From Clostridiales bacterium (GTDB lineage: Bacteria; Bacillota; Clostridia; Oscillospirales; CAG-272): a DNA stretch of 17,580 bases. The stretch covers positions 1 through 17,580 of the forward strand of contig DXYE01000055.1 in assembly GCA_019415985.1 (NCBI GenBank). Reading direction: 5' to 3'. The translations under genes and the position numbers were made by a program. This document shows positions 1-17,580 of the stretch, in pieces. Every line of letters begins with the position of its first letter. Within the stretch, counting starts at the first letter, position 1. The notes beneath the pieces are model-generated. The model was given only the letters and a program-made list of their open reading frames with translations. It was not told the origin of the DNA and did not search any database.

Positions 1-111
1 GTTATATAATCCATGATATAATTATTTCATGAAAAACCGAGGTTAGGGATTTATGTCTGACAAAATGCTTCGTATGTAAATCCAATTTTAGAATGAAAGG
101 CTGGAGAAAAA

Positions 112-768
112 ATGCAAAAAAACTTATATTCGTTGATTCTATCAGAAAATGTGGTAGCAGCAGTTGACCGGCTGGCACATTCTATGAATACCAATCGCTC
201 CAATATGGTCAACCAAATATTGGCAGAATATGTTTCCTATGTTACGCCGGAAAAAAGAATGCGGCAGATTTTTCAGCGACTGGAGGCTATCCTGTCTCAG
301 GGGGGGGACTTTCAGATATTGGCACAGCCCTCGGATTCCGTATTTCAGCTAAGATCAGCCTTGGCATTTAAGTATAATCCGACGGTCCGTTACAGTGTCG
401 AGCTGTTCAGACGTACCGCTACGGGGGCAGGAGAACTCCGTGTTTCACTGCGTACGCAAAACAGCACACTCGGATTGTATATCCTTCAGTTCTTCAAGCT
501 TTGGACTAAAATAGAGCATAGTTATCGTCCTGAAACGGAAAGTGCTTTAGAAGACGGGAAGTTCGTCAAAAAACTGAATGTACACTTGCCTCAGGAAAAC
601 GCAGAAGGCGGCCCTGAGCTTTTAGCCAGCGCAATTTCAGCATATATAAATGCATTTGATTCGGCAATGAAAGCATTTTTCTATCAGATCAACAACCCAA
701 ATGCAGCGGCTGAGGAGGTAGAGCGAATTTATAAGAATTATATTGGAAGCTGCGAATATCCGATATAG
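112..768 (+). CDS. Ribbon-helix-helix (CopG/Arc/MetJ-like) domain protein with a ~170 aa C-terminal domain of unknown function; putative transcriptional regulator
   Basis: The N-terminal segment YSLILSENVVAAVDRLAHSMNTNRSNMVNQILAEYV has the beta-strand/helix/helix pattern typical of RHH DNA-binding domains. GGAG lies 7 nt upstream of ATG 112. The gene ends 78 nt upstream of clpB on the same strand. Confidence 0.5.
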   Translation: MQKNLYSLILSENVVAAVDRLAHSMNTNRSNMVNQILAEYVSYVTPEKRMRQIFQRLEAILSQGGDFQILAQPSDSVFQLRSALAFKYNPTVRYSVELFRRTATGAGELRVSLRTQNSTLGLYILQFFKLWTKIEHSYRPETESALEDGKFVKKLNVHLPQENAEGGPELLASAISAYINAFDSAMKAFFYQINNPNAAAEEVERIYKNYIGSCEYPI

Positions 769-846
769 CGTCAGATCACAAAATGGAAGCATGATATTAA
801 TTATAAAGGAAAGGAAACCTCTCGAACAAAGAGGGCGGGAAGCTAT

Positions 847-3447
847 ATGAATCTGCAAAAATTCACACAAAAAAGCATAGAGGCCGTACAGGCCGCGCAG
901 AGCATGACCATAGCAAGCGGAAATCAGCAGATGGGTCAGGAGCATCTGTTGCTTGCGCTTACAGAACAGCAGAATGGCCTGATTGCCGAGCTGTTTCGCA
1001 AAGCCGGCGCATCGCCGGAATCCATTTCCGCATCTCTGCGTCAGGCTATCGAACGTTTGCCTAAGGTAAGCGGAGGCATTGAACCTGATAAAATTTATAT
1101 ATCAAGAGACGTTGAACAAGCACTGACAGAAGCGGAACGTCAGTCGGAAAAAATGAAGGATGATTTTGTTTCCGTCGAGCATATTATGCTGGGAATTCTT
1201 CAGAAACCGCAGGAGAATATCAAACGGATCCTGACGGACGCCGGGGTGACAAAGGACAGCTTTCAGAAAGTACTGAAAGTAGTAAGAGGAAACCAGCATG
1301 TGACAACGGATAACCCGGAAGGTACCTATGATGTACTGAATAAATACGGGCAGGATCTTGTGGAGCTTGCCCGCCAGCAGAAACTTGATCCTGTCATCGG
1401 CAGGGATGATGAAATTCGTAATGTGATCAGAATTCTTTCCAGAAAAACAAAAAACAATCCCTGCTTGATAGGTGAACCGGGCGTGGGTAAAACGGCCATA
1501 GCAGAAGGATTGGCACTTCGAATCGTCCGTGGAGACGTACCGGATAACCTGAAAAACAGACGGCTGTTTTCGCTGGATATGGGGGCACTGATTGCCGGTG
1601 CAAAATTCCGTGGTGAGTTTGAGGAACGTCTGAAAGCGGTTCTCAATGAAATAAAGGCAAGCGATGGCAATATCATTCTCTTCATCGACGAGCTGCATAC
1701 GATTGTCGGAGCCGGAAAAAGCGACGGCGCAATGGATGCGGGAAATCTGCTCAAGCCCATGCTGGCCAGAGGAGAACTGCATTGCATCGGTGCAACAACC
1801 CTCAATGAATACCGGCAGTATATCGAGAAGGATGCGGCACTGGAACGGCGTTTCCAGCCGGTCATGGTAGATGAGCCGACGGTTGAGGATACCATTTCCA
1901 TTCTCCGAGGATTGAAGGAACGATATGAGGTATATCATGGCGTAAAAATCCAGGACCAAGCGCTGATAGCTGCGGCTGTACTGTCCAACCGGTATATTTC
2001 CGACCGTTTTTTGCCGGATAAGGCGATCGATTTGGTTGATGAAGCATGCGCGTTGATCAAAACCGAGATCGACAGCATGCCAACGGAAATGGATGAAATT
2101 TCGCATAAAATTATGCAGTTGGAAATTGAAGAGGCTGCCTTAAAGAAGGAAAAGGATAAGCTCTCAGAAGAGCATCTGCATCAGATTCAAGAGGAATTGG
2201 CAAATGACCGCGACCGCTTTACTTCTATGAAGGCGAAATGGGAGAACGAAAAGCAGTCGATTGAAAAGGTGCAAAAGCTCCGCGAGGAAATCGAGCAGAC
2301 GAACGCGCAGATTGAACGTGCACAGAATGAATATGATCTGGGACGCGCTGCGGAATTGAAATATGGAAAACTGCCTCAGCTCCAGAAAGAACTGGCGGAG
2401 CAGGAGGCGAAAGCCGAAACCAATAAAAACACACTGCTGCGCGACCGTGTCACAGAGGAAGAGATTGCACGGATTGTAGCGAGATGGACAGGAATACCGG
2501 TCTCTAAACTTATGGAAGGGGAACGGGAAAAGCTGCTGCATCTGGATGATACGCTTCACGCACGTGTAATCGGACAGGATGAAGCGGTAGAAAAGGTGTG
2601 TGACGCCATACTCCGTTCCCGCGCAGGCATTCAGGATCCGAGACGCCCGATCGGCTCCTTCCTGTTTCTGGGACCGACCGGCGTTGGAAAAACGGAGCTG
2701 GCAAAAGCATTGGCGCAGGCGTTGTTCGACGATGAGCACAATATGGTGCGTATCGATATGAGCGAATATATGGAGAAATATTCCGTATCTCGCCTAATCG
2801 GAGCGCCCCCCGGTTACGTTGGATATGACGAAGGCGGTCAGCTAACGGAAGCTGTACGCAGAAAGCCTTACGCGGTTGTTTTGTTTGACGAGGTAGAAAA
2901 GGCGCATCCCGATGTGTTCAATGTACTGCTGCAGGTACTTGACGACGGAAGAATTACCGACAGCCAGGGAAGAACCGTTGACTTTAAAAATACCATTATC
3001 ATTATGACGTCAAACCTCGGTTCAGATATCATACTCGATGGCATAGAGAGCAACGGAGAAATCAGCACACAGGCGCGTGAAAGCGTATCCTTGCTGCTCA
3101 AACGCAGTTTCCGTCCCGAATTTCTTAACCGGTTGGATGAGATCGTATTCTACAAACCGCTGACGAAGGAGAATATTTACGGTATTGTAGATTTGCTGAT
3201 TGCTGATTTGGAAAAACGGCTGTCTGAGAAGCAGCTTCACATTACCGTGACCAATGCTGCCAAGGATTATATAATGGAACAAGGATACGATCCGGTTTAC
3301 GGCGCCCGTCCGCTAAAACGTTTTCTACAGTCACGCGTGGAGACGTTGCTGGCCAGAAAAATGATTGCTGAGGATCTGGAGCCGGGTACTCGGCTGACGG
3401 TGGATGTGGTAAACGGAAACCTTCAAGCCGAGGCATCAACTAAATAA
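847..3447 (+). CDS. clpB: ATP-dependent chaperone ClpB (Hsp100 disaggregase)
   Basis: 866 aa. N-terminal Clp repeat domain. Two AAA+ modules with Walker A motifs [15 protein letters not shown] and [16 protein letters not shown] long coiled-coil middle domain ([21 protein letters not shown]...) sits between the two NBDs, and the sensor/C-terminal D2 small domain is present. This is the typical ClpB length and architecture. Confidence 0.95.
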
Positions 3448-3491
3448 GTGCGATTGAGCGCAAAAACGTATTTGGGGAGCATTATGAAGTA

Positions 3492-3537
3492 CAAGGGGCT
3501 TTTTGATAAAAGGCCCCTTGTGCTTTCTGTTTTTATT
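3492..3537 (+). terminator. Rho-independent terminator downstream of clpB
   Basis: Hairpin caaggggc-tttttgataaaa-ggcccctt (8 bp GC-rich stem) is followed by a T-rich tract gtgctttctgtttttatt. It starts 45 nt after the clpB stop. Confidence 0.7.
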
Positions 3538-3642
3538 ACGATTCTGCTTTTGATGACCGATGTCATACTCACCGGCATCTGCATCGGATTTTTGTTCGCA
3601 AACATGGATGCACCTGCCAAAAGCACCGGTTTACTGACCTCA

Positions 3643-3671
3643 TTGCTTTTTCGTCTCCAATATGCTATAAT
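3643..3671 (+). promoter_or_regulatory. Sigma-A type promoter with extended -10 (TTGCTT - 17 nt - TGcTATAAT) driving the WYL regulator genes
   Basis: -35 TTGCTT at 3643-3648, exact 17 nt spacer, TG at 3663-3664 and TATAAT at 3666-3671. The predicted TSS is ~3678, about 50 nt upstream of the first WYL ORF start. Confidence 0.55.
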
Positions 3672-3728
3672 GTGCACGGCATAAAATTTTTCGATACGAC
3701 TTAAAAACGAAAAAAGGGGGTGAACAGT

Positions 3729-4982
3729 ATGTCCTCTTACAGCGAGTTGATTAAGAATTTTGAAAAGATCCGCAGCTATATGCGCGAGTTTTATGTATAC
3801 GGCTTTAAGAGCCGGGAGGATTACGACAAAAAGAGCGCACGTTCTTACGATGATGAGCGTCGCCGCATGGAAAGCTGGCTTGGCAATCATATGAGTTTTA
3901 TACGAACACCGGAAGGTAAGACCATGTTCATCTCCATTGACAGCCGGGTGTCCCATCACAATCCTCTATATAAAGCCCTGAAGGCAAAGAGCTTTACCGA
4001 CAGAGACATTACGCTTCATTTCATCCTATTCGATATTCTGCATAGCCCCGATGTGAGCCTTTCGCTGCCCGAAATTCTGAATCGACTCGATTCTTATTTG
4101 TCCGAATTTGAAGCGATGATGGTTTTCGATGAGTCAACCCTAAGAAAGAAACTAAAGGAGTACATCGAACAGGGCGTCATTACCGCTGAAAAGGTCGGCA
4201 GAAAAATGATGTACCGAAGAGCAGAGAACACCGAAATCGGAAATCTTGGTGATGTTCTGCATTATTATTCCGAGGTTGCCCCGTGCGGCGTGATCGGTTC
4301 TTTTCTTCTTGATAAAGAGGACAAGGACGGATCTCTTTTCAGTTTTAAGCATCATTACATAACCGGCGCCATAGATAGCAATGTGCTGGCAATGCTTTTT
4401 ACGGCCATGCAAAAGAAAAGCGTTGTCACCGTATCCAATTTCAGCCGACGAGCCGACGAGCCGAGAAGAAACCGAATCATTCCGCTTCGTATTTTCATCA
4501 GCGTGCAAAACGGCAGGCAATACCTTCTTGCGTATCAGCCCGACTTCAACGTGATCAAATCCTTCCGTATTGATTACCTATCGGATGTAAAAATTGAAGA
4601 ACGTACGCCCCGTTTTGATGAGCTGCGGGCTGAGCTTGTTAGGATGCAGCCGAAAATGTGGGGTGTTACCGCAAAGAAGAACCGATACGGCGAAGAGCGG
4701 GTGGAGCACGTAGATTTTACCGTAAAGATCGGTAAGGGAGAGGCATATATTATCCGCCGTCTTGAGCGAGAGAAGCGAAACGGTAAGGTAGAGAAGATTG
4801 ATGATCAAACCTGGCGTTTTACCGCCGATGTGTACGATACAAGCGAAATGATTCCGTGGATTCGCACATTCATTTGCAGAATCACGAAACTGAATTTCTC
4901 CAACCGAACTGTTGAAAATCAATTCAAGCGTGACCTTGCAGAGATGTACCGTATGTATGGTATCGGGGAGGCGGAAGTTTGA
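3729..4982 (+). CDS. WYL domain-containing transcriptional regulator (HTH-WYL-WCX architecture, PafB/PafC/BrxR/CapW-like) with a ~100 aa N-terminal extension
   Basis: Winged-helix segment LPEILNRLDSYLSEF...STLRKKLKEYIEQGVITAEKVGRKMMYRR. WYL-like core RIIPLRIFISVQNGRQYLLAYQPDFNVIKSFRIDYL. C-terminal WCX-like tail EMIPWIRTFICRITKLNFSNRTVENQFKRDLAEMYRMYG. Best start is ATG 3729, where GGGGGTG lies 6 nt upstream; the ORF track used GTG 3720. Confidence 0.6.
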   Translation: MSSYSELIKNFEKIRSYMREFYVYGFKSREDYDKKSARSYDDERRRMESWLGNHMSFIRTPEGKTMFISIDSRVSHHNPLYKALKAKSFTDRDITLHFILFDILHSPDVSLSLPEILNRLDSYLSEFEAMMVFDESTLRKKLKEYIEQGVITAEKVGRKMMYRRAENTEIGNLGDVLHYYSEVAPCGVIGSFLLDKEDKDGSLFSFKHHYITGAIDSNVLAMLFTAMQKKSVVTVSNFSRRADEPRRNRIIPLRIFISVQNGRQYLLAYQPDFNVIKSFRIDYLSDVKIEERTPRFDELRAELVRMQPKMWGVTAKKNRYGEERVEHVDFTVKIGKGEAYIIRRLEREKRNGKVEKIDDQTWRFTADVYDTSEMIPWIRTFICRITKLNFSNRTVENQFKRDLAEMYRMYGIGEAEV

Positions 4983-4994
4983 AAGATTTATCTT

Positions 4995-6020
4995 TTGAAG
5001 CCTGTTTTGTGCATTTCTCCGCCCAAGTGGGCAGCGATTTTGCTTGGTAATCCCCACACAATACCGAAAGAAGGATGCTTTCGCTACACGAAAGCTATGG
5101 TCATAGGAATGATATTCAATGAGATCTATTCTGCCTACTATAATACTGTTGCAAAGGTTATTTCAGAGATCCTCGACGGGAACATTTCGGAAAAGGATCT
5201 GAACCGAATCGTTTGCGACAATGCTTTCGGTGAGAGCATACTCACCATCCTTCCATCTCTGAAAAACGGGAAGTGGCCGTTGATCAAGTCCGATATGACC
5301 ACGCCTCTGAAGCACAAGCCCTCCATGCCCCTGACGCTTATTCAAAAGCAGTGGCTGAAGGCAGTATCTCTTGACCCACGTATCAGACTTTTTGGCGTGG
5401 AATTTCATGGTCTCGACGATGTGGAACCGCTTTTCACTTCTGAGGATTACGTGGTTTACGATAAATACGGAGACGGCGATCCTTATTGGGATGAAGAATA
5501 TATTGCAAGATTTCGTACGGTTTTGTCTGCTTTGAAGAACCAGAAGCCCTTAAAAATTACAACGGTCAATCGCAGGAGCAATTTGATTTCAATGAACGTT
5601 ATGCCAACAAGATTTGAATATTCCGAAAAGGATGATAAGTTCCGATTGATCTGTACCGGATGCCGGTACGGAGGCGTTGTGAATCTTGCACGGATGGTTT
5701 CATGCGAAATTTGCACAGTCGCAGATTTTGAATGCCGTCCATCTGTCCAACCTATTAAAAAAACGATAACCCTTCGTATTCTCGATGACCGCAATGCTTT
5801 GGAACGTGCAATGCTTCACTTTGCACACTTTGAAAAGCAGGCAGAGCAAATCGACAGTACCCATTATCTTGTACGCATTCGATATGATAAAGACGATGAA
5901 ACTGAAATGGTGATTCGTATTTTGAGCTTTGGTCCGATGGTAGAGGTAATGGAGCCCGAGAGTTTCAGAAAATTGATAACGGATCGCCTACAAAGGCAGA
6001 AAAGCTGTGGACTTTTTTAA
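4995..6020 (+). CDS. Second WYL domain-containing regulator (WYL-WCX). The start codon is ambiguous: TTG 4995, TTG 5040, ATG 5097 or ATG 5109.
   Basis: WYL-like segment KITTVNRRSNLISMNVMPTRFEYSEKDDKFRLICTGCRYGGVVNLARMVSCEI. Very typical WCX C-terminus EMVIRILSFGPMVEVMEPESFRKLITDRLQRQ. The reading frame is the same as the upstream WYL ORF, and a single TGA (4980-4982) separates them. Confidence 0.55.
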   Translation: MKPVLCISPPKWAAILLGNPHTIPKEGCFRYTKAMVIGMIFNEIYSAYYNTVAKVISEILDGNISEKDLNRIVCDNAFGESILTILPSLKNGKWPLIKSDMTTPLKHKPSMPLTLIQKQWLKAVSLDPRIRLFGVEFHGLDDVEPLFTSEDYVVYDKYGDGDPYWDEEYIARFRTVLSALKNQKPLKITTVNRRSNLISMNVMPTRFEYSEKDDKFRLICTGCRYGGVVNLARMVSCEICTVADFECRPSVQPIKKTITLRILDDRNALERAMLHFAHFEKQAEQIDSTHYLVRIRYDKDDETEMVIRILSFGPMVEVMEPESFRKLITDRLQRQKSCGLF

Positions 6021-6037
6021 GTTCGCAGCTTTTTTTC
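6001..6037 (+). terminator. Possible weak intrinsic terminator or first hairpin of the downstream structured region
   Basis: aaagctg (6001-6007) pairs with cagcttt (6026-6032) as a 7 bp stem. The 18 nt loop contains the stop codon. A T tract runs 6030-6036. Confidence 0.3.
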
Positions 6038-6170
6038 CGTGTTTATTGCTTTATAAACTGGTAAAATATGCTTGCAAGGACGCTTCAAGCGTGTGTTTGA
6101 GATCAACTTTCACCGCGGTACACCTGGCTATGCCGACGTGTATGCCAGAAGTTTCTCTTGCTCCGTGAAA

Positions 6171-6342
6171 TCGAGAAAGAGTGAAAGCTCTCGAATCGAT
6201 GGGGTCAACTCCCCAAAAGGACCTGACAAGTCCGTCTAGCGCGGGTTCGAGTCCCGCCGTATGCAATGAAAGCATATCGCCAGTGGTTTGGTAGCGCCGG
6301 AAACGGCAAAAAAGCGGTGTGCGAAAGCACGCGAGATCGTTT
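6171..6342 (+). ncRNA. Candidate structured ncRNA with a tRNA-like module (anticodon-arm-like hairpin, perfect T-arm, downstream GNRA hairpins, T-run)
   Basis: Hairpins: cgaga-N12-tctcg (6171-6194); gggg-tcaact-cccc (6201-6214); ggac-ctgacaa-gtcc (6219-6233, a 7 nt loop with U33 and a 37-purine, anticodon-like GAC); T-arm gcggg-TTCGAGT-cccgc (6241-6257) matching the tRNA T-loop consensus; tatgc-aatgaaa-gcata (6260-6276); gccg-GAAA-cggc; tgtgc-GAAA-gcacg; then TTTTTT at 6337-6342. No convincing ORF. A canonical cloverleaf (acceptor stem, D-arm) cannot be completed. Confidence 0.3.
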
Positions 6343-6560
6343 TTTAATCTCAAAGCAATTGCTCGGCAGAACGCGAAGGAAATATTCTTTTGTCGAAGCA
6401 ATGCACCATCTGCCTTGTCTGAGAATGGATACCGTGAATCAAACAGACAAACCAAAAGAAAGTCTTTCCGTTTGCTTGTGAGACCACTCAAGTTTTTGGC
6501 CGCAGGTCGTGCATGAGCAATTGCAAACCGTATTTTGACCTTCAGGAGGTATTACATATA

Positions 6561-7661
6561 ATGAAAAAGATTATTGTTAATGAAAATCAAAGAGGCTTTC
6601 TTTTCAAAAACGGTAAGTATGTAAAAATGCTTACTTCCGGTAAATACTACGTTTGCGGCGGGAAGGAAATCGAAGTAGTAAATTTGAACCAGCCTATCGT
6701 ATCCAATCAATGTGCGTTAGATATTATTCTTAAGGATAAAACGGTTGCAAATGCCGTTTCAGTCGTCGAGGTAGCGGACGAGCAGCTTGCACTTCATTTT
6801 GTGAACGGAAAGTTTGCTTCTGTGCTCCGTCACGGTAAGTACGCTTTCTGGTCTGTTATCGACAAGCATGAGTATAAGCTTGTGGATATTTCTACGCCCG
6901 AAGTCAAGAGTGAGGTGCCTGAGTACATCTTCTCTAAAATCCCTGCTATCTATTACACAAAGATAGAAGTTTTGGAGTATCAGAAAGCAAGGCTTTACTT
7001 CAATCAGAAGCTCGTCAGAATTCTGGATGCAGGCACCTACTATTTCTGGAAAATCGGCGTTAAGATCGACGTTGATTTTGTGGATACCAGACTGACGCAG
7101 ATGAATATCACCGGTCAGGAGATTCTGACACGGGATAAGGTTTCACTCCGTATCAATTTCGTCTGCAACTACCGCGTGACAGATTGCGTAAAGATTCTTA
7201 CCGAGATTGATGACTTTGCAGAACAGATTCATGTCGCGGCACAGTTGGCTCTCCGTGAGTATGTAGGCCAATACAAGCTGGATGAAATACTTGAAAATAA
7301 AGCGCAGATGTCCGGGTTTGTATTTGATAAGTTAAAAGCAAAAGAAAAAGATCTGTTTGTGGAAATCAAGGATGCCGGCGTGAAGGATATTATTCTTCCC
7401 GGTGAGATCCGCGAGATCATGAACACCGTCCTGGTGGCTGAAAAGCGTGCGCAGGCCAATGTTATTTCACGCCGCGAGGAGATTGCCTCTACCAGGTCCC
7501 TCCTGAATACAGCAAAGCTGATGGAGGAAAATCAGACCCTTTATAAGCTCAAGGAGCTTGAATACGTCGAGCGTATCTGTGAGAATGTCGGCAACATCAA
7601 TTTGAACGGCAATGGAGATGTTTTAACTCAGCTTACAGGTATTCTCAGGGGCAATACTTAA
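6561..7661 (+). CDS. SPFH/band-7 (stomatin/prohibitin/HflK-like) domain protein with a triplicated N-terminal beta-strand module
   Basis: The C-terminal half (...VKDIILPGEIREIMNTVLVAEKRAQANVISRREEIASTRSLLNTAKLMEEN...) is typical of the SPFH helical region. The N-terminus has three repeats of the motif x-GflF-NGK-x-vL-x-GKYyFW: NQRGFLFKNGKYVKMLTSGKYYVCGG, EQLALHFVNGKFASVLRHGKYAFWSV and QKARLYFNQKLVRILDAGTYYFWKIG. GGAGG lies 11 nt upstream of ATG 6561; an alternative start is ATG 6513. Confidence 0.7.
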   Translation: MKKIIVNENQRGFLFKNGKYVKMLTSGKYYVCGGKEIEVVNLNQPIVSNQCALDIILKDKTVANAVSVVEVADEQLALHFVNGKFASVLRHGKYAFWSVIDKHEYKLVDISTPEVKSEVPEYIFSKIPAIYYTKIEVLEYQKARLYFNQKLVRILDAGTYYFWKIGVKIDVDFVDTRLTQMNITGQEILTRDKVSLRINFVCNYRVTDCVKILTEIDDFAEQIHVAAQLALREYVGQYKLDEILENKAQMSGFVFDKLKAKEKDLFVEIKDAGVKDIILPGEIREIMNTVLVAEKRAQANVISRREEIASTRSLLNTAKLMEENQTLYKLKELEYVERICENVGNINLNGNGDVLTQLTGILRGNT

Positions 7662-7733
7662 TTTTTATGTTCAGGTCGGAAGAAGCTGTTATATTGTTTT
7701 GCCTTCTATCGACTTTTCAGAAAGGAAATCATC

Positions 7734-8942
7734 ATGATAGAGATCATAGGAAAATACAACACCGCTAAGTGCTATACAAACGAGCTCGAAGATGGCGCCT
7801 GCGAGCAAATTAAGGCGATATGCAACGAAGAAGCGTTCGCAGCCTCCAAAATTAGAATTATGCCTGACGTACACGCCGGAAAGGGATGTACCATCGGCAC
7901 CACCATGACCATTGTTGATAAGGTGGTTCCCAATATGGTGGGCGTGGATATTGGTTGCGGCATGTATACTGTCAGCCTCGGAAAAGTCAATATCGACTTT
8001 GAAAAGTTTGACAGGGCGGCGCATTTTATTCCCTGCGGACGAAGTGTATGGGAGGGAAGACAGGAGAGATTTGATCTGACAGCTCTTCGCTGCTATCGAA
8101 ACCTCAAGGATACAAGAAGATTGGAAAGAAGTCTCGGAACTTTAGGCGGAGGAAACCACTTTATTGAGATTGATGCTGATACGGACGGAAACAAATATCT
8201 TATTCTTCACTCCGGAAGCCGGAACCTCGGTACGCAGGTGGCGGCGTACTATCAGGGCGTCGCTGTCGCTCTGAACCTTGGCAAAGAGGAGTATTTTCAG
8301 AAGAGAGACGATATCATCCGTACCTACAAAGAGGAGGGGCGCAGAAGTGAGATTCAGGCAGCCCTCAAGGCGTTATCGAACGAGTGGGAGGAAAAAGTGC
8401 CAACGATGCCCCGCGAGCTTTGTTACCTCTACGGCTCCTTTATGGAGGATTACCTCTATGATATCAACATCTGTCAGCAGTTTGCACGTCGCAATCGCGA
8501 AAAAATGGCGGAGATCTTACTCGAGAAGACAGAGCTTCCCTCGGGGCGCGCCTTCCATACGGTACATAACTATATTGACATGGAGGAGATGATCCTGCGC
8601 AAGGGGGCGGTTTCCGCAAAGGCAGGAGAGCAGCTTTTGATCCCCATCAACATGCGTGACGGAAGCCTGATCTGTATCGGCAGGGGAAACAGGGATTGGA
8701 ACAATTCCGCGCCACATGGTGCAGGTCGTCTGATGTCTCGCTCTATTGCCTTTGAAAGACTTACTCTGGAGGAGTACACGGCGCAAATGGCGGGTATCTA
8801 CTCGACCTGCGTGAATTCCTCTACCCTTGATGAGTCTCCTATGGCATACAAAAACATGGCCGAGATCGTGGAGAATATCGAGCCGACGGCCGAGATTATT
8901 GCCCACATAAAGCCTATTTACAATTTCAAAGCGGCAGAGTAA
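7734..8942 (+). CDS. rtcB: RNA-splicing ligase RtcB (3'-phosphate/5'-OH RNA ligase)
   Basis: Collinear with E. coli RtcB motifs: IMPDVHAGKGCTIGTT, VGVDIGCGM, LGTLGGGNHFIEID, LHSGSRNLG, HNYI, RKGAVSAKAG, SAPHGAGRLMSR and C-terminal SPMAYKNMAEIV. 402 aa. Confidence 0.9.
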   Translation: MIEIIGKYNTAKCYTNELEDGACEQIKAICNEEAFAASKIRIMPDVHAGKGCTIGTTMTIVDKVVPNMVGVDIGCGMYTVSLGKVNIDFEKFDRAAHFIPCGRSVWEGRQERFDLTALRCYRNLKDTRRLERSLGTLGGGNHFIEIDADTDGNKYLILHSGSRNLGTQVAAYYQGVAVALNLGKEEYFQKRDDIIRTYKEEGRRSEIQAALKALSNEWEEKVPTMPRELCYLYGSFMEDYLYDINICQQFARRNREKMAEILLEKTELPSGRAFHTVHNYIDMEEMILRKGAVSAKAGEQLLIPINMRDGSLICIGRGNRDWNNSAPHGAGRLMSRSIAFERLTLEEYTAQMAGIYSTCVNSSTLDESPMAYKNMAEIVENIEPTAEIIAHIKPIYNFKAAE

Positions 8943-8951
8943 AAAAACAGA

Positions 8952-8984
8952 AGCATTGCGCGGTACGGCAGTGCTTTTGTTTGT
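8952..8984 (+). terminator. Rho-independent terminator downstream of rtcB
   Basis: agcattgc-gcggtacg-gcagtgct (8 bp stem including one G-U) is followed by tttgtttgt. It begins 10 nt after the rtcB stop. Confidence 0.7.
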
Positions 8985-9215
8985 ATATGGACGATCATTT
9001 GACTGTCTTAAGTGTGTTGCGGTGAGGCAGGACTTGGGATATACCGAATGGGAAAAGGCCACGCTTAACGACGGAAGAGGCGTCGATATATTCCGGCATC
9101 GAATAAAACCCCCTGTCCGTGAGCATCCAAATGGAGAGAATTACGTATCCGGCTCAAAAATGCTTGTTGTGCGAATTCGCAGGGTTATACGGAGTTGTGT
9201 GCTTTACCGGATCCC

Positions 9216-9233
9216 CTGTCTGATGCCAGACAG
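9216..9233. repeat. Perfect inverted repeat / hairpin CTGTCTG-ATGC-CAGACAG
   Basis: 7 bp perfect stem with a 4 nt loop, inside an ORF-poor 670 nt region. No T-run follows. Confidence 0.5.
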
Positions 9234-9428
9234 TCATACAAGGCGCACAATACCCGGTATACATGTAAAATCAAGATCCTGAGCGGAAAAAATGAAGGAA
9301 TATGGAAAGCGTCCGTGATACCGGACCGGTCCCGCAATATAAGCTTTGCTGTTCGGCAGCGTTTTCCGCTGTTACAGGACGCATGGAATCCCTTTACGCA
9401 CTGTAAGAGCTATTTATTCAAAGAAATC

Positions 9429-9448
9429 GCGGACGCTCAGGCGTCCGC
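9429..9448. repeat. Perfect GC-rich inverted repeat / hairpin GCGGACGC-TCAG-GCGTCCGC
   Basis: 8 bp perfect stem with a 4 nt loop. No T-run. An adjacent 10 nt palindrome GGACCGGTCC lies at 9323-9332. Confidence 0.5.
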
Positions 9449-9662
9449 ACGGGATTTGCCGCCGACCGCTGTGGTATTGAAATACTCTTTCATCTATTCG
9501 CTTCATAACTGCTGCATTGCTGAAAGGTACAAAATGCCTGATAAATCCATATCCCGACCCATGAAATATGTACATTGTTATAAGGAAAGACTCTTTACAT
9601 TTTTTGGAATTTATGCTATACTTTTGTCAGTTAGTTGTATATAATGGAACGGAGGATGGCAA

Positions 9663-10517
9663 ATGACGAGATCTTTTGTAAAAATGCACGGCTGCGGTAA
9701 CGATTACATTTACTTTGATTGCCTTAAGGAGATGCTCGAATCACCGGAAAGCGCTGCAATTGCACTGTCAGACAGGCACTTCGGTATTGGCGGAGACGGT
9801 ATCGTCCTTATTTGTCCCTCCGACTGCGCAGATGTGAAAATGCGTATGTTCAATATCGATGGCTCTGAGGGAAAAATGTGCGGCAACGCTATTCGTTGCG
9901 TTGCAAAGTATGTATATGACAGCGGCATCGTACAGCGCAAAGCCATGACCGTTGAGACATTGTCCGGAATCAAAAAGCTGGAGGTCTTTATACCTCCGGA
10001 AGAAACCAAAGTCAGGACCGTACGGGTGGATATGGGACCGGCATCCTTTTTGCCGCAGTCGATCCCAGTAAAATTGGATGGGGAAGCCGTCATTGCAAGG
10101 CAGGTGACAGTCGGCGGCGAGCTACGGCAAATCACCTGCGTTTCCATGGGGAATCCCCACGCAGTGATCTTTCTGCATGAAGAAACCGATCTCGAATACT
10201 TTGATGTGAAGGGAATAGGGAGGTCTATTGAATTCGATCCGCTTTTTCCGGAAAGAGTAAATGTAGAATTCGTAAAAAAATTATCGGAAAATACATTTCA
10301 AATGCGGGTATGGGAGCGCGGAAGCGGAGAAACGTGGGCATGCGGAACCGGTGCATGCGCTGTGGCGGCAGCAGCGGTGAAGAACGGCCTGTGCCGGGAA
10401 GGTGAAGAAATCACGGTGAAACTGCGCGGCGGAGATCTGACGATTGTGTATGCACAAGACAAGGTGACCATGAGCGGAGGGGCCACTGAGGTTTTCCGCG
10501 GCTGTGTGGAGTTATAA
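9663..10517 (+). CDS. dapF: Diaminopimelate epimerase
   Basis: MHGCGNDYIYFD start. Catalytic cysteine motifs MCGNAIRCVAKY and WACGTGACAVAAAA. GNPHAVIF motif. 284 aa. GGAGG lies 7 nt upstream of the ATG. Confidence 0.93.
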   Translation: MTRSFVKMHGCGNDYIYFDCLKEMLESPESAAIALSDRHFGIGGDGIVLICPSDCADVKMRMFNIDGSEGKMCGNAIRCVAKYVYDSGIVQRKAMTVETLSGIKKLEVFIPPEETKVRTVRVDMGPASFLPQSIPVKLDGEAVIARQVTVGGELRQITCVSMGNPHAVIFLHEETDLEYFDVKGIGRSIEFDPLFPERVNVEFVKKLSENTFQMRVWERGSGETWACGTGACAVAAAAVKNGLCREGEEITVKLRGGDLTIVYAQDKVTMSGGATEVFRGCVEL

Positions 10518-10711
10518 TGCCATAGAAAGACATTAAATCGATTGACTGCAAAAAAATATTATGATATGGCTTGTTTTCTGTTTTAGAGATTTCAATTGTT
10601 TTTGCTGTCCGTGCGGTGGTGAAATGACACTTTTGTAAAATTCGTAAGAATAATTTTAACAGCAATAGCGATGCATCTATTGATTTTAAATGCAGAGAGG
10701 AATGAGAGCGC

Positions 10712-11905
10712 ATGAAACTTAACAAAAACTATTTAAAACTGAAAAGCAGCTATCTCTTTTCTGATATTGCGCAGAAGGTAGCCGCATACCGTGCAGAGCA
10801 TCCAGATCGGAAGATCATCAGCCTGGGAATCGGTGACGTGACACAGCCGCTGACGCCGGCAGTCATCGAGGCCATGCACAGAGCCGTCGGGGAAATGGCA
10901 CGAGCCGAAACATTCCGGGGATACGGTCCGGAACAGGGCTATGTGTTTCTGCGGGAAGCTATTCAAAGCTATTATACGGGATACGGTGTAAAACTCGGTC
11001 TTGATGAAATTTTTGTAAGCGATGGCGCCAAAAGCGATCTCGGAAACATTCTTGATCTGTTTTCAAAGGAAAATGTTGTGCTGATCCCCGATCCTGTATA
11101 TCCTGTCTATGTAGATACCAATATAATGGATGGCCGGAAAATTGTATATATGAAAGCGACGGCAGATAACGGCTGTCTGCCAATGCCGGATGAGTTGACA
11201 GACACGCATGCAGACATTATTTATTTATGCTCGCCCAACAATCCGACAGGAGCTGTCTATACACGGGACCAGCTTGCCAAATGGGTCTCTTATGCTATTG
11301 AACAAAATGCACTGATTCTCTTTGACGCTGCATATGAAGCGTTTATTTCCGATGAAAACTGTCCGCACAGTATATATGAAATAAACGGAGCCGAAAAATG
11401 TGCAATTGAATTTTGCTCTCTATCTAAATCTGCCGGATTTACGGGTACACGTTTGGGGTATACGGTTGTGCCGCATACGTTGGCGGAGGACGGCGGAATG
11501 TCTCTGAATAAAATGTGGCTGAGACGTCAGACAACTAAATTTAACGGTGTTTCCTATGTGGTTCAAAGAGCAGCAGAAGCACATTTTTCGCCGGAGGGAC
11601 AGAAGCAGTCGCAGAAGCTAGTTGGTTATTATAAAGAAAATGCAAAGATTTTGATGCAGGCGCTCGACAGTGCCGGTATTTCTTACACCGGCGGTAAAAA
11701 TTCTCCGTATTTATGGATGCGCTGCCCTTATGGAATGCAGTCATGGACGTATTTTGATAAGCTTCTTCACGAGGCTCAGGTTGTGGGAACGCCTGGTGCT
11801 GGATTCGGAGAACAGGGAGAAGGATATTTTCGGTTAACCGCATTCGGTAGCCGCGAAGACGCGCTTGAGGCATCTCAGAGAATCAAAAGCCTTACTGTTG
11901 GATAA
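10712..11905 (+). CDS. dapL: LL-diaminopimelate aminotransferase (DapL-type, PLP-dependent aminotransferase class I)
   Basis: N-terminus NKNYLKLKSSYLFSDIAQKVAAYRAEHPD is characteristic of DapL. The PLP-lysine region is SLSKSAGFTGTRLGY. 397 aa. It lies directly downstream of dapF. Confidence 0.85.
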   Translation: MKLNKNYLKLKSSYLFSDIAQKVAAYRAEHPDRKIISLGIGDVTQPLTPAVIEAMHRAVGEMARAETFRGYGPEQGYVFLREAIQSYYTGYGVKLGLDEIFVSDGAKSDLGNILDLFSKENVVLIPDPVYPVYVDTNIMDGRKIVYMKATADNGCLPMPDELTDTHADIIYLCSPNNPTGAVYTRDQLAKWVSYAIEQNALILFDAAYEAFISDENCPHSIYEINGAEKCAIEFCSLSKSAGFTGTRLGYTVVPHTLAEDGGMSLNKMWLRRQTTKFNGVSYVVQRAAEAHFSPEGQKQSQKLVGYYKENAKILMQALDSAGISYTGGKNSPYLWMRCPYGMQSWTYFDKLLHEAQVVGTPGAGFGEQGEGYFRLTAFGSREDALEASQRIKSLTVG

Positions 11906-11959
11906 CCGAGCTTGCTAGTCGAGGCTGTCTGATTCTTTAGACGATGTTATGGGAAATAC

Positions 11960-11993
11960 GGGCGAAAGTCATAAAGACCTTCGCCCTTTTTAT
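11960..11993 (+). terminator. Rho-independent terminator downstream of dapL
   Basis: gggcgaa-N13-ttcgccc (7 bp stem) is followed by tttttat. Confidence 0.75.
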
Positions 11994-12444
11994 TGTATAT
12001 ACGAAATAAAACGCAGAAATTTAAAAGACCGCTGCTCCGAAAAAGACAAACAAGTAAAACAAAACGATCATTTTAAAGTTATAACATTTATCGGGCGAGC
12101 ATATATAATAGAATAGTGGAAGTAAATATCTAAAGTGGAGAGAAAGACTCTAATAAAAAATATAAATAAATGAATTGAGCCATTTGAGGTCCTCAGCAGA
12201 TAAATTTTTGTATAAATAGACTGCATGTCAAGAGAAGATGGGATAGCGGGTTAAAAAAAGTTTAATGAGAATTTAGAGCAGATGACGTTAGTTGCTTCAG
12301 AGTTTTTATCCGTGATAGATGATAAATGGATACGATGCAGACTGATGAAAGAACTGAAACTACCGATGCTGGATCTATAAGTAGTTCATTGTCATACGAG
12401 GATATTGTCTTTCCAGGATTGAATTCATTAAAAGGAAAGGTGAG

Positions 12445-12780
12445 TTGGGCGCTAGTTCCGACGGTAAAGATATGAGTTGCTGTGTATGTATTAAAAAGCT
12501 CCGGGACAAGGAAGTCATAAATATCTGTGACGGAAAGAGACTGGGGTTTGTCGATGACGTCGAAATTGATGTAAGCTGCGGCCGCGTGGTATCTCTTGTT
12601 GTTTTTATGGACGATGGCAAATGCTTTTCTATTGGTAAAGGAGAGGAAGTTATGGTCCCATGGGACCGTATTGAAAGAATTGGCGACGATGTAATCCTTG
12701 TCAATATCAATGTGGAAGAGTGCAGAATCTGCGGCCGGGGAGAAGGCGAACGCGAGAAAAAAAAGAAAGGCTTTTTTTAA
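12445..12780 (+). CDS. YlmC/YmxH-family PRC-barrel protein (sporulation-associated family) with a Cys/Lys-rich C-terminal tail
   Basis: KEVINICDGKRLGFVDDVEIDVSCGRVVSLVV matches the conserved YlmC/YmxH core (E-[IV]-IN...G.[RK]LG.[IV].D). The start is either TTG 12445 (AGGAAAGG upstream) or ATG 12472. Confidence 0.55.
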   Translation: MGASSDGKDMSCCVCIKKLRDKEVINICDGKRLGFVDDVEIDVSCGRVVSLVVFMDDGKCFSIGKGEEVMVPWDRIERIGDDVILVNINVEECRICGRGEGEREKKKKGFF

Positions 12781-13008
12781 GCTGCATTATGAGTATCTAA
12801 ATTGAAAGCTTAATTGTATCGTTTACATATCGTTATCTGGGGACAATCGGTGCCGTTGTCTGACTCTGATGCGCCGGTTTTCCCGGATTTTATGCGTTGT
12901 AAAGTTAAGATTTGGCAGTCAATATTAATGTGAAAATAAAAGAAGCAGCAAGGACACTAAAGGTAACGGGATCTAAATGTAAAATAAATGTGAATAAACA
13001 TTGTTGTG

Positions 13009-13037
13009 TTGCGCATTTCCAATATTTATGCTATAAT
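13009..13037 (+). promoter_or_regulatory. Promoter with extended -10 (TTGCGC - 17 - TGcTATAAT) upstream of rpsB
   Basis: TG at 13029-13030 and TATAAT at 13032-13037. The -35-like TTGCGC lies at 13009-13014. A ~125 nt leader follows before rpsB. Confidence 0.45.
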
Positions 13038-13039
13038 AT

Positions 13040-13166
13040 ACCAGAATGCAATGTATTTGTTGCATGAAATATTACACACATAACGGAATGTAGCGGATGG
13101 TGCCGAGCGTTCGGTCTGCGCACAGAGAGCCGTTATGGTGGAACAACCAGAAGGAGGACATGCAAT
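13040..13166 (+). other. rpsB 5' leader (possible S2 autoregulatory structure)
   Basis: ~125 nt untranslated leader between the promoter and GGAGG-ATG. It contains the dyad gcatgaaa.../tgcaatg and ccgagcgttcgg elements. In other bacteria the rpsB leader is known to be autoregulated by protein S2; this was not modelled here. Confidence 0.25.
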
Positions 13167-13922
13167 ATGTCGATTATTACCATTAAACAGCTGCTTGAGG
13201 CTGGCGTTCATTTCGGACATCACACCAGAAGATGGAACCCTAAAATGGCAGAGTATATTTTTACGGAGAGAAACGGTATCTATATTATCGATTTGCAGAA
13301 GACTGTAAAAAAGTTTGAAGAAGCCTATATGTTTGTACGTGACATGGCTGCGGAAGGCGGAACTTTGCTTTTTGTAGGCACGAAAAAGCAGGCTGCAGAT
13401 GCTATTCGTGAGGAAGCGCAGCGCTGCGGAATGTATTTTGTAAACGTTAGATGGCCGGGCGGCATGATGACCAATTTTCAGACTATAAAGAAATCTATTG
13501 CACGCCTGAATAACCTCGAAAAAATGCGCGATGACGGAACATTTGATCTCCTGCCTAAAAAGGAAGCTGCGGCTTTGGTAAAAGAAATAAACGATCTTCA
13601 AAAGAACCTGGGCGGTATCAAGACGATGAGTACACTGCCGTCTGCCATCTTTATCGTAGATCCTAAAAAAGAAAAAAATGCTGTTGCTGAAGCGAAAAAG
13701 CTGGGCATACCTGTCATTGCTATTGTAGATACCAACTGTGACCCTGATGATGCGGATTATATCATTCCCGGTAATGATGACGCGATTCGCGCAATCAAAT
13801 TAATCTCGTCCGTTCTGGCTGATGCCGTTATCGAAGGACGTCAGGGCGAGCAAATGGAAGAGGCAGCGGAGGAAACTGAGGAGCAGACAGAGGCATCGGC
13901 TGAAGAGAATGCTGCCGAATAA
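13167..13922 (+). CDS. rpsB: 30S ribosomal protein S2
   Basis: [32 protein letters not shown]... is the canonical S2 N-terminus. It has an acidic C-terminal tail. 251 aa. Confidence 0.97.
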
Positions 13923-14052
13923 CGCCGAATAACAAAGATTAAAATTGAAAATTTCTTACGGACGATTTATCATGATGAATCATTGCGTCCTAAAATGAAT
14001 CAAGAAAGGATTCCTGTCGGTTCCCGTTTGAAGACAGGAAGGTGAAAAGAAG

Positions 14053-14979
14053 ATGGCAAATATTTCGGCAAAAGATGTAGCAGCCCTTCGTGCAAAAACT
14101 GGCTGTGGCATGATGGAATGCAAAAAGGCGCTTGTGGAAGCTGACGGCAACATGGACGAAGCCGTAAAAGTCCTTCGTGAAAGAGGACTCGCGGTTGCAG
14201 CTAAAAAAGCCGACCGCATTGCCGCGGAAGGAATTGTCGATATCCTGGTGGAAAACGATGCAGCGGCAATCATAGAGGTCAACAGCGAAACAGACTTTGT
14301 TGCAAAAAATGACACCTTTAAGGCCTTTGTTAAGACGCTACTGGAAACCATTTTGAAAAACCGTCCCTCAGATGTTGAGGCCCTTATGGCCAGCAAGTAC
14401 GCTGACAGTGACATGACCGTAGAAGCAAAAATGAAGGATATGATTTTTACAATCGGTGAAAATATGAGTATTCGCCGCTTTGAAATTGTTGAAGGTATCC
14501 TCAGCTCTTATATTCACGGAAAAGGTTCTATCGGTGTTATCGTCACATTTGACGCCGATGAGAATGCAAAGCAGAATCCTGGCTTTGCAGAATTTTCAAA
14601 GAATATTGCATTGCAGGTAGCCGCACTCCCTGTACAATACCTCAATAAAGAGGCTGTTCCGGCGTCTGTGCTGGAGGATGAGAAGCAGATTCTGATGACA
14701 CAGATTAAGAACGACCCTTCCAACAGCAAGAAGCCTGAGCAGATTATTGAAAAAATGGTAAACGGACGAATTGGAAAATTTTATGAGCAGAATTGCCTCA
14801 TGGAACAGGGATATGTCAAGGATGATTCTTTAAAGGTAGGTCAATATGTTGAAAATACTGCTAAAGAGTTCGGCGGGAACATCAAGGTTACAGGCTTTAT
14901 AAGATATGAAAAAGGAGAAGGTCTCCAGAAAAGAGAAGAAAATTTCGGAGAAGAGATTGCTAAAATGATTCAGAAGTAA
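14053..14979 (+). CDS. tsf: Translation elongation factor Ts
   Basis: MANISAKDVAALRAKTGCGMMECKKALVEADGNMDEAVKVLRERG is the canonical EF-Ts UBA-like N-terminus. 308 aa. It lies immediately downstream of rpsB. Confidence 0.97.
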   Translation: MANISAKDVAALRAKTGCGMMECKKALVEADGNMDEAVKVLRERGLAVAAKKADRIAAEGIVDILVENDAAAIIEVNSETDFVAKNDTFKAFVKTLLETILKNRPSDVEALMASKYADSDMTVEAKMKDMIFTIGENMSIRRFEIVEGILSSYIHGKGSIGVIVTFDADENAKQNPGFAEFSKNIALQVAALPVQYLNKEAVPASVLEDEKQILMTQIKNDPSNSKKPEQIIEKMVNGRIGKFYEQNCLMEQGYVKDDSLKVGQYVENTAKEFGGNIKVTGFIRYEKGEGLQKREENFGEEIAKMIQK

Positions 14980-15013
14980 GAGTGGTTATTTAAGCATATT
15001 TGAACCGAAAAAG

Positions 15014-15056
15014 GAGTCTGAGACATGCATACGTGTTTCAGACTCTTTTGCTTCTG
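15014..15056 (+). terminator. Rho-independent terminator downstream of tsf
   Basis: gagtctgagaca-tgcatacg-tgtttcagactc (12 bp stem with one G-U) is followed by ttttgcttctg. Confidence 0.7.
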
Positions 15057-15172
15057 AAAAAACCACCGGATACTTCAGGATGAATGGGTACTTAAAAGAT
15101 GATCTGCGTATAAATATATATACACAAAAAATACGGATAAAATGAAGGTAAACAAGAGAAAGGAAATAAGGA

Positions 15173-16651
15173 ATGCGGCGCTATTTTATGCTGAAGATCA
15201 CCATATGTGCACTATTCTTTATACTTTGTCCAAGTGTTACAGGAATATCTGCCACAGAATGCGATGAGCCGCAGGCAGATAATATAACCGGTTTATCGCA
15301 GTTGTCGGTTAGTGGATTTAATCTTCCGTGGGTGCTGACAGACCAAGACAACGGGACATATACGGCGGCAACATCGGAAGGAAATATTGCCATATTTAAT
15401 GAGGAAGGAATTGGGTCCATTTATTTGATATTCGACCGCATTCCACCGGCCTGGCAGGTAACCGATATAGAAACGGGCAGGACAATCGACTTTGAACAGG
15501 CAGGCTTTCTCCATACATATGTGGACCTTGAGGAAAGTTTTGGATATATACCGTTACATCTCTCTATACAGTTTTCAGCCGGTGTTTCCATTGCGGAGAT
15601 CTATGTATTTTCAGAGGGAAATGCGCCGGAATGGGTACAGAAATGGCTCCCTCCGTGCAGCAGTGCGGATCTGCTTCTTCTCTCTTCACACGCAGACGAT
15701 GAACAGCTCTTTTTTGCGGGCATACTTCCGTATTATGCAGGAGAGCTTGGTTATCAGGTACAGGTCATATATCTAACCAGTCATTTTTTCAATACACATA
15801 TCAGACCACACGAACAGCTTGACGGCCTTTGGGCAGTAGGGGTAAGGAATTATCCGATAATTTCGGATTTTCCAGATCTATATTCAGAATCTATGGAGGA
15901 GGCACTGGAACAATATGAGCGATATGGTTACCAATATACGGACTTTGTTGCCTTTATAACAGAAAATCTGCGGAGATTTAAACCGTTGGTTGTGGTCTCT
16001 CACGATATCAAAGGAGAATACGGTCACGGTACGCATATTCTTTGTACGGAAGCGCTCAGGGAATCGCTTCAGCTTTGCCTGGACCCCAAAGCATATGAGG
16101 CCAGCGCAGACAAATATGGCACATGGGAACCAAAGAAGACATATCTGCATTTATATCCTGAAAACAAAATTGTCATGGATTGGGACATCCCACTCGATAA
16201 ATTCGGTGGAAAAACAGCGTTTCAGATGTCACAGGAGGGATTTTCATATCATACCTCACAGCATTGGACCTGGTTTAATAAGTGGCTGAATGGAACACAG
16301 GCCAATCCTGTTCGGAAAGCTGCTGAAATCAGCGTTTATTCACCCTGTCTTTACGGTTTATATCAGACAACGGTAGGCTATGACCGATATGGAGGCGACT
16401 TTTTTGAAAATATTGATCTCCATATCTCGAATGAAACTGAAATTATTTCAGATACAATATCTGTGAGTGAGAGCATTACGGAACCGGATACATCTCAGAC
16501 CGAGGCATGCTCTGAGATGACGCTGAACGAACAGAATGAAAAGAGTAACAGCTATCTCTTTGTAATTGCGCTGCCGATCGTTGCCCTCATAATAACGTTG
16601 GTGTTGGTGTTTCTTGCGGTGAGGCAAAAAAAGCGTGAACAATATTTATAA
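15173..16651 (+). CDS. PIG-L/LmbE-family deacetylase (GlcNAc-PI de-N-acetylase-like) with an N-terminal signal peptide, a ~150 aa unknown N-terminal domain and a C-terminal TM anchor
   Basis: Signal peptide MRRYFMLKITICALFFILCPSVTG. PIG-L signature LLLLSSHADDEQLFFAGILPYYAGELGYQVQVIYLTSH (the hxHPDDE motif). C-terminal hydrophobic helix YLFVIALPIVALIITLVLVFLAV followed by RQKKREQYL. Confidence 0.7.
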   Translation: MRRYFMLKITICALFFILCPSVTGISATECDEPQADNITGLSQLSVSGFNLPWVLTDQDNGTYTAATSEGNIAIFNEEGIGSIYLIFDRIPPAWQVTDIETGRTIDFEQAGFLHTYVDLEESFGYIPLHLSIQFSAGVSIAEIYVFSEGNAPEWVQKWLPPCSSADLLLLSSHADDEQLFFAGILPYYAGELGYQVQVIYLTSHFFNTHIRPHEQLDGLWAVGVRNYPIISDFPDLYSESMEEALEQYERYGYQYTDFVAFITENLRRFKPLVVVSHDIKGEYGHGTHILCTEALRESLQLCLDPKAYEASADKYGTWEPKKTYLHLYPENKIVMDWDIPLDKFGGKTAFQMSQEGFSYHTSQHWTWFNKWLNGTQANPVRKAAEISVYSPCLYGLYQTTVGYDRYGGDFFENIDLHISNETEIISDTISVSESITEPDTSQTEACSEMTLNEQNEKSNSYLFVIALPIVALIITLVLVFLAVRQKKREQYL

Positions 16652-16704
16652 ATATTCAGACCGCTTTAAGGGGATCAAAAACAAAATTACAAGTGCATTG
16701 TACA

Positions 16705-16746
16705 CCCACGCGCCAGCAAGCCGGCGTGCGGGGCGGGCGTTTCTTA
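16705..16746 (+). terminator. Possible terminator (GC-rich dyad plus short T tract) after the deacetylase gene
   Basis: cacgcgcc-agcaagcc-ggcgtgcg dyad and ggggcgggcg are followed by tttctt. The geometry is imperfect. Confidence 0.3.
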
Positions 16747-16777
16747 AATTACGACAAATAATTGAAAGGAATCAGCG

Positions 16778-17476
16778 ATGAAAGCACAGGAAAGCATTGT
16801 TGAAAAAATTAGACTGCAGCTTTACGCACTGTCTGAACCGAAATATCGCCATTTTCAGTGCGGTCTTATGCCGACGGTAGATCCGGAATCGGTACTTGGA
16901 ATACGGACGCCAAAATTAAGGAGTTATGCGAAGTCCCTGGCTGGAACTCCGGATGCTCAGTTATTTCTCAAATGTCTGCCGCATAAATATTATGAGGAAA
17001 ACAATCTGCATGGTTTTCTGATAGAGCAGCAGAAGGACTATCAAGAAGCCGTTTCTGCCATGGATGCTTTCCTTCCTTACATTGACAATTGGGCTACCTG
17101 TGATATGATAACGCCAAAAGTTTTTAAAAAGCACTTGCCAGAACTTGAAGAAAAAATATTAGATTGGATTCATGACGATCATACCTATACCATTCGATTT
17201 GGCGTTAACATGCTGATGAAGTTTTATCTGGATAATTATTTTAAGGAGGAATATCTAGCGCTTGTGGCAGATATAAGATCGGAAGAATATTATGTTAAAA
17301 TGGTCATTGCATGGTATTTTGCGACAGCACTGGCAAAACAGAGCGATGCTGCGCTGCCATATATAAAGGCACAACGCTTGGACAAATGGACACATAACAA
17401 GGCAATACAGAAGGCGTTGGAAAGTTATCGCGTCGACAATGAAAAGAAGGTCTACCTAAGAAAACTGAAGGTGTAA
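16778..17476 (+). CDS. DNA alkylation repair enzyme (AlkC/AlkD-like HEAT-repeat DNA glycosylase family)
   Basis: 232 aa all-helical protein. The pattern RxxxxLGIRTPKLRSYAKSLAG...FLPYIDNWATCDMITPKVFKKHLPE...VKMVIAWYFATALAKQ...LESYRV resembles the DNA_alkylation repair family (AlkD-like HEAT repeats). Confidence 0.65.
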   Translation: MKAQESIVEKIRLQLYALSEPKYRHFQCGLMPTVDPESVLGIRTPKLRSYAKSLAGTPDAQLFLKCLPHKYYEENNLHGFLIEQQKDYQEAVSAMDAFLPYIDNWATCDMITPKVFKKHLPELEEKILDWIHDDHTYTIRFGVNMLMKFYLDNYFKEEYLALVADIRSEEYYVKMVIAWYFATALAKQSDAALPYIKAQRLDKWTHNKAIQKALESYRVDNEKKVYLRKLKV

Positions 17477-17538
17477 AGGGGGATGGAGCAAATTCTAAAA
17501 AATAGAATCATATTTTTGTAATTAAATTTTTAAATCTC

Positions 17539-17567
17539 TTGCTAAACTTTGTATCTTGTGGTATAAT
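17539..17567 (+). promoter_or_regulatory. Near-consensus sigma-A promoter (TTGCTA - 17 - TGgTATAAT) reading out of the window
   Basis: -35 TTGCTA at 17539-17544, exact 17 nt spacer, extended-10 TG at 17559-17560 and TATAAT at 17562-17567. No gene start lies within the remaining 13 nt. Confidence 0.6.
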
Positions 17568-17580
17568 ATACACGACGTAG

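Follow-up and report, generated by a model that had tools for sequence, protein, structure and literature searches.

The RtcB cassette and its conservation

The window, a 17,580-nucleotide stretch of a Clostridiales contig (DXYE01000055.1), carries two WYL-family genes, a non-coding stretch of ~540 nt, a gene for a soluble Band-7 (SPFH) protein and a gene for the RNA ligase RtcB (Table 1). Every element named in the original prediction (two WYL proteins, the 540-nt non-coding stretch, a tRNA T arm, Band-7, RtcB and a terminator) was found where it had been placed or close by, and the gap between the SPFH gene and rtcB is 72 nt, as claimed. The cassette is real and widely conserved in gut Clostridia. 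The order WYL1-WYL2-RNA-Band7-RtcB is present in ~80 species-level Clostridia genomes, with different genomic surroundings each time, and of the 45 species-level loci that could be evaluated in full, 35 keep the gene order; neither clpB nor dapF was a neighbour in any of the compared cassette loci. Band-7 is followed by RtcB in 56 of 63 loci and lacks an adjoining RtcB in the other 7. The WYL genes and rtcB lie tightly together in Clostridia loci and in metagenomes, the WYL pair being found 5′ of Band-7 in 49 of 55 loci.

Table 1. Features of the cassette, in coordinates of the window.
Feature	Position	Strand	Description
WYL1-WYL2 promoter	3643..3671	+	sigma70-type, read from sequence alone; -35 TTGCTT (3643-3648), 17-nt spacer, TG-extended -10 TATAAT (3663-3671)
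WYL1	3729..4982	+	417-aa HTH-WYL-WCX-type regulator with an extra N-terminal region of ~90 aa
WYL2	5097..6020	+	WYL-plus-WCX protein of ~303-307 aa
WYL-unit intrinsic terminator	5998..6041	+	17-bp hairpin, then U7; 3′ half is the invariant box
Invariant box	6022..6041	+	TTCGCAGCTTTTTTTCCGTG; 20 nt, non-palindromic, candidate operator for the WYL pair
Extended -10	6059..6067	+	TGGTAAAAT; kept in nearly all loci
RNA domain A	6074..6346	+	alignment A2 and RNAalifold
Helix P1	6074-6078/6157-6161		domain A, 5′ part
P3 and P4	6117-6146		domain A, 5′ part
Internal-loop hairpin	6170-6200		domain A, optional insert
T-loop-like hairpin	6201-6214		GGGGUCAACUCCCC; domain A, optional insert
Anticodon-arm mimic	6219-6233		loop CUGACAA; domain A, optional insert
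T arm	6241-6257		GCGGGTTCGAGTCCCGC; tRNA-like module
Closed "acceptor" hairpin	6259-6277		tRNA-like module
D-arm-like hairpin	6279-6292		tRNA-like module
GAAA hairpin	6296-6307		domain A, tail
Hairpin	6317-6332		domain A, tail
RNA domain B	6355..6524	+	rod-like; alignment A3 (42 loci)
Closing 10-bp helix	6355-6364/6515-6524		GCAATTGCTC with GAGCAATTGC; domain B
Invariant unpaired stretch	6427-6434		GGAUACCG; one example of several in domain B
Band-7	6561..7661	+	soluble SPFH/"slipin family" protein, 366 aa
RtcB	7734..8942	+	RNA ligase, 402 aa, divergent short subfamily
Terminator of the RNA-band7-rtcB unit	8945..8984	+	15-bp hairpin, then UUUUGUUUGU

The identity of RtcB was borne out by Pfam (4.6e-57) and by an alignment with the P. 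horikoshii enzyme (PDB 4dwr/1uc2), in which the motifs PDxH, DIxCG, GNHF, HxGSR and HGAGR are all kept, while matches to the NCBIfam RtcB models fell under their equivalog cutoffs. The Band-7 ORF (6513/6561-7661) has its true start at the ATG at 6561, behind AGGAGG, and its product matches Pfam Band_7 at 5.5e-29; no transmembrane or hydrophobic segment was found in it. In agreement with its description as a triple-repeat SPFH protein, the N-terminal motif of the first SPFH strand (VE.Q..L.F.NGK....L..G.Y.FW) is present three times, at approximately residues 5-30, 70-97 and 135-163. Band-7 has ~7,900 homologues, and across the genome-scan loci, which span several Clostridia families, identity is 70-89%.

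Both regulator ORFs proved to belong to the WYL family in the HMM searches that had been proposed for them. WYL1 (ORF 3720-4982, the family start being most likely the ATG at 3729, which gives the family length of 417 aa) matches Pfam WYL above cutoff (2.6e-7), WCX weakly and the PADLOC WYL model at 3.4e-13; WYL2 matches Pfam WCX at 2.2e-5 and PADLOC WYL at 1.7e-8. A Foldseek search with the AF2 model of WYL1, which is of low confidence (pLDDT 55.6), returned 32 matches at E <= 0.001, all of them WYL-domain proteins, including DriD, PafBC, CapW, BrxR and the CRISPR-Cas-related protein 6oaw. The two proteins had been described as HTH-WYL-WCX regulators; the WYL/WCX part of that description holds for both, but an HTH emerged for WYL1 only, as a winged-HTH-like unit (residues 91-164) in the low-confidence model. 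The WYL2 ORF (4995-6020) is open from a TTG at 4995, yet homology begins near 5097-5109 and tblastn matches cover ~302-304 aa in all loci; because homologues cover only ~303 aa, the real start lies at ~5097-5109. Sequence comparison of WYL1 with WYL2 detected no similarity between them.

Two transcription units

The cassette had been proposed to be a single operon with its own promoter ahead of WYL1. The promoter motif is indeed present there, but the region upstream of WYL1 shows no conservation among 52 loci and contains no conserved site, so that we regard it as a local promoter, outside the conserved system, which does not drive the whole cassette. The single-operon reading itself fails, since WYL2 is separated from the RNA by an intrinsic terminator (-25.5 kcal/mol, z = -6.0) and by a second promoter, which is conserved. 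Judged by these sequence signals, the cassette comprises two transcription units, WYL1-WYL2 followed by RNA-band7-rtcB. The predicted start of the RNA, at ~6073-6075, would coincide with the first base of helix P1. Both the terminator after WYL2 and the conserved promoter behind it had escaped the first reading of the sequence. The strong terminator expected at the end of the cassette was confirmed (hairpin 8945-8982, -21.5 kcal/mol, z = -5.5, with a U-run 3′ of the hairpin).

An invariant box ahead of the RNA

The box that overlaps the WYL2 terminator occurs with <= 3 mismatches in 77 of the sequences searched (the window plus fetched loci) and is letter-exact in ~70 of these 77. It is always on the + strand, and the spacing of ~20 nt that separates it from the -10 further downstream is fixed. 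In metagenomes, WYL1 and WYL2 are located 5′ of the box in 52 of 65 cases, and RtcB, Band-7 or DUF2828 3′ of it in 55 of 60. Across Clostridia, RtcB is inherited together with the WYL pair and the box, and the partner module is exchangeable, consisting either of Band-7 and the tRNA-like RNA or of a DUF2828 protein and a different RNA. We infer that the box is the mark of a regulon and a putative operator of the WYL pair. Since the WYL2 terminator draws its 3′ half and U-tract from the box, some of the conservation could stem from that role. It is extremely improbable, however, that the box is a terminator of the WYL operon and nothing else, with the WYL proteins regulating something different and the adjacency of RtcB due to shared mobility. 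The box does supply a strong hairpin with its 3′ strand and U-tract. It is exact, however, even in the CCGTG beyond the U-tract, bases that a terminator could dispense with; its distance to the -10 is constant; and no conserved site lies upstream of WYL1. Moreover, loci without WYL2 upstream retain the box, and an extra copy stands ahead of a relocated RtcB (L084) or of a second RNA (L031, L044, L046). In L024, L059 and the second copies of L044, L046 and L084, neither WYL2 nor the hairpin's 5′ half lies upstream of the box.

A structured RNA with a tRNA-like module

The ORF-poor, hairpin-rich region between WYL2 and Band-7 had been suspected of encoding a structured RNA, and covariation in alignments A2 (43 loci) and A3 (42 loci) shows it to be a genuine one, contained within ~450 nt and built of two strongly covarying domains. 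In the curated structure of domain A, 93.4% of cells are paired as compared to 27-49% in slid controls, and compensatory changes are seen in 26 of 41 pairs. Similarly, in domain B 92.5% of cells are paired (36-44% in slid controls), 37 of the 42 predicted pairs show compensatory changes, and the covariation score of 0.576 (against 0.10-0.13) was reached by 0 of 500 shuffles. No conserved ORF was found within the RNA region and no Rfam family matched the RNA; ARAGORN reported no tRNA over the window. The claims of a perfect T arm and of a tRNA-like structure were both substantiated: the RNA contains a YrlA-like permuted tRNA module, in which the T arm, a closed acceptor-like hairpin and a D-like hairpin follow one another in the order described for YrlA in PMC4201824.

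A covariance model spanning the T arm to the GAAA hairpin (R1) detected the RNA in 18 more loci, again ahead of Band-7 (E 1e-17 to 3e-4), and placed it 5′ of Band-7 also in loci without WYL genes; by this sequence criterion, the conserved core consists of the RNA together with Band-7. A weak covariance-model match (19.7 bits, E ~0.009) was found in E. coli upstream of a slipin that is 33% identical over its full length and that is followed 3′ by RlaP (PF10127), with no ligase adjoining. Because an adjacent ligase is missing from this relative and from 7 of the 63 loci, RtcB need not be the sole route by which the RNA and Band-7 act.

Domain B stops 20 nt short of the Shine-Dalgarno sequence of the Band-7 gene; such a placement right before the ribosome-binding site would suit a cis-regulatory leader as well. 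It is possible, though we think it unlikely, that the 450-nt RNA is mainly such a leader, riboswitch-like or an attenuator, which sets band7-rtcB expression in response to a cellular signal (a small molecule, for instance, or tRNA that is damaged or uncharged), rather than a trans-acting cofactor. Its invariant unpaired nucleotides within a covarying scaffold resemble those of ligand-binding leaders, in many loci domains A and B are separated by a hairpin with a trailing U-run that might serve as an attenuator, and the strand right after the T arm has two possible partners, one downstream and the other an invariant G/U-rich 5′ strand (6138-6144), as a switch might. However, the inter-domain hairpin is weak in the window (z = -1.4) and its U-run absent in several loci, the alternative pairing with 6138-6144 is without compensatory changes, and domain B is followed by neither a terminator nor an anti-Shine-Dalgarno element. 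The tight co-inheritance of Band-7 with its RNA, and their joint replacement by DUF2828 and another RNA, better fits a partnership of protein and RNA.

A probable WYL-controlled form of a predicted RNA-repair class

The SPFH protein had been taken for a possible new component, but it is not one. In a comparative-genomic study cited in bioRxiv 10.1101/312249, Burroughs and Aravind (2016) predicted systems of Band-7, a "band-7-associated tRNA" and RtcB, and an SPFH gene is present inside the rtc locus of P. aeruginosa (PMC13086221). The cassette is thus a representative of a class predicted in 2016. Taking the best explanation as a whole, we consider it probable that the window carries one member of this Band-7, tRNA-like RNA and RtcB RNA-repair class, in a form controlled by a WYL pair. 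The general notion that WYL factors sense cyclic-end RNAs to control RNA repair is already in print, as both WYL and CARF factors have been proposed as cyclic-phosphate RNA sensors (PMC9503650). The suggestion that WYL proteins may here replace RtcR is in keeping with two observations: in a proteobacterial relative, the RNA and Band-7 lie behind a sigma54-like promoter without WYL genes, and the WYL pair and the invariant box also accompany RtcB where Band-7 is absent.

Most likely, we infer, the WYL pair detects damage to RNA and turns on transcription from the box promoter, while the RNA and Band-7 scaffold repair by RtcB. By analogy with PafB/PafC, WYL1 and WYL2 would act jointly and bind the box, transcription changing once a product of RNA damage is bound by their WYL domains; RNA fragments or ends with 2′,3′-cyclic phosphate are candidates for this ligand. 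The band7-rtcB transcript would begin with the RNA, of which a shorter, separate form may be made as well. Besides other domains, the folded RNA would have a tRNA-like module in the shape of an L, and it would assemble with oligomeric, soluble Band-7; since the AF2 model of Band-7 is too poor to use (pLDDT 47), RNA binding and ring formation by this protein are pure conjecture. The resulting ribonucleoprotein may bring RtcB to broken tRNA or rRNA, or hold the broken ends, and RtcB would reseal the 2′,3′-cyclic-phosphate and 5′-OH ends.

We regard as decidedly improbable a scheme in which the tRNA-like module serves as sentinel or decoy: an invading anticodon nuclease would cut its anticodon-arm mimic, the cut RNA with its 2′,3′-cyclic phosphate would activate the WYL pair, and RtcB would then reseal this RNA along with cellular tRNAs. 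Where present, the mimic has a loop of 7 nt, in which position 33 is U and position 37 a purine. G34-U35, as in Asp, Asn, Tyr and His anticodons, is found in 27 of 35 loci and, when each distinct hairpin is taken once, in 10 of 21, against a chance expectation of 4/64, in counts uncorrected for kinship. Colicin E5 cuts exactly the Asp, Asn, Tyr and His tRNAs. Activation of RtcR by tRNA fragments with cyclic phosphate, a point made in PMC7790460, is also consistent with this scheme. On the other hand, the anticodon-arm module is optional and absent from about half of the RNAs, and the loop in the window carries GAC, not GUN. We also know of no such nuclease for these organisms.

Returning to repair as the preferred function, it is highly unlikely that the cassette is instead an anti-phage or abortive-infection module, with the WYL pair as repressor, Band-7 and the RNA as effector and RtcB as antidote or reset. 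BrxR and CapW, WYL factors that control defence systems, are among the best fold matches, the surroundings of the cassette differ in each genome, and one occurrence comes from a viral-contig collection (order WYL1-WYL2-box-RNA-RtcB, with Band-7 absent). However, Band-7 homologues are absent from 50,697 phage records, no PADLOC defence-system model matches Band-7 (RtcB weakly matches a reverse-transcriptase model), and a toxin-like domain is absent. The accessory genes, RlaP and DUF2828, are tied to RNA repair in the literature; RlaP, an RNA-repair nucleotidyltransferase, is located 3′ of RtcB in some loci.

A recurrent cassette of WYL regulators, a structured RNA, Band-7 and RtcB

On the plus strand of the window, clpB is followed by two WYL-family genes (WYL1 and WYL2), a 540-nt stretch in which we found no conserved ORF, a Band-7/SPFH gene, rtcB, dapF and an aminotransferase gene, with about 700 nt between rtcB and dapF. 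The original prediction had read the middle of this segment as a WYL-regulated RtcB/SPFH cassette with a tRNA-mimic RNA, and that reading proved largely right. Pfam, PADLOC and alignments support the WYL pair, Band-7 and RtcB, with small corrections from homologues, which place the start of WYL1 (a 417-aa family) at the ATG at 3729 and that of WYL2 (about 303 aa) near 5097-5109 rather than at 4995.

WYL1 matched the Pfam WYL profile above cutoff and the PADLOC WYL model at 3.4e-13, while WYL2 matched Pfam WCX above cutoff and the same PADLOC model at 1.7e-8, giving the order of WYL and then WCX domain that characterizes WYL-domain transcription factors. No HTH profile was matched in profile searches of the window proteins. 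The AlphaFold model of WYL1, which is of low confidence (overall pLDDT 55.6), contains a winged-HTH-like unit at residues 91-164 (H-H-H-strand-strand, pLDDT 70-88), a WYL barrel and a WCX domain. When this low-confidence model was submitted to Foldseek, every one of the 32 matches at E <= 0.001 was a WYL-domain protein; these were DriD, PafBC, CapW, BrxR and 6oaw (a CRISPR-Cas-related protein), and the alignments to the first four, which are full-length transcription factors, cover about 300-360 columns (213-364). Similarity between WYL1 and WYL2 was not detectable, and PDB sequence searches with WYL1, WYL2 and DUF2828 returned nothing useful. The Band-7 protein (Pfam Band_7, 5.5e-29) starts at the ATG at 6561, carries its first SPFH strand motif in three copies and has no hydrophobic segment; its AlphaFold model was too poor for use. 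The rtcB gene follows after 72 nt (Pfam RtcB, 4.6e-57), and alignment of its product with P. horikoshii RtcB showed that PDxH, DIxCG, GNHF, HxGSR and HGAGR are all retained. RtcB ligases are marked by conserved metal- and GTP-binding residues and by the histidine of HGAGR, which becomes guanylylated. Judged by these conserved metal, GTP and histidine residues, the window RtcB is a member of the RNA ligase family.

Features of the cassette and its surroundings in the window
Feature	Position	Strand	Remarks
clpB	847-3447	+	upstream of the WYL genes
WYL1	3729-4982	+	
WYL2	~5097-6020	+	
Box	6022-6041	+	TTCGCAGCTTTTTTTCCGTG; forms the 3' half of the WYL-unit terminator hairpin
Extended -10	6059-6067	+	TGGTAAAAT; ~20 nt downstream of the box
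RNA domain A	6074-6346	+	alignment of 43 loci
T arm	6241-6257	+	upstream of Band-7, covariation-supported
Closed acceptor-like hairpin	6259-6277	+	compensatory changes in 5/5 pairs
D-like hairpin	6279-6292	+	4 bp, GG in loop
RNA domain B	6355-6524	+	alignment of 42 loci
Band-7 gene	6561-7661	+	
rtcB	7734-8942	+	

When a single genome of each species was scanned, 80 loci came up in Oscillospiraceae, Acutalibacteraceae, Lachnospiraceae, Christensenellaceae and related groups; their Band-7 proteins show 69-89% identity. The predicted neighbourhood recurred: Band-7 is followed by RtcB in 56 of the 63 evaluable loci, WYL1 and WYL2 lie upstream in 49 of 55, and the complete set of parts is present in 35 of 45. 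None of the scanned loci has clpB or dapF as a neighbour, and a Lachnospiraceae example is flanked by grpB-like and HA-domain genes. The cassette is very frequent among Clostridia of the gut and rumen, where thousands of near-identical Band-7 and WYL proteins occur; Ruthenibacterium lactatiformans (L073) is one of its carriers. In some loci an RlaP nucleotidyltransferase gene (PF10127) lies 3' of RtcB; a search of the window for an RlaP remnant or a DUF2828 gene found neither. Burroughs and Aravind reportedly noted RlaP in 2016 as an occasional partner of such systems, and are said to have proposed the RNA together with Band-7 as a ligation scaffold or cofactor.

Several variations were seen among these loci. 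A conserved small ORF of about 137 aa lies between Band-7 and RtcB in a few of them (L048 7146-7559, L072 4338-4754, L059 4575-4964). One lineage encodes a 638-aa Band-7 protein (L090 7001-8917), 62% identical over the shared part and with about 270 extra residues, within the same cassette and with RlaP. In the window the stop codon of WYL1 and the homologous start of WYL2 are about 115 nt apart (4983-5096), and this spacer holds a small hairpin at 5065-5095; in the other loci the genes abut or share a few bases.

Separate transcription units and an invariant box

The original prediction had described the cassette as one unit transcribed from its own promoter upstream of WYL1. It is indeed a recurrent cassette, but not a single operon: the WYL unit ends in a hairpin of 17 bp (-25.5 kcal/mol) followed by U7, and a conserved promoter follows WYL2, whereas the DNA upstream of WYL1, including the promoter proposed there, is not conserved among the loci. 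The conserved promoter is of the sigma70 type with an extended -10, and the DNA around it (6010-6075) includes TTCGCAGC, a T-tract and CCGTG. Within this DNA lies a 20-nt stretch, here called the box; of the 77 sequences that carry it, about 70 have it without a single change, even where the WYL proteins are only about 50% identical. The distance from box to extended -10 is always about 20 nt, the length of the spacer being kept and its sequence not. A box that is a mere terminator would suit its place within the hairpin that closes the WYL unit; it is nevertheless retained in loci that have no WYL2 gene upstream, and it is duplicated before a relocated rtcB (L084) and before a second non-coding region (L031, L044 and L046), so that we regard this explanation as extremely improbable. 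A further promoter-scan match, at 6535-6562, coincides in part with the Band-7 ribosome-binding site and start codon and most likely arose by chance.

Scanned for the exact box, metagenome contigs yielded at least 120 stretches. Among the matches listed, RtcB, Band-7 and/or a DUF2828-DUF7788 protein is encoded at most 3.5 kb downstream of 55 of the 60 boxes with enough downstream sequence, and WYL1 and WYL2 lie directly upstream of 52 of the 65 with enough upstream sequence. The commonest form among these listed matches consists of the box, a different RNA, RtcB and DUF2828, and the Band-7 form comes second; one contig from a viral collection has WYL1-WYL2-box-RNA-RtcB and no Band-7. Because of these neighbourhood patterns, we take the box, the WYL pair and RtcB to be the constant part and the protein-plus-RNA partner to be exchangeable. 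The same co-occurrence makes the box a candidate site at which the WYL proteins may bind. One might see in the cassette a defence module, considering the viral-collection contig and the resemblance of WYL1 to CapW and BrxR; we judge a defence role very improbable.

The second non-coding region, unrelated to the first, was seen under the same box and -10 at L044 5117-6160, L046 8334-9420, L031 3334-3950 and L091 9826-10270. It contains repeated AAAGNCNC..ACAGCA motifs and is followed by RtcB and/or the DUF2828-DUF7788 protein, and in L044 and L046 it holds a tRNA called by ARAGORN with an odd anticodon loop (AUA, or a loop of 8 nt). In one metagenome contig (L127), 1.3 kb downstream of the box, the place of RtcB is taken by an integrase-like ORF together with a small sigma70-region-4 protein, which suggests that a mobile element inserted at a box-driven RNA gene.

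A large structured RNA with a tRNA-like module

The region from about 6074 to 6524 is conserved throughout. The longest open frames within it switch strand and frame between loci, and a minus-strand ORF of 146 aa in the window (6051-6491) has no Pfam match and was rejected. In domain A the curated structure of 41 pairs has compensatory changes in 26, with 93.4% of alignment cells paired as compared to 27-49% in slid controls. Similarly, domain B has compensatory changes in 37 of 42 pairs, 92.5% of cells paired as compared to 36-44% in slid controls, and a covariation score of 0.576 against about 0.12 in controls; its closing helix, for example, varies from GCAATTGCTC/GAGCAATTGC to GTTATCATTC/GAATGATAAC. 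By the measure of this covariation, the region is a large structured RNA of about 450 nt with two covarying domains, as had been supposed for the non-coding stretch along with its tRNA-like module. Rfam was searched with the window and with two relatives, a simpler one and that from E. coli; neither gathering nor permissive thresholds gave a family match, the only hits being a T-arm fragment to tmRNA and chance hairpins. A covariance model spanning the T arm to a GAAA hairpin located the RNA 5' of the Band-7 gene at 18 further loci, some of which have no WYL genes, and gave a weak match in E. coli (19.7 bits, E ~0.009). A hairpin of relatives with CUGAUGAG was considered as a hammerhead; no GAAA or stem III follows it and Rfam gave no match, and it looks more like a putative k-turn or internal-loop hairpin.

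[quoted passage not shown] Three modules 5' of the T arm are optional among the loci and are all present in the window: an internal-loop hairpin, a second T-loop-like hairpin (GGGGUUCAACUCCCC) and the anticodon-arm mimic with its 7-nt loop, which reads CUGACAA in the window (6223-6229). When the anticodon arm is included, the arms are ordered like those of a tRNA permuted at a point between its D and anticodon arms. A canonical tRNA gene is a cloverleaf with a 7-bp acceptor stem formed from the 5' and 3' ends, and is recognised by tRNA finders. ARAGORN finds none in the window, the Rfam tRNA model is unmatched there, and among the 48 loci scanned ARAGORN calls a tRNA at this RNA in only three, through a different acceptor pairing. 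That classical acceptor stem was rejected as the main fold: it can pair, but only through G.U changes, with no compensatory pairs and no excess over shuffles. Re-joining the arms as synthetic 76-nt tRNAs gave ARAGORN calls for 3 of 42, no better than the native sequences, a result that neither supports nor opposes a permuted tRNA.

Separately, an invariant G/U-rich strand, GUGUAUG at 6138-6144, can pair in 93% of alignment cells with the variable strand 6258-6264 that directly follows the T arm, through G.U wobble changes only. Such a pairing may give an alternative, cloverleaf-like conformer in competition with helix P3 and the acceptor-like hairpin.

Most of the anticodon-like triplets read G-U-N, in 27 of 35 loci and 10 of 21 distinct hairpins (counts that ignore relatedness), while that of the window is GAC; the predominance is suggestive. 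An RNA acting as a sentinel or decoy for anticodon nucleases would be expected to present such loops; the arm bearing them is an optional module, and we consider this role quite improbable.

Relatives outside Clostridia and comparison with known systems

Burkholderia, Photobacterium, Citrobacter and E. coli have full-length homologues of the Band-7 protein (33-35% identity), the E. coli slipin being 33% identical over its full length, tripled motif included. The slipin gene lies in an island between yjbD and lysC that is present in 1,425 of 5,426 complete E. coli genomes (L087 5680-7925, L089). The RNA upstream of it has a T arm and then a closed hairpin; also encoded in the island is an RlaP-like nucleotidyltransferase that shares 40% identity with its clostridial counterpart. 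No WYL gene or ligase is adjacent. Since this island has the RNA and slipin without WYL genes, it supports RNA and Band-7 as the core of the system, with regulators swapped between lineages.

Burroughs and Aravind (2016), as relayed by a preprint that cites them, described RtcB beside a Band-7 protein and a predicted b7a-tRNA, which as of 2018 was without experimental validation (bioRxiv 10.1101/312249). The type of system was therefore already known, as a prediction. Our finding is real and rediscovers that class, which reportedly shares RtcB, Band-7, a tRNA-like RNA and occasional RlaP with the loci described here. The RNA of the window differs from a plain cloverleaf in its length of about 450 nt, its two covarying domains and its permuted tRNA-like part, and the 20-nt box and the exchange with DUF2828 under the same box were derived in this analysis. 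Likewise, the SPFH partner, which the original prediction had suggested might be a new component, is not one: it belongs to the class predicted in 2016 (via bioRxiv 10.1101/312249), and in Pseudomonas aeruginosa PA14 the rtcR-rtcA-rtcB locus itself contains an SPFH gene, PaFlo8 (PMC13086221). Both the PaFlo8 locus and the E. coli island tie an SPFH protein genetically to RNA-repair genes, as in the window. Unlike the window, these proteobacterial versions have no WYL genes and have promoters that read as sigma54-like (TGGCAC-N5-TCGCA in the E. coli island), and the E. coli island further differs in its missing ligase and its convergent zeta-toxin-family gene.

In Salmonella, an operon of Rsr (Ro60), Y RNAs (YrlA and YrlB) and RtcBA is controlled by RtcR, a sensor of damaged RNA. 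YrlA is encoded beside rsr (Ro60/TROVE), whose product binds it through a 5' GNCGAAN0-1G motif in the terminal stem. The window resembles this system in combining RtcB with a putative ring- or scaffold-type RNA-binding protein and a tRNA-mimicking RNA, and may resemble it in induction through a damaged-RNA sensor, for which the WYL pair is the candidate by analogy. The T arm, closed acceptor-like stem-loop and D arm follow one another in the same order in YrlA and in the window RNA (PMC4201824). However, the window has no Rsr/TROVE gene and no RtcA, its protein partner is Band-7, and its RNA is three to four times longer; no TROVE domain was found among the Pfam-scanned window ORFs (clpB to the aminotransferase gene, and other long ORFs). 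The window RNA is thus not to be filed as YrlA, its partner gene being Band-7. Nor is this an RtcR-RtcBA system: no CARF-AAA+ activator or RtcA cyclase was found among the window proteins, and in place of CARF-RtcR and sigma54 there is a WYL pair and a sigma70-type promoter.

In mycobacteria the DNA-damage response is activated by PafBC, a heterodimer whose two WYL proteins are encoded in tandem. The window resembles PafBC and DriD in its two adjacent WYL-plus-WCX genes, in an asymmetric candidate site that closely precedes a -10, no -35 being evident, and in the best fold matches of the low-confidence WYL1 model. The ligand of PafBC and DriD is single-stranded DNA and their targets are DNA-damage genes, whereas the regulon in the window would comprise RtcB and its putative RNA-binding partners; a further difference is that WYL1 and WYL2, whose heterodimer is putative, have no detectable mutual similarity.

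A possible route to RNA repair

To our knowledge, the substrates of bacterial RtcB and its pairing with tRNA-like RNAs and ring-forming proteins are unsettled, and we know of no test of the Band-7 branch of RtcB systems. The mechanism that we consider most likely builds on the observed gene content, two transcription units, conserved promoter block, structured RNA and co-inheritance. WYL1 and WYL2 would act jointly on the asymmetric box, by analogy with PafB and PafC on their own site, in response to products of RNA damage. Papers from the Aravind group suggest that CARF and WYL transcription factors may sense cyclic-phosphate RNAs and regulate RNA repair (PMC9503650). The RNA would form the 5' part of the band7-rtcB transcript and assemble with oligomeric, soluble Band-7 into a particle that aids RtcB in resealing broken tRNA or rRNA. 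A place at the 5' end would also suit a cis-acting leader, which we consider unlikely.

A more elaborate reading, which we regard as a long shot, joins these elements into a dedicated RNA-damage regulon of gut Clostridia formed by the WYL pair and the box, with the ~450-nt RNA as both sentinel and repair cofactor. The RNA would be of a new class absent from Rfam and would carry a circularly permuted tRNA whose anticodon loop mimics G34-U35 tRNAs (Asp, Asn, Tyr and His). Once it was cut by an anticodon nuclease, its cyclic-phosphate fragment would be read by the WYL domains, the box promoter would fire, and the Band-7 RNP and RtcB would reseal the cellular tRNAs. If true, this would be the first RNA that is both damage sensor and repair cofactor, and the first RNA ligand of a WYL transcription factor. 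Apart from this elaborate reading, if the WYL pair of the simpler mechanism senses damaged RNA, the reach of WYL factors would extend from DNA-damage and phage-defence control to RNA repair. The exact 20-nt candidate operator, the predicted transcription start and the covariation-supported RNA fold missing from Rfam provide handles on the system, and a class common in gut bacteria is now directly testable through box and RNA fold. Band-7 versus DUF2828 modules under the same box, and WYL versus sigma54 control, offer natural comparison sets.

Other features of the window

Between the rtcB terminator and dapF lie about 680 nt (8985-9662) with no Pfam-recognisable ORF, and the regions 3' of RtcB at other loci showed no similarity to them; at 9428-9449 a GC-rich hairpin resembles a minus-strand terminator. 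The 1.26 kb between the aminotransferase gene and rpsB (11906-13166) holds short ORFs only, which have no Pfam matches. Finally, the nucleotides that separate the Band-7 start codon from its Shine-Dalgarno sequence (TTACATAT, 6550-6560 and equivalents) are conserved across loci, which is unusual for such a spacer.

What the first reader, a model, noticed from the sequence alone, without database searches (positions are those of the whole stretch)
4960..5115. The two WYL-regulator ORFs are in the same frame and separated by a single TGA; the start of the second is undefined
Seen in sequence: the first WYL ORF stops at TGA 4980-4982. The reading frame reopens at once in the same frame (TTG 4995) and runs to 6020. 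The first in-frame ATG (5097) is ~115 nt further on, has only a weak GAAAG upstream, and the ATG at 5109 has no SD spacing. Each half carries its own WYL core and a WCX-like C-terminus, which is the PafB/PafC arrangement. Established knowledge: pafB and pafC are separate adjacent genes in mycobacteria, but they occur as one natural fusion protein (PafBC) in many other bacteria. Three readings are possible: (i) two genes, the second using a non-ATG start or translational coupling; (ii) an ancestral fused PafBC-like gene split by a nonsense mutation or a sequencing error; (iii) low-level TGA read-through giving a fused two-WYL protein alongside the short one. The same-frame arrangement has a 1/3 chance a priori, so it is only suggestive.
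Basis: seen in the sequence. Interest (0 to 1): 0.55.

Follow-up and report, generated by a model that had tools for sequence, protein, structure and literature searches.

The report
Insertion splits a coupled WYL regulator pair
The two WYL-regulator genes are separate genes that overlap by four bases (ATGA) in almost every related species; here a species-specific 130-base insertion pushed them apart and, by arithmetic alone, into the same reading frame, so this is neither a broken fusion gene nor a read-through signal.

Summary
wylA (3729-4982) ends at TGA 4980-4982. The same frame stays open from 4983 into wylB, which ends at 6020.

- **Ancestral state:** in 73 of 78 orthologous loci from other species, the wylA stop and the wylB start overlap as NTGA. 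The genes there are in different frames, and a GGAGG Shine-Dalgarno sits inside the wylA tail.
- **The window:** it is nested in that clade but carries a 130-nt orphan insert (4979-5108) between the old junction (now TTGA) and the true start ATGA at 5109.
- **Start of wylB:** 118 of 120 homologues begin MIF(N)EIY, which is ATG 5109 (303 aa).
- **The 42 open codons:** they are not coding-like and have no homologue outside this species. The TGA and the insert are identical or nearly so in 11 independent contigs.
- **Consequence:** wylB has lost its Shine-Dalgarno, so how it is translated is unresolved.
- **PafB/PafC analogy:** it holds at fold level, and natural single-chain fusions exist in sister clades.

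The pair sits upstream of a conserved operator/promoter motif, a structured tRNA-like leader and SPFH-rtcB. It is therefore probably an RNA-repair regulator. The finding itself is ordinary; the context is more interesting.

The parts
3729..4982 (+). wylA: first regulator gene, 417 aa. Layout: conserved N-terminal region, winged HTH (about residues 91-164), WYL (about 222-292), WCX (about 326-409). Stop is TGA 4980-4982.
4443..4458 (+). 8-nt tandem repeat AGCCGACG x2 inside wylA. Loss of one unit frameshifts wylA to a 278-aa truncated product in a major strain lineage of the same species.
   Evidence: Cluster members P0254 and P0255 (278 aa, 14 contigs) against the intact 417-aa form. The 8-nt deletion at 4443-4450 is seen in L092-L095.
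4965..4971 (+). GGGGAGG: the ancestral Shine-Dalgarno of wylB, embedded in the last codons of wylA. It is now 137 nt from the wylB start.
   Evidence: Orthologues have GGAGG 5-9 nt before the ATGA overlap. Duplex dG is -11.4 here; a sample of 19 orthologues averages -14.2.
4979..4982 (+). TTGA: the position of the ancestral ATGA stop/start overlap. It still supplies the wylA stop (TGA). The former start codon position now reads TTG.
   Evidence: Junction comparison with 25 orthologues. 73 of 78 loci have the NTGA overlap.
4979..5108 (+). Lineage-specific orphan insert. It is 130 nt, or equivalently a 126-nt spacer (4983-5108) flanked by an imperfect 4-nt duplication, TTGA on the left and ATGA on the right. 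It shifts wylB by 130 nt (130 mod 3 = 1), which puts both genes in one frame.
   Evidence: Absent from all sampled orthologous species and present in all 11 same-species contigs. No other copy in the window, 99 loci, phages, plasmids or JGI metagenomes. No Rfam family. Folding z-score -0.57. Not coding-like.
4979..5050 (+). Possible 23-codon upstream ORF (TTG 4979 to TAA 5048-5050) that now lies behind the old Shine-Dalgarno. This is an inference only.
   Evidence: It is the only start-like codon with a strong SD in 4960-5130 (dG -11.4, spacing 5). Frame-2 stop at 5048.
4995..5108 (+). In-frame, stop-free extension chosen by some gene callers (TTG 4995 giving 341 aa; ATG 5097 giving 307 aa). 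Judged non-coding.
   Evidence: No homologue outside the species. Codon score 1.2, which is in the bottom 5.7% of real coding windows and is exceeded by 34% of open non-coding windows. Weak SDs. Gene-caller choices in the species: 341 aa on 16 contigs, 303 aa on 15, 307 aa on 1.
5109..6020 (+). wylB: second regulator gene, 303 aa, starting MIFNEIYSAYYN. It has a divergent WYL and a WCX. Its ATGA start motif is retained.
6000..6036 (+). Intrinsic terminator of the wylAB unit. The 13-bp stem is formed by the last wylB codons and the invariant GTTCGCAGCTTTT, followed by a T-run.
   Evidence: Read directly from the sequence. The 3' arm is invariant in 16 of 16 aligned orthologues.
6021..6067 (+). 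Conserved composite motif GTTCGCAGnTTTTTTTCCnnG, then 17 nt, then TGnTAnnAT. Probably the operator plus extended -10 promoter of the downstream RNA-repair operon.
   Evidence: Occurs in 67 of 99 loci (once each, twice in L067), always on the + strand and with the first copy just after the WYL gene(s). This includes Hen1-Pnkp loci, where it is separate from the regulator's own terminator. Unique in the window.

Best explanation
wylA (3729-4982) and wylB (5109-6020) are two separate genes. They encode the two halves of a PafB/PafC-like heteromeric HTH-WYL-WCX transcription regulator.

In the ancestor, as in almost every related species today, the genes overlapped by four bases (ATGA). The wylB Shine-Dalgarno (GGAGG) lay inside the last wylA codons, so wylB was made by translational coupling from a different frame.

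In this species a 130-nt sequence of unknown origin was inserted exactly at that overlap. The stop (TGA) was kept on the left as TTGA, and the start was kept on the right as ATGA. Because 130 leaves remainder 1 on division by 3, the two genes now share a frame. The insert happens to contain no stop in that frame.

The resulting long ORF from TTG 4995 is an artefact. The real wylB start remains ATG 5109.

The insertion removed wylB from its Shine-Dalgarno. I infer that WylB is now made less efficiently. My rough split is:
- about 0.5: weak direct initiation at ATG 5109 or 5097;
- about 0.3: re-initiation after termination of wylA or of short upstream ORFs;
- about 0.15: re-initiation at TTG 4995, giving a 38-aa N-terminal extension.

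Functionally, I infer that the pair binds the conserved operator at 6021-6041. That operator sits next to an extended -10 promoter, which would control the structured leader and the SPFH-rtcB RNA-repair operon.

**Shown:** gene boundaries, ancestral overlap, insertion, fold class, conserved synteny and motif. **Inferred:** heterodimer formation, regulatory target, and the present mode of wylB translation.
For: - **Ancestral overlap.** In 73 of 78 orthologous loci the wylA TGA begins 1 nt after the wylB start codon. The junctions read ...GAGGAGGTGGAnGT-ATGA-TATTCAA....
- **Insertion.** The window matches these junctions up to GGAAGT (4978) and again from ATGATATTC (5109), with 130 extra bases between.
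- **Derived state.** An NJ tree of concatenated WylA+WylB places the window deep inside the overlap clade, sister to L002 and L001. Fused forms lie outside.
- **Start of wylB.** 118 of 120 homologues start MIF.E.Y and are 301-309 aa, nearly all 302-303.
- **Not an error.** The insert and the TGA are present in 11 same-species contigs from different samples. Two SNPs in one strain rule out an assembly or sequencing artefact.
- **Non-coding extension.** It has no homologue and is not coding-like. It would make a hydrophobic, Cys/Trp-rich 51-residue linker, unlike the hydrophilic 31-69-residue linkers of natural fusions.
- **Lost Shine-Dalgarno.** Duplex energies.
- **Fold class.**
- **Natural fusions.** They support physical interaction of the two halves. 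The PafBC precedent is in PMC6789036.
- **Regulatory target.** SPFH and/or RtcB lie downstream in 49 of 55 loci with enough sequence. Hen1-Pnkp lies downstream of fused forms. The operator/promoter motif is found in 67 of 99 loci.
Against: - There are no expression data, so the start codon actually used in this organism is inferred from homology only.
- wylB is intact and still conserved (2 of 89 near-invariant columns changed, rank 9 of 71). It must therefore be translated somehow, yet no candidate start has a proper SD.
- Gene callers pick TTG 4995 on 16 contigs.
- A same-frame, stop-free 42-codon spacer has only about a 3% prior probability.
- The source of the insert is unknown. It has no terminal inverted repeats and no second copy was found, so the insertion mechanism is unexplained.
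- The direction of fusion versus split at the root of the family is not resolved, because the tree was rooted at its midpoint only.
Confidence: 0.8

Rival explanations
1. N-terminally extended WylB. After terminating at TGA 4982, ribosomes re-initiate 12 nt downstream at TTG 4995. The product is a 341-aa WylB with a new 38-residue N-terminal extension encoded by the insert.
For: The frame is open from 4983. TTG 4995 lies close to the wylA stop and 23 nt (start-to-start 30 nt) downstream of the strong relic SD. Gene callers choose it on 16 contigs. The extension stays open in all 11 same-species contigs.
Against: SD duplex is only -4.9 kcal/mol. The extension has no homologue in more than 6000 family members. 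Its codon score is typical of open non-coding sequence. One of the two strain SNPs in it is non-synonymous, Cys to Trp. The strains are too similar (99.8% identity) for openness to indicate selection.
Confidence: 0.12
2. Low-level TGA read-through (or recoding) produces a single-chain WylA-linker-WylB protein alongside WylA, mimicking the natural fusions.
For: Same frame with a single stop. Natural fusions with linkers of 31-69 residues exist, and the would-be linker here is 51 residues. wylA's is the only TGA among 12 stop codons in the window.
Against: The context is UGA-A, not the leaky UGA-C. The hairpin over the stop is -4.3 kcal/mol, z -1.65, and there is no significant downstream structure. 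No Rfam element. TGA at this position is forced by the conserved Met-Ile (ATG-AT.) start of wylB in all orthologues, where it clearly terminates wylA in another frame. There is no in-frame TGA in conserved genes of the window, so genetic code 11 applies. The would-be linker is hydrophobic and Cys/Trp-rich, unlike real linkers.
Confidence: 0.03
3. An ancestral fused gene was recently split by a nonsense mutation, or the TGA is a sequencing error.
For: Fused homologues exist. The frames coincide.
Against: The TGA is identical in 11 contigs from different samples. The nearest 70 sampled species are split, nearly all with a 4-nt overlap. The wylA C-terminus (..MYRMYGIGEAEV) is the canonical split-form end. 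The spacer is unrelated to fused linkers.
Confidence: 0.01
4. The regulator locus is decaying in this species. The insertion effectively silenced wylB, and the system is on its way to becoming a pseudogene. This is compatible with the main explanation as its extreme version.
For: The SD is lost. wylB evolves slightly faster than in sister species. In a major strain lineage wylA is frameshifted by loss of one 8-nt repeat unit. That lineage then accumulates 5 or 6 private SNPs in the roughly 530 nt after the frameshift, against 0-2 in the roughly 710 nt before it.
Against: wylB has 303 intact codons in every strain, including the wylA-frameshift lineage, and keeps 87 of 89 near-invariant residues. 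wylA is intact and typical in the window strain, with 1 of 139 near-invariant columns changed. The operator, leader and SPFH-rtcB are all intact.
Confidence: 0.2

Closest known systems
PafB/PafC (PafBC), the actinobacterial WYL-domain DNA-damage-response activator
   Different: No detectable sequence orthology: a PDB profile search gives PafC E 1.8 for wylA and nothing for wylB. The organism is a Clostridia bacterium, not an actinobacterium. The locus is not at a proteasome locus. wylA has an extra conserved N-terminal region of about 90 aa, and wylB has a short helical N-terminus rather than a clear winged HTH. The linked genes are RNA-repair genes (SPFH-RtcB, Hen1-Pnkp), not DNA repair. The PafBC paper lists natural fusions only for actinobacterial PafB and PafC homologues.
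Homodimeric HTH-WYL-WCX regulators: DriD, BrxR, CapW
   Different: Those are single genes acting as homodimers. Here two diverged paralogues are always paired, coupled or fused, which implies an obligate heteromer.
ATGA-type overlapping, translationally coupled gene pairs
   Same: 73 of 78 orthologous loci have the 4-nt stop/start overlap with the SD inside the upstream gene.
   Different: In the window the overlap has been split by 130 nt. The relic SD and TTGA are left behind, and the ATGA start has no SD.
RtcR-controlled rtcBA operon and the Y-RNA-like YrlA tRNA mimics of rsr-rtcBA operons
   Same: A dedicated ligand-sensing regulator sits next to an RtcB operon. Structured RNA with a tRNA-like T-arm is encoded in the operon (PMC7790460; PMC4201824).
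   Different: The regulator here is a WYL pair, not a CARF / sigma-54 enhancer-binding protein. There is no Ro60/Rsr gene. The leader is about 480 nt and matches no Rfam family, including the Y RNA families.

Membership tests
HTH-WYL-WCX transcription factors (class A of PMC6789036) | WYL domain with Sm-like beta-barrel fold | tested here: met
HTH-WYL-WCX transcription factors (class A of PMC6789036) | [quoted passage not shown] | tested here: met
HTH-WYL-WCX transcription factors (class A of PMC6789036) | [quoted passage not shown] | tested here: inconclusive
PafB/PafC proper | Sequence orthology to actinobacterial PafB/PafC | tested here: not met
PafB/PafC proper | Association with the proteasome/Pup locus and a DNA-damage regulon | tested here: not met
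   Neighbours are clpB upstream (not conserved) and SPFH-rtcB downstream, which is conserved in 49 of 55 loci.
PafB/PafC proper | Two paralogous modules encoded adjacently, or as a natural fusion, forming a heterodimer | tested here: met
   Adjacent and coupled in 73 of 78 loci. Fused in P0001, P0002, P0003, P0005-P0007 and P0009. Physical heterodimer formation is not testable with these tools.
Translationally coupled overlapping gene pair | Stop/start overlap (ATGA) with the SD inside the upstream gene | tested here: not met
   Met in orthologues. In the window the stop and start are 126 nt apart and the SD is 137 nt from the start.
Programmed stop-codon read-through or selenocysteine recoding | Leaky stop context and/or stimulatory downstream structure, with the downstream extension conserved as protein | tested here: not met
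   UGA-A context. Hairpin -4.3 kcal/mol, z -1.65, and downstream folds not better than shuffles. No Rfam hit. The extension has no homologue and is not coding-like.
MITE / IS-derived insertion | Terminal inverted repeats, target-site duplication, multiple copies | tested here: inconclusive
   A possible 3-4-nt duplication, (T/A)TGA, is seen in the sequence. No inverted termini by inspection. No second copy in 17.6 kb plus 99 loci, phages, plasmids or JGI metagenomes. The complete genome was not available.

The most novel reading that the evidence does not exclude
The arrangement could be a snapshot of gene fusion in progress. An insertion at the ATGA overlap has already put the two coupled WYL genes in one frame, with a stop-free spacer of 42 codons. 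The resulting 51-residue gap between conserved cores falls within the 31-69-residue range of natural fusion linkers. A single base change at TGA 4980, or occasional read-through, would then give a PafBC-like single-chain regulator. This would show how the natural fusions in sister clades arose from coupled pairs.
Probability: 0.06. Interest if true: 0.5.

Novelty: new member of a known kind. Interest (0 to 1): 0.3.

Why it matters
**For annotation.** wylB should start at ATG 5109 (303 aa) and wylA at ATG 3729 (417 aa). The 341-aa call found in public data is an artefact of an insertion.

**For biology.** The same-frame coincidence has no special meaning. The comparison it prompted does define a widespread, uncharacterised Clostridia system:
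- an obligate pair (sometimes a fusion) of diverged HTH-WYL-WCX proteins;
- a strictly conserved operator/promoter motif;
- a structured leader of about 480 nt with a tRNA-like domain;
- RNA-repair genes (SPFH-RtcB, or Hen1-Pnkp).

If the pair senses damaged RNA, it would be the Firmicute counterpart of RtcR. It would also extend the PafBC principle from DNA damage to RNA damage.

This species carries two natural perturbations: the insertion that uncouples wylB, and an 8-nt repeat deletion that truncates wylA in many strains. These could serve as natural experiments.

Tried and rejected
- **Sequencing or assembly error at the TGA.** Rejected. The TGA and insert are the same in 11 contigs from different samples, and one strain has 2 SNPs inside the insert.
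- **Alternative genetic code (TGA as sense).** Rejected. There is no in-frame TGA in ClpB, RpsB, Tsf or the other conserved genes, and the orthologues' wylA proteins end at the same residue.
- **Insert as a tandem duplication of flanking sequence.** Rejected. Local alignment to the 200 nt on either side, to the whole window on both strands and to 5 kb further upstream scores no better than shuffles.
- **Insert as a repeat or mobile element.** No other copy in the window and loci then held. None in phages or plasmids by blastn. None in JGI metagenomes with two exact probes. No inverted termini.
- **Insert as a known RNA.** No Rfam hit with E below 3. Folding z-score -0.57. No sigma-70-like promoter on the + strand.
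- **Insert as coding sequence.** A first score looked coding-like, but that came from stop-codon penalties. Against open non-coding windows the score is unremarkable.
- **Homology of the would-be linker to fused-protein linkers.** None.
- **Sequence search of PDB for wylB.** Nothing, so predicted fold was needed.
- **Contig breaks just left of the insert (L087-L090).** They sit at different positions (4951-4978). Strain SNPs are one possible cause; this was not tested and not pursued.
- **Literature.** The library held no paper linking WYL pairs with RtcB or Hen1-Pnkp. The Burroughs and Aravind 2016 survey of RNA-repair systems is not held, so prior description there cannot be excluded.
Full report
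**1. Observation.**
The window is a Clostridia-type chromosome segment. Gene order is a 218-aa ORF, clpB, two WYL genes, SPFH, rtcB, dapF, an aminotransferase, rpsB and tsf.

The first WYL ORF ends at TGA 4980-4982. The same frame is open from 4983 to TAA 6018-6020. In-frame candidate starts are TTG 4995, ATG 5097 and ATG 5109.

The description is therefore correct. Forty-two stop-free codons have a 7-10% chance at this composition, and a shared frame has a 1/3 chance.

**2. Gene boundaries from homologues.**
I searched with the read-through product, putting X at the stop. This returned two kinds of relatives:
- many WylA-only proteins of 421-422 aa at 65-78% identity;
- a few full-length fusions of 738-809 aa at 46-52% identity and 99% coverage.

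A search with the 341-aa ORF returned more than 6000 relatives. Of the best 120, 118 cover only the last 303 residues and begin MIF[NSDH]E[ILV]. That start is window ATG 5109. The only 341-aa hit is the same species at 99% identity.

WylA homologues begin MSSYSELIKN or MAYNELIKNF. wylA therefore starts at ATG 3729 (SD -15.6 kcal/mol), not GTG 3720.

**3. The junction in other species.**
Eighty orthologous loci, each from a different GTDB species, were fetched. In 73 of the 78 that hold both genes, the wylA TGA begins one base after the wylB start codon. This is an NTGA overlap, with the genes in different frames.

The junctions read ...ATGTA(C/T)GG.AT.GAGGAGGTGGA.GT-ATGA-TATTCAA.GA... A GGAGG sits 5-9 nt before the start. 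In a sample of 19 of these loci, mean duplex energy with the 16S tail is -14.2 kcal/mol. This is textbook translational coupling.

The window matches this consensus up to GGAAGT (4978). It matches again from ATGATATTCAATGAG (5109). In between lie 130 bases found in no other species. The left border reads TTGA and the right border reads ATGA. The event can therefore be described as a 126-nt insertion flanked by an imperfect 4-nt duplication of the overlap. That duplication preserved both the stop and the start.

The ancestral offset between the frames was +1. Adding 130 nt (remainder 1 on division by 3) places both genes in one frame.

One other species (L068) has an independent 162-nt spacer at the same place. 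It also restores a common frame, but it contains an in-frame TGA.

**4. Polarity.**
An NJ tree of concatenated WylA+WylB was built from 70 species plus the window and seven fusions. It puts the window deep in the overlap clade, sister to L002 and L001, with the fusions outside. The spacer is therefore derived, not a relic of a fused ancestor.

The WylA C-terminus (..MYRMYGIGEAEV) is the canonical split-form end.

**5. Not an artefact.**
Eleven same-species contigs from different samples (L081, L086-L095) all carry the insert and the TGA. One strain has two SNPs in the insert.

**6. What the insert is not.**
- It has no second copy in the window, the fetched loci, phage or plasmid collections, or JGI metagenomes.
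- It is not a duplicate of flanking DNA.
- It matches no Rfam family.
- It folds no better than shuffled sequence (z -0.57).
- It carries no sigma-70-like promoter on the + strand.
- Its 42 in-frame codons score 1.2 on a codon-usage log-odds trained on the window's 12 genes. That is in the bottom 5.7% of genuine coding windows and is exceeded by 34% of stop-free non-coding windows.
- The would-be linker is hydrophobic and Cys/Trp-rich. Natural fusion linkers of 31-69 residues are hydrophilic.
- The stop context is UGA-A. The hairpin that includes the stop is worth only -4.3 kcal/mol.

**7. Consequence for expression (inference).**
The old SD (GGGGAGG, 4965-4971) now precedes TTG 4979, which opens a 23-codon ORF ending at 5050.

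No candidate wylB start has a usable SD: -6.6 (interrupted helix), -4.3 and -4.9 kcal/mol, against -8.7 to -15.6 for the window's 11 other genes.

wylB is nevertheless intact in every strain. It keeps 87 of 89 near-invariant residues, although it evolves slightly faster than in sister species. I therefore expect reduced WylB synthesis, either weak or dependent on re-initiation. The exact route needs experiment.

**8. What the proteins are.**

The strict pairing, the coupling and the occasional fusion argue for an obligate heteromer, as with PafB/PafC. For PafB/PafC, most actinobacteria have two genes and Arthrobacter has a natural fusion (PMC6789036). There is no sequence-level orthology to PafBC, and the genomic context differs. 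This system therefore works like PafBC but is not a member of that family.

**9. Likely target.**
- SPFH and/or RtcB follow the pair on the same strand in 49 of 55 loci with enough downstream sequence.
- Two fused relatives precede Hen1-Pnkp, and one precedes SPFH.
- Immediately after the regulator lies the composite motif TCGCAGnTTTTTTTCCnnG, then 17 nt, then TGnTAnnAT. It occurs in 67 of 99 loci, once in 66 and twice in L067, always on the + strand.
- In the Hen1-Pnkp loci the motif is separate from the regulator's own terminator. It is therefore not conserved merely as a terminator arm. I read it as the operator plus an extended -10 promoter.

**10. Seen in passing.**
The roughly 540-nt gap between wylB and SPFH is 69-79% identical across species whose WylB proteins are about 60-73% identical to the window's. 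It contains hairpins with compensatory changes, including a tRNA T-arm look-alike GCGGGTTCGAGTCCCGC and a ...TCGCCA end. It matches no Rfam family.

In a major strain lineage of this species, loss of one unit of an 8-nt tandem repeat (4443-4458) frameshifts wylA.

**11. Verdict.**
The same-frame, single-TGA arrangement is the accidental by-product of a 130-nt insertion into a canonical ATGA-coupled gene pair. The fusion-relic and read-through readings are not supported.

Noticed in passing
window 6075-6545 (hairpins at 6201-6214, 6219-6233, 6241-6257 and 6260-6276; TCGCCA at 6277-6282; GCAATTGCTC at 6355-6364 pairing with GAGCAATTGC at 6515-6524): The 'intergenic' region between wylB and SPFH is 69-79% identical over about 500-550 nt in eight orthologous species, and three blocks survive in more distant ones. 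It holds a tRNA-like domain: a T-arm look-alike GCGGGTTCGAGTCCCGC, an anticodon-arm-like hairpin and a ..TCGCCA end. RNAalifold finds 4 compensatory pairs, and a long-range helix shows covariation by eye. It matches no Rfam family, and ARAGORN finds no tRNA. It looks like an undescribed structured leader or ncRNA of the SPFH-rtcB operon, reminiscent of YrlA tRNA mimics.
   Followed up: partly
window 6021-6067: The composite motif GTTCGCAGnTTTTTTTCCnnG, then 17 nt, then TGnTAnnAT occurs in 67 of 99 related loci, once in each except L067, always on the + strand with the first copy just downstream of the WYL gene(s). This includes loci where the regulated genes are Hen1-Pnkp. It is probably the operator plus extended -10 promoter for the WYL pair.
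   Followed up: partly
window 4443-4458 (compare L092-L095): wylA contains an 8-nt tandem repeat, AGCCGACG x2 plus a partial third copy. A widespread strain lineage (at least 14 contigs) has lost one unit. This truncates WylA to 278 aa without WYL or WCX. That lineage has 5 or 6 private SNPs in the roughly 530 nt after the frameshift, against 0-2 in the roughly 710 nt before it.
   Followed up: yes
L083-L085 and L098-L099 (fused gene followed by Hen1 and Pnkp); L082 (fused gene followed by the same leader RNA and Band_7): Single-chain WylA-WylB fusions from other Clostridia sit directly upstream of the Hen1-Pnkp RNA-repair module or of SPFH. This links the whole family to RNA repair rather than DNA repair.
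   Followed up: partly
L068 1500-1665: An independent 162-nt spacer lies at the same wylA/wylB junction in another species. It is built from four units of a short GC-rich hairpin followed by AATAT(AT)CAC, and may be a small repeat element.
   Followed up: no
protein P0017 (636 aa, 154 member sequences): A shorter single-chain form appears to lack the WCX of the first half and the N-terminus of the second half. P0036 (715 aa) looks like a frameshifted fusion.
   Followed up: no
L087-L090 contig ends, corresponding to window 4951-4978: Four of six same-species contigs from different assemblies break within 30 nt to the left of the insert. The breaks are at different positions. Strain heterogeneity is one possible cause; a repeat boundary was not excluded. 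Unexplained.
   Followed up: no
window 6513 and 6561: The SPFH gene most likely starts at ATG 6561 (AGGAGG, dG -11.7), not at the first ATG 6513 (dG -6.2). Same-species gene calls differ, giving 366 or 382 aa.
   Followed up: partly
window, all 12 gene ends: Stop-codon usage is strongly skewed: 10 TAA, 1 TAG and 1 TGA. The single TGA is wylA's, and it is dictated by the Met-Ile start (ATG-AT.) of wylB in the ancestral overlap.
   Followed up: yes

Follow-up and report, generated by a model that had tools for sequence, protein, structure and literature searches.

What does a gap of 540 nt (6021-6560) encode, and for which protein partner, when it separates two tandem WYL/WCX-domain genes from an SPFH/stomatin-like gene followed by rtcB, and holds a T-arm of perfect tRNA type? 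In the window analysed here (a 17,580-nt stretch of a Clostridiales bacterium contig), we found that more than 120 loci have the whole gap conserved upstream of an SPFH gene, and we hold with very little reservation that it contains a real, selected, structured RNA of ~450 nt on the plus strand (approximately 6074-6524), built of ~15 helices and with a permuted tRNA mimic inside. The RNA consists of four parts (a 5' domain, a set of variable arms, the permuted tRNA mimic and a 3' rod; Table 1), and exceeds the ~100-200 nt species expected in the original prediction, in which both the 5' and the 3' rod domains (conserved RNA 6074-6524) had gone unnoticed.

Table 1. Coordinates of the genes, putative control elements and RNA helices of the locus (positions in the window; a colon separates the two strands of a helix).
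Feature	Position	Strand	Remarks
WYL/WCX-domain proteins, two in tandem	3720-4982 and 4995-6020	+	Pfam WYL and WCX; PADLOC WYL
Invariant 21-nt box, GTTCGCAGCTTTTTTTCCGTG	6021-6041	+	~-53 to -33 relative to the putative start
Extended -10 element, TGg-TAAAAT	6059-6067 (hexamer 6062-6067)	+	TAnnnT conserved
5' domain	6074-6161	+	P2 encloses P3 and hairpin H1
P2, long-range helix, GCAAG : CUUGC	6074-6078 : 6157-6161	+	covariation
P3	6093-6095 : 6111-6113	+	within 5' domain
H1	6117-6123 : 6138-6146, inner 6126-6128 : 6132-6134	+	covariation
Variable arms P4, P5, P6	6170-6233	+	block-wise presence/absence in relatives
P4	6170-6174 : 6196-6200	+	alternative pairing 6172-6176 : 6189-6193
P5, T-loop-like hairpin, GGGG-UCAACU-CCCC	6201-6214	+	in 22/69 loci
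P6, anticodon-like arm, GGAC-CUGACAA-GUCC	6219-6233	+	variable-arm position
T-arm, 5-bp stem GCGGG/CCCGC, loop UUCGAGU	6241-6257	+	covariation
H3, capped acceptor-like hairpin	6258-6259 : 6278-6279, 6260-6264 : 6272-6276, U6277 bulged	+	abuts T-stem
D-like hairpin, CCA-GUGGUU-UGG	6280-6291	+	GG conserved in loop
H4, GCCG-GAAA-CGGC	6296-6307	+	hairpin position kept in relatives
H5	6314-6316 : 6338-6340 plus 6317-6322 : 6327-6332, bulge GAGAU	+	then U6 6340-6345
3' domain	6355-6524	+	P8 encloses H6 and rod P9-P12
P8, long-range 10-bp helix	6355-6364 : 6515-6524	+	covariation
H6, variable hairpin	~6370-6397	+	inside P8
P9	6403-6413 : 6502-6512	+	rod
P10	6417-6426 : 6492-6500	+	rod
P11	6434-6437 : 6484-6487	+	rod
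P12	6446-6458 : 6464-6476	+	rod
RBS AGGAGG and true SPFH ATG	6544-6549; ATG 6561	+	20 nt past P8 end; frame checked
SPFH/stomatin-like gene	6561-7661	+	Pfam Band_7 5.5e-29; stomatin matches in PDB
RtcB gene	7734-8942	+	Pfam RtcB 4.6e-57

The comparison of related loci revealed a gap of ~500 nt preserved 5' of SPFH in 77 genome loci, and a metagenome scan that started from the RNA itself (by means of an H1-derived pattern) recovered 51 loci, with SPFH found downstream and on the same strand in 37 of the 38 that offered at least 700 nt of downstream sequence. The RNA lies directly 5' of the operon's first ORF, and co-oriented with it, in every locus, and rtcB is often, though not always, the next gene after SPFH (the RNA and SPFH occur without an adjacent rtcB in L027, L048, L059, L063, L035 and several metagenome loci). 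The tight genomic partner of the RNA is the SPFH gene and not rtcB, and the two are conserved as a unit; of the original proposal of a Y-RNA-like RNA tied to the SPFH-rtcB cassette, the structured tRNA mimic is borne out, while the partner has to be narrowed to SPFH and membership in YrlA finds no backing in Rfam. For the SPFH partner family, the protein collection searched contains more than 7,900 homologues, and inspection of the protein sequence revealed no N-terminal transmembrane segment. Furthermore, among the long ORFs of the window that were scanned against Pfam, none carries a TROVE domain (rsr), and WYL was the sole element recognised by PADLOC, so that the locus does not count as a catalogued defence system. 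It is flanked by chromosomal housekeeping genes, and the RNA has a wide distribution among Clostridia of the gut and rumen. The spacing between the GGAUACCG anchor and the SPFH ATG is constant across relatives (~130 nt), and a consensus terminator scan (5800-6800) found no terminator between the RNA and the SPFH RBS; these two properties suit a leader acting in cis no less well than an RNA acting in trans.

The original prediction had suggested aligning rtcB-upstream regions, and compensatory base changes were indeed found in the related loci. Measured against a control in which the pairing partners were slid along the alignment, most helices show such changes (85-98% of cells pair, as compared to 25-57% when slid). 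In the 5' domain, 98.2% of cells pair (31-57% with slid partners) and both sides have changed in 11 of 18 pairs; the corresponding values are 85.4% (30-45%) and 10 of 10 for P8, and 90.3% (36-43%) and 30 of 33 for the rod, and the 3' domain is characterized by conserved internal loops (GCCUUG, GGAUACCG, CCAAAAG, CUUUCCGC, CUCAAG and GCCGC). The plus-strand fold has a z of -2.8, and the comparative structure lies only 2.4 kcal/mol above the MFE, with 80 of 102 pairs in common; what decides that the signal exceeds chance is the conservation in the 77 related loci together with the covariation. The strand signal consists of many G.U and few A.C pairs, and the invariant U.G and G.U pairs of H1 place the RNA on the plus strand.

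The region between the 5' domain and the T-arm (6160-6240, with P4, P5 and the anticodon-like arm) differs among relatives in both sequence and presence, and in the minimal forms P4, P5 and P6 are all missing. The P5 sequence (GGGGUUCAACUCCCC) was found in 22 of the 69 loci. A hammerhead-like string (CUGAUGAG) in the P4 of relatives was considered and rejected, as Rfam gave no match. On the 3' side of the mimic, relatives carry hairpins of differing sequence at the positions of H4 and H5, and the U-tract that follows H5 is kept in the window's clade only. The consensus terminator scan does not call H5-U6; it is nevertheless terminator-like, and could act as an attenuator.

The module at 6241-6291 reads, in its sequence and pairing, as a complete permuted tRNA mimic of the YrlA type (T, capped acceptor, D). 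The T-arm has the 5-bp stem and the U54-U55-C56-R57-A58 loop of tRNA, and is paired in 100% of cells (52 sequences, 21 cells changed on both sides), with a nearly invariant loop and stem variants GCGGG/CCCGC, GUGGG/CCCAC and GCAGG/CCUGC. H3, which is 90% paired (6 of 7 pairs changed on both sides), occupies the place of the ‘AS’ stem-loop of YrlA (PMC4201824) and is closed by a 7-nt loop (6265-6271), while both of its strands run on into the RNA and thereby leave no free acceptor ends on which aminoacylation could take place. The D-like hairpin is 95.5% paired (one pair changed on both sides) and retains a UGG(U/A)UUGG block, and at its position the distant L080 carries a canonical D-arm. Taken together, T-arm, H3 and D-like hairpin pair in 94.5% of cells (25-46% when slid). 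Their succession after P6 (6219-6233) reproduces the order of the tRNA-like module of the YrlA Y RNA, i.e. (V), T, acceptor-like and D, which has been described as V, T, AS, D (Chen et al. 2014, PMC4201824). The original prediction held that no acceptor stem or D-arm could be formed and saw in the hairpins the 3' two-thirds of a tRNA(Val-GAC)-like fold; both views give way to the permuted arrangement, in which H3 (6258-6264:6272-6279) and the D-like hairpin (6280-6291) lie 3' of the T-arm. Moreover, L025, L069 and L079 have kept the 5' and 3' domains and lost a recognisable T-arm, which indicates that the tRNA mimic is not indispensable everywhere.

Most of the individual elements listed in the original prediction could be recovered: P5 (6201-6214), P6 (6219-6233), the T-arm (6241-6257) and the hairpin UAUGC-AAUGAAA-GCAUA (6260-6276) are present as placed, and so are the two GNRA-capped hairpins (GCCG-GAAA-CGGC at 6296-6307; GUGUGC-GAAA-GCACGC at 6317-6332) and the minus-strand ORF (6051-6491). 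The cgaga/tctcg pairing and the T6 run exist at corrected coordinates (6172-6176/6189-6193 instead of 6171-6194, and 6340-6345 instead of 6337-6342), and its anticodon-like arm is a genuine hairpin that sits in the variable-arm position, recurs with a CU-NNN-AA loop in only ~23 of 69 relatives and has no constant triplet. Its statement that this is not a functional tRNA gene agrees with ARAGORN, which found no tRNA or tmRNA gene in the window, and with the covariance-model searches that it had put forward: the Rfam tRNA and YrlA models gave no match in the window (YrlA: 5950-6620) at the gathering score (29 bits for tRNA, RF00005; 69 bits for YrlA, RF02553) or at E <= 10, and the tmRNA models gave T-arm-sized fragments alone (11.8 bits in the window, ~18 bits in relatives). 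The T-box model (RF00230) likewise had no match in the window, and the T-box likeness of CACCGCGGUAC, whose reverse complement is a T-box-like string, was discarded, since it lies on the minus strand and the RNA on the plus strand. The RNA matches no Rfam family. Among relatives, the tRNA model reaches 28.2 bits in L040 and 28.7 bits in L080 (both just below 29), and 48.4 bits in L201, an SPFH-less WYL-box-RtcB leader, and the YrlA model aligns locally to the T-AS-D segment of L080 (25.3 bits, E = 0.0046). ARAGORN calls tRNAs in L030 and L064, by way of an acceptor pairing unsupported by covariation; of the constructs un-permuted in silico (acceptor 5' strand, D-like hairpin, P6, T and acceptor 3' strand joined), it called 2 of 57 (L012 as Asp and L041 as Val), the bulged acceptor defeating the program. 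Viral contigs yielded chance matches only when scanned with a 14-base 3'-domain pattern, and a single contig (L201) when scanned with the box.

These results bear on what kind of element the gap contains. We consider it improbable that the RNA adopts, alone or by switching with the H1/P2/H3 fold, a cloverleaf in normal order (an authentic-looking b7a-tRNA), with the acceptor GUGUAUG (6138-6144) paired to CGUAUGC (6258-6264) and P6 (6219-6233) as anticodon arm. The tRNA calls in L030 and L064 and the 28.2 bits of L040 would suit such a fold, as would the exact tRNA dimensions of short-form relatives and an acceptor register that pairs in 80% of cells (24-63% when shifted); however, all three strands are engaged in the compensated helices H1, P2 and H3, H1, and not the putative partner, compensates the changes seen at acceptor position 1, the pairing breaks down in divergent loci, the local D-stem GAAG...CUUG is not kept where P2 covaries, and in the window, which no tRNA model matches, the acceptor strand and the T-arm are separated by 94 nt of extra arms. 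Far less credible still is that conservation reflects DNA-level regulatory sites only (e.g. WYL operators) and no RNA: the invariant 21-nt box does behave as a DNA site for a protein would, but outside of it pairing is conserved and not sequence (in hundreds of cells both sides have changed), and only one of the strands tolerates G.U pairs. As for a decayed tRNA (or former integration site), which was the null alternative of the original prediction, or a protein gene on the minus strand (6051-6491), we give them next to no credence. A perfect T-arm with no detectable tRNA might be read as a relic, but the T-arm, H3 and D-like stem are under purifying selection, with compensatory changes across genera, and the neighbours are chromosomal housekeeping genes; the 146-codon minus-strand ORF, for its part, shares with two plus-strand ORFs the lack of a Pfam family and of frame conservation, is interrupted in the closest relatives (longest open stretch 76-100 codons, as compared to 166 in the window), and reaches 52% protein identity vs 79% DNA identity, with tblastn matches that hop frames.

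Upstream of the RNA, the invariant box shows at least 90% identity at each position (78 upstream regions), is 100% identical in distant loci and, in the alignment, keeps a fixed distance from the -10 element. In the -10 hexamer (alignment A2, n=62), A at position 2 and T at position 6 never change, position 1 is a T in at least 90% of sequences and the remaining positions vary; a -35 hexamer is absent, the consensus promoter scan does not list the -10 site, and transcription probably starts near 6074. The box is at the same time the 3' arm and U-tract of a terminator-like hairpin of WYL2 (6000-6012 : 6021-6033), and it is retained where the 5' arm of this hairpin or the WYL genes are absent. 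As the consensus terminator scan finds none in 5800-6800, both the WYL2 hairpin and H5-U6 are called terminator-like by inspection alone. We consider the box a candidate operator for the two WYL/WCX proteins, which are the presumed transcription regulators of the unit; the WYL pair co-occurs with the box in most loci, and since the box persists in loci devoid of a nearby WYL gene, the link between them is a correlative one.

Our best explanation, to which (identity and mechanism taken together) we would give an even chance, joins a course of transcription read from conservation patterns to a mechanism proposed on the model of Ro/Y RNA and in line with Burroughs and Aravind 2016. Transcription would proceed from a -35-less promoter (extended -10 at 6059-6067, with the box in the class-II activator position), probably under the control of the two upstream WYL proteins, and would continue into SPFH and rtcB, a read-through that would make the RNA the 5' leader of the SPFH-rtcB mRNA; in the window's clade some transcripts may end at H5-U6 (6314-6345), yielding a short form of ~270 nt. 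The RNA, probably processed, would be the partner of a cage-forming and apparently soluble SPFH protein, bound by the rod or the 5' domain, and the tRNA-shaped module would present RtcB, or other factors that recognise tRNA, with a tRNA-like elbow, by which RNA repair and tRNA substrates would be brought together, or the substrates mimicked (the start site, 3' end, processing and stability of the RNA are here those that we infer). That the RNA mainly acts in trans, as a Y-RNA-like companion of SPFH and RtcB, is a tentative proposal, which falls a little short of even chances.

The main rival, unlikely without being far-fetched, is that the RNA serves instead as a cis-acting leader, which would control SPFH-rtcB via H5-U6 attenuation, RNA stability or RBS access and may sense damage: the tRNA-like part may be a decoy for tRNA-targeting nucleases, whose cuts RtcB would reseal, so that output is coupled to damage, or its fragments could feed the WYL sensors. 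Such a leader is consistent with the position of the RNA (always 5' of the first operon ORF, co-oriented, at a constant ATG distance and with no terminator between), with the terminator-like H5 and its U-tract in mid-leader in the window's clade, and with L201, in which tRNA-like units, each closed by a GC helix and followed by a U-rich tract, stand just before rtcB. The Salmonella rtc operon, induced by tRNA fragments through RtcR, provides a precedent for damage sensing (PMC7790460). Yet ~450 nt and 15 helices are far beyond the needs of known leaders, the U-tract of H5 is confined to one clade, a conserved alternative pairing that would involve the RBS was not found, loci without an adjacent rtcB retain the RNA, and, in the damage-sensing form, cleavage of the decoy is a hypothetical step. 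The Salmonella rsr-yrlBA-rtcBA locus resembles the present one in combining a ligase operon, a tRNA-like ncRNA and a dedicated, ligand-sensing upstream regulator (PMC7790460), and differs in that a sigma-54 CARF activator takes the place of the two WYL/WCX proteins, whereas the locus described here lacks RtcA and Rsr and its promoter looks to be of the sigma-70 type (-10 only). We regard as rather improbable a further reading, in which RNA and SPFH would form a vault-like or Ro/Y-like RNP for RNA repair and the tRNA decoy would be a sacrificial sensor, i.e. a self-resetting damage fuse: tRNA-targeting toxins would cut the decoy, the fate of the leader would change or the WYL regulators would be fed, RtcB would reseal the decoy, and the fuse would control the operon and recruit the ligase.

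The RNA may not be entirely new, as Burroughs and Aravind (2016) reportedly predicted a ‘band-7-associated tRNA’ (abbreviated b7a-tRNA), which, like the RNA described here, has to our knowledge never been validated or tested experimentally. The passage of bioRxiv 10.1101/312249 that quotes this prediction speaks of a Band-7-associated tRNA-like ncRNA beside RtcB; Rfam contains no b7a-tRNA model. By this secondary description, both are predicted tRNA-resembling ncRNAs beside a Band-7/SPFH gene and RtcB, but b7a-tRNA is quoted as ‘strongly resembling an authentic tRNA’, in contrast to the permuted fold within a ~450-nt RNA found here; matched by context, the two are almost certainly identical or closely related. 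No description of the 5' and 3' domains was found in the literature searched. With YrlA (RF02553) the RNA shares a tRNA-mimic module in permuted order with an optional V stem-loop, the RtcB RNA-repair neighbourhood and, probably, co-transcription with the operon; unlike YrlA, it is ~4 times longer, has additional 5' and 3' domains and a short, 6-nt D-loop, is closed at its ends by P2 and P8 and has no Ro-binding helix, and its partner is SPFH and not Ro60 (no rsr lies in the window). A single GNCGAA(N)G-like string (GUCGAAG, 6392-6398) was examined as Ro-binding motif and dismissed, as it is not conserved in the alignment. With tRNA (RF00005) it has in common a canonical T-arm, the GG in the D-like loop, an acceptor-like and T-stem stack of ~12 bp and a 7-nt, anticodon-like loop that carries U33 and A37, and it departs from tRNA in its permuted strand order, its capped acceptor with neither free 3' end nor CCA, and an ‘anticodon’ that differs among relatives.

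OLE, ROOL, GOLLD and raiA are large ‘ornate’ bacterial ncRNAs of unknown function. The RNA described here resembles them in its length of several hundred nt, its many covarying helices, its conserved internal loops and its occurrence in Bacillota; it is dissimilar to them in sequence and by model (Rfam), and is set apart by a fixed protein-gene partner and a tRNA-mimic module. Should our best explanation be accurate, the few big ncRNAs of bacteria would be joined by a large multi-domain one, permuted tRNA mimics of the YrlA type would be in use outside of Ro60 systems, and a handle would be gained on the targets of bacterial RtcB and soluble SPFH proteins, as well as on why RNA-repair operons carry tRNA look-alikes. 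Among the carriers of the RNA is a cultured and fully sequenced organism, Oscillibacter valericigenes Sjm18-20 (locus L055).

The gap between the second WYL/WCX-domain gene and the SPFH gene encodes a selected, structured + strand RNA, which carries a tRNA-shaped module and has a physical coupling with the SPFH gene. This is a genuine finding, and one of more substance than the original prediction (a Y-RNA-like tRNA mimic, or a tRNA relic) had supposed. Among 80 loci fetched by the SPFH protein from species-representative genomes (mostly Oscillospiraceae and other Clostridia, with one Lentisphaerae), a gap of ~500 nt between a ~310-aa gene and SPFH is kept in nearly all. A comparison with rtcB-upstream regions of relatives had been proposed as a check; the comparison of these SPFH-upstream gaps revealed conserved blocks across the whole gap (6021-6041, 6060-6150, 6240-6292 and 6400-6520; BLASTN, MAFFT) and helices with compensatory changes. 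The hairpins originally listed are found in the window sequence, with small coordinate slips (cgaga/tctcg lies at 6172-6176/6189-6193 and T6 at 6340-6345), but most of them, the 'anticodon arm' included, fall within 6160-6240, the least conserved stretch among relatives.

The 5' domain (P2, P3 and H1; 62 sequences aligned over window 6059-6171) pairs in 98.2% of cells, against 31-57% when slid, with both-side changes in 11 pairs and full compensation in P2 (e.g. GUAAAC/GUUUAC, CAAAG/CUUUG, GCAGG/CCUGC). Since H1 contains invariant U.G and G.U pairs, and since G.U is frequent throughout and A.C rare, we assign the RNA to the + strand. At the P3/H1 junction, 6111-6120 (CACCGCGGUA) is a near-palindrome whose reverse complement resembles the T-box consensus; its fourth base varies freely among relatives, and those with C there carry the perfect CACCGCGGUG. 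The four helices P9-P12 of the 3' domain (66 sequences, window 6394-6538) comprise 33 pairs, 30 of them with both-side changes; 90.3% of cells pair (36-43% with partners slid), and the covariation score of 0.638 (0.11-0.14 in slid controls) was reached by 0 of 500 shuffles. P8 pairs in 85.4% of cells (30-45% slid), all 10 pairs being compensated. Of the 102 pairs that the comparative helices propose for window 6074-6530, 99 are canonical and 80 are already in the MFE structure; a fold that enforces them lies 2.4 kcal/mol above the unconstrained MFE. Compared with shuffles, the + strand of 6040-6345 gives the better fold (z = -2.8), which is not convincing by itself.

Features of the window and of the RNA, with positions where assigned
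Feature	Position	Remarks
ClpB	847-3447	
Two tandem WYL/WCX-domain proteins (WYL1, WYL2)	3720-4982 and 4995-6020	
Gap, second WYL/WCX gene to SPFH gene		540 nt
21-nt box	6021-6041	essentially invariant; fixed distance to hexamer
-10-like hexamer	6062-6067	TAnnnT kept, A2 and T6 invariant; TG precedes
P2	6074-6078 : 6157-6161	GCAAG : CUUGC
P3	6093-6095 : 6111-6113	inside P2
H1 hairpin	6117-6123 : 6138-6146	inside P2
T-arm	6241-6257	100% paired (52 sequences); covaries
H3	6258-6279	90% paired; 6/7 pairs compensated
Short D-like hairpin	6280-6291	CCA-GUGGUU-UGG; 95.5% paired; GG retained in loop
P8	6355-6364 : 6515-6524	10-bp long-range helix closing 3' domain
AGGAGG	6544-6549	precedes SPFH ATG
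SPFH/Band-7 protein gene	6561	true start ATG
RtcB	7734-8942	
dapF, aminotransferase, rpsB, tsf		housekeeping genes, also in window

Because compensatory change keeps the helices intact, the region is neither a decayed tRNA, which had been put forward as the null alternative, nor merely a set of DNA operators. A minus-strand gene (6051-6491) was also rejected: the ORF has no Pfam match, is broken in the closest relatives and yields a protein 52% identical where the DNA is 79% identical, with tblastn matches that switch frame. That this is not a functional tRNA gene agrees with ARAGORN, which found no tRNA or tmRNA in the region, while the suggested covariance-model searches returned no Rfam 15 match at the gathering score and only noise at E <= 10 (5950-6620).

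The stated lack of an acceptor stem or D-arm does not hold. The CGUAUGC that follows the T-arm is partnered by the downstream GCAUA(U)CG, forming H3, and not by an upstream 5' strand; since H3 abuts the T-stem, it stands in the acceptor-stem position, and the D-like hairpin in that of the D-arm. This order of arms is exactly that of YrlA Y RNAs, whose topology runs from an optional stem-loop through T and a capped acceptor to D (PMC4201824). At the D-like position of L080, the most distant locus, stands a canonical D-arm, AGCUCAGUGGUAGAGU, and here the Rfam YrlA model gives a local alignment (25.3 bits, E = 0.0046, against a gathering score of 69). A cloverleaf of normal order would instead draw its acceptor 5' strand from GUGUAUG (window 6138-6144), as do the 'tRNAs' called by ARAGORN in two relatives (L030 and L064) and the Rfam tRNA match in a third (L040, 28.2 bits). 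In this acceptor register 80% of cells pair, many of the pairs being G.U; because changes at its position 1 are compensated in H1 and not in the putative partner, and because the pairing fails in divergent loci, we regard the cloverleaf as at most an alternative conformer.

Between P2 and the T-arm stand up to three arms (P4, P5 and P6), whose combinations differ: short forms have P6 only, others P4 and P5, and minimal forms none. P5 is a further T-loop-like hairpin, degenerate in the window and reading GGGGUUCAACUCCCC in most relatives, and P6 is the anticodon-like arm, with a CU-NNN-AA loop in ~23 of 69 loci and a variable triplet (GUC, GUA, GAC, GUU, UUG, UUU, AUC, UUC). In 14 of 23 loci the 'anticodon' of P6 (window 6219-6233 and homologues) reads GUN (GUC 8, GUA 4, GUU 2), as do the anticodons of the queuosine tRNAs, which are cut by colicin E5; the preference may reflect only shared ancestry. 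In some relatives (e.g. L001, L002, L007, L010, L027, L028) the P4 internal loop AUGAG...CUCUGA (containing CUGAUGAG) resembles a C/D-box or kink-turn motif, with no match in Rfam; the window's own P4 (homologous 6170-6200) is devoid of it.

With the H1 pattern as query instead of the protein, an RNA-first scan returned 51 metagenome loci; 38 of them extend 700 nt or more past the RNA, and in 37 of these SPFH follows on the same strand. The 5' domain, from which the scan pattern was taken, goes with SPFH, and in most of these loci the 3' rod motif GGAUACCG is present too. rtcB comes next in most loci, the exceptions being L027, L048, L059, L063, L035 and several metagenome loci. A subset has an extra ORF of ~220 aa between RNA and SPFH (L037:5318-5983, also L013, L050, L204, L205, L249), without a Pfam family above threshold. 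In a contig classed as viral (L201, IMGVR_UViG_3300045988_016381), WYL1, WYL2 and the box are followed by a different leader and directly by rtcB, without SPFH. This leader (9780-10290) has two units; GGCAYC...GRUGCC closes each of them, and a U-rich tract follows each. The first unit holds a tRNA(Met-CAU)-like body in normal order, which the Rfam tRNA model scores at 48.4 bits and ARAGORN does not call; a leader tRNA mimic thus recurs in this regulatory context.

No -35 hexamer accompanies the -10-like one. The box also serves as the 3' arm of the terminator hairpin of WYL2, yet it stays the same in loci whose 5' arm or WYL genes are absent or out of place; the few distant loci without WYL genes lack it. 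From these sequence patterns, a correlation and not proof, we infer an activator-dependent promoter with the WYL pair as controller; if transcription starts near 6074, the RNA would begin with P2. Extra box copies occur directly after rtcB (L034:8333) and, in L024, after WYL2 and before the RNA (3333/5514), with inserted DNA between. The string UUUCCG is shared by the box (6030-6039) and the conserved P12 internal loop (6469-6476; CUUUCCGC). H5 and U6 (6314-6345) resemble an imperfect terminator in the window's clade, the U-tract not being kept in other clades, and a consensus terminator scan called nothing in 5800-6800.

The element belongs to an already proposed kind, the tRNA-mimic ncRNAs of RNA-repair operons. 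According to the discussion in bioRxiv 10.1101/312249, Burroughs and Aravind (2016) predicted that RtcB adjoins a Band-7 protein and an unvalidated 'band-7-associated tRNA' in some bacteria, and YrlA occasionally adjoins Band-7 genes; our element fits this genomic context. The literature searched yielded no further use of that name, nothing on a larger RNA of this sort, and no description of a conserved fold in permuted (YrlA-type) order, the ~450-nt size, the 5' and 3' domains, the promoter box or the WYL pair. The SPFH-rtcB mRNA would have this RNA as its leader, probably in processed form. Our favoured, still tentative, reading is that it serves the SPFH protein and RtcB as an RNA partner, by analogy with Y RNA and Ro60; the window has no TROVE/Ro60 gene, and no RNA-binding domain was assignable in the stomatin-like SPFH protein. 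The main rival, a cis-acting leader or damage sensor, is somewhat less likely.

Two SPFH homologues (P0003 and P0004; 637-638 aa) have about twice the usual length and are 62% identical across the whole query. Downstream of rtcB lie ORFs of 108 aa (8956-9282) and 149 aa (9195-9644), without Pfam or NCBIfam family. In Oscillibacter valericigenes Sjm18-20 (L055, AP012044.1), RtcB is read as two separate ORFs, 7113-7496 and 7518-8384, each with a Pfam RtcB match; a frameshift, a pseudogene or recoding could account for this.
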